A stretch of DNA of 64,000 nucleotides, from NCBI GenBank assembly GCA_951406725.2, contig OX597828.1, positions 73,470,001 to 73,534,000 on the forward strand. The letters are read 5' to 3'. Of this stretch, positions 1 to 64,000 are shown one piece after another. The position numbers were made by a program, and so were the translations under genes. This DNA is from Octopus vulgaris (Eukaryota). A model generated the notes under the pieces. That model was not told where the DNA came from. It did no database searches and was given only the letters and a program-made list of their open reading frames with translations. Numbering within the stretch: the first letter of the stretch is position 1; every line of letters begins with the position of its first letter.

Positions 1-129
1 CTGCCGGAGCCTCGTGGAGCTTAAGGTGTTTTCGCTCAATAAACACTCAGAACGCCCGTTCTGGGAATCGAAACTGCGATCCCTACGACCGCGAGTCCGC
101 TGCTCTAATTACTGGGCTATTACGCCTCC
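1..129 (-). mobile_element. tRNA-derived SINE, 5' head (runs off window start)
   Basis: Reverse complement begins GGAGGCGTAATAGCCCAGTAATTAGAGCAGCGGACTCGCGG...GTTTCGATTCC (A/B-box-like). Same family as 17473-17754. Confidence 0.75.
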
Positions 130-140
130 ACTTTTTTTTG

Positions 141-175
<35 letters not shown>

Positions 176-178
<3 letters not shown>

Positions 179-948
179 CAAACAATTTAGATTCAAATGA
201 ATATGGTACTTAATTTAGATGCACCAGAATTTTTTATGGTATTACCCATAAAAATATGCGGGGTGATTATAATAAAAAAAAGCAACAAGAATGGATCCGG
301 TAATTTAGTACAATTGTTTCATACTATAACATTTTAACCTTGATTTCCTTAATGTATTTTTCTCTGCTATTAACTTAAAACCCTTTTACAGCTTTCCTTA
401 TATCTCCCTTCCCTGGATTCCTACTAAAAATTCTGATGGCTTTCATTTGAAAGTAAGGTAAGCTTCACAGTTTCTTAAGAATTTAGTGTTCCTCCCACAG
501 TGACCTAAATCTCCTGTCACCACAGAAATAGATTGACCCTTTGTTCTAGTGTCAATCTGTTTTGTCTTTTACATCTTCTAAATATTTTTCCCCTTCTTTT
601 CTTCAACTAACTTGATTCCTTAACCTGCCCTCACCACCATTCTTATAACTAAGGAAATTTTTCGTACAACAGTTAGTTGTGAACTTAATTTTGGTCTGTT
701 TGGCATCCTAACAATACTACCTCATGTTCCTGAAATTCATATCTACATCTTTATCTGTATATTTACCTTCCCTAAGATGTTACTAATTGATTTGAGAACT
801 TTATATTATCGGAAAACCTATATGAAATTAGCTGAAGGTTACTTGACATATCATATCTGCTGTAATATTTACAGCTTTTCATAAAATGTTATAGTATGAA
901 ACAATTGTACTAAATTACCGGATCCATTCTTGTTGCTTATTTTTGAGT
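176..948. mobile_element. Penelope-like non-coding insert in (TA)n with partial inverted repeat
   Basis: 281-334 is the reverse complement of 884-938. (TA)n on both sides. Hammerhead-like motif at 828-913. Confidence 0.55.
828..913 (+). ncRNA. type I hammerhead-like motif with long stem II (A9>G, possibly decayed)
   Basis: TTAG-CTGAAGG-[TACTTGACAT...GCTGTAA tat TTACAGC...ATGTTATAGTA]-GAAA-CAATTG-TA-CTAA. Stem I TTAG/CTAA, palindromic stem III ACAATTGT, GUA cleavage triplet. Confidence 0.6.
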
Positions 949-969
949 ATATATATATCTATCTATCTA

Positions 970-1001
<32 letters not shown>

Positions 1002-1192
1002 AAAATTTTTATAATTATGAGTATAATTATAATTAGGTTTTAGCAGCAATTTGCTTCGCCACATACCGAAATTTAGAAATACCAGTTAAAACTAACTATT
1101 TCACTACCATAATAAAATCTCCCAGACAGCAGTACCCAACAACTCACGCTGGTAAAGATAAAAAAATAACGAATCCACCCGGCTTTGATTAA

Positions 1193-1274
1193 CTGTATAC
1201 CCGTTTCAGAGTTAGATAGATGTGAAAAGTGTAAAATTCAAATTTCCACTCTATCATTCTCCTCTTCAGTACAG
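1193..1274 (-). ncRNA. type I hammerhead ribozyme motif with extended stem II
   Basis: Minus strand CTGTA-CTGAAGA-[GGAG aat GATAGA GTGGAAA...TTTTCAC a TCTATC taa CTCT]-GAAA-CGGG-TA-TACAG. Intact core and 5-bp stem I. Confidence 0.75.
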
Positions 1275-1365
1275 CAATTCAAGATTTTAATTTTGAGAGC
1301 ACTGCCAAAAATTAAACATACGTATCTGACCAGGCGTCAGCAGACAACACACACATATATATCTA

Positions 1366-1504
<139 letters not shown>

Positions 1505-1522
1505 ATATATATATATATATAT

Positions 1523-1555
<33 letters not shown>

Positions 1556-1579
1556 TATATATATGTGTGTGTGTGTATG

Positions 1580-1615
<36 letters not shown>

Positions 1616-2536
1616 TTTATGCATGTAGGTATATAATTATGACTCATTTGAATTAGAATTTAAATTGGGGCACCTTTTTAGGTCAGTATGATCCCTACAC
1701 CTAAACAATATTGAATATTGAATATCAAGAGATTCCGTGAAGGGGGTGTTTGTACTAAATATTGCTGCAGTGTGTGCAGGCAACGCAATGCAGGTGAGTG
1801 AAGATATTCGCTCTCGGTAATGAATATTTTATAAAGGTACATTCTATATTATTTCCGAAGTAAAAATTCCAAATTAGATGAACAGAATATAAATGAGTAA
1901 CAATAATGTACAGGTGTCACTTCCTAACACCTGTTTCAAACGGCTCCTTTATTTGGATAAAGAAAACATTACATCAATTAGAAATACTTCAAACATTAAG
2001 GAGAAACCATAAACCATTTTTTTTTTAACATACCTACATCAATAATGGAACTCAAAATATTTACATTTTTTCGTTCGTTATATGTGTGGCAGAATGAGTT
2101 TAAAAAGATAATGCATACCACGTGAAACTTAATATAATTTAGAGCGCAGCAGCGGAAATATTGGTGGGGGTCAGATATAACAAACGAAACCAGGTAAATA
2201 TTTAGTTCCATTATTGATGTAAATATGCTTAAAAAATGGTTTATCCTTTCTGTTTGAAACACATGCATGTAGTTCCACATATATGCAACCATGTACAAAT
2301 ATATGTGTGTGTGCGCGATATATATATATATATATATATATGGTTGCATATATATGGGTGTACGTGCAGGTGTTTCACGTGTGAGTGAGTGAGCATATGC
2401 ATAGACAACATGTGAGTACTTTTAGACGTTATTTAGAATATAACTGTGCGCGTATGGGCATGTGTACGTGTGTGTGGGGGGGCGCGCACATGTGTGTGGA
2501 TATGTATACGTGTACATGCATGGTTGCATATATATA

Positions 2537-2757
2537 TTTCTTTACTACCCACAAGGGGCTAAACACAGAGAGGAAAAACAAACGGATTAAGTCGATTATA
2601 TCGACCCCAGTGCGTAACTGGTACTTATTTAATCGACCCCGAAAGGATGAAAGGTAAAGTCGACCTCGGCGGAATTTGAACTCACAACGTAGCGGCAGAC
2701 GAAATACGGCTACGCATTTCGCCCAGCGTGCTAACGTCTCTGCCAGCTCGCCGCCTT
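2537..2757 (-). mobile_element. tRNA-derived SINE (family 1; central TCATCCTTTCGGGGTCGAT...AAGTACCAG, Meta-domain-like)
   Basis: Head AGGCGGCGAGCTGGCAGA...GAGTTCAAATTCC, tail GCCCCTTGTGGGTAGTAAAGAAAT. ~16-bp TSD ATGGTTGCATATATAT at 2520-2535 and 2761-2776. Confidence 0.85.
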
Positions 2758-3005
2758 AATATGGTTGCATATATATGTGCATCTGTTGGCGTATGTGTGG
2801 GTGCGCATGAATGTGTTTCATGCGAGTGTGAGTGAGCATATGCATATAGGCACATGTATGTGGGTGTGCGTGCGCACATGTGTACGTATGTACATGCGCG
2901 CATACGCGATTGCTATGAGCATTTTTACTCCTTTACTTTTTATTTCCTCCCCTTCCGTTTTCCTCTTATTTAATGGTCATTTTCATAGCATTTTTCGATT
3001 GCCTC

Positions 3006-3066
3006 GATAACTGACGAGATGCCGGAGTAGGTTTCTTTCCCGACATCTGAAACTCAGAGTATTATT
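3006..3066 (+). ncRNA. type I hammerhead-like motif
   Basis: GATAA-CTGACGA-[GATG ccgga...cccga CATC t]-GAAA-CTCAGAG-TA-TTATT. Homologous to 16343-16403. Confidence 0.6.
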
Positions 3067-3117
3067 ATGTATGGCAACCGAATAATTGTCACATATTATA
3101 TTACAGATATCTATCTA

Positions 3118-3247
<130 letters not shown>

Positions 3248-3256
3248 CACACACAT

Positions 3257-3440
3257 ACGAAGAGCTCCTGAAAAGTTCCTTCCTTTAAGAGTATTGCGAA
3301 ATGCCTTCTTGGAGACCCAACCTTCCGAGTTCTTTTACAGGAAGCACCACTGCAATAAGTGTGTGAATCTGATAGGGAAATATGTTGAATAAAATCATGA
3401 TTAACTAATTCATCTGTAGTTTCTTTTCAGCACCCCCTGA
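3257..3440. mobile_element. mariner-type MITE (degenerate)
   Basis: Ends ta-CGAAGAGCTCCTGAAAAG and CTTTTCAGCACCCCCTGA-ta form an imperfect TIR pair. Confidence 0.45.
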
Positions 3441-3716
3441 TATATATACATATATATATATATATGTATATATTTGAATAAAAAAGGGTAAAAATACCGC
3501 TTGACAAAGATGAAAGAGAAAGCTTTAGAAACCACCAATTCTACGTTAAATACAAACTCGAGTAACGCAATGAACCTTTCAAAAAATAGACCTACATTCA
3601 CGATGGAATTTAAAGATAGTTTACCGCCCCCCCAAAAAAAATTTTGATATTGAGGTATGTAAACTACTTTTAAATTCCATCTTGAAGGTAGGCCTATATA
3701 CATATATATATATATG

Positions 3717-3785
<69 letters not shown>

Positions 3786-3809
3786 ATGTATACACACACA
3801 CACACACAC

Positions 3810-3855
<46 letters not shown>

Positions 3856-4143
3856 ATTAAGTGAATATGTCCATGTATATACATATATAAAATAAGGATA
3901 TAATCAAAAGATGATTCTCAGTGGCCTAGCGCATAACAGTGAAATTATAGGTAAAATTTATTATTTTTGAAACATATAATTATAAAATACAACTATAATT
4001 AAGTTCTACTGTATATGACCAGCGGCCCGCGCTAGACGTAGATATCAAATACCTACAAGCCATTCTAAGATTTGTTTTCTATATTCAATCAAAAGTCGAA
4101 TGCAAGGGAATGAGGGAAAACCTATACAAAAGTTTTGGATAAC

Positions 4144-4183
4144 TCTATACCTCGACATTTCACGCTCTCAGTTCATCAGTAGA
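4144..4183 (-). ncRNA. minimal type I hammerhead-like motif
   Basis: Minus strand TCTA-CTGATGA-[AC tgagagc GT]-GAAA-TGTCGAGG-TA-TAGA, within a (TA)n-flanked insert at ~3860-4400. Confidence 0.55.
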
Positions 4184-4423
4184 TGTATATAAGCAAGAAA
4201 TATATAAGCAAGAAATACGTGTAACCACCGATAAATACATTCATAGATACCAATAAATAAGCGTATTTCACGCGTATACATTCCCTTTTCCAGCTCATCC
4301 TGGCCATGCGCTTCATTTCAGAAATAGTACGGGGTAAAGAGACAGGGTAAAAAACATTATTTAATTTTACCTATTCGTATATAATTATATAATAATATAA
4401 TTATATTTCAAAATTATATATAT

Positions 4424-4495
<72 letters not shown>

Positions 4496-4597
4496 ATATA
4501 TGAATTTTTTGCGTAATGAGATAAAAAAACAAGTGTGTATAGATACTAGAGCATTTATTGATAGAATATTAATTAGTAATAATATCCCTTCATCGGC

Positions 4598-5120
4598 AAG
4601 GGCCCGGAAACAGGGGGTGCAGTGGGTGCACCTGCATCCCTTGGAATTTTCAATTGGTGCAAGGTCAAAATTTGCACCCCCTACATAATTTTACCAGTTT
4701 CAGAAAATAGTGTCTAAAAAATTGTCTGTATAAGATGCTTCAAGCTAGATTTCGTTTCAAAGCAAAAACAAAGAACAAAAATATATAAATAAAAGTGATG
4801 AAGCTGGGCTTAATTTATGACTAACCAACTTCTGAAACAAAGTAGTGTCAAAATATAAAGTATGTGACAACAACAACAGTAGCAGCAAACAACATGACCA
4901 GCATCTAAGGCTACTCTTTAATGCATAACATTACTTGGATTCTTGAAGACAGCTCTATTCTGACAAAAATAACTCCAAAAGTTTGCAATGCTGACAATGT
5001 GTGAAGGTTCTTGTCCTCTCTCAGTCTGTCACCTATCTTTGTAGTTGATGTTGCTAAAGACTGACGACATGGTTGAATGGATTCGACTGTTTGACCTCAG
5101 CTTAAAAATAAAAGCCCTGT
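4598..5120. mobile_element. probable hAT-like DNA transposon remnant
   Basis: GC-rich end AGGGCCCGGAAACAGGGGGTGCAGTGGGTGCACCTGCATCCC resembles hAT termini. The minus strand near 5060-5105 reads ...RIHSTMS, weakly like the hAT dimerisation domain. Confidence 0.35.
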
Positions 5121-5519
5121 AATAATTCTTTCAGTCATATCGGTTTGCTCATGTGGGTTCTGACGCGGTTAACCACGAAGATCACTTCAGAGGTGCTTTT
5201 TTCGCTCATAAGCCTAAGCCTAGCTGAGGCCAGCACACATGCTAATTTGCTTTTAACAGGGGTCTTTAATTTTACTAAACTTAGCTGGTCCGAGGATTAT
5301 ATCCAGCCCGGAACGAAGCAACTGAAGTGGAGGGTTATGAACCCTTTCCTCGATACAACAGAAGGCTTTCCCATACAACAAAGCATTACCCGTCCAATTA
5401 GGGGAAAATAACATACTCGACTTTGTATTTATTCACAATGTTCATGTCATTCCCACAACTATTTCCAACCAAAGCATTATACAATAAACTGTATATGGTA
5501 GAAAGAAATATCCGACTCG

Positions 5520-5831
5520 CAGCATGGATTTCTACCCCGCAGATCTTGCCTAACAAATCTTCTCCTTCTTGAAGAATAGATTACAAGGACGATGGATGAA
5601 AAAGACTTGGCGGGCGTGGTATTTTTGGATTTCGCAAAGGCGTTTGACTCCGTTAATCAGTGACTTCTCTTGCGCAAAATTCCAACTTTCAAGATTCATC
5701 CATTGGTGACTTCGTGGATTTCTTCCTTCCTGAGCTATCGAACCTTTTGGGTGCACATAAATGGAGATCTCTCCGCGGAGACGAATGCATGCAACGGCGT
5801 TCCCCAAGGGTCGGTGCTGGGGCCAATTCTT
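5520..5831 (+). mobile_element. CR1/L2-group LINE reverse transcriptase fragment (frameshifted)
   Basis: Translates to QHGFLPRRSCLTNLL, FLDFAKAFDSVN and NGVPQGSVLGPIL. Confidence 0.8.
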
Positions 5832-5999
5832 CGAAAACTTCCTGGAAAGTTGGGAGGATTTCATGGAAGGTTCCGGGAATTTCCTACTTTCTGGGAATTT
5901 GGTCGAAAACTTCCTGGAAAGTTCCGAGGATTTACTAACTTCCTAGGAATTTGGTCGAAAACTTCCTTGAAAGTTCCGAGGATTTTCTAACTTCCTGGA
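5832..5999. repeat. ~52-bp minisatellite, ~3 copies
   Basis: GGAATTTGGTCGAAAACTTCCTGGAAAGTTCCGAGGATTT(A/T)CTAACTTCCT repeated, with internal dyad AACTTCCTGGAAAGTT. Confidence 0.85.
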
Positions 6000-6470
6000 T
6001 GTGGTTTGAAAGTAGGAGTTGGGATAGAGTGAGAAAGGTATTATAGCATAAATGATAGAGAAATGTGGGTGTTAAGAGGTAGAAGTACTAAGTGTAGTAG
6101 TAACTTTTAATTGTGAGGCAAATATATGAAGAATTAAGAATCAAGGAAATAGCAGTGTTAATTATTCTGAGAAAATATTTATGTGAAGATGTATATACAA
6201 TTTTATCAGATAAGTTATAGAGATAAGTTACAAATACAAACCTCATGTATCATCGTTCCTACATGTGCAGTTATCTAAATATTCCATGTGTACAAATGTT
6301 TACATATATCCACATGTATGCATACATGCATACCCTCACTCGTACGTATAAACGTGCGTATGGGTGTGTACGTGTATATATGTAAACGAATATAATCAGA
6401 TGGTTGCATATGTGAGAAACTAGATAAGGGTTATAAGTTAGAGTGTAAATTCATTGGTTAATGGGATTGC

Positions 6471-7020
6471 CTAAAAATTAATGCAGAAATGCATCGCATG
6501 GTCATTTTGGCATTTGGATTTGTGATAGAATTTAAATGTGTGATAAAAGTGGTGGTTGCATGTGCTTAATGCCTCGTTATGTTTATGAAGCAGTGTTGGA
6601 GAGTTGTGTTTTAATATTTGGAGTGCCTCCTTCAGGAAAAGCTTGCAGATTGAGCGCTGACCTCGGTAGGGAAGTCCTGAGTCTATTATAGACCATGATC
6701 GAGTATAGGGTATATTTGCATTTTTGAGATAATATATGTGGTAGGCGAGTATTGTAGATTTACTATGTTTATCGTATCTAAGAGTGGAGATGAGTGGCAT
6801 ATCGTTGCTTAAAGTTTTTTATTGATCCTATGTATATGGCTGTAGAGTTGTGCAATTGGTTAAGTACCGTGCATTTGTAGATTACATTATACCTTCTGCA
6901 ATGGGTTTGTAGCGGGCAGGATGTTCCAGGACGGCAATTACAATTAGGTGAATTTTGAGGATCATGTTCGGTAAATAAGGGCGTCGGATCATCAGAAGAG
7001 AGGTTATAGGAGGGGGTGAA
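6471..7020 (-). mobile_element. Penelope-like element GIY-YIG endonuclease (Neptune-type Cys linker), frameshifted
   Basis: CNCRPGTSCPLQTHC...NVIYKC...IYIGS...FKQRYATH, frameshift, then KSTILAYHI...WSII...CKLFLKEAL...CNH. Confidence 0.85.
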
Positions 7021-7028
7021 AATCTCTA

Positions 7029-7100
<72 letters not shown>

Positions 7101-7195
7101 TAGTATCATTATTAACGTTATCATTACTATTACCACCATTACTACTATTGTTATTGTTACTTCTGCTATTTGTCAGGAGATATATATATATATAC

Positions 7196-7375
7196 ATAAA
7201 GTTCAGATCTATGGAAAAATAATAAAAACAAAGAGAGGTGTAGGATCAACAAGCAAGTGTAATAGTTTGACGCTCGGGAAAAATGGAAGAGTCTTTTATG
7301 TTTCGAGCCTATGCTCTTCGAGAGGAAAGAACGAGGGAGAGACTGAATAAAAAATGTGTTGTGTTCAGTGGTCCA
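7196..7375 (-). mobile_element. short (TA)n-flanked element with decayed U6 hammerhead-like motif (7292-7330)
   Basis: Homologous to 30191-30377. Minus strand TCTTT-c-CTCTCGA-A-GAGC atag GCTC-GAAA-CA-TA-AAAGA. Confidence 0.6.
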
Positions 7376-7394
7376 TATACATACATACACACAT

Positions 7395-7438
<44 letters not shown>

Positions 7439-7649
7439 CAATAATAAATCTCTAAGCGAGGTATAAACAGTAACTGCTCTGTAATATAAGCGGGACCAGC
7501 CATCTGAATGTGGCTAGGGACAGGGCGGGGTGGTGGGGGTGTTACTGATGCATTTAGCCCCAGGCGACTATAGACGTCACCAGGAGAGCCGACACCATCA
7601 CGGTGTCCTTGCCAAAAGGGAATCAGCCTCCCCGAAGATACGAATGCTA

Positions 7650-7687
7650 CACACGGACCGGTTTCGAGTGCCTCTCGTCAGCGCATG
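7650..7687 (-). ncRNA. minimal type I hammerhead ribozyme
   Basis: CATGCG-CTGACGA-GAG gca CTC-GAAA-CCGG-TC-CGTGTG. Canonical core, palindromic stem III ACCGGT, GUC triplet, 6-bp stem I with G-U pairs. Confidence 0.88.
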
Positions 7688-7917
7688 GCAAACACCGTTC
7701 TTCGTTGAGGGACTTCCTCTACAGGCTAGAAATATAGATTTTCACTGTAAACACAGTCACTGGCGTCGAAAATCTGTTCGATAACAATAATAAATCTCTA
7801 AGCGAGAGATTTATTATTGTTATCGAACAGATTTTCGACGCCAGTGACTGTGTTTACAGTGAAAATCTATATATTTCTAGCCTGTAGAGGAAGTCCCTCA
7901 ACGAAGAACGGTGTTTG

Positions 7918-7956
7918 CATGCGCTGACGAGAAATACCTCGAAACCGGTCCGTGTG
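7918..7956 (+). ncRNA. minimal type I hammerhead ribozyme (second arm)
   Basis: CATGCG-CTGACGA-GA aatacc TC-GAAA-CCGG-TC-CGTGTG. Confidence 0.82.
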
Positions 7957-8207
7957 TAGCATTCGTATCTTCGGGGAGGCTGATCTCCCTTTGCAGGCTA
8001 GCAAGGACACCGTGATGGTGTCGGCTCTCCTGGTGACGTCTATAGTCGCCTGGGGCTAAATGCATCAGTAACACCCCCACCACCCTGCCCTCCCTAGCCA
8101 CATTCAGATGGCTGGTCCCGCTTATATATATATATATATATATATATATCTAAGTATGTATGTATGTATGTATGTATGTATGTATGTGTGTATGTATATG
8201 GACCACT

Positions 8208-8238
<31 letters not shown>

Positions 8239-9012
8239 GCATACATAGACACATACATACATACATACATACATACATACATACATACATAACATAACAT
8301 ACACACATACATACATATAGAATAGGACAAGGAGAAAGGAAGCGAGTTCGATTAAAAGACAAAGAGAAAGATAATTCCCTTCTGTGCCTGTCCACTGTCA
8401 CTTCATAGTCCAATATGATGACACTGAAAGGGCGAAATTTATTCCAAACAATGACATTTAATGATCGTCCACTGGGCATTTTTAATTGTTAAAATCAGTG
8501 AAAACTGACTATGAAACAACGATTAACGAAGTAGTAACTGGTGAGTGTGGCCTCTGGGCAACTTAGAATCTCCACGTAAATGGTTACTCCGCTCGTTTAT
8601 TATTAGCTGTCATCTTACTCCTCCATTTTAAATGACATTCTCTAATTACGAACATTACAAGAAAATATACTGGCTGCACTTCATCTACAGGTTCCATTTT
8701 TTTTACCATTTTCTTTCTCATTTTCTCTTTCCTTCTTTCTCTCTTTTTAATTTCTCTTTATTTCATTCATTCTTTCTTTCTTTCTTTCTTCTATGCTTTG
8801 CAGTTCTTTCTTCTTCTGTTGTTTCTTCGTCCCCATTTATGACGTAATTGTTTTCAATATCATTCGTTGGTTTCTTTCTATATTTCTTACTAAATAATAC
8901 ACCCTTCTTATATTTTACATAAATACATACATACATGCTAATATGCACATCCTTACATATAGGTATAAAATACTATGTGTCTGTTTGTGCGAGATTGTGA
9001 ATGTGCATCTGT

Positions 9013-9045
<33 letters not shown>

Positions 9046-9108
9046 ATGTGTGTGTGTATACAGATGTATGTATGTATGTATGTATGTATGTATGTATGTA
9101 TGTATGTA

Positions 9109-9396
9109 TGAGTGACAACCTGGCCACTGCTGGTGGTGTAACACACCATAGTAATCATATCTGTCGGGCATGTGGAAGAGAGTGTAATTCGGCAGGAGGA
9201 CTTAAACGACATGCAAAGGTACATGAAGCCCAGTTACAACTACAGCCGGCTATCACCAGTAAAGGTTTTAGTTGCCAATTCTGTACAAGACATTGTAGAT
9301 CTTTAGCTGGGCTAAAAAGTCACATTCGATCACAGCACCAGTAACAGTTAAGCTTCGTGCAATGGCCATACTCGATAACGCGGGGGCAACCATAAT
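9109..9396 (+). mobile_element. 5'-truncated RTE-clade LINE 3' end with two C2H2-like zinc fingers, in (ATGT)n
   Basis: CRACGRECNSAGGLKRHAKVH and CQFCTRHCRSLAGLKSHIRSQH*, then a short 3' UTR and (ATGT)n. CxxCxRxCxSxxGLxSH is typical of RTE C-termini. Confidence 0.7.
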
Positions 9397-9618
9397 GTAT
9401 GTATGTACGTATGTATGTATGTATGTATTTATGTATGTATGTATGTATATATGTATGTATGTAATATACATTGTTTTTATTCATAACTGGCAGGCAAATT
9501 ACAGAGTGACTCAAGGACCCCGAATTTCGTACTTATCAAACTAGTTTAAAATGGATGAGTCATATACATATGTAGTGTCGATAAAGTTATTTGCTCCCAT
9601 TGTTTTGGAATATATTTT

Positions 9619-9797
<179 letters not shown>

Positions 9798-10828
9798 CAA
9801 AATAAGCAACAGAATATCAAGAAGTGATATCATTATATCAATTTTAATGCAGAGATATCCTCAGCTACACGAATAATTAAATTTTAATCAGTTGGACACA
9901 CTAATATAATTTTTCTCAAATACTTTAACAGAGCACGAAGATTGAAGAAATATATTTATGTATTTATATATTAATGTATGTGTATGCATATATTTAAGTA
10001 TGTATATGTATATAAGTGTTATATATATACATATACATATATATATGTAGGTATGTATATATACGTATTCCTACGCATATATTATATATTAATTATATTA
10101 CCTGTATGACACGACTACCGGATGCTGTTATATATTAGCTGGTGACCATGTGCCTCTTGTTCTTCTTTGATAACACCATTCTTATCCATATCGCTTCAAA
10201 TCGTCAACCCATCGCTGTGCAAGTTTTTGGAATGACTTTTTCCGATTTTTAACCACCTCTCGACAACCCTGGTATACTTTATCCCGAGCAACATTGGTAC
10301 TAAAATTCGAAAACAAATGCTCTTACTTCTAAAACCAACATCATAACAGCACAGCTAAACCGAGTCATAGTACCTGCTATAATAAGGAAATTCTTCAATC
10401 TATTCCCGATTTTTCGCAAGTAAGCGAAACAGATTTACCAAACGAAAAATTGCAGTGTTGTGTTTACCTTCGGCTGTAAGCTGTGCCTACGTGTGGCCCT
10501 TTACTAATCTTATGATTATGGCCAATACCTGACACGTACAGGAATCCTAAATCAATTTGACTTTCCATTTCGAATAATTCTCGTTCCTCTTTTTTTTCAC
10601 CAAAATTCTGGTTTCAATGTTCTATTTTATTTTATTTATTTAAAACTCCATTTTGTTTCATATTTGGTAAAATGATTTTCCCATTATTATTTCCTTTTTT
10701 CATGGATGCAAAATAAACCTGGTAGCAATGGTATGGTTTGTGGTGTACGTGTTGTTGTGTGTGTGTGGGAGGGTGCGCATGTGTGTACGCGTGTGTGTGT
10801 GTATGTATAAATATATATATGAAAAACA

Positions 10829-10871
<43 letters not shown>

Positions 10872-11180
10872 ACATACACATGCATGCAGTTACATATATT
10901 TCACACACACACACACACACACAAACACACACTCACGGGCATATCACACACATGGACGCAGAAATCGTTTGCGTGTGGTCGCGTTTTCAATGGTCCCGCT
11001 TCCGTGTGTCTGTTTATTTGTGTGTACGCATGTGTGTGTATGTGCGTATATATGTATGTCCGTGTATGTGTGTGTGTGTTAGTACTGATATAGATATATG
11101 AATGCGTGTATATACGCTATAAACGCATACCGATACAGATATGCATATGCTTAAGCATATATATATATATACATACATAC

Positions 11181-11231
<51 letters not shown>

Positions 11232-11337
11232 TATGTATGTATGTATGTATCATATACTATATATGATTATTTACGTGAATATATATATGCATATATGCAG
11301 ACATATATATGTGGATGTCTGTGTGCGTATAGACATG

Positions 11338-11422
<85 letters not shown>

Positions 11423-11780
11423 GCATATATATATATATATGTTTATATATATAGCCACACACAAGAACATGAATACATATGATTGAAATTTATTTATTCG
11501 AACAATGACTAGAATATACTAATCTAACGCTAAATTGACGCACAGATGTACATGGGGGAGGGTGGCAGGTTATTGGGTGTGTATGAATGTGGTGGTTAAT
11601 GTGTGTGTTTGTTTGTGCCCCTGTGTTTCATTCGATGCGTTGTTGTCTCGTAATGATATATACACACACAACATTATATATACATATATATATACATATA
11701 TAGATGGATAGAGAGATAGATAGATAGATAGGTAGATAGATATAGATATATATATATGTATATGTGTATATGCATATGTA

Positions 11781-11828
<48 letters not shown>

Positions 11829-11836
11829 CATACATG

Positions 11837-11867
<31 letters not shown>

Positions 11868-12121
11868 GGGGTGAGAGAGATATGCAGAAAGTGTGAGAGA
11901 GAGAGAGATACATAGACAGTCTGAAAGACAAACAGGCAGATAGATAGCATGATAGCATGATAGATAGATAGATAGAAAGGTGAAGAAAGAAAGAGACAAA
12001 AAGAAACATGAAGAGAGAGATGGATGGATTGTGAGAAAGACTTATATATGCATTGGTGAAACCTTATACAGATAAATATGTATTATATACACACGCTTGT
12101 AGGAACTATGGAATAAACAAA

Positions 12122-12161
<40 letters not shown>

Positions 12162-12253
12162 TCTGTGAGCGCAGTCTTTGTGCCTGCGTCTGTGTGGCTG
12201 TGTTCGTGCGTGCGTGCATGTGTGTGTGTATGTATAACAGTGTCTATATATAT

Positions 12254-12317
<64 letters not shown>

Positions 12318-12490
12318 ATACACATTGTAGACATGTGAGTGTTTATGTGTGTATATGTAAGTATACAATATTTATAAGTGTTTCTGTATATCCGTGATTT
12401 TGTATGTCTGTGGTTATTTTTATGTGTATATTTACATTCACAAGTCGAAAATCATGAGAGTTTGTGCAATCGTAAACATATTTCTGTTTC

Positions 12491-13048
<558 letters not shown>

Positions 13049-13137
13049 ATCACATTTTTATTCGCATGCATTTTCATTACATACGTGCAAACTTAAACTC
13101 ACCGATACGTACGTGTATATATATACATACAAATGTA

Positions 13138-13191
<54 letters not shown>

Positions 13192-13505
13192 TGTCTGTGT
13201 GTCTGTGTATATGTTTGTGTGTGCATCTAAACATATACTTGTGTATATCTATCTTTGGGTATGTGTGTGTTCGTACAGCGCATTTAATTTGTCTTAAGTA
13301 CTTCCCACCTGGTTCACGACAGGTAAAAATGCAGGTATTATTATAAAATGGAGGAATCATATTTCAGTTTTATTTTCCAATTTTCTTATATCAAAGCGCA
13401 ATTATACCAGACGCAGCTGACACATATGTTGGTTGGCTGCAATCTAATGTTTCTTTGAGCAAAAAGCACATACACACGATGTGTGTATATACATACATAC
13501 ATACA

Positions 13506-13538
<33 letters not shown>

Positions 13539-13584
13539 GTATATATATATATATATGCTTTTGTGTTTTCTTGTTTGGATTAAC

Positions 13585-13623
<39 letters not shown>

Positions 13624-13651
13624 AAAACTTATACAGATAGACATATTTATA

Positions 13652-15713
<2,062 letters not shown>

Positions 15714-15968
15714 AGATAGATAGATAGATAGATAGATAGATATACATGTATAAATATATATGCACATAGATAGTTTTGTATGTGTATTTGTGTGAACGGA
15801 AGACTTTCATTTTCCTTTCCAAAAATATATATCTAAACGATTGAAGAAATGCGGGTTATATATATATATTAGCTGCATTCAGTGATATCTCGTGTATTCA
15901 TGAATTTTCAAGGCGATATCACAGCATGACCGCAATCCAATGACAGAATCAAGTAAAAGATGAAAGAT

Positions 15969-16011
<43 letters not shown>

Positions 16012-16104
16012 TGCATATTGAGACTGTAAAACTACGGTTAATCACAACTTTATAATAAAGTTCCCATCCGTTCCACTCTTATGTATATATATATACATAT
16101 ATAT

Positions 16105-16223
<119 letters not shown>

Positions 16224-16342
16224 CGTGTGTGTGTTTGTGTTAATAATATGATGACAACAAAAGAATGGATGAGGCCTCGATATTATGTAAAATAGAAGAA
16301 TTTATCTATAAATATTATATGTGTCAATTAGTTGGTCGTCAT

Positions 16343-16403
16343 AATAAAACTCTGAGTTTTGGATAACAGGGTTGAAGTCTGCTCCGGCATCTCATCAGTT
16401 ATT
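16343..16403 (-). ncRNA. decayed hammerhead-like motif (same family as 3006-3066)
   Basis: AATAA-CTGATGA-GATGCCGGAG...TATCC-AAAA(for GAAA)-CTCAGAG-TT-TTATT. Confidence 0.5.
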
Positions 16404-17202
16404 AAAACAAACAAAACCGCTATGAAAAACCGTTGAATAAATTGAAATTACTCCAATAGGCGTGGGGAAGCTAAAACTTCGTTCATAGAATCCGCATATG
16501 CACACATATATGCTCACACATTCACGTACGCGCACACACACATGTGTGTATATATATATATGTATGCATAATCACACACACGAGCACATATACATACAAA
16601 CACACACATATACATACATACGTCTACGCATACACGCACATAAATACATATATACCCATGCACGCGTCACTACGCTCATATACACATCTCTACACGAACG
16701 TACATAAGCGGATATACAAAACATAGTTTATACGCACATGCATTTACATACGCGGATGCACGTATATACAAACAAAAACACATACGCAAAACCGTATAAC
16801 TTTCGCATTCGCCGCATAACTTGAATATACAAAGGATTTAAAAGAAGGCTTTCCATCTCATACGCTTAATAAGGTCTGTCATTTCTCCAAAAGTTTCTTA
16901 GACTATAGTTCCCTGGATGGCATAGGTATGTTTTTCATAGAATAATCGATGTTGTAGGCGTCCATACTGAATTCTTCTGCGGAGCAGAGTCCTCAACTCT
17001 ATGTATATGTTCTGAAATCTATTCACAGCCTTGGATTTTGTCAATTTTAATATATATGCATGCTAATACATAACCCACTTGGGATTCCTCATTCTTATCA
17101 CGATTGAACCTGGAGCTTAACTATGTATGGCTTGTCCTTGGCACCTACTCAGCGTTACCTGACACCTTTGGATCGTCTTGACAGCATTACCTCTCATAAC
17201 TT

Positions 17203-17263
<61 letters not shown>

Positions 17264-17418
17264 TATATATACAAGAGAGAGGGTACGTACGTCGCTATAT
17301 ATGTGACCGTTCTCAACGAAAAACATTTTGATAGCCATCAGATGAGCTTAGTTACTGAAGATCGTCCCGTGGTTTTTTGTGTCGTCATCAAAATGTTTTG
17401 TGTTCTTGTCCCAGTTTG

Positions 17419-17910
<492 letters not shown>

Positions 17911-17978
17911 AAGAGAGAGAGATAGATAGATAGATATACATATCCCAAACATACAGCTCCGCGAAAAAGAGCACAAGA

Positions 17979-18050
17979 AAACGGAAACCGAAATGGTATG
18001 GCCATGTAACAACATCTTCTAGATTTGCGAAAACAATTCTACAAGGAACA
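17979..18050 (+). mobile_element. RTE/BovB-like LINE fragment
   Basis: Translates to KRKPKWYGHVTTSSRFAKTILQGT. Confidence 0.6.
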
Positions 18051-18248
18051 TATCAATTGATATAAGAATTGAAACAGGAACCCACCGTTTCCATATCAAA
18101 TGACAAAATAAACCAGATTTTTCTATTTACGATATAATTGTTATGACGCTGTGAATCGAAGCGTGGACCACTAAACCATAATACAATGTTTTGACGACAG
18201 AATGTTTGCGACCACTTTATGGTAATTATATTAGCTGCGTTTTGTTAC

Positions 18249-18291
<43 letters not shown>

Positions 18292-18412
18292 GATGTTGGT
18301 GGTGGTGGTGGTGGCAGTTGTTGTTATGGTACGAGGTTGTTAGTGGTTTCGCTTCATAACAAACACATGAAAGAGAAACAAGATGCCTCTTTTAACCTGG
18401 TGATGCTATGTT

Positions 18413-18452
<40 letters not shown>

Positions 18453-19200
18453 GTAGTGGGAGATAGAGATAGATAGAAAGATAGATTGATAGAGAGAGAG
18501 AGAGAGAAAGAGAGAGAGATAGAAGTACATGATGCAGGTTAAAGGTCAAAAGATGAAAAAAGGTCATGAAAGTCAGTTAAAACTTCTTTTTATAGATATC
18601 TTCATTTTATAAATCACATATATTAATAAACACACACACACACACACACAAAACACACATGAAGGATATTGTGTGTGCGGGAGTGTATGTGTGTGTGTGT
18701 GTGTGTGTGTGTTCTGTGACCTATGCTTGCGTATATGTATTCATAAATGCGCTCATCCGTTTTTATGTATCATAGCTTCATCTTGGTTTTGCCGTTTTAT
18801 AATCTAGGTCATCTTTATCATCGTCAACATCGTCGCCGTCGTGACCATCATCCTCATCATCCATCCATCCATCCATCCATTCATCATTCCTTCATCACCA
18901 CCCGTTACTCTATGCTGCAACTATTCTGTTGTTACTGTTGTTGTTGCTGTTAATATTGAAGATAAAGGCGATCGTGTTTTCGTTATTAATAAGCAACAAG
19001 ACATACATATATATATACAAGTCTGTGTCGGGCAAACACCGTGTTGATTTACGTCACTCTCGAACGGGAAACTTAATTTAGATAATGATGATAATGAGTA
19101 GGGGAACGATGACAACGATGATGACGATGATAGCGATGACGACGACGACGGTGGTGGTGGTGGTGGTGGTAGTGGTGGCGACGGCAATATTCAGAATAAA

Positions 19201-19811
19201 AGGCGGCGAGGTGGCAGAAATGTTAGCACGCCGGGCGAAATGCTTAGCGGTATTTCGTCTGCGTTACGTTGTGAGTTCAAATTCCGCCGAGGTCGACTTT
19301 CATCCTTTCGAGGTCGATAAATTAAGTACCAGTTACGCACTGGGGTCGATGTAATCGACTTAATACCTATGTCTGTCTTTGTTTGTCTCCTCTGTGTTTA
19401 GCCCCTTGTGGGTAATAAAGAAATAGGTATTAGGTCTGCTGTTACGTTCTGAGTTCAAATTCCGCCTTTCATCCTTTCGGGATCGATAAATTAAGTACCA
19501 GTTGTGTAATGGGGTTGATGTAATCGACTTAATACCTTTGTGTATCCTTGTTTGTCCCCTCTATGTTTAGCCCCTTGTGGGCAATAAAAAAATAAGAAAT
19601 GGTAGCACGCCTGGCGAAGTGCTTAGCGGTATTTCTTCTGCCGTTACGTTCTGAGTTCAAATTCCACCAAGGTTGACTTTGCCTTTCATCCTTTCGAGGT
19701 CGATTAAATAAGTACCAGTTACGCACTGGAGTCGTTGTTATCAACTTAATCCCTTTGTCTCTCCTTGTTTGTCCCCTCTATGTTTAGCACCTGGTGGGCA
19801 ATAAAGAAATA
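19201..19811 (+). mobile_element. SINE family 1 tandem trimer
   Basis: Three successive units, each ending ...GTGGG(T/C)AATAAA(G/A)AAATA. Junctions at 19426 and ~19594. Confidence 0.85.
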
Positions 19812-19899
19812 AGATATTCTGAGCAAAAAGAAACGAAGCTCCAACGCTTCTGATATATTCTTAGAATCTTGAGAATCCTGTTTATACGATCTGTTGTTT

Positions 19900-20118
19900 G
19901 CAACAAAGGTTGGCACAAAGCGGTCAGTATTTCAGGCAGAAGAAGTAAGTCGATTCAACAGATTGCAGGAGTTGCTGGTACTTTATTTTATCGATCCTGA
20001 AAGGATGAAAGTAAAAGACCATCTCGGCAGTTTTTAACCTCAGAACATAAGAAAGTGGGTGGAAGGACGTTTAAGATTTTGTCCAGTGTACTAACGATTT
20101 GCCAGCTAGCCACCGCTT
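19900..20118 (-). mobile_element. old degenerate SINE (family 1-related core)
   Basis: CTGGTACTTTATTTTATCGATCCTGAAAGGATGAAAG core, with head remnant TGCCAGCTAGCCACC. Confidence 0.6.
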
Positions 20119-20710
20119 GGTTGCTTGGAATGACAGCTGAATATACAGTGACACCTTGACAACATACAACTGGATGATCACAGAAGGAGTGTCACGGATA
20201 AAGCCACTTCGTTTAGGTCATATATATACTAGGATATCAAATAAATTCGTTCCTTTCTGTTCACTTGTTTTAGTCCTTATTTTCCATCAACAAATTTTAT
20301 TAAAAAGTTAATTGTATATCTTTCTTCATTGTCGACCCTTGCCAACATACGACTAGCTTGTTTACGCCTTGACATTAGAACCCTCGCAACCGTGCTCCGG
20401 AATAGCATTTTTGATCCAACTAGCAACTGTGGGGCGAATGTTGTTGCGTTGAAAAAGCACACTGTGTTGCTGGAGGGGTCATTTCAGCTGGATTGCACAG
20501 CGAGTGAAGCTGACGGGCGACGGTACCACGTGAACATTTCAACTTCCTGGCCAATTCCTTGTTAGATTAGAGCGGATCCTCGCGTATGAGTACGTTCAAT
20601 CGATCTTCGATGAAGTGAACAAGTCGGCCAGGAGTGGAAAGACTGCGAAGTCGAATTTTCCCTTACGGTGCAGCACAAAACATTTCTGAATAGAAATATA
20701 CATACATACA

Positions 20711-20754
<44 letters not shown>

Positions 20755-20944
20755 TATATATTATAAAGTAAAAATAGAAATAGAAATATATAAAAATAAA
20801 TATAAAAGTAAAAAATCTGATAAAACCATGATATATATATGTATAGAGGTATATATATTTAGTTGTAGAATTGTCATATATAAATCAACAGTACTTAATG
20901 CGTTGTAAATCAGAGCTGATGAGCATTTAATCTGGTTCCTTGAA

Positions 20945-21016
<72 letters not shown>

Positions 21017-21024
21017 TATATTTA

Positions 21025-21068
<44 letters not shown>

Positions 21069-21316
21069 TATACATATATAATATATATATATATGTATAT
21101 AACTTATAAACAAGGGCAAAAGAAAAAAATACTAATGCCAAATATGCCGAAAATAGACTAAATCGTCAATAACCTTTATAATTCCTCACTATAAGCACGC
21201 GTCTCAAAGGAAGCCGACAGAAATTTTTAAAAAGTTTAACCTTTAAAGGTATTTTTTAATATGCTGGCCATTGATACAATTTTTTTTTTTCGAAAAATTT
21301 TATCCTATATTAGATG

Positions 21317-21410
<94 letters not shown>

Positions 21411-21436
21411 TAAGAAAAGGTAGTGAACAAGTTACG

Positions 21437-21625
21437 AAAGACCAATGTAATCTATAAATTCTGAATACAAAAATGAAAATTGAAAACTTCATGGCTCTTG
21501 CTGCTACATTGGGCATACTAATTCAAAACACTCTCGTACCGTTCCTATGCATTTACAATGAACAATCGCCATGTTCTATACCATATATTACAAAGCAAAG
21601 AAAAATACTAGAGGATATTGAACTT
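21437..21625 (+). mobile_element. Penelope-like GIY-YIG fragment (decayed) between (TA)n tracts
   Basis: AAGACCAATGTAATCTATAAATTC = KTNVIYKF, followed by TGCTACATTGGGCATACT = CYIGHT. Confidence 0.55.
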
Positions 21626-22214
21626 AGCTCAGTATTATTTACTATCTTCTACATTAGATTTCAAAATTTAATATAATATTCTGATTAAATTTCGACCGCT
21701 CTTTACAAATATATATATATATATATATACTTATGTGCCTACATACATATATACATATATGCATATATATATAATTCTTCATTTTCTATTTATTAACAAA
21801 AGTTTTGTAAATCCCATATTTATGCTCTCCCCACATCCTCGTCCACTGCCCTCTCACCTTTCAGTCCTTCTTCTTTATCGATCACTTTATATATTTGCCA
21901 GGTGTTTTCCCCCACCTCAATCAATTCTAATCTTGCCAAAGACACATCTGGTCAGGATTTCAAATGAAGTGAATAACTGCCATTTTACAATTAATTCTCG
22001 TGAGTATCTTTTAGTGGCGAGGTTAAAAGTATTGAAGCTGCTTGGAATTTAGACGTATGGAATAACAAGCTTTTTGGAATCCCCACAGAGTAAACGCTAA
22101 TTACGAGCCAGAACTTCAGTTAAATAAAACTATTAACCGTTAATCATATTCTACAAAGTTAACATTTACATTTGAAAATATAATTCAAAGACATACAAAT
22201 ACAAACAAACAATA

Positions 22215-22230
22215 ATAGATAGAAAGATAA

Positions 22231-22316
<86 letters not shown>

Positions 22317-22320
22317 TAAC

Positions 22321-22363
<43 letters not shown>

Positions 22364-22369
22364 GAGAGG

Positions 22370-22459
<90 letters not shown>

Positions 22460-22529
22460 ATAGATAGAATAGATAGAAGATAGATAGATAGATAGATAGA
22501 TACATACATACATACATACATACATACAT

Positions 22530-22579
<50 letters not shown>

Positions 22580-22589
22580 ACAAACAAAC

Positions 22590-22679
<90 letters not shown>

Positions 22680-22785
22680 AAAGATAGATAGATAGATGAT
22701 AGATAAATGGATGGATAGATAGATGGATGGATAAGTCAGATAGAATGATAGATTGATAAATAAATAGATAGAAAGATAGATAGAT
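22215..22785. repeat. compound (GATA)n/(CATA)n microsatellite
   Basis: Directly visible. Confidence 0.95.
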
Positions 22786-22829
22786 ATTATACAAGTAAAT
22801 TATATATGTCTATGTTAATGTGCATATGA

Positions 22830-22909
<80 letters not shown>

Positions 22910-23391
22910 TATATCATATATCATATATATATATGTGTGTGTATTTGTGTTTTAACTTTATGTTTATATTGTGTGTTCTTTAATCTCTGTTGTTGTTGTT
23001 GGTGTTGTTGCTAGTGCAGTTGGTTGATGGCGACGGTGCTGTTCGATCTGATCCACTATGGTGGAAAATTCAGCTAAATAATTGAATAATTTTTCCATAA
23101 AAAAAGGATGTGTTTGAGAGTTCACAGATGTTTTTTGGTTAGAGGGTATTCTTAATAGAAGAGTGAAATGGAACATCATCGACTCTAAAGCACAAACACA
23201 CGCACGCACGCACTTGCATGCAGGTATACAGAAATGCACACACAACAGAGACACACACATACACATATTATATATATTTATGTATGTATGCATGTATGTA
23301 TATCAACATATGTATATATATATGAATGTATATATGCATATGTGTACATATATATACACAGACGCACACACATAAACAAATATATGTATGT

Positions 23392-23437
<46 letters not shown>

Positions 23438-23440
<3 letters not shown>

Positions 23441-23601
23441 CGCAGGATTGGCTGTGTGGTAAATAGCTTGCTTACCAACCGCATTGTTCCGAGTTCAGTC
23501 CCACTATGTGGCACCTTGGGCAAGTGTCTCCTACTGTAGCCTCGGGCCGAACAAGGCCATCTGAGTGGATTTGGTAGACGGAAACTGAAAGAAGCCCATC
23601 G

Positions 23602-23602
<1 letters not shown>
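23438..23602 (+). mobile_element. tRNA-derived SINE (family 3, CORE-like CCTTGGGCAAGT)
   Basis: GGCGCAGGATTGGCTGTGTGGTAA...GAGTTCAGTCCC...CACCTTGGGCAAGTGTC...GGTAGACGGAAACTGAAAGAAGCCC, in (TA)n. Confidence 0.8.
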
Positions 23603-23635
<33 letters not shown>

Positions 23636-23694
23636 TCTACATACACAGATACACATATCTACATACACAGATACACACATATACATATCCATTC

Positions 23695-23729
<35 letters not shown>

Positions 23730-23888
23730 CATATATATACTTATATATATGCACGCACCCCTGCATGCTCTCGCAAGCACATGTACATTCACACAAACAC
23801 ATACACACTCAATCCAACACTACTACTCTCGCCCAAAAACGTACTCACGTAAGCCTATAATCACATAGACAATGTGTGTGTATGTGTG

Positions 23889-23933
<45 letters not shown>

Positions 23934-24291
23934 TATTGATTAATAAAGTCGGAAGTAAAATCATATTTTCGAAAAGATACAACGTCGTCACCATCATAAC
24001 GTTGCTAAGCAACAATGATTCTAACAAAAGTTATATATCTCTCATTTCTGACTTAGCAATTCTCTTGTTGATATCGTCATCGTTGCTATTGTCATTTAGC
24101 CCAAGGTCAATCCTTACTAGGGAGAGTCATAATCAACGACATTCTAATATTGTATCATCTAAAATGTCCTTCCTTTTTCTAGACAGTAGGCTGCGTTTTC
24201 TAGCCGAACAGATGACCACAGTTTAGACCAGATAAAGTTGACCTATTTTCAAAGTTATTCCAACCGTAACTATCTCGACACTCATTTTGAC

Positions 24292-24619
24292 CAGCCGTTC
24301 TCAACCAGTGTCCACATAACACTTGGGGGTTCATATATGATTTTGCAGATAAAAATTATGAGTATTAGATTGGTTTTACTTCCAAAATGTAAAAAATATT
24401 TTAACGATATTATTATACGGTGCCCCAGCATAGCCACAGCTCATTAGCTGAAACTAGTAAAATCAAAATCAAAAATCATACAATCCCCAATAACATTTAA
24501 ATCTTAAAATACAATGGGATATTTTTTGAACAGCGAATGTCTATAGGGGTCCTTCATCCAAGTGAAATATGAATCGCTGGTGGCGGGTGCCAAAAGCCCA
24601 AAATGGTTCAGAACCACTG
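24292..24619. mobile_element. hAT-Charlie-like MITE
   Basis: TIRs CAGCCGTTCTCAACCA and TGGTTCAGAACCACTG. Confidence 0.6.
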
Positions 24620-24884
24620 ATGTAGGCAGTAAAGGTAGAATTATATGTAACGTATCTCTCCTTTTTTTTTTTTATTTAACACCGAGTTATCTCTGAGAGT
24701 GTGACGGAGACGGTGAGCAGTTCTTTTTCACGTTATACATCGCCGCGTGCTCACTAGTTCTTTTTAAGGATATCGAGATAATCTTTGTCTCTCCGACTGA
24801 CGCACATTTATCGTTGATCCAGTGTGGCATACGACCTTAGAAGGCCCCAATCGCCACCATCGCGTCTTCTTTCCATCCATCTTA

Positions 24885-25090
24885 TCCTTTTTACTCTTTG
24901 CACTTGCTTCAGGCATTAGACTGCAGCCAGGCTGGGGAATCGCCTACAAAGGATTAGTCGAACAAATCAACCCCAGTGATTATTTTGTTAAGACTGGCAA
25001 TTGTTTCGTAAGCCTCTTTTATTGTCGAACCACAAAGTTACGGGGACGTAAACATACCAACAGCGATTATCATGCGGTGTTGAGGAACAC
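24885..25090 (+). mobile_element. dispersed SINE-like repeat (family 4), degenerate
   Basis: TTAGACTGCAGCCAGGCTGGGG...GAACAAATCAACCCCAGT. Related sequence in opposite orientation at ~30520-30715. Confidence 0.55.
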
Positions 25091-25129
25091 ACATATACAA
25101 AGACATGCACATAGGTATATACCTGTATA

Positions 25130-25293
25130 GAATGGGCATCTTTCAATTTTTGTCTAACAGACCCACCCGCAAGGCTTTGGTCGGTCCAGGGCTGTGGTAG
25201 AAGACATTTACCCAAAATGCTGCGCAGTGGGACTGATCTCGGAACCATGGGGCTGGAGAGAAAGCTTCTTACCACACAACCACGCCCTTGCCT
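25130..25293 (-). mobile_element. SINE family 3, degenerate
   Basis: Reverse-complement similarity to 23438-23602. A further + copy lies at ~25752-25905. Confidence 0.65.
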
Positions 25294-26909
25294 ACGTAGA
25301 AGTACATTGCCTAATGTATCTCTCCTTGATGTTTAACACAAGATAATCCCTTATTCAGCAGACTTACGACTGTTCCAGCCGTGACAATCTCCCTTCTTTT
25401 TATGTATGCTGTATGTAGCTATACGGTATACAACGTGACTGTTGTTATTTTTAACCCCAATCGGCCCTTAAGTCGGCAACCCTATGACCACAGACATCTA
25501 TCCAAATCATCTCATCTACATCAGTAGACGTCACAGTCTACCTTGAACTGCAGTATCTCATGTGTCCTTATCTTTTTAAAAATCAAGTGAGTCAAGTCAT
25601 TCATGAGGCTTAGCTGCTATGTCTAGCAGATAGACTGATCTCATATTCAAATACACAGACATAAGACGGATGGCAATCCTGGTAGGACCAGCCGTTCAAT
25701 TTGTGCCACTTACAAGCACTTTATTTTTATTTATTGATATTTATATAGACACGGAGGCGGAGCTGTGTGACTAAGATGTTCGCGCATTTCAGTTGTTTTG
25801 GGTCCTGTCCCGCAAAGCGGTACCTAGGGTAATTGTCTTCTACCATAGTTCCGAATGTCTTGTGTGTGAATTTGGTAGACTGAAACCGCGCAGAAGCACG
25901 TCGTATTTGTGCCACCGGCGGGGAAGAGACAGCGTTGGGTGGAATTGTGCCGCCAACGGTTGAATTGACTACCTCGAACCCGGAGGAAGATGAAGTATTA
26001 GCCCTCTACAGAGGCGGAGAGGTAGAAAAGGTGGTGGAAAAGCACCATAAGAGAGTACCTTTAACTTTCACACAGGATCCTGAATGGCCTCCGCAGATAG
26101 CTGTGGAGGTCATAACGTTGCCGGTGACGTACAGACTGCAGGGACTCAATGAGGAATATCGCTTGTGGCCAGACGACGCCGGCTCTGATTTCGCTTTGGT
26201 CTGAGTGAGGCGTGGGTGATGGCGGAGTATACGGGCACAAGCGATGTTGGGGAGAAATAGTGACGAGAGGTTGGAAAGCCTCAGTGTTACAATGTTTATT
26301 GTATGTTATTGTGCTTAAGAGGCTTAACGCCCCAATTTTTAAATGGATTATGAGTTCAATAATTGTAAAACTAAAGTAAGAGGTTCAATACCTCGTTTCG
26401 TCTTTTTTCTGTGAAAAAAAGAAGAGAATAATGTTTTAGAGAAATGTCTTCTCCCATTAATATCATCCTTTTTTCATCATTCACCTCATCAATGCTTTTG
26501 TCCTTCTCGCAAGCTACTCTGTAATATGGGATTTTTAGGACATGCAGCTAGTATTTCTAGCAAACCACTCGACTACGTAGAGATTTCATTCCTGGTTCGT
26601 TGACAAAGATATCAGTGTCTTGGAGTTTGTACCATTCTAACAACTTCTCGTCCCCAAGACATCTGCTGCCTGATCACGTGTCACCTGCATCCAATCCTTT
26701 CCCATTCACCCGTCTCTCCTTTTGTGTCCAATCCATTTGTAGACACCTCTTCCCCATAAACACTTACCTGTAGTCCTTCCATCCCGGTAGAATTTCTTAC
26801 AAACTCTTTCTTGTCACTAAAACATCTCTTTCTGGAAAATGGTAATTTGCAAATCTCTCAAACAGCAACAACAGTACTGGTCACATATTAGAATAATAAT
26901 TATTATATA

Positions 26910-27320
26910 AGTTGGCGAACTGGCAGAAACGTTAGCACACCGGGCGAAATGGGTAGCCGGATTTCATCTGCCGTTACGTTCTGAGTTCAAATTCCGCCGA
27001 ATCGACTTTGCCTTTCATCCTTTCGGGGTCGATAAATTAAGTACCAGTTACGCACTGGGGTCGATATAATCGACTTAACCCGTTTGTCTGTCCTTGTTTT
27101 TCTCTCTGCGTTTAGCCCCTTGTGGGTAGTAAAGAAATAGGTATTTCGTCTGCTGTTACGTTCTGAGTTCAAATTCCGCCGACGTCGACTTTTCCTTTTA
27201 TCCTCTTGGGGTCGATTAATTAAGTACCAGTCACGCACTGGGGTCGATGTAATCGACTTAATCCCTTTGTCTTTGTTTGTCCCCTCTATGTTTAGCCCCC
27301 TGTCGGCAATAATGAATAAA
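26910..27320 (+). mobile_element. SINE family 1 tandem dimer
   Basis: Two units joined at AAAGAAATA|GGTATTTCGTC (27140). Confidence 0.85.
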
Positions 27321-27519
27321 TAATAATTGTTTCTAACAGGTCCTGTAATTTGAAACATGGAGTTTGTCCATACCATCGACCCTAATACTTCTCTAGGTGG
27401 CATCAGAGGTTAAGATCACTTCAGTGGCACTTCAACCCAGAATGAGAAACCGAGAAGAAAAGCCAAAAAGAATTTTTCTGTCGGTTTAGCGATTCCGCCA
27501 GAATCACAACATTAAATAT

Positions 27520-27745
27520 ATTGGTTTCAAATTTTGGCACAAGGACAGCAAGTTTGGCGAGGCGGATGTGTATAAGTCGATAACGTCGACCCCGGTGCTT
27601 AACTGGTATTTATTTTATCAACCTCGAAAGGATGAAGGGCGCCCTTTCAGCCTTGATGGTATTTGAACTCAGAACGTAGAGACAGACGCAATGCCACTAA
27701 GCATTTTACCCTGCGTGTTAGCGATTCTGCCAGTTCGCCAACTGA
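27520..27745 (-). mobile_element. degenerate SINE (family 1-related)
   Basis: CTGGTATTTATTTTATCAACCTCGAAAGGATGAA...TTTGAACTCAGAACG. Similar old copies at ~28445-28650 (+) and ~34430-34645 (-). Confidence 0.65.
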
Positions 27746-29525
27746 TATTGGAATAATAATGAAGTAGCATTTTACACCCCGGAATTGTCGATGTCGTTTA
27801 TTGGATAAGAATTGCCATTGGACTATATTCCATGTTTCGATACTCTTCTGAGTTCAAATCCAGCATACGATGTTGTTTCATTTAATGATACCCTGGTCGA
27901 TAAATAAGTACCCATCCAGTGCGGTGAACTGGCGATATAGACAGAGCGCAGACGTAAATTGTTCCGGATTTTGCCGTTCTGTTTTCAAACTCTTACTTGT
28001 ACTCGGGTGACACACTGAATTAACCGTTTAATATTCGGGATGAGTGTTCAGTTTGAGGATAATCTCCCCTATTCAAATCGACTAAAGATCTCTCCAAGGC
28101 TTCATGAGAACAGCTCTTCTCCTCTCACTAAATCCGTGGCAGCAATCTTCTTTAATCACTGACTCTTTGATGGAATCGTTGAGAATTCATCAATTCACAT
28201 CATGTAAATTTCTAAATAAAATTTCGAAGTGTAATTAATAAATAATTTCTTGATTTAAAACTAATAATTTCGTCTTTCTTTTGTGTCATTACCGCATTTG
28301 AATATTTTAATGAAAATTCATGAAAATTTTTAACAATTTGATAAAAGACAATAAAATTTCAGTCATAGTCTATTGATATCATCAGAATATTTAATATGAA
28401 ATATGTCTTTGGTGTATAATAATTGATATTTCATAAGTCTTTAAAGCGGCGAGTTGGTAAAATCCTTAACACGCCGGTCAAAATGCTTAGCGGCATTCCA
28501 TCCATGTTTACTTTCTAAGTTCAAACGTCGCCAAGGTCAACTTTGCCTTTCAAGGTCGATAAAATAAATAGCGACCGAGCACTGAGGTCGAAGTAATCTA
28601 CTTACCGATTCTTTGACATTGCTGGCCTCGTGCCACCATTTGAGACCAATATTGCATCGGTATCTCACTGGAAATTAAAGAGGGAATCTTGCAGATTCGG
28701 TTCGCTAATAATTCAAGACATTTAATGCTTAAAATCGTTTCAAGTGATAATCGACCTCTTGGATAACCACATAGACTTCCAGCGGAACGAAATTGAGCCT
28801 TTTAGGCACCGACCCCACAACTAAACAATGAAAAAGGAAGAACAAGAGGGCGTATTTTTAATTGACTGAATGCAGTACGCACCAGAACGACATAACATTG
28901 AGGAGGTCCCAGCCAATCTCGCTATTATTGACATAACGACAGGTGCAATTTATTACGCGACTGAAAGCAGGAGAAATGGTGCATGATTACAGAATGTTTA
29001 GTTAGATTACACCGAAGCGATGATGTTTATTTCGGGACCGTCCTTGAAGTGTAATCTAAGTGTTAACACAAAATTTCTGTCTCACCTGTATATTTAACAA
29101 GTCATTTGATTAAAGATGAACTGAATACATAAGAAACTAAGATATTTTTGCACCTAAGTAACTTCTTTTTAAACAGAAGTTAATAAAAAATATCATAAAT
29201 AGAAACGAACGAAAAAACTTGACAATAGTAATTTGGTAATTTTAACGAAGTAATTAAATGATTACATTTTCTCACTTCAACTAAAATAATGAATAAAAAT
29301 CATTAAAAAAAACATTTTAACAAGAATAAATTTATGAAAAAGTCAAAGAAGTAGCTAATTTGGTCGAAATTTGAAACTATCAGCGTTAAATTAATTCCTT
29401 CGTGACTAGACAGGAAGAAACCTTTCGTTCTCTCTCCCTTTCTCTCTCTTGTTACTTTATCTATCTATCTATATATATATATGTGTGTGCGTGCGTCTGT
29501 GTCTGTGTGTACGTATGTGTGTGTG

Positions 29526-29564
<39 letters not shown>

Positions 29565-29910
29565 CTATCCTCACTCTGCTTCCTCTCTCTCCCTCTTTCT
29601 CACAAACACTCATACACACACGTATTCTCTCGTGAGCGAGGGAAATAATTATTATATAATGACGCAATACAATGGAGAGACATCCTGGCAAAAATCAATG
29701 TCCTCCATCTTGTTACTGTTTCTGTAAGAAGTATCTCGGGATTAAAATCTCTGTCAGCCGGACTCTCGGGTCTTCTGGACTCCTGTTCTGATACAAATAA
29801 CAGTTTATTGTAACAAATAGGCTTTCAGGTGTGAAACCCGGGCTGGATATTAGTAATGAAGATAGAAGCAGTAATAACAATCTCATGTAAGGCTGCTACT
29901 GCTGCTGCTG

Positions 29911-29977
<67 letters not shown>

Positions 29978-30092
29978 AACTACTACTACTACTACTACTT
30001 ATAATAATAATAATTATAATAACGGTGGTGCTGATATTGCTGCCTTTTAAGCTGGATTTAAAAACACAATTTTGTCATAAAGGATATACCTA

Positions 30093-30143
<51 letters not shown>

Positions 30144-30153
30144 CTATATATAC

Positions 30154-30190
<37 letters not shown>

Positions 30191-30377
30191 GGGTGAGTTT
30201 ACGAAAAAAACAAAAGACGTAGACAGGTGGTGTACAAAACAAACAGATGTATTAGTATAACGCTTAGGAATAGAAAAAGTCTTTTACGTTTCGAACCTAC
30301 GCTCTTCTACAGAAAGGGACACAGAAAAAACAAGGAGAGAAAGCAATATGTGTAGAGGCTAACGATCTATCATGACG
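30191..30377 (-). mobile_element. short (TA)n-flanked element carrying a U6 hammerhead-like motif
   Basis: Homologous to 7196-7375. (TA)n on both sides. Confidence 0.65.
30281..30316 (-). ncRNA. minimal type I hammerhead-like motif with non-canonical core CUGUAGA
   Basis: CTTT-CTGTAGA-A-GAGC gtag GTTC-GAAA-CG-TA-AAAG. Stem I CTTT/AAAG, palindromic stem III ACGT, GUA triplet. Confidence 0.6.
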
Positions 30378-30472
<95 letters not shown>

Positions 30473-30741
30473 TTGTATGTATGTATGCATGTGTGTATGT
30501 GTGTGTGTGTGCCTCTTTGTGTTTGCGCTTGTCCTTCATCACTAGTGTTCTTCACAAGCGGTGTTGGTTTCATTGCGTTCGGCAATGAAGCTGCGAGCAA
30601 TGAATCCAGCAGTTCGGCAATAGGGACCGATAGGATGAGTACTACTTGGTCGATCAAACCCCTAAACGCGGTGCCCCAGCATGGCTGCACTCCAATGTCT
30701 GAAACAAGTGGACATAAACACACACATACACACATATTCAC

Positions 30742-31679
30742 AGACCGAGGCTAGGCGAATGGCATCGAGAGTGCCGCCTGGCTTTCAAGCAACTCTGCCG
30801 TCCGGGACCAAACTTGTGCGACTTCAATTCCACAAATGCGCTCTATAGAGGATTAGTGGAGGGGAGGTGCAAGAACTTTCTCGAGCAGAATCTGGGCGTC
30901 GACAAGGAACACCTGACCCGCCTGTTCAGAATAACTTTCGGGCCGGTACTTATGGACAAAAGGCGGCGAGCTGGCAGAAACGTTAGCACGCCGGGTGAAA
31001 TGCGTAGCCGTATTTCGTCTGCCGTTACGTTCTGAGTTCAAATTCCGCCGAGGTTGACTTTGCCTTTGACTTTGCCTTTCATCCTTTCGGGATCGATAAA
31101 TTAAGCACCGGTTACGCACTGGGGTCGATGTAATCGACTTAATACCTATGTCTGTCCTTGTTTGTCCCCTCTATGTTTAGCCCCTTGTGGGTAATAAAGA
31201 AATAGGTACTTATGGACAATTACCAGGAATCCCTGGCCTGGCAGTGCTATCGAGAAGCATTACCCGTTCGGGATAAGCTCTACAGCCACGGTTCGTGTCT
31301 CACCGGACCGACTTGCCCAAGATGCTGTCAGAGCGACGGAACCGTTCTGCACGCGCTCGTGCAGTGTCCAACCATTTTGGACTTGTGAGCTTATGCCGAA
31401 CGGCTGCTGTCACGTGTGAGACGAGTCCGCTTCTCGGCCGAGTCTATCGTGGCAATTGCTCCGCCACCTTCCCTTAACCTGGAAGGCAAGGCAGTCTTCA
31501 TCGTACTGGTGGCCATGGTGAAAGAATGTGTGTGGTGAACTCGAGCGAAAGGATTAGAGACAAACACTTACCTCTCTGGCCAATCGCTCATCAACTTTTC
31601 AAGTACCAATTGAAAAGGAAGGTGAGAATGGAGAGGCAAGTTTTGTCTCGTGAAAATTCCCATAAAATGTGGGTGAATG

Positions 31680-31680
<1 letters not shown>
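30742..31680 (+). mobile_element. Tx1/L1 ORF2 fragment (decayed; close relative of 13987-15713), interrupted by a SINE
   Basis: GEWHRECRLAFKQLCRPG, DFNSTNALYRGLVEGR, SLAWQCYREALPVRDKLY. Ends at WVNV and runs into (AGAT)n. Confidence 0.85.
30960..31204 (+). mobile_element. full-length SINE family 1 with 15-bp TSD
   Basis: TSD GGTACTTATGGACAA at 30945-30959 and 31205-31219. Confidence 0.92.
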
Positions 31681-31766
<86 letters not shown>

Positions 31767-32114
31767 ATAGGTATAGATAGACACACATTTACAGTTCCCT
31801 ATGTACATCTTGATATCACAATCGTAATACTGCGAAACTGAATACATTAACCGAAATCTACTGAGCAAGGTGGCTCAATGCTTGAAGCAATTTTGTACCG
31901 ACGCATGCGCCGACGGGTGGCATGCTTGAGATGGAGGTTTCTTACCCGTTGTGCTGCGAATCAGGTGAATGACCTCCACATCAAATAATAACAACCACGA
32001 CAAAATCGTAGATTAGCAAAACAATTTAAAACTACAGAGAAAAATATGTCCAATAATCAAAATAATGATAATAATAATGCTAATAATAATAATAACAATA
32101 ATAATAACAATAAT

Positions 32115-32191
<77 letters not shown>

Positions 32192-32414
32192 CAATAATAA
32201 TAATAATAATGAGCGAAACTGCTCATTAACTTTGAAAATGACGAAAACAATGTCAAAAACAATGATGTCGTCATGTAGGTGGTTGCAGAGAATGCTAGAA
32301 ATGTCAGTTAAATCTCACTGAAATCGGAATTATCATTTTGTAATTGGAATATAATAATGGTTTTCAAAAACGCGTATAGCTGGTAGTTATAGTTCAATAT
32401 TTCTTGTTATACAC

Positions 32415-32730
32415 GTGAAGGCTTAGTGATGAGGTTATTCTGCTCATGATCTTACGATTGTAAGTTCGGTTCCCGGCAACGCATTGTGTCATTGAAGATG
32501 GCGCTTGATTTCGTATTCCTTCAATCAACTTAGCTGGTAACAATGAGTTGTACCAGTAATTCAAAGGGGCCAGCCTTCTCATATTCTGCGTCAGATTGTG
32601 TATCCTCCTGCAAATTACGTTAAGGATACGCTTGTCTGTGGTGTGCTCAGTCACTTGCGCGTTAATTTCACGAGCAAGCTGTTCCGTTGATCGGATCAAC
32701 TGGAGAACTTGTCGTCGTAACCGACTGAGT
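32415..32730 (+). mobile_element. SINE family 5 (degenerate)
   Basis: GTGCTCAGTCACTTGCGCGTTAATTTCACGAGCAAGCTGTTCCGTTGAT, shared in reverse orientation with 61856-62075. Confidence 0.65.
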
Positions 32731-32919
32731 TAGAGTTTGATATTTTTTTTTTTTGGTTTTTGCCGTACGTCTGTTGGATCAGAATCTGGGGTCAAAAGCA
32801 AGAAGAATGAGAAAGATGAATGACCTTTGTAACATAGGTACAAGGCTTGAAATTGTCGATATACGTATTGCATTGACTTATTTCATCGACCACGTATGTG
32901 CTTACACAGATAGACAGAC

Positions 32920-32995
<76 letters not shown>

Positions 32996-33149
32996 TGATG
33001 ATAGATAGACAGACAGACAGCAGACAGGCAGATAGATAAATAGATAGATATATCAGAGTTTTACAAAACAGTATGTGCTCAATAGAGTATGTGGGAAGGA
33101 AATTTTGATCATGGGTGGGACCAATTTCAATAGGAGTGTCTTCAACATC

Positions 33150-33203
<54 letters not shown>

Positions 33204-33916
33204 TGTGAGGCAGCGAGCTGGCAGGAGACCTTTCGCACTCCCGAGCAAAATGCTTCGCGGCATTTCGTAACTAAGTACCGTATGACATTTAATTAGTTTT
33301 TCCTCGTTGTCAATGTTGTTGTTGTTGTTCGGTTGGGTGGTAGTGGGGTTAATCCCGTAACTGAATAGTTCGAAGAGATTTTCGATCAATCAAAATCATT
33401 CCAGAGACGACCATCTCTCCTAACATAGTGTTGCTAAGCAAACATCAACCTCGTTTATATTTACATGTCAGTTAACGTAGGATTTCGAGGACAGTTTGGC
33501 TGCTATTTCTACCACTTTACTCGACCCCATATCAACTCCCTCTCTGTCTCGTTTATCCATATATCTCCTTCCCCCTTCTCTCTTCCCTTTCTATTTCTCC
33601 TTCTCCCCCTCTCTCTACCCCCCTCTCTCCCCTATACTTCTTTTTTCAACTTTGACATTTCAATTGAATCATCTTTAAAATTCTATTTCCAGAACCAAAC
33701 TTTTCCAATATTTTCCTGCAAAGATATCAATTCCAAATAACTTTAACTGTTCTCCTGCACTTACTGCACCTATGTCTGCTGCTGCTGCTGCTGCTGTTGC
33801 TGTTGCTCTTTGTATTATTGTTCTTGTTGTTGCAGTTCTTTTTCAGCTTCTCTTTATATTTAGTATTTTACATTGTAATCTTTTCGCTCCACACCATTTT
33901 GTTCTCCTTTTACTTC

Positions 33917-33954
<38 letters not shown>

Positions 33955-34691
33955 CATCATCATCATCAACAAATTTTTCTCCCTTTTCTTCTTCTTTTTC
34001 ATCATTTCCACCACCACCACCACCGACACCAACACCAACACCATCATCATCATCACAATCATCATGTTCTCATCCTCATCCTAGTTGTGACATCTTCGCC
34101 TCACCTTTATTTATTTACCATTTAAGAGTCACAGAAAAAATGCTATCCGTTCACGACCTATTAGAAATGGTAGCGGAACCTCCCTCACATCTTACTCTAC
34201 TTTTCTCTCAAAGGAATTGAAACTCTAGACAATGGCATACTATCTGTCGTTAAACAGCCGGAATGGTCATGCACAGAACGTCTTTAATCATATGCTTTGT
34301 CAATCCACATTTACCAAGCAACCCAGAAATAACTAAGTAGTAGTAGTGGCAGAAGCAGCAGCAGTACTATTAATATGAGAGGAAGAAGAATTACCGCCAG
34401 TCATTTATTTCCAACGCTCTACCGATTCTATACCTTCTGACACAGCATAAAGCTGGACATTTGGGAGAAGGGAATGGTCAAGGATATCGACCATAATATT
34501 TTACTGACACATTATTTTATCGATACCGTGCGAATAAATGGCTAACTTAGTTCTGGTAAGATTTGAACGCAGAACATAAGGAATTGGAACAAATACAGCT
34601 GAGCAGTTTCTCCGGCACTCTAACATTTTCACCATTTCACCGCCTGTATTTTACTAAAAGAAAAGAAAATTTAAAAATAAATGTAGATACA

Positions 34692-35000
34692 AGGCGGTGA
34701 GTTAGCAGAACCGTTGGCACACCGGACAAAATGATTAACGGTATTTCGTCTGTCGTTACGTTGTGAGTTCAAATTCCGCCGAGGTCGACTTTGCCTTTTA
34801 TCCTTTCGGGGTCGATAAATTAAGCACCAGTTACGCACTGGGGTCGATGTAATCGACTTAATCCGTTTGTCTGTCCTTGTTTGTCCACTCTATGTTTAAC
34901 CCCTTGTGGGTAGTAAAGAAATAGGTATTTCGTCGGTTTTTACGTTCTGAGTTCAAATCACACCGAGGTTGATTTATTTTCGCATTCGAGGTCGACTTTG
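34692..35000 (+). mobile_element. SINE family 1 plus partial second unit
   Basis: Same AAAGAAATA|GGTATTTCGTC junction at 34924. Confidence 0.8.
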
Positions 35001-35377
35001 CCGGATATTAATTCATTCGCTCCATCAAACTGACACTGCCTGCGCATGCGCACGGTGGGCCACACGTTAGATGTCGATGTGATCGCAGAGCAAGGTAAAA
35101 TAAAGTGTTTTGTTCTAGAACATAACACATATCCAGGTCTAAGTATCGAAACCATGATGTTTTGAGTAGCACGCTAACCACTAAGCCACGCGCCATCAAT
35201 ACTGCTTACAAGCAGAGTAAATAAAATGAACAACAAAAAGGACATTACTGGAGGAACTAAGTTTGGAGAAACAAGATATTATCTGAACGCGTTAATGGAA
35301 AGAGAAAAAGACATAACGCTTTGGATATTAGCCCTTCATCAGCAGAAAAATGAGCACAGGACAACTTTTGTAATATA

Positions 35378-35748
35378 CAGGGTGATTCAAAAGCCACCAT
35401 ACATAGGAAAAAATTATTTTTTTATAAGAGACAGTTTATAAAATCCCCTAGATCCCCCGATGTGACCCCTCTTGATTTCTATCTTTGGGGCCATGTGAAA
35501 GGCATGGTGTATCGCAGAAAGATAGAAGACATAAATCATTTGAAGGAGCGCATCACCAACTCATTTGCACACGTATCACCAGATGTGCTATTACGAGTTC
35601 ACAATGAGTTGGGTAAACATATTGCAATGTGTATTCGAAACAAGGGTAACCATACAGAGCCTGTTAAGTAAAAGAAAACTGTTCTTATAAACTGTTTCTT
35701 ATAAAAAGATAAATTCTTCTTATGTATGGTGACATTTGTATCACCCTG
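35378..35748 (+). mobile_element. internally deleted Tc1/mariner-superfamily element
   Basis: TA flanks, ~65-bp imperfect TIRs (CAGGGTGATTCAAAAGCCACCATACATA / TATGTATGGTGACATTTGTATCACCCTG), and a transposase C-terminus SPDVTPLDFYLWGHVKGMVY. Confidence 0.85.
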
Positions 35749-36251
35749 TAGACACAAGATTTGAAATTATGAAGGCGTACTCGATATATGTACTTCATTG
35801 GCTATTTCACATATGTATGTATGTATGGAAGCACAGCCAAACGCGGCGAAATTTGAACTCAGAACCTAAAGAGCTTGTTATTTCTATGAAAAAGTGATGT
35901 AGCCAATGAGAAGGAAAAAAAAAAGAAAGGAATGATGAGTTAGAAATCAGGTGGAAAGTTTGTTGTGTGGGGGTGGTTAAGAAGAGAGGAAGCCACAGGC
36001 GTGTATGTGCCATTTTTTAAATGAGATTTTATCTGTGTCTGGAAGGTAACATAAATGGTGTAGTGATACGTGAGTGCAAGCGATGGAGTATAGTGCGATG
36101 AAGGATGCTGGTGTGTGTAACTGTTATGGAAGCGGATTGAAAGCGCGCGTGGGGAGGGGTAGGAATGAGTGTGTGTTTGAGGGAAACCATTGTGTAGTAA
36201 ATGAGACAGCAAGGTATTATACAGGTGAGTGCAAGTATTATGACAAAATTA

Positions 36252-36803
36252 CGAGGGTGAGTCAAAAACTAACGCCATTTTGTTTAGGTCAGGTATAATT
36301 ATCAACACAGGAACATGTATTATACATCAACATGAAGCTTATTATGAGATTATTGTTTTTCCTTTTGGCAAGAAATCGACCAGAATGACACCTTGAGTAT
36401 CCCAAAAGACAGTCACCATGATTTTTTCCAGCTGACTTTTGCATCTTGAACTTTTGCGGTGGTAGTGACGTAGAGTGGTGCCATTCCATTGACTGCCTCT
36501 TTGATTCCGGTTCATTATGATGAACCCATGTTTCATCACCTGTTACGAGCCTTCGAAAGAAGGTGTTGTCTGACTTTGTAGCGAAGAAGTGGCTCAAAGA
36601 ACAGTCAACAGAATTTTACGGGACAGGGATACATGCTCTCATTGGAAGGTGGAACATTGCTATTAAGAGAAACAGTGACAATATTGAGAAGTAGGAATGT
36701 GATCCACAGAGGACCAGCTTCATTTTGATGTATGATACATGCTCATGTGTTGATAATTATACCTGTCCTAAACAAAATGGCATTACGTTTTGACTCACCC
36801 TCG
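36252..36803. mobile_element. rearranged non-autonomous mariner
   Basis: TA flanks and ~90-bp inverted ends (CGAGGGTGAGTCAAAA...). Minus strand LVTGDETWVHHNEPESKRQSMEW; plus strand KKWLKEQSTEFYGTGIHALIGRWN...NIEK*. Confidence 0.85.
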
Positions 36804-36963
36804 TATGTAAGAGTGCGAAACAATTATTTATCAAAGAGTGAAGTTTGAAACTAAAATACGAAAAGGAGAGAAAAGGGAGAATAATGTATGAATTCTATTA
36901 AGAGAGCAAAAGTCAACGGCATATCTATATGTTTGTGTTTGTGTGAGTGTATACGTTTATAAT

Positions 36964-37016
<53 letters not shown>

Positions 37017-37363
37017 AATACAAAATCTTAATGGAACTGTTTCAATGAGAAAACAAGATTCATAAAACAAGGAGTTACAATGATGAATTAACAAAGTTTT
37101 ATTCTATGACATTTATAATTTATGAGTTTTTTTTTTAAAAAAAGGCAGTAACAAAAAGTACAAAAAAAACAAAACAAAAAATATAATGAAATAACCGGAT
37201 TCTGCAAGCGTCAACATCATCGCTATCGCCATTACTGGCACCAACATCGAAAACACCAACACCACCACCACCACAGACGAGAAATCTATAAAATTCATCT
37301 TTCATTTCAAACGCTATTCTCTGAGCATATTCAAATCCATTATCATTATTATCATTATTATCA

Positions 37364-37427
<64 letters not shown>

Positions 37428-37462
37428 CATTATTATCATCATTATTATTATTATTATTATTA

Positions 37463-37544
<82 letters not shown>

Positions 37545-37908
37545 CATCATCATCATCATCATCATTTATCCCACACCGTTTTGTATCAGTTAGCAAAAGT
37601 TGGTTTCCTTATAAATTATAATTGAATTCAAAGATGTCGTAAAAGATCCAGCAAATATTTCTAAATATCTCAATTTAATTAAATGTTCTTCTTCAAAAAT
37701 GACCTTGCCTTGCAATATTTCGTTGTCATTTGTTATTTTAGTATATTCTCTGTATATATGTTTCAGTTCTCTTATATTTTGTCATACGGCATGTTATTGT
37801 ATTTTATCTATGTTTACTTTTTCTGTTCTTTACCATATTTAAATCAATGATAATAATAATAATAATGATAATAATATTGTTATTTCTATTAGTTATTATT
37901 GTCATTGT

Positions 37909-37965
<57 letters not shown>

Positions 37966-37999
37966 TATTATCATCATCATTTACAAGTATTACTATTGC

Positions 38000-38039
<40 letters not shown>

Positions 38040-38069
38040 AATCATAATAATAATAATAATAATCATAAC

Positions 38070-38140
<71 letters not shown>

Positions 38141-38985
38141 TGATAAAAATAATAATAAAAATAATAATAATAATAATGATAATAATAATAATAATAGCAA
38201 TGATAATAATAGCAACAACAACATCAGCAAATGTAATATATCAATAATTGAATATAAATTGTACTGTCACCGAAAATTTCGTTTGTTTAGGATTACAATG
38301 TGAAAAATACAGCTGCTGTTTTGGTGTTTTTGCTTAACTTGTGCTGAACATTGATTGCGTTGTTGTTTTACACTCTGAAGCAATAATATGCACGCAGTGC
38401 TGCCTCCGTCTCTCACTGATTACTAAATAGAGTTTTCTCAAGCAGATATCCCATTTTATCAAATAAAAATTCTATGATTGCTGAATATAATTGCTCATGC
38501 CTTACAGCTTTATGTTTTCTAGATTATTGAGCCAGAGTTCAGTTCTAAAATTAAGGCCGTTCGATTTCTGCTTTCCACTATTTTAAGCCGGCTGTTATGG
38601 TAAACAGCGCAGTGCATCAGGTCAGCATTCGGTGAATCGGATTACTGACGCGGTTTCAGTTCGCAATGAGAGTAAGTTTTCTTCTGTTCAACGATTGTTG
38701 TACATTTTGTAAATTCCTCGGTTCTTAAGGTACACAACTAACTGAACCATTAGTGCGGGGAAGCAAAAATGTGTTTAGGTTCTGAGTTCAAATTCGTAGT
38801 TGTGCTTTTCATCACTCTGGAAAGAATAAAATAAATTTGATCTTCGCTGTGACTTTATTTGCCTTTTATCGTTCCTTGTTGAAAAAATAAAGTACCACAT
38901 ATTTACAGACATTGAAGGTTTCGCCTTACTATTTCCGCTCAAAACTGCTGGTCTTCATGCGAAATCAGAAAATGTTCTTCTTCTT

Positions 38986-39059
<74 letters not shown>

Positions 39060-39165
39060 GATTATTATTATTATTATTATGATTATTATTATTATTATTA
39101 TTATTACTACTATTATTACTATCACTATTATTATTATTATTATCATTATTATTATTATTATTATT

Positions 39166-39480
39166 GAGTGAGAGAGCAGTGCATGCCACCAAAGTGACAC
39201 TGCGGTGAAATATGCGAACCCCAATATACCCATCATGACAACCCGTCTGATAAGGGTACACCAGGCACATGCATCACAACCATATGTACGCGACATGGTG
39301 ATCTCATATCAAGATAAACAGCACATGACCTTGCAGATGGGGCCCAGTTAGAATTTTCTTCTGGTCGAGTTGCGCATCCGGATCAAAAGGTCCTTGAATA
39401 AGAGTTGTTTAAGGATGATGAACAAGACACCCATGTTTCCAAAGGTGGATTATCCAAACCTCAAAGAATTCCTCTCAACA
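39166..39480 (-). mobile_element. 3' UTR of an R4/Dong-type LINE abutting (ATT)n
   Basis: Contains the reverse complement of GAGATCACCAT...CATATGGTTGTGATGCATG, which is seen downstream of the REL ORF at 59270-59308. Confidence 0.5.
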
Positions 39481-39484
39481 CAAC

Positions 39485-39770
39485 AACCTCTTTCGCCACA
39501 GCCACCAGTCAAAGGAAGACTGCCTTGCCTGCCCGATTGAAGGAAGGCAGCTGGGCGATCATACTACTGACTTGGCTGAAGGACGAATCCGTCCCACACG
39601 TGATCACAAGCCAGCAATGCCCGGACACTGAACGAGGGCGTGCAGAAAAGTCTCTTCACTCTGTGTGCAGTTCGGACAAACCCGGCTGACAACACATCCG
39701 TATCTGTAGACTCTATCCCGACCGGTAGTACCCCCCACCGTAGCACTGCCAGGCCAAGGACATCTGGAAA
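39485..39770 (-). mobile_element. Tx1/L1 ORF2 fragment
   Basis: Colinear with 14590-14870 (GCACTGCCAGGCCA; LAWQCY...LPVG; HALVQCP). Confidence 0.7.
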
Positions 39771-39774
39771 TTAA

Positions 39775-41400
39775 CTAGTTTTTTGGAAGGTTGGTTTCGT
39801 TATTCTTTGGGAGTAGGTAAGTAATACCACTTGCTAACCATTCAGGTGTTTTCTTTAGGTCTCTTATAATTCTATTGAGCAGCTGAACTAGCTTACCGTG
39901 TGCGCATGGGAGCGATGCGAGCCAGAAATTCGGCACCCTATCTTTACCGGGGGATTTCCAATTATGGGCCTTCGTGAGTGCCTTTCTTAGGTCTGCTATT
40001 GTGATATCTTCCCATGCTTGTTGTTGTAAATTTTGGTAGGATCCTTCTGTTTGTATAATCCAGTCTGCATTTATGTTGTACGTCTTCTTGTCACTCCAAA
40101 TCCTTTTCCAAAAGTGTTGAACTTCTTCCATGGGAGCGGGGTCTTTAACGGTTACTTTCTCCTTCCCTATTTCTCTGTAGAATTTTTTGCCATTGGATGT
40201 GAACAGCTTATTTTGCTTGTAAAACTTGTTTCTCTTCTCAAAACTTCGTATTCTTTGGGCTTTTGCTTGGACTTTTTGTTTCAGCGTTTCTTTTATTGAT
40301 ATCAGTTCTTCTCTTGGTGAGGATCCAAATTTTCTCTTCGTCTTTCTTCCTGTTCTGGATCTTACATCATTTCCACATATTAGTTCATTTAATATTGATA
40401 TTTCCCCTCCCATAAATTCAATCTCTTTTTCAATTTTACTTCTCCAGGTTTGATTTCTTCCCAGGTTTTGTTTTCTTTGTTTTTTCGAGGGGAATACAGC
40501 TGGTTTCAATTGCCCTAGCAGAAGCGTAAATAATTTCATTTAACTCAGTAAAATCAGGTTTTAATTTTTGTATTATTTCATTTGTTACATAGTTGCCAAT
40601 TTGGATTTGTTTTTATTTTGGTTTGTATTTGAGAGTTTATGAAGTGGTTCTCTATCATTCATACTTGTATGTCTTACAACTTCAAGCGTATTCAGGATTT
40701 TCTGCCTCATTTCTGCCATAGACTCTCTGTGTTCTTCAGTAAATGCGAGATCTTCAGTTACTGTTGTTTTGTCATTTTCCTGGCTATCTTTAACAGGTTC
40801 AATAGAATTTCTTGTATCTTCAAGCCTTTGCGTACTTTGGTCAGATGGCAGTCTTTCAATTAAACCTCGTGGCGGGCTATACTGTTCATCTGATTCTTTA
40901 TTTCCTTTGTGTCTTATATTTATGTCATTTTCCGTTGCGTGCTTGATCGCGCTTATTTCACTGTCTGTGAGTCTGTTATTTCTAAGGATATCCCTCCTCA
41001 CATTTGCCAATTTGTTCTCGTCCAAATAAGGCCTAGTGTCTTGATTCCGTGTTCTCTATATACTGTAAGAGTTTGCGGTGTGTCTCTCTTGAGATGGCCT
41101 ACCTAATGCATAGTAATACGCGTATATTACTTCTTTATACTCTTCTTGGGTCCATTTGATCCGCTTACATTTTTCTTTCTGTGGTGGTTGTGGTGGTGAA
41201 CTTGGAGGGCTCGAGTTGGGGGATTTCCCGTTCAAGTGACCATCCATGTCCGTATTCGGAGAAGAGTTTGTGCCAGTTGATGACTTTTCGTTCCCAGGCT
41301 GGCTCTTCCCTGGGGGACGCGCTTCCAGATTTAGCATAGGACAAGCGATTTGGTATACTAATTTAGTTTTCCTTTTAGTTTCCAAAAACATTTTGGTGCT
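39775..41400 (-). mobile_element. R4/Dong-type LINE 5' half (N-terminus to start of RT), frameshifted
   Basis: KRIKWTQEEYKEV, NKLANVRRDIL, AKAQRIRSFEKR, NWKSPGKDRVPNFWL, GITYLLPK. Homologous to 50894-52600. Confidence 0.85.
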
Positions 41401-41809
41401 ACGATAATGTTATCATTTTTGAGCTTTGATTGGCTCGTGGGGAGACGACCATCATTGCCGTTACAATTATGATCGTACCATTATAGCAACCGCAACCGGC
41501 TTATTATTGCTATTATCACCATTATTATCACTATTATCATTATCACCACTGTTACTATCATCATTATCATCATCACCATCACCATCACCTTCATCAATGA
41601 TATTGTTTTATGTGTAGTCACAGCAGTATCTTATTATTGTTATTTTTGTTTTTATCTTTATCACCATCCCGGTAGTGTATGTCTGTCTCGTTGGCTGGCT
41701 GGGTGGTTGGCTGGCTGGCTGTCTCCAACGCCAGAATTCTTGCCTGTCAAATAATACTTTCATATTTGGTTAACATCTTAAGAGCCGAGGTGAGGTTTGT
41801 GTTGGCTGA

Positions 41810-41847
<38 letters not shown>

Positions 41848-41889
41848 TGTGTGTAGATAGATAGATAGATTATTATCATTATTATTATT

Positions 41890-41939
<50 letters not shown>

Positions 41940-41950
41940 TATTATTATTC

Positions 41951-42207
41951 TATGTTTGACTTTTGCTTTATATTTGTACAAGTTGGCTCCAAGTCTCACC
42001 CAGAGACCTCAAGAGACAACAGGTTGGAAGTTCATGTTGTTGTTATGCCTAGTGTGCCATATATTGGGGGGGGGGTTGTACTAATGAATGTCTAAAAAAA
42101 ACCCGAAAATTATGTTTGTTTTAAACCTTGAGATTACATAGAAAGTATTTTGCGTAGGATATGAGCAGTTCCCATGAGCACTATCTTTTGAATTTCTGCC
42201 ATTTTTT
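41951..42207 (-). mobile_element. R4/Dong LINE (family B) extreme 3' end between (ATT)n tracts
   Basis: KMAEIQKIVLMGTAHILRKILSM* plus a 3' UTR matching 55600-55870. Confidence 0.85.
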
Positions 42208-42212
42208 TTCCA

Positions 42213-42366
<154 letters not shown>

Positions 42367-42384
42367 CATTATTATTATTATTAT

Positions 42385-42767
42385 ATATGTTTGACGGATC
42401 CAAGTCTCGCCCAGATACCTCAAGAGAGTACAAGTTAGAAGTTCATGTTTGTGTTAGGCCTAGAGTGCCATATATTTGGTTTTGCACATATTATTGTTCT
42501 AGTGAGTGTTTAAGGAAAGAAAATAATGAGTTTGTTTTAAAATTTGAGATTACATAGACAGAATTTTACGTAGGATATGGGCAGTTCCCATAAGAACTAT
42601 CTTTTGAATTTCTGCCATTTTGGGGTTTCCTGGTATCTGAGCTAGGTAGGGATCAACCCCTTTTGCTATCATTCCTAGGACACCTTTGACAAGAGGTATC
42701 GTTTAGCATTGAGTTTCCACATTTTGCCAATTTCTATTTCAAGATCTTTATACTTGCTCAGTTTTTA
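42385..42767 (-). mobile_element. R4/Dong LINE (family B) 3' fragment between (ATT)n tracts
   Basis: KLSKYKDLEIEIGKMW...IPGNPKMAEIQKIVLMGTAHILRKILSM. Confidence 0.85.
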
Positions 42768-42776
42768 TTATTATTA

Positions 42777-42862
<86 letters not shown>

Positions 42863-42985
42863 ATTGTTATTGTTGTTGTTGTTGTTTTTCATATTTTATT
42901 TTTTTATTATTATTATTTTATTATCATTACTATTATTTTATTATCATTGTTATTATTATTTTTTTTATTATTGTTATTATTATTA

Positions 42986-43026
<41 letters not shown>

Positions 43027-44344
43027 ATTGTTATTGTTGTTGTTGTTGTTTTTCATATTTTATTTTTTATTATTATTATTTTATTATCATTACTATTATT
43101 TTATTATCATTGTTATTATTATTTTTTTATTATTGTTATTATTATTATTGTTATCATTATTATTAGTATTATTGTTATTATTATGGCATAGCATGAAACG
43201 GTGCGTTTTGTTCAAAGACGCAAAGGTCTCCCAAAGTAAGCATTGGATGCATACCTTATTAGTCATGACCCGGATATTCCAATACACTAAGCCACAAGCC
43301 TTGGAAATACCCAGGTATCTTCAGCACATTGTTCTATGTTTAGAATTACAAACGCTCAGCACTCTGAAACATGTTTATCACATCCACTGACATGATGGAT
43401 AACAAACGGATGATTATATCGACAGCTATGCTTTATTTTTGTGTATTCTACATCAAATCCGGAAAGATGAAACACGAAATAATGTTGTTTACACTGAGAT
43501 TCGAACTTGGAGCATAAAATGACGCCAGTATGTATTGCTAAGCAGAAACCCTGTGCTATATTTCTTCTGTTAATATATTCCTCTGCCTTGCTTCGTTGCA
43601 ATAATTTATTGTTTGATGTGCAATAAATGGAGCTGGGAATGAGATTTTTAACTTCACACCATAAAAACTCAGCCAACACAATCAGTTTCTGAGAGTTTTT
43701 CCCAACGATCAAATTAATTAACCTTAAAAAAACTTACCTGCGATTCTGCCGAGTTGAATATCGAAAGATATTCAATATATCTATTGCCTGGTTGGATAAC
43801 GAAGGAACATCGCAACAGAAACGCGAAAAGATGAAAAAAATCGTTATTTCTTACATGGTATCGTATAGTATGGAATTTTCGATATCTTCTCTTTCGAGGA
43901 GCTTCTTTCTATAATTGATTTGATTATGAACTCATTATTTAATAATGTCTACACACGCCAGGAAAAGCGGATTCTGTAAGATAAAATAACAGGTAAGCAA
44001 GAATCAAAGAGATGTGTAGATGTCTCTAGTCTCACAACAGCTCTATGAAAATTACAGGTTGATATTAGTCATTCAAAAACACACATAAACTAACTTCACA
44101 TAAATATTCACTATTTGGTAACAACATATCCTTCACACCAACTGCAACCTGGTCACTTCAATTGTTTCAATACAACAAGTGTGGGATGAGGTTGTAGGCC
44201 TATTTATATCACGTTATATTTCTTGCCTTTGACTAGATTTTGTCATTAGCCTGGGGTTATGCAAGAGCACCGCCCTGAAGAGTATTTAACTGAATGAGTT
44301 GACCTCAGGGATTTAATTTTTTGAAGTTTTGTACTTATTCAATC

Positions 44345-45380
44345 AAACAGGCGCTGAGGCTACGACATCTGCTGCGCTTCTAGGACAGTGAACAGGTGTG
44401 GTCGCCGTTTGTCAGACAGGAGTTTTCATAGTTCGTCTGTTTGACTGAACGTCAATCATGGATCAAACGTAGACCGAGGTAGGGTGCCTGGCACCTAGAA
44501 TATCGTAAGGCGCTCACAGTACGCTGTTAGACGGGTAATGCGGTCGGTGGGAGTTCTATTTTGGCGCTCTATAGATGGTTAGTGGCGGGCAAGTGCAACG
44601 ACGCTCTCTGCAAAACGAGAATCAACTGGTTGATCTGTTCCGGAGGACTTCCGGATTGGTATCCATGGAGAACTTCCAGAAATCCCTAGTCTGGGAATAC
44701 TACTCGGGAGCATTGTCGGTTCGGGATAAACTCTACAGGTATAGAAGCACTGTCAGCCGGGCTTCTCGGGCTGCGCGCAGAACGAGAAAACCCCCATCCC
44801 CATCTCTTCCAGTTTCCGAGAATTGCTGGCTTGTGGATTTATATCAAATAGCTGTTGTCATGTTCAGAACGGATCCGGCTATCGGCTGAATCCACTGTGA
44901 AGATTGTCCCGCCGCCTTCCTTTTGCTGCAAAGGGAATGCACTGTTTCGTTGTCTGGTAGCTTCGGCGAAAGAGGTTGCGTGCTGGACCAGATTCAAAGA
45001 ACTGAAGACAGATACGCTCCTCTTTGGCCAAGCCCACATCAATTGTTTCAAGCATCGTTTGAAAAGGAAGGCCGAGGTAGTGAGGGAAATACTACCACCC
45101 AGCAAGTTTATTGAAAGGTGGATGAATGTCACAAAAATGGTACGAGTGAACAGGCCAATTCTGTAGGCTAAAGGTAAACAATATGGAGAGGGCGTTTGCA
45201 CTAGTGGTCAAAGTGACCTTGGTTTTGTGGTGTCTCCACGAGAAACCCTAGGAATTTTGCCGCTTTTAGGGAAACTTTTGTTGTTACAAATTATTTTATC
45301 ATCACATTCACTGTTCATACACTTCTATTCATGAAACCCCAATGTATTTCCGTGAATCCTGAGTGGAGAATAAACAAAAA
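44345..45380 (+). mobile_element. Tx1/L1 ORF2 3' part and UTR (diverged, decayed)
   Basis: EQVWSPFVRQ, MENFQKSLVWEYYSGALSVRDKLY, LSAESTVKIVPPPSF...RWMNVTKMVR. Ends ...GTGGAGAATAAACAAAA. Confidence 0.8.
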
Positions 45381-45481
45381 TTTATTGTAGGATCTACTAT
45401 TATCATTGCCATTATCGTTATTTTTATTACTAACGCTGTTACCATTATTGTTATTGATGTTGTTGGTGGTGTTGTTGTTGC

Positions 45482-45524
<43 letters not shown>

Positions 45525-45926
45525 ATAAGTATTGGTTCGGGTCTCGTTTTGAAAAACAGATAATATTTAAGGTTTCAAATATCAGCAAATCGTAAGCGAA
45601 ATCTATACAATCGCGATATTACATTAGCAAAACGATTTCTTGACATCCAGCTTACTCCACCCCCTACACACACACTCGCACACACACACACACAAAACTC
45701 TCGCTACAATGACGACAACCAAACCTTCTCCTTAAAGGTTCTTCGAAGTCATTGTACATACTTATGTTTCATCTATGTTTATAACTAAAGAAATAAGTGC
45801 ATCCCAGTTTCAAGGGCTTCCATAACGATAAAGATACGTAGCGAAATATCCTAAAATATCAGAGAGAATTATTGGAAAATTCAAGTATCAGTCCAACTCC
45901 ATCTATCTATCTATGCAGCTAGTTAG

Positions 45927-45980
<54 letters not shown>

Positions 45981-46088
45981 TATAATATATAAACATATAT
46001 ATATATATATATATATACAGTATATATATACATATATATACGTATTTACATATATACACATATGTACATATATATACATATATACATA

Positions 46089-46139
<51 letters not shown>

Positions 46140-46361
46140 GAGTTATATATATAATTGAAACACCTAGCATCACAGCATCATAATTGTGAAATAACTATAA
46201 AATAAACCCTGTTAATATAACAATATATATATATATATATATATATAAAAGTGAATGTGTCCTCCTCGAGCCATGCCAGGCTATTGAGGGCCAATTTCTC
46301 GGTTTCAATGGCGTATGAATTCCCCACCTGGATGGGACGCTGATCCGTCGCAGGATTACTA

Positions 46362-47621
46362 TCAGGTCATCCCATAAGTTCTGTCCGATTTTTACCTTTT
46401 TTAAGGTTGAATGAAATTTAATTCTATTTTAGAATGTCTAATGGAATTAAAAATTATTTTTGTGTTTTTGTGTACATTTAAACTAATTAAAATATTTGTT
46501 TACAGAATAATAGTTTTAAAATTTCTTTGATTAAAACCCTTTCTAACATGGAAGTATCCAAAGACCATTTGAGGCGCATAATGCTTTATGAGCACAAGAA
46601 AGGAAACTCTGCAGACGAAGCGGCTCGAAACATACACTCAGTTTATGGGAAAGAGTGCTTGAAAGAAAGAACTTGCAGAAGATGGTTTCCAAAAATTCAG
46701 AAGTGGAGATTTCAGCCTTGAAGATGAAGATCGAACAGGACGTCCAGTTGAGTTTTATGATGAGCTCCTTGAGGCGTTACTTGAAGAAAATCCTGCATTA
46801 TCAGTTGAAGAATTGGCAGTAAATTTTAGTTCACATCATGCAACTCTTCATCGTCGTAATTCAACAAAATGGAAAGGTTCCTAAACTTGGAAAATGGGTG
46901 TCTCATGAAAAGCAACCGCAAATCCCGAGTTGACATCTGCTCTTCTCTTCATTCTCACAAACTCATTTCACCCTGTTTTGGATAGACTTGTGAGTGATGA
47001 CGAAAAATGGATTTTCTATCGAAATGTTAAACGTCGAAAACAGTGGGTTGGTAAAAGGGAAAAGGCTCAACCACAATCGAGAAGGGAACTTCATGGGAAA
47101 AAGATTCTCCTCTCTATCTGAAGAGATTGCAGAGGAATAATTCACTTTGAATTGTTACCACCTAATGCAACGATCAATGATCAAGTCTACTGTCAGCAAT
47201 TAGTCTTTGAACCAATAAAAGACCCGCTTTAGTGAATCGAAAAGGAGGGATGTTTCACCTGGACAATGCGCGACCCACACTGCAAAGATCACATCATAGA
47301 AGATCGAAGAGCTTAATTGGGGAAAAATTCCTCATCCACCTTATTCTCTCGACCTTGCTCCTTCAGACTACCATTTGTTTCGTAGTTTACAAAATAATTG
47401 GGGGGATAAAATTTTCGCAGGCCAGGAGGAGGTCGAAACTGACATTTCAGAGTTCTTCTCATTGAAACCAAAAGAGTTTTACATTCATGGTATTAAAATG
47501 CTTGTAAATAGATGGAAGGACGTCATAGATAATCATTGATGATTAAATTTCAATTAAATATAACATTTGATTACTTGTTTTCTTTATTCAAAATTCGGAC
47601 AGAATTTATGGGATGACCTGA
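46362..47621 (+). mobile_element. full-length decayed mariner (DD34D) transposon
   Basis: TA TSD; TIRs TCAGGTCATCCCATAAGTTCTGTCCGA / TCGGACAGAATTTATGGGATGACCTGA. Inserted into a SINE remnant (46255-46359, continuing at 47624-47700). Confidence 0.92.
46548..47540 (+). pseudogene. mariner transposase pseudogene
   Basis: MEVSKDHLRRIMLYE, RTCRRWF, GKWVSHE, LVSDDEKWIFY, FHLDNARP, HPPYSLDLAPSDYHLF, with multiple frameshifts. Confidence 0.9.
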
Positions 47622-47713
47622 TATATTCGCTAGTTGAGTGAACAAGAGAATTGAGATGTGAAGAACTATACTCAAGATTACTAAGCGTCGCCCGATTCAC
47701 GAAAGAACTATAA

Positions 47714-47747
<34 letters not shown>

Positions 47748-47761
47748 ACATATATATATGA

Positions 47762-47810
<49 letters not shown>

Positions 47811-48049
47811 ACGTGAAGTATATATATAACATTTATATTCATATATATATTTATACATGTTTGTATGTATATGTACTCACCAGTGAGTGGTCAAACGAAA
47901 GAAAAGGGTTCTCAACACATTTAATAAGAGTCATATGTACCTATATATATTAAAACAGCTTGATCTGATACCACGCAACTTATATTTTCGCTGATCCCTG
48001 AGCGTAAATTTCTGTACTGAGACAGAAATATAATTATGTTCATAATGCC

Positions 48050-48600
48050 ATTTTTCCCTGGTATTGCTGCCGCTTTTGTAATTGCTCGTAATTGTTTTGC
48101 TTGCTGATGCTTTTGTAGAACTGGGGTTCTTGCCTTCTGTTGGAGGCAGAAGTCATTCAAGTATCTTATCTCCCTACACAGGTGGTACCCTGGCTTTGTA
48201 CCTTCAACCATAACATGTAGTTCTTCTCTTCCTGGAATGCGAATGAGGTCTGAGATTTTGTGGATCGTGTCTAGTTTAATGTGGAGTAGCCCCTCCACGC
48301 TGATCTCAGACCAATTTTCACGATAGGTCCGCTAAACCTGCAGGTGGCTGTCACTCGCTTCTAAAACGATACACGCTAAAATGCGCCATAAATTTAACAC
48401 CGGGGAAATTCCTGACACCTTTACCCTCACCGTCCTTCTTCCTAAATACGATGAGTGGAGCACTTATTTTTCGCTCCGACAGGGAACCAGGGATTGTTTG
48501 CCGGCTAGAACTTCACTGAAATGCTGGCAAACTGTTTTGCCCTCAAAATATGCTAATCGATGAACATTATCTCTTTCAGTGCACCTTCCACATCTGCCTT
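48050..48600 (-). mobile_element. possible Tx1/L1 ORF1 (gag-like knuckle) remnant
   Basis: RTVRVKVSGISP...LHVMVEGTKPGYHLCREIRYLNDFC resembles a decayed CCHC knuckle. Confidence 0.4.
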
Positions 48601-48619
48601 ACTATCCGTCTCCAGCTGC

Positions 48620-49370
48620 TCTGTTTTTATAGAAACACATTTATAAATAACCGATTATTTTCTGTGATCCTACCAAAACCTCGATGTGAATGACAATGTC
48701 CGTCCGCATTTTGTCCAGCTTTATAAGTTTGGCCACACGTGCCAGACATATGTCCATCTTAAAAAGCTACGGGCCTTTGGCAGCCGTCGCTGGGAATGTA
48801 TTGTGCTTGTTATTGTTGTCGTTGACCAAAGCCCCTGCGACAAACCCTAATCTCTTTGCTAACATCTTGACGAAAACCATTAATTCTGCTATTAGCTGGG
48901 TTAGAGTTGGAAATTATCTACGATACCCGCTTTATTTGCGACCTTTCTCAGCAGCGTTAACTTCCTCCCACTCACAGAACATAATTCTCCAGTTCTGCTG
49001 CCAGTTGCGGTATACGTTCATCAAACAAGTCTGGCATATAACCATAAAACGAATGAGGTCTCTCATCCAAACCAGGAGAATTCTGCTTTGTGCAACTGCC
49101 GATTACTTCCTGTTTCCCAGCTACTATTATTGATCTTTCGCAATACCTCACGTCTTCAGCCGAGATCCGTTGTATACCGTAGAGGTAGGAGGCATTAAAT
49201 TCCTTGACCGTTGCTGATCTAACGCTCCGAAAAATCCAACAAAGTGTTGCCGGACGTATTTGTTATAGTTGTCGTTGTTATTCATAATGGAAATATTGTT
49301 GCCGTTTAAGTGGCTTTTGATTTTTGTTTCTCTGTCAGCGCAGTACATCTCCAGCGTTAGAAGCTGTGCA
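48620..49370 (-). mobile_element. Tx1/L1 RT N-terminal fragment (highly decayed)
   Basis: Minus strand NSPGLDERPHSFYGYMPDLF (cf. SPGLDGLPxEFY), LTLLRK and KMLAKRL. Confidence 0.6.
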
Positions 49371-49559
49371 AAGGCAATAATGATGGCGTTGATGGTGATG
49401 ATGATGATGATAATGATGATGATAGAGAAGAGGAGGAGGAAGAAGAAGAAGAAGAAGAAAAAAAGAAAAAGAAGAAGAAGAAGAAGAGGTTATTCATTGT
49501 GGTGGAGATTCTATTGCTGCTGCTACTGCTGCCGCTGATGCTACTGTCGCTGCTGCTAT

Positions 49560-49594
<35 letters not shown>

Positions 49595-49830
49595 GGATAC
49601 CATAGGCAAAACCCATCTCTTTTGATAGATGTTGTAGCCCCAGCTGACAACAACAGATCCCTGAAAACGTTTGTGAAATTGAGCAAATATAAGGAGTTGG
49701 AAATAGAAATCACGGGGAATGCGGCATCTCAAAGCAACAACATTTCCCGTTGTTGTTCCTGGATCAAAAGGATCAAACAACTTCCATGGCAACCCACATA
49801 TTTCACGCAGTTTCTTCAGCATGCAAATGC
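49595..49830 (+). mobile_element. old R4/Dong REL-domain fragment
   Basis: LLIDVVAPADNNRSLKTFVKLSKYKELEIEIT. Confidence 0.7.
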
Positions 49831-50034
49831 TAGGTTTTCCAGTTTTATTATAAATCTTTCTAAAGGGAAAGTTCTTTTTTTTTTTTATAACAAAGGGACA
49901 TCAATTTCTGTTTTCTTTTGTTGTTTATTTTTCTGCGCAGGGCTTCATCTGTTTGCAACTTTTGATGTCGCTTGACTTCTCTGGATGAAACGAGCGTACA
50001 GCTTGCATATATCAAAGCAGAGCCAACGCACAGA

Positions 50035-50109
<75 letters not shown>

Positions 50110-50111
<2 letters not shown>

Positions 50112-50603
50112 GGTCACAGAAAACGAGAAAGCAACCATACTCTGGGATATGCCGATACACACAGATAGAGAAATTAAGGCCAACAGACCAGATATAGTTG
50201 TCAGAGACCATGAAGAAAAAAAATGCTTTCTAATTGATGTATCAATACCGGCAGATGACAACGTGTCTCTAAAAGAAATGGAGAAACTCTCAAAATACAA
50301 AGACCTGGAAATAGAGGTAACTAGAATGTGGAATCTGAAAACAGAAACAATTCCTATCATAGTAGGTGCATTAGGCATGATAAAAAAATATTCAGACAAA
50401 TACATAACAAAAACACCAGGACTTACAAACACATATAACATACAGAAAATTGCACTACTAGGCACTGCACACATCCTACGCAGAACACTTTCCATACAAT
50501 AACCATCAGAGCATCACAACAAATCACAGCACATACCCAAGGCACACAGAGCTGCGCTCGGTAGTGAAGTGAAAGCACGCTATAAAAATTAAAAATAAAA
50601 CTA

Positions 50604-50608
<5 letters not shown>
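50110..50608 (+). mobile_element. 5'-truncated R4/Dong LINE (family A), REL domain plus 3' UTR, in (AAT)n
   Basis: ILWDMPIHTDREIKANRPDIVV...LIDVSIP...EKLSKYKDL (PD-D/E-x-K restriction-like endonuclease). (AAT)n on both sides. Confidence 0.9.
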
Positions 50609-50673
<65 letters not shown>

Positions 50674-50676
<3 letters not shown>

Positions 50677-53600
50677 GGGGGACGTTTAAGATGTAAAGAA
50701 CGATACAACAGAGCTCTGAAATCTATCCACAAACATCGAAAACAAGGACATCGTATGAAGCCAAAGATTTACTAACAAAGGATTGGACTGTACCCGAGTA
50801 AGTAATGCTCATTCAAATTTATTACTATTTTCGAAACGAAATGATGTATTTTGACTCGATATCATCTCCACCTCTAACACAACACATGTAAACATGCGTG
50901 GAACATTACGATCTATCAACACCAGATCATCCCCGACCCCAAACACCATGTTCAAAGGAACTACGAAGAAATTAAATACCACCGATATTATTCAACCCAA
51001 GAATAACAATCGGGAGGTACGTACTTTAAACTTACAACTCAAAATGTACGAAAAACTACACGTGCAAGACAATGTGACAACAGAAATGAACGGACCGGTA
51101 CCGAACGAAAATGACGACCGTCAAAGTAATGGGCCGGACGTTGTTCCTCATGTACCGCAAATAAAACCCAAAAGACATAAATGGACACGTGAGGAATACA
51201 TTTCTATCCTACAAGCATACTTCACAGCAGTGCTCTACCCCAAAAATGTAAATACAACAACACATACATATAAAATATGGAAGGAAAATAAAATAGATAT
51301 AGACTTGGATACAGCAATGAACCCTAATAAAATAGCTAACGTACGAAGATACATTCTCAACGCAAAAAAAATATCGGAAATAGAAATAAAACACCTAAAA
51401 GAAAAAATAAACCAGGAAAGTGTAGATAGAAGCCACACAACGATGCCCATTAATATAAACACTGAAACAGTAAAACACGAAGACAAACGTAACATTCCCA
51501 ACAAACACGATGTAAATAAAAAACAACAAACCCAGACCGTAAGGATACGTAATAATACACGACAAACAGCAAGCCAAAACACGGCAAACAAACATATAAA
51601 TAAGAGAGAAAGCGACACAAATCTAAAACCTAGAAACAACAAAGGGGAGCCTAATGATTATGATAATATAAAAAGTAAAATAATCAAAGAACTGAAAACC
51701 ACAGAGCCCAAAATGGACCACCGACCATACCTCCCAAGAATAAAAATAGACGAAACAACAACACCTATTATAAACAGCATAAACCTAGCCGTCACTGAAC
51801 TGATAGCAACTGAAACAAAAAGCGATATCACTAAGCTAAATGACTTAATATACACAGCAGCCACTGCCGCCACAAAAGAAGCTGGATACTCACTCAAACC
51901 CATCCAAACAGGAGTACCACCACCCAAAGAAACCCTGTGGATAAATAACATCCAAAACAAAATACAAAAAATGAGAAAAGATCTGTCGATTCTTAATGAA
52001 ATCAGTAGAAAATCAACGCTACTGAGCAGCAAAAAGAAAGCAAAAATACTCCGCAAATATAACATCACAGAAAAAGATTTACCGGAGATAAAAGAAAAGC
52101 TGAAGCAAGATATCCTTGCCAGAGCACAAAGGATCCACCGGTACGAGAAACGCCAGCGCTTCTTTGAACAAAACAAAAAGTTCAACTCCAACCCCAAAAA
52201 GTTTTACCAAGAACTTGGCAAAAATAAAATAGAAACCACTGCAGCACCAACGGCAGAAGAAGTGGAAGAATTCTGGAGAGAAATATGGTCGGCGAACGAA
52301 TAACCAAAAAAAAGAAGTATCAAAACAACAAACTCAGCATCTGAGCAACTTTGGACCCCCATAACAACTGAAGAGGTCACCCAGGCACTGCAAAGACTAA
52401 GCAACTGGAAGGCACCTGGGCATGACAAGATCCCCAACTTCTGGTTGAAATATCTAACAGGAATGCACAAAAAGCTGGCTGAAAACTTTGACAGCATATT
52501 AGCAGAGCCAGAGACAATGCCTGAATTGCTCACGAAGGGGAAACCATCTTAATTCCCAAATCAAATGAGACAGCTAAACCAGAAAACTACAGACCAATAA
52601 CCTGTCTCCCTACTATGTACAAGGCATTTACTGCAGTGATATCGCAAAGGTTGAACAAGCACCTGGACGAAAACAACCTGTTTCCATAAGAGCAGGAAGG
52701 ATGCCGCAAAGGCTCAAATGGCTGTAAAGATCAACTAATGATTAATAAAGCCATAACTGAAGAAAGCCACAGAAAGAAGAAAGGCCATAGTATGGCCTGG
52801 ATCGACTACAAAAAGGCGTTTGATAGCATCCCCAACACATGGATCCTCGAAACACTAGCCATTTACAAAGTAGCACCAACCCTTATAAAATTCATAGGGC
52901 ACTCTATGAATAAATGGCAAACCGTGCTACAGCTCCAAACAAAAGAGGGACTCATGAAAACCAAAGCCATCCCCATTAGAAGAGGAATATTCCAGGGAGA
53001 CACGCTCTCTCCACTCCTTTTCTGCTTGGCACTGTCACCTCTATCTGATATGCTAAATAGAACTGGATGCGGATATAAATGTTACGGCAAAACGATCAGC
53101 CACCTTTTATATATGGATGACCTAAAACTATAAGCTGCAAATGACAAACAGCTGGAAACACTATTAAAGACAGTTCATGGATTTACCAAAGAAATAGATA
53201 TGAAATTTGGATAAGAAAAATGCGCCAAAGTAACCATGAAAAGAGGAAAAATAGTTAAGAGTAACAACATCACACTAGATAAAACCAATGAAATAAAAGA
53301 ATTAGACCAAAGCCAAACTTACAAATACTTAGGAATCCATGAACTAGATAAGACACAACACACACAAATGAAAGAGAAAATAAAAAAAGAATATTATAGA
53401 CGAGTTAGATCAATACTAAAAACAGAGCTCAATGCTAAAAACAAGATAATAGGTATTAACACTTTAGCTATCCCAGTTATAAGTTACAGCTACAATATCC
53501 TTAACTGGACACTAAATGAACTGACCAAAATAGATAGGAAAACAAGAAAAATACTGACAGGATCTAGGATGCATCACCCAAAATCTGACATAGAAAGACT

Positions 53601-54765
53601 ATATATACAACGTATAGAAGGTGGTAGAGGCCTTATACAGCTGAAAACTACTATAAAATAACCACCATAGGACTGCAAAAATATCTACTTCAGAAGGAAG
53701 GAAAACTGATCAGATAGCGGCAAAACACGAGCAAAACAAAAAAATGTTCTCAGTATTTAAGGAAGCTGACAAATACAAACAAGAAATCATACCACCTAAT
53801 AAACACAAAGAAGAAGATGATGAAGAAGAAGAAGAAGAACAAAAGCTATAAAACAAATGAAATCCAAACTAAAAATAGAACAGCAACGAGCCATGATAAA
53901 ACGATGGCAAGAAAAACCCCTTCATGGTAAATACTGGACTAAACTAAATGCAAAAGAAATAGACAAAGAAAAATCCCAGCAATGGTTGAGAAGCTCAGGA
54001 CTCAATGCAGAGACAGAGGGATTTTTAATTGCAGCACAAGACCAAAGCCTCCCCACCAGAAATTACCAAAATCATGTAATGAAAAGAAATATAACAAATA
54101 ACTGCAGAATATGTGGAGATGGACAAGAAACAATAAATCATATTATCTCTGGTTGCCCAGTCCTGGCTAAACAGGATTATATTCACAGACATGACAGAGT
54201 TGGAACCTACATACATTGGAAGCTATGCCAACATTATGGAATAACAACAGAAAAAAGATTGTATAGGCACACACTAGAAAAGGTCACAGAAAACGAGAAA
54301 GCAACCATACTCTGGGATATTCCGATACACACAGATAGAGAAATTAAGGCCAACAGACCAGATATAGTTGTCAGAGATCATGAAGAAAAAAATGCTTTCT
54401 AATTGATGTATCAATACCGGCAGATAACGACGTGTCTCTAAAAGAAATGGAGAAACTTTCAAAATACAAAGACCTGAAAATAGAGGTAACTAGAATGTGG
54501 AATCTGAAAACAGAAACAATTCCTATCATAGTAGGTGCATTAGGCATGATAAAAAAATATTCAGACAAATACATAACAAAAACACCAGGACTTACAAACA
54601 CATATAACATACAGAAAATTGCACTACTAGGCACTGCCTACATCCTACGCAGAACACTTTCAATACAGTAACCATCAGAGGATCACAAAGAATCACAGCA
54701 CATACCCAAGGCACACAGAGCTGCGCTCGGTAGTGAAGTGAAAGCACGCTATAAAAATAAAACTA

Positions 54766-54770
<5 letters not shown>
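50674..54770 (+). mobile_element. full-length R4/Dong-clade non-LTR retrotransposon (family A), decayed, in (AAT)n
   Basis: Broken single ORF 50894-54671: N-terminal KWTREE domain; RT (NYRPITCLP, WIDYKKAFDS, GIFQGDTLSPLLF, HLLYMDDLKL); CCHC (CRICGDGQETINHIISGC); RHD; REL (RPDIVV, KLSKYKDL). (AAT)n on both flanks. Confidence 0.93.
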
Positions 54771-54819
<49 letters not shown>

Positions 54820-54820
54820 C

Positions 54821-54866
<46 letters not shown>

Positions 54867-54904
54867 TAATAATAATAATAATAACAAAACAACAACAACA
54901 ATAA

Positions 54905-55157
<253 letters not shown>

Positions 55158-55169
55158 TAAAAAAAAAAA

Positions 55170-55261
<92 letters not shown>

Positions 55262-55267
55262 TAATAA

Positions 55268-55867
55268 TCCACAATCCACCCCCAGTGCTTGAAGATGACC
55301 ACATCTCACTCCTCTGGAACTTCACCATTCAAACTGACAGAAAGATAGATGCAAATAGGCCAGACATCATATTGAAAGACTTCAGACAAAGAACATGCCT
55401 CCTCATTGATATGACTGTCCTAATCGATATAAACGTATCTGTCAAGACCTACCAGAAACTGAGCAAATATAAATATCTTGAAATAGAAATCAGCAAAATG
55501 TGGAACCTGAAGACTAAAACAATACCAGTTGTCATAGGTGCCCTGGGAATGATAGCGAAAGGGGCTGATTGCTACCTAACTCAGATACCAGGAAACCCCA
55601 AAATGGCAGAAATTCAAAAGATAGTGCTCATGGGAACTGCTCATATCCTACGCAAAATACTCTCTATGTAATCTCAAGGTTTAAAACAAACTTTTTTTTC
55701 TTTTTTAAATTTATTTATTAGACATTCACTTGTACAACACCAAAAAACACCTAAATATATGGCACACTAGGCATAACAACAACGTAAACTTCCAACCTGT
55801 TGTCTCTTGAGGTCTCTGTCTGGGTGAGACATGGAGCCAACTTGTACAAACATAAAGCAAAAGTCAA

Positions 55868-55871
<4 letters not shown>
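55268..55871 (+). mobile_element. 5'-truncated R4/Dong LINE (family B)
   Basis: LLWNFTIQTDRKIDANRPDIIL...KLSKYKYL...GTAHILRKILSM*, between (AAT)n tracts. Confidence 0.9.
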
Positions 55872-55943
<72 letters not shown>

Positions 55944-55945
<2 letters not shown>

Positions 55946-56429
55946 GGTCACAGAAAACGAGAAAGCAACCATACTCTGGGATATTCCGATACACACAGAT
56001 AGAGAAATTAAGGTCAACAGACCAGATATAGTTGTCAGAGATCATGAAGAAAAAAATGCTTTCTAATTGATGTATCAATACTGGCAGATGACAACGTGTC
56101 TCTAAAAGAAATGGAGAAACTCTTAAAATACAAAGACCTGGAAATAGAGATAACTAGAATGTGGAACCTGAAAACAGAAACAATTCCTATCATAGTAGGT
56201 GCATTAGGCATGATAAAAAAATATTCAGACAAATACATAACAAAAACACCAGGACTTACAAACACATATAACATACAGAAAATTGCACTACTAGGCACTA
56301 CACACATCCTACGCAGAACACTTTCCATACAATAACCATCAGAGCATCACAACAAATCACAGCACATACCCAAGGCACACAGAGCTGCGCTCGGTAGTGA
56401 AGTGAAAGCACGCTATAAAAATAAAACTA

Positions 56430-56433
<4 letters not shown>
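55944..56433 (+). mobile_element. 5'-truncated R4/Dong LINE (family A)
   Basis: Near-identical to 50110-50608 and 54280-54770. Confidence 0.9.
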
Positions 56434-56528
<95 letters not shown>

Positions 56529-56829
56529 TCTTTCTACTACATGCACAAGAAGTGGGATTTTGCGGGAGGGACTAATTGATTACCTCAACCCCAATACTTA
56601 GCTGGTATTTATCCCATTGGCCTCGAAATGATGATAAGACTTTCAATCGCATAGGATTAGAAGCCACTTGCACTGATCTGTGTCAGCCCTGTTGGTAGTT
56701 GAGCGCTGATACTCCAAGTGCAGCTATCCCATCTATTCTCTTCATATTTCCCACTTCAAATCGTCATAGTCATTTATTTTTTCTTCTTCTTTCACATTGA
56801 TCCTGTTGTCACCGGGGCATGCTATGTCG

Positions 56830-57060
56830 ATAATCATACATGTTCTCTATTTTCTCTTCATCACAACAATGTCCAGATTCCAATGTCTGGTCGGGTGATC
56901 GCACTGGATCATTACATCCCACAGAATTTTACAGTTCCTATTTTCGGCAATTCCTGGGGTTTGTGCTTACCACGTCATTGCTCTTTGCAGGTCGCTATTT
57001 CCATAGAGCTCCCAATGGATCATTCTTGCCACATTGTCATGGCGTCGTTTGTATTCGCGT
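56830..57060 (-). mobile_element. old R4/Dong REL fragment
   Basis: Minus strand RRHDNVARMIHWEL...KILWDVMIQCDH...LDIVV. Confidence 0.65.
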
Positions 57061-57133
57061 ACAAAATATTTACCAAAATCTGACAGACACGTACAAATAT
57101 GTACATATAGACACTGAGATATATACACAACTA

Positions 57134-57197
<64 letters not shown>

Positions 57198-57270
57198 ATA
57201 TTGCATATGTATACATATATATATCATATTATTATTATTATTCTCATTATTATTATTATTATCATTATTA

Positions 57271-57316
<46 letters not shown>

Positions 57317-57817
57317 CATTATTATTATTATTATTATTTTTATTTTTATTATCATCATCATTATTATTATTACTATTTCATTAATGATTTCTTGAATACT
57401 TATAATATCCTGATAGCTGGAAAGGTGTTGGATCCCATATAGACACCAGTACATGACCATGGAAGAATGAAATGCAAATTCGACTTCATGCGTATAGAAT
57501 ATTTGACACAGTCCGACAGACTTTATATTTATATGCATAAAGCTCCTTGAAATACAGTCATAAGCTTTGAAGCTGCATCAGTGAATTCATGTTGAACATT
57601 TTAGCAATTACTTAATCGCAGACAGCATAACACTGACGTGGCAGACATATGTGTTGGTCTTCATGCATTCGTACACATAAACACACACACACATATATAT
57701 ATATATATACATATACATAAATGTATATATAGAGATATATATAAAGCATATACAGATGAGTACTTATGCATCTATATATAAATATATATGTATGTATATA
57801 CACGTACATACATGCAC

Positions 57818-57858
<41 letters not shown>

Positions 57859-57914
57859 TTATATATATGCATATATATATATATAATGTATTTATTATAT
57901 GTATATACTATATG

Positions 57915-57971
<57 letters not shown>

Positions 57972-57973
<2 letters not shown>

Positions 57974-58298
57974 GGAGATGTACTCGCATAGCAAGTAATT
58001 TGATCTGAGATCGTGTGCTGAAACGAAAACAATTGCAGCGTGGAGGTATTTATAAGCCATTTAAGAAACACACAAAAGCCGTTCGATTCACTCCAACATT
58101 TAAGTTTAATTTGTCAAAATATTTTCGTCGCTAAAATCCGCGACCTGTTCACTGATGCAGCACGGACTTTGTCAGTGAACAGGTCGCGGATTTTAGCGAC
58201 GAAAATATTTTGACAAATTAAACTTAAATGTTGGAGTGAATCGAACGGCTTTTGTGTGTTTCTTAAATGGCTTATAAACACCTCCCACGCTGCAATTG

Positions 58299-58299
<1 letters not shown>
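57972..58299. mobile_element. (TA)n-flanked element forming a ~127-bp-arm hairpin, with variant hammerheads
   Basis: 58029-58155 is the near-perfect reverse complement of 58172-58299, with a 16-nt loop. Confidence 0.85.
58168..58217 (+). ncRNA. type I hammerhead-fold RNA with G3-C8 swapped core (GUGAACA)
   Basis: TTTGTCA-GTGAACA-G-GTCGC ggatttta GCGAC-GAAA-ATAT-TT-TGACAAA. 7-bp stem I, 5-bp stem II, palindromic stem III AATATT. Mirrored on the minus strand at 58110-58155. Confidence 0.75.
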
Positions 58300-58336
<37 letters not shown>

Positions 58337-58396
58337 CATATATATATATAACATACTGAATGACGTACACTAAAATTTTCTATTTCTTCTGAATAG

Positions 58397-58440
58397 TGTT
58401 ATTCAGTTTGAAGCGTATATTCAGCTATTCTCATCAGACA
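58397..58440 (-). ncRNA. decayed hammerhead-like motif
   Basis: TGT-CTGATGA-GAA...TTC-AAA(G missing)-CTGAA-TA-ACA. Confidence 0.35.
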
Positions 58441-58572
58441 GTAAATCTATGTTTTACATCCTACCAGTCGATATCCCTGAACTTTCTAAGCCTACTTACC
58501 ATTATGAAAATCACATTTCGATCGTGATTTTGAAAGAACAAATTTTGTTGTCATTTTATGGTGATAACAATG

Positions 58573-58706
<134 letters not shown>

Positions 58707-58707
58707 G

Positions 58708-59310
58708 ATGGAAGAAAAGGTGAAGGCAAAAATCCTCTGGGACTGACTTTCAGAGAGACAGGGATATAGTAACCGTAGACCCGATATAGTAACCTTTAAG
58801 ATGGACAAACGAGAGTGCCTAATAATTGAGGTGGCAGTGTCAGGAGATGAACATATCATCATGAAAGAAAGAGAACAGGTTGATAAAGATGGAGACTGAG
58901 GGCCTCCATATGCAGCTACGTGGGTCAAACATAAAGGTAATCCCTATTCTCATCGGAGCTTTGGTTTCAATACCACTCAATCTGTAAAATCAATCATCTG
59001 AAAACTTTAGAAATACTCTACAATCTAGATGTATTGCAACAGATGGCATTACTTGGAACTGCACGCATATTGCGTAAAGAACTGTCTGTCTGACTATAAT
59101 TAATGCAGTATCGGCCAGTGGCTCTCATGGCTTCTGATCTTAACTGATTGGAAGTGTTATCATGTACGTTATTTTGTCTTGGTATAAAAGAGGGTTCACA
59201 GCAAATATTCTGCTCAATACTACAGATGTGCTTGTCAGTTGTTTGACCTTAACCAGTTGAGCATGTCCGGAGATCACCATTTCGTACACATATGGTTGTG
59301 ATGCATGGTA
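58708..59310 (+). mobile_element. R4/Dong LINE (family D) 3' fragment, decayed, after (AAT)n
   Basis: AKILWD, NRRPDIV, CLIIEVAV, LLGTARILRKELSV*. Confidence 0.75.
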
Positions 59311-59879
59311 CTATTATAGTGGTGGTGGTGAGTAAATTTTCAAATGTTTATTCCTTTAGTTTCTATTGGTTTCAAATTTTCGCACAGCAATTCCAGGGTG
59401 GTGGGCAAGTCGATTTCCCAGCATGGTAACGTTTGTTCGATCTCGTTCTTTTTCCTTATAAAATCAAAACCTGAGTATATGAATATGTGAAGCAGTGAGA
59501 CATCTCTTATTCATGGAGTCTGATGCCCGTGGTTACTTTGACTACGATTTTCATCATAAACGAAATGAAGATGCTATGATGTTGAAACATACACCTCTGT
59601 GTGTTAGTGTGTTTGTGTTTCTGTGTTTACACATGATAATATTGAGAAATTCTGGAAGTATTTCTACGTGTGAAACAAATTCTAGAAAAACCTGAATAAG
59701 TCGTTTACAGAGTTGTGGCCCTAAAGTTTGTTCGCTCGAAAGGATGGATGCTATCTAACAGAATATTTGCATTTTGTCTTATACCTGATTGTGGTTAAAA
59801 TTTATAAGCTGGAAATTTTAAAACATATTTATTTGTGTTTTCCCTGACAACATATTTATGAAGAGGTCCAACACGATTA

Positions 59880-60790
59880 TACCTACGTAAGTATCAGTCT
59901 CAGTCTGCGAAAATACTCCATCTTAAATGTTTCTGTCATTTCTTTCTCCATCAATTTATTCATTTCCAATAACCCTAGGTACTTAGAGCCCGTTTCTTCT
60001 ATCTGCATCATTCCTTACCCCGACAGTATCACTAGCCCGTCCATACATTTGATTTTGCCTCTCTTCAAAACTAATACACCACACTTTCTTAGTCTGAACT
60101 CCATTCTGATATCATCACTGAAATTATACACCGTATCAACGTGGGAACTGACTTAGGATTCATCTTTACCATAAAGTTTGAGATCATCCATGAATAACAA
60201 GTGGTTGACTTTTCGTTGGCGGTATTTGAATACATCACCAGCTTTTGCCTTCCTCAGAATCAGTGTTAGTGGCATTATACATAGCCCCTCCTTTTCCAAG
60301 CAATCGCTCAACATTCGATGCAATACCAAACATGTTCATACATTCCATGAATCCAAGAACGTGAGAACATATCGTACGTCTTACTATAATCACTCTATGA
60401 CATGGCTAAGTTAGTTTTCCGCCTCTTGCATTCTCTAAGTACATTTTTATCTACCAGGAGTTGATACATGGTACCTCTGCACTTACGCTTGCAACCTTTC
60501 TGCTCATGTGGCAGGACTCCATTTTTTTTCCAGATGTCCGTAAATTGACTGTGCGACTATCCCAGTCAATAATTTCCACATAAGTGGCAAGCAGGACATC
60601 GGCCTGTAATTCTCTACCCTATTGCTTCTTCGACGCTTTCCAAGCACAGCTCTGTCCTACCCGTTTTCAGCCACTTTGCTGAGACTTGGTCGCCATTTAA
60701 CAAGGTGTTGAGTTGTGCAGCTATTTCTGCATAACATTCACCAAATCTTTTGATCCAGTAGCCTTGAACTCCATTTGGTCCCAGGGCCTT
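59880..60790 (-). mobile_element. R4/Dong LINE RT fragment (decayed) next to (ATT)n
   Basis: Minus strand [57 protein letters not shown]. Confidence 0.8.
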
Positions 60791-60863
60791 CCATATTAAT
60801 AATAATAATTATCATTATTATTATAATCATCGTCATCTTTATTATTATTATTATTATTATTAC

Positions 60864-60926
<63 letters not shown>

Positions 60927-60929
60927 CAA

Positions 60930-61001
<72 letters not shown>

Positions 61002-61072
61002 CATTGTTATTATTAGGACCATCATTATTGCATTTTTACAATTATTACTGTAATCATAATGTTAATTATTAT

Positions 61073-61109
<37 letters not shown>

Positions 61110-61855
61110 GCTACCACTGCTGCTGCAATTGTCATTATAATTATTTGCTCTAATCGTGCTACAATGTAATATCTTGGATACATTTTTCTATTTACAGAAA
61201 TGAAATTCAGCTCTGGTTCCATCATCCATGTCCTCATTCCATTAAGACCAATCCCTAATTACTTTTCGCGTAATTGTCTCTCACTTTCTCGTCTATTCTA
61301 TAACACACAACTTCTCCTCATCTCCCTCTCTCTTACTCCACCATCTCCCTCTCTCAGACTCCGTGTTGTTCTGCATTTTCTCTCTCTCTCTCTCTATCTT
61401 TCTATTTATCTGTCTCTAATTTTCCATCACAAAGAATGAAATGAAGCAAAGACTATCAAAGATTACATTCTAAGAATCCATTTGGTTAGCACCAATTCTT
61501 GTAATTAAGGAATCTATTTTCGTTGCATTAAAATTACATTATTATCTAATCGAATGCCACAGCAATTTAAATATGGAATCTATTAATTTTTATCTTGTTA
61601 CGTGTATTAATTTCAATGGTAACTTTTAAAACTAGTAAAAAATACAAATATATATCTTAATTACAAGTACTAAGATTCCAGGCCCGAGCTACTCGTTCGA
61701 TCTCACTGTGAGGCCTCCTACACAAGTGTTTTATATTATAGCCTAGAACTCACTACAGCCTTGCTAGTGTGGAAGTTAGTAGAAACTGTGCAGAGGCATT
61801 TTATATACATACCTATATACATACATGCATGCACGCATACCCTCCTCCTCCTCCC

Positions 61856-62075
61856 AGTCCGTCGGTTACGACGACGAGGGTCCCAGCTGATACTATCAAC
61901 GGAACAGCTTGCTCGTGAAATTAACGTGCAAGTGGCTGAGCACTCCACAGACACGTGTATCATTGACGTAGTTCTCGGGGAGATTCAGCGTAACACAGAA
62001 TGGGGCAAGGCTGGCCCCTTTGAAATGCAGGTACAACTCATTTTTGCCAGCTGAGTGGACTGGGGAACTAAACAT
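61856..62075 (-). mobile_element. SINE family 5
   Basis: Reverse complement of the 32480-32730 body. Confidence 0.7.
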
Positions 62076-62443
62076 CTCGCCACGCAGCCACATTTATACG
62101 TTCATATTTATAAACGTATTTAATATGTGCATGTGTGTATGTATGTATGTATGTGTGTGTGCGTGTGTGTATGGCTGCGTGTGTGTGCGCGCCTGCGTCC
62201 GTTTGTGTATATATATCTATACACACGAGATATGAATTCAATCTACTGGTTCTTCTCCCACACACCCCACCGTTTTTCCTCGAACAAACAAGGCTACGAG
62301 TGAGCAGGGGTAAGTAATATTTTAACACCCCAAGGGTTGAAATTATAAGTCTCTATGAACCTATGGGACGCTATCATTGTCGAGAGCAATAATGAATCAT
62401 TAACCTTACAATTTCATTAAATTATTGTTGTCCTGAACACTTA

Positions 62444-62485
62444 AAACCATTTTCTCCTGGGATACTCGAGACTTCATCAGAGAAT
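62444..62485 (-). ncRNA. decayed hammerhead-like motif
   Basis: CTGATGA-A-GTCTCGAG tat CCCAGGA-GAAA-ATGG-TT. Core present but stems I and II imperfect. Confidence 0.3.
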
Positions 62486-62819
62486 AGCTAGGTATTTGAT
62501 TATTGAATATTGAATATTTGATTGAAGATAAAATGGTGCTTCCCTGATTGCCGTTTATCACCAATACTCAAAAAAGTATCTGGACAGCTTGAAATAGCAC
62601 ACATGCGTCATTCAAGTTGTGCCAAGCACACGCGTTAAAGTAACCCCTTTATGCAAAATAAGGTGGAATTAAGAGGAGCTGTGTCTCATTGAAACAGACG
62701 AGTTAGTCCTTGCTGGAGTATTTCTAATCACAAGTCTGCTCAAGCACCACGAAAGTTGGTTAAACAATTTAGTGTTTGACCTCAATATAAACAATATATT
62801 CGCTCATTTAAAGTTTTAC

Positions 62820-62863
<44 letters not shown>

Positions 62864-62874
62864 CACACACATAT

Positions 62875-62928
<54 letters not shown>

Positions 62929-63587
62929 CATATATACGTCATACTTACTGAGAAGTATCTAAACAAAATTCAATACATGGGCCTAAATTTTAATCAACCC
63001 TTTAAATAATTTGGCTACTCCGATTTTATCACGGCAGGTTTTGATACACACCTCATCATTATGTCAGGAAGTAACTGAAGATGGCGACTCAAATGTACTC
63101 ATGATGACGAAGAATGTCGTATGGTATGAGAGACTACAACATCGATAGACATAATGGCGTGCAGTATTGACTCCATGATTTGAAATGACTGTGGCCAGGA
63201 CAACTATCAAATATAACTGTCCATCAATTGTTTTGATATACGCCATGCTGTAGTTATCAAACAGTCTGAGCTCCGAATATACAAGTGGTATACGGTAGTA
63301 AGAAACTATAAGATTAAGAGGTGCGGTTTCAAACTATAGACGCTTACACTATTATAGCATATACGTTGCATGAGACAAGAAAATTATGCATATTTTGTGC
63401 AGAAATTGCAATCTTAAATTTTTTTCACTATACATGATTTACAGACGTATATAAATAATTATACCTTCGATTGCGTTTTTTGTATTTTTTCGGTAAATTC
63501 TGGATGACAATTGGTGTGTTGAAACAAATCTTGTGATTTGGGAGTGTCGATAAACCAATAATAATAATAATAATAATAATAATAATC

Positions 63588-63644
<57 letters not shown>

Positions 63645-63646
<2 letters not shown>

Positions 63647-64000
63647 CTGCAAAAATATCTACTTCAGAAGGAAGGAAAACTGATACAAATAGCGGCAAAA
63701 CACGAGCAAAACAAAAAAATGTTCTCAGTATTTAAGGAAGCTGACAAATACAAACAAGAAATCATACCACTTAACAAATATGAAGAAGAAGAAGAAGAAG
63801 AAGAAGAAGAAGAAGAAGAAGAAGAAGAAGAAGAAGAAGAAGAAGAAGAAGAAGAAGAAGAAGAAGAAGAAGAAGAAGAAAACACAACAAAAGCTATAAA
63901 GCAAATGAAATCAAAACTAAAACTAAAACAGCAACGGACCATGATAAAACAATGGTAAGAAAAGCCCCTTCATGGCAAGTACTGAACTAAACTAAATGCA
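63645..64000 (+). mobile_element. 5'-truncated R4/Dong LINE (family A), continues past window end
   Basis: Matches 53672-53950, follows (AAT)n, and has an internal (GAA)n expansion. Confidence 0.88.

What the first reader, a model, noticed from the sequence alone, without database searches (positions are those of the whole stretch)
58110..58217. Natural G3-C8 core-swapped hammerhead ribozyme
Seen: stem I TTTGTCA/TGACAAA, stem II GTCGC/GCGAC, GAAA and a palindromic stem III (AATATT) are all in type I hammerhead register. The CUGANGA box, however, reads GUGAACA, so exactly positions 3 and 8 are changed, and reciprocally. Known: C3-G8 is a tertiary Watson-Crick pair in the active hammerhead fold, and compensatory swaps restore activity in mutagenesis. 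Inference: this is a covarying natural variant that CUGANGA pattern searches would miss. The predicted cleavage is after 58210 (UUU triplet, a weak one). Both hairpin arms carry the variant, but they are not independent copies.
Basis: partly seen in the sequence, partly recalled or inferred. Interest (0 to 1): 0.9.

Follow-up and report, generated by a model that had tools for sequence, protein, structure and literature searches.

The report
Swapped-core hammerhead of a Penelope retroelement
A 50-base hammerhead-shaped RNA motif with two paired core letters swapped (G3-C8 instead of C3-G8) is the normal form in about 1,900 copies of a jumping gene in this animal genome, while sister families carry C-G or U-A at the same two places, so it is a real natural variant that likely cuts itself slowly, although cutting has not been shown.

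Summary
Observation confirmed. It lies in the pseudo-LTR of a young Penelope-like element (RT plus GIY-YIG). The window holds a short direct copy and an inverted copy; the inverted arm keeps only 3 bp of stem I. The swap is the family norm: 1,947 matches, 98 of 100 listed G3-C8. An older subfamily and an older family share it. Sister families have C3-G8 or U3-A8, and the 3-8 pair is Watson-Crick in 11 of 11 aligned lineages. Against strong activity: copies run through the uncut site, and 0 of 9 junctions near it start at the cut. Cleavage is untested; slow, dimer- or protein-assisted cutting is the likeliest reading. Natural U3-A8 and engineered G3-C8 rescue are published. I found no natural G3-C8 in papers I could read, but key ones were unavailable. 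This scan noted G3-C8 candidates before in other genomes. New variant of a known kind.

The parts
58168..58217 (+). Minimal type I hammerhead motif, G3-C8 variant, complete copy
   Evidence: sense to the ORF and present in both direct pseudo-LTRs of long copy L065
58168..58174 (+). Stem I 5' strand (pairs with 58211-58217, 7 bp)
   Evidence: pairing probability 0.67-1.0 in native context; one distal pair is U-A here and G-C in most family C copies
58175..58181 (+). Core box with G3 (58175) and C8 (58180)
   Evidence: 98 of 100 listed family copies
58182..58182 (+). Extra nucleotide between A9 and G10.1, typical of Penelope minimal hammerheads
   Evidence: feature described in PMC4209133
58183..58200 (+). 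Stem II (5 bp, G10.1-C11.1) with 8-nt loop 2
   Evidence: loop 2 varies between subfamilies and in other samples
58201..58210 (+). G12-A14, palindromic stem III AATATT (58204-58209, predicted 6 bp in a dimer) and U17; predicted cut after 58210
   Evidence: cut site inferred by analogy, untested
58154..58298 (+). Short direct copy of the Penelope-like element: inferred transcript start, hammerhead, 5' UTR, start of the ORF, first RT-initiation end
   Evidence: Matches the pseudo-LTR of long copies; 5' start hotspot
58267..58298 (+). First 10 codons of the element's ORF (ATG 58267), homologous to the sister family's N-terminus
57972..58155 (-). Inverted copy with a ~60-nt tail (57972-58030); its hammerhead (58110-58155) keeps only 3 bp of stem I
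58154..58155 (.). 2-nt microhomology at the inversion junction
57900..57971 (.). (TA)n target microsatellite, left flank
58299..58349 (.). (TA)n target microsatellite, right flank

Best explanation
This is the pseudo-LTR hammerhead of a Penelope-like retroelement family in which the 3-8 core pair is fixed as G3-C8, and it likely self-cleaves after U17 only slowly, as a stem III dimer or with help from the element's protein. Shown: the fold, its place in both pseudo-LTRs about 57 nt before the start codon, fixation of G3-C8, complementary 3-8 states in relatives, and conservation of core and stems. Inferred: a capped transcript starts about 21 nt before G3. The RT would initiate about 88 or 148 nt past the cut site and mostly copy uncut RNA into (TA)n targets, giving short copies like this one. 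A G3-U17 wobble (weaker than the G3-C17 pair that C17 would allow) is predicted to compete with G3-C8; the clade's U17 may be what made the swap tolerable. The window copy itself is probably inert, because its arms would pair into a long hairpin.
For: Fixation: 1,947 matches, 98 of 100 listed G3-C8; older subfamily A2 25 of 29; older family C G3 in 21 of 30 and C8 in 28 of 30. Relatives: family B C3-G8 in 36 of 37 held copies; family D U3-A8 in 90 of 100 listed, of 1,802 matches (hand count). Metagenome relatives: U3-A8 in L129 and L131, C3-G8 in L135, L137, L138, L145. The 3-8 pair is Watson-Crick in 11 of 11 rows (CG 5, GC 3, UA 3), with 0 of 500 shuffles as high on covariation; permutation p about 0.002 on 9 lineages. 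A versus A2: 0 of 40 core and stem positions differ, against 18 of 81 in the 3' flank (Fisher p 0.0006) and 3 of 8 in loop 2. Literature: engineered C3G/G8C partly restores a Penelope hammerhead, which is protein-assisted and not needed for insertion in vitro (PMC11167929); minimal hammerheads cleave weakly and only as multimers (PMC4209133).
Against: No cleavage data. Copies span the uncut site: 114 minus-strand junctions lie at the upstream start against 8 in a 30-nt zone round the cut, and 0 of 9 loci start at cut+1. Canonical family B has 7 of 44 there, but the difference is not significant (Fisher p 0.33). The minimum-energy fold pairs G3 with U17, an inactive register. The isolated stem III duplex is weak (-0.2 kcal/mol) and the predicted dimer is not the double hammerhead. 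The covariation rows are related and were partly picked by eye; L136 and L141 were left out, and 6 of 14 metagenome loci examined showed no motif. Published rescue is only partial.
Confidence: 0.68

Rival explanations
1. The hammerhead fold is kept for a non-catalytic job, such as a binding or positioning element for the ORF protein near the RT start, and the G3-C8 family no longer cuts.
For: Copies come from uncut RNA and 0 of 9 start at the cut. In the Anolis element cleavage was dispensable for insertion and no reads ended at the cut (PMC11167929). G3-U17 pairing is predicted.
Against: The 3-8 pair and all other catalytic positions are conserved or covary; that pair belongs to the active fold (PMC3088659). 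The footprint difference from family B is not significant.
Confidence: 0.22
2. A dead ribozyme hit by two chance mutations and amplified as a passenger of a successful family.
For: Copies of the young family are near-identical, so copy number alone says nothing about selection. Some Penelope-like clades spread without canonical hammerheads (PMC8557442).
Against: G3-C8 persists across A, A2 and C while N7, loop 2, stem III length and flanks change. 0 of 40 core and stem changes against 18 of 81 in the flank. All 3-8 changes seen between families are double and complementary.
Confidence: 0.06
3. The real feature is the long inverted-repeat hairpin (miRNA-like or MITE-like) and the hammerhead pattern is incidental.
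For: Rfam gives only sub-threshold miRNA-hairpin matches here; the arms are near-perfect complements.
Against: Many copies have no inverted arm, inversion points vary, and the motif sits in direct pseudo-LTRs of long copies. Rfam also missed the canonical sister hammerheads.
Confidence: 0.03

Closest known systems
Minimal type I hammerheads (min-HHR) of Penelope-like elements (Cervera and de la Pena 2014, PMC4209133)
   Same: Place in pseudo-LTRs, extra nucleotide between 9 and 10.1, G10.1-C11.1, short palindromic stem III, frequent U17, opposite-strand pairs of copies.
   Different: Position 3 is C (53) or U (3) in their 56 representatives and never G (Fig. S3, hand count). Here G3-C8 is fixed.
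Natural U3-A8 core variants (Schistosoma Cercyon elements, PMC4209133; Perreault 2011, PMC3088659)
   Same: Compensated change of the 3-8 tertiary pair in nature; U3-A8 also occurs in sister family D here.
   Different: U3-A8 is two transitions that keep pyrimidine 3 and purine 8. G3-C8 is two transversions that put a purine at 3 and allow pairing with N17.
Engineered C3G/G8C double mutants (Anolis Poseidon element, PMC11167929; review PMC8495972)
   Same: Same core letters; partial rescue of cleavage reported.
   Different: Laboratory constructs, not natural families.
Neptune/Nematis-type Penelope-like elements (PMC8557442)
   Same: RT then cysteine linker then GIY-YIG endonuclease; pseudo-LTRs, inverted 5' copies, tail, (TA)n targets.
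   Different: Tail about 60 nt rather than 30-40. Clade assignment rests on the linker motif only; no reference tree was built.

Membership tests
Hammerhead ribozyme (type I) | Stems I and II round the core in type I order | tested here: met
   stem II covaries across 11 rows, 97.7% of cells paired
Hammerhead ribozyme (type I) | U4, G5, A6, A9, G12, A13, A14, A15.1-U16.1 and H17 | tested here: met
   conserved in A2 and C
Hammerhead ribozyme (type I) | Literal C3 and G8 (CUGANGA) | tested here: not met
   G3 and C8 in 98 of 100 listed copies; hence filed as a variant, not a canonical member
Hammerhead ribozyme (type I) | Watson-Crick pair between positions 3 and 8 | tested here: met
   11 of 11 rows: CG 5, GC 3, UA 3
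Hammerhead ribozyme (type I) | Site-specific self-cleavage after N17 | not testable with these tools
   No raw RNA reads listed; genomic junction proxy inconclusive
Hammerhead ribozyme (type I) | Match to an Rfam hammerhead model | tested here: inconclusive
   No match at E 5, but canonical sisters were not matched either
Penelope minimal hammerhead (min-HHR) | Sense, in both pseudo-LTRs of a PLE | tested here: met
   L065 positions 5242 and 9503 flank the ORF
Penelope minimal hammerhead (min-HHR) | Extra base between 9 and 10.1; palindromic short stem III | tested here: met
Penelope minimal hammerhead (min-HHR) | Cleaves as a dimer | not testable with these tools
   Cofolding did not give the double hammerhead
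Penelope-like element (EN+) | RT plus C-terminal GIY-YIG endonuclease in one ORF | tested here: met
   YVDD motif. Homologs hit RVT_1 and GIY-YIG below Pfam cut-offs (2 of 7). Best fold matches are I-TevI and UvrC GIY-YIG, E 0.008-0.08. The family's own proteins had no significant Pfam hit
Penelope-like element (EN+) | Pseudo-LTRs, inverted 5' copies, tail with two 3' ends, microsatellite target | tested here: met
   3' ends peak at +89-90 and +147-149 from the cut
Neptune clade | Cysteine linker between RT and EN, and placement in a reference phylogeny | tested here: inconclusive
   CX3CxxC linker present; no reference sequences in the tree

The most novel reading that the evidence does not exclude
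The first high-copy, selected natural G3-C8 hammerhead. Sister Penelope families in one genome sample three Watson-Crick states of the 3-8 pair as tuned cleavage rates. G3-C8, made tolerable by U17, is a slow or protein-gated setting that lets capped, uncut pseudo-LTR transcripts be copied in bulk.
Probability: 0.35. Interest if true: 0.68.

Novelty: new variant of a known kind. Interest (0 to 1): 0.5.

Why it matters
It extends natural covariation of the hammerhead 3-8 pair to the transversion swap, with family-scale evidence rather than a single sequence. Descriptor searches built on CUGANGA or YUGANRA undercount these ribozymes. Families A, B and D give a ready-made natural series (G-C, C-G, U-A, all U17) for asking what Penelope hammerheads do, which is still open. 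Junction statistics in the genome offer an in vivo readout to set beside measured rates.

Tried and rejected
Rfam scans found no hammerhead here or in canonical sisters, so they are uninformative. No RNA holder was listed and no raw reads were available; four contig sets were laid, which cannot show RNA ends. That table listed no other letter at 3 or 8, but 35 rows were hidden, so I do not count it. Viral contigs gave no relative. Pfam did not recognise the family's proteins; the PDB profile search gave two weak RT hits. Cofolding did not return the double hammerhead. The first alignment had a wrong family C stretch (redone) and the first pair count used mis-set stem II columns (redone). The family C column comparison was misaligned at stem III and used 15 of 30 copies; I use instead. 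No covariance model was built. The 5' hotspot first looked like a splice acceptor (branch-like motif, pyrimidines, AG). I favour a transcription start, because copies keep the AG and often gain an extra G, but an intron is not excluded. L141 looks A3-U8-like but its GAAA is out of register, so it was not counted. Novelty searches; none surfaced a natural G3-C8 report. Lunse 2016, Hammann 2012, Przybilski and Hammann 2007, Nelson and Uhlenbeck 2008 and Martick and Scott 2006 were not held; they or their supplements may bear on novelty and on rates.

Full report
1. Observation. The + strand of 58168-58217 has stem I (7 bp), the box GTGAACA, one extra G, stem II (5 bp, G10.1-C11.1), GAA, the palindrome AATATT, U17 and the stem I 3' strand. 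It folds as drawn (z -3.4). A descriptor that accepts any Watson-Crick 3-8 pair finds 2 hits in the window and 0 in 6.4 Mb of shuffles. The minus-strand twin is cut by the inversion junction and keeps 3 bp of stem I. Rfam finds no hammerhead here or in canonical relatives.

2. What it belongs to. The 131 bases from 58168 match many genomic copies (959 candidates, 40 scored, most at 100%). Longer copies carry, upstream and on the same strand, an ORF with YVDD, a CX3CxxC linker and a C-terminal nuclease. Two of 7 homologs tested hit RVT_1 and GIY-YIG weakly, and a confident model (pLDDT 86) matches I-TevI and UvrC GIY-YIG domains best, at E 0.008-0.08. Long copy L065 has the motif in both direct pseudo-LTRs. 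The ORF starts at window 58267. 3' ends peak at +89-90 and +147-149 from the predicted cut (loci up to L084, some overlapping), like the two RT start sites and tail described in PMC11167929. So the window holds a short direct copy (58154-58298) plus an inverted copy with tail (57972-58155) in a (TA)n target. The host is likely an octopus: a sister-family protein labelled Octopus vulgaris matches the genome at up to 100%.

3. Is G3-C8 real? With positions 3, 7, 8 and the extra base left free, the pattern has 1,947 matches and 0 for the reversed control; 98 of the 100 listed are G3-C8. Older subfamily A2 (732 candidates) is G-C in 25 of 29 copies. Its commonest letters differ from the window at 0 of 40 core and stem positions, 3 of 8 loop positions and 18 of 81 downstream positions (Fisher p 0.0006). 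A still older family C (688 candidates, about 80% identity) has G3 in 21 of 30 and C8 in 28 of 30, with a different N7, loop 2, a 4-nt stem III palindrome and a compensated stem I pair.

Sister family B (55% protein identity) has C3-G8 with C9 at the homologous place (36 of 37 held copies). Family D has U3-A8 in 90 of 100 listed, of 1,802 matches (hand count). Of 17 metagenome relatives, 14 were examined 3' of the ORF: U3-A8 in 2, C3-G8 in 4 (one found by eye), one C3-G8 with a U4 change, one unclear, six without a motif. In an alignment of 11 natural copies the 3-8 pair is Watson-Crick in all (CG 5, GC 3, UA 3) and stem II covaries. Merging A, A2 and C, a permutation gives p about 0.002, which overstates independence because the rows are related. 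A 16-row protein tree groups A with B (99/98; support rough, C and D absent) among C-G and U-A relatives, so G3-C8 is likely derived.

4. How it likely works. Position and anatomy are those of Penelope minimal hammerheads, which cleave weakly and only as multimers (PMC4209133). In the Anolis element the hammerhead needs the protein, is partly rescued by C3G/G8C and is not needed for insertion (PMC11167929). I infer the same here. In the predicted fold G3 pairs with U17 and extends stem I, a competing inactive register. PMC3884650 reports, as data not shown, that G3-C8 is less active with C17 than with G17; from that I infer that the clade's U17 made the swap tolerable.

Genomic junctions show what was copied. 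Short copies start in a narrow zone about 20-22 nt before G3: 15 of 34 ends, with none between -3 and -133, and 42 of 48 listed loci (hand count; the pattern only sees ends near there). Among the 14 loci that start at the AG with a non-native base before it, 10 have G (p about 2e-5 against 18% G), which suggests a copied cap. Around the cut only 9 loci abut (TA)n and none starts at cut+1. On the minus strand the counts are 114 against 8. Canonical family B has 7 of 44 listed loci at cut+1 (hand count; a T from the target blurs +1 and +2), which is not significantly different (p 0.33). These searches miss copies with inverted junctions. Templates were therefore mostly uncut, as expected for a slow or gated ribozyme, and also for a silent one. 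The window copy would fold into a long hairpin if read through and is probably inert.

5. Comparison and novelty. Natural U3-A8 is published (PMC3088659, section 8; PMC4209133). None of 56 Penelope representatives has G3. Nine searches surfaced no natural G3-C8, but Lunse 2016 and four other key papers were not held, so priority is open. Earlier notes of this scan describe G3-C8 candidates in protist Penelope elements (with an inserted core base) and in phages; I did not test them. What this case adds is an uninserted core, family-wide fixation, persistence through divergence and three pair states among sister families.

What I saw of each paper. PMC4209133: main text parts 1-2 of 4, supplement parts 1-2 of 3. 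PMC3088659: passages and section 8. PMC11167929: passages and the second half of the main text. PMC10085705: passages and section 14. PMC8557442, PMC3884650, PMC6765202, PMC8495972, PMC6155905, PMC6466107, PMC6257768: passages only. bioRxiv 10.64898/2026.07.22.740005: part 1 of 5. Hammerhead numbering and the CUGANGA consensus are recalled and agree with those texts.

6. Verdict. Real, selected core variant of a known ribozyme kind in a known element kind; catalysis untested. Interest 0.5; new variant of a known kind.

Noticed in passing
G000 family A copies; window 58154: Short copies start at one sharp site about 21 nt before G3, often with an extra G, suggesting full-length cDNA of capped pseudo-LTR transcripts rather than random 5' truncation. 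The site also resembles a splice acceptor.
   Followed up: partly
L086:2129-2178 and other family B copies: Young intact sister family (ORF about 1,310 aa) with C3-G8, an A9C change and a near-palindromic stem III; 7 of 44 nearby junctions start at the predicted cut, a possible genomic footprint of cleavage.
   Followed up: partly
L236:1497-1543 (family D): U3-A8 family with 1,802 pattern matches and a 3-bp stem I; 7 of 100 listed are C3-A8.
   Followed up: partly
L135:4969-5013: Metagenome relative with canonical C3-G8 but U15.1-A16.1 in a palindromic stem III.
   Followed up: no
L141:2320-2365: A3...U8-like box with a stem II hairpin, but GAAA out of register; possible decayed fourth state.
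   Followed up: no
L100-L128 (subfamily A2): Many A2 copies share one fixed short inverted 5' piece and differing 3' continuations, suggesting non-autonomous derivatives.
   Followed up: no
window 6778-7245 (-): Fragment with cysteine motifs and a GIY-YIG-like stretch, probably another Penelope-like endonuclease remnant.
   Followed up: no
window 14351-15832 (-), 39775-41055 (-), 49966-55671, 58720-59100: Fragments of other non-LTR retrotransposons (RT and restriction-like endonuclease motifs, names recalled); the window is mostly repeats and microsatellites.
   Followed up: no
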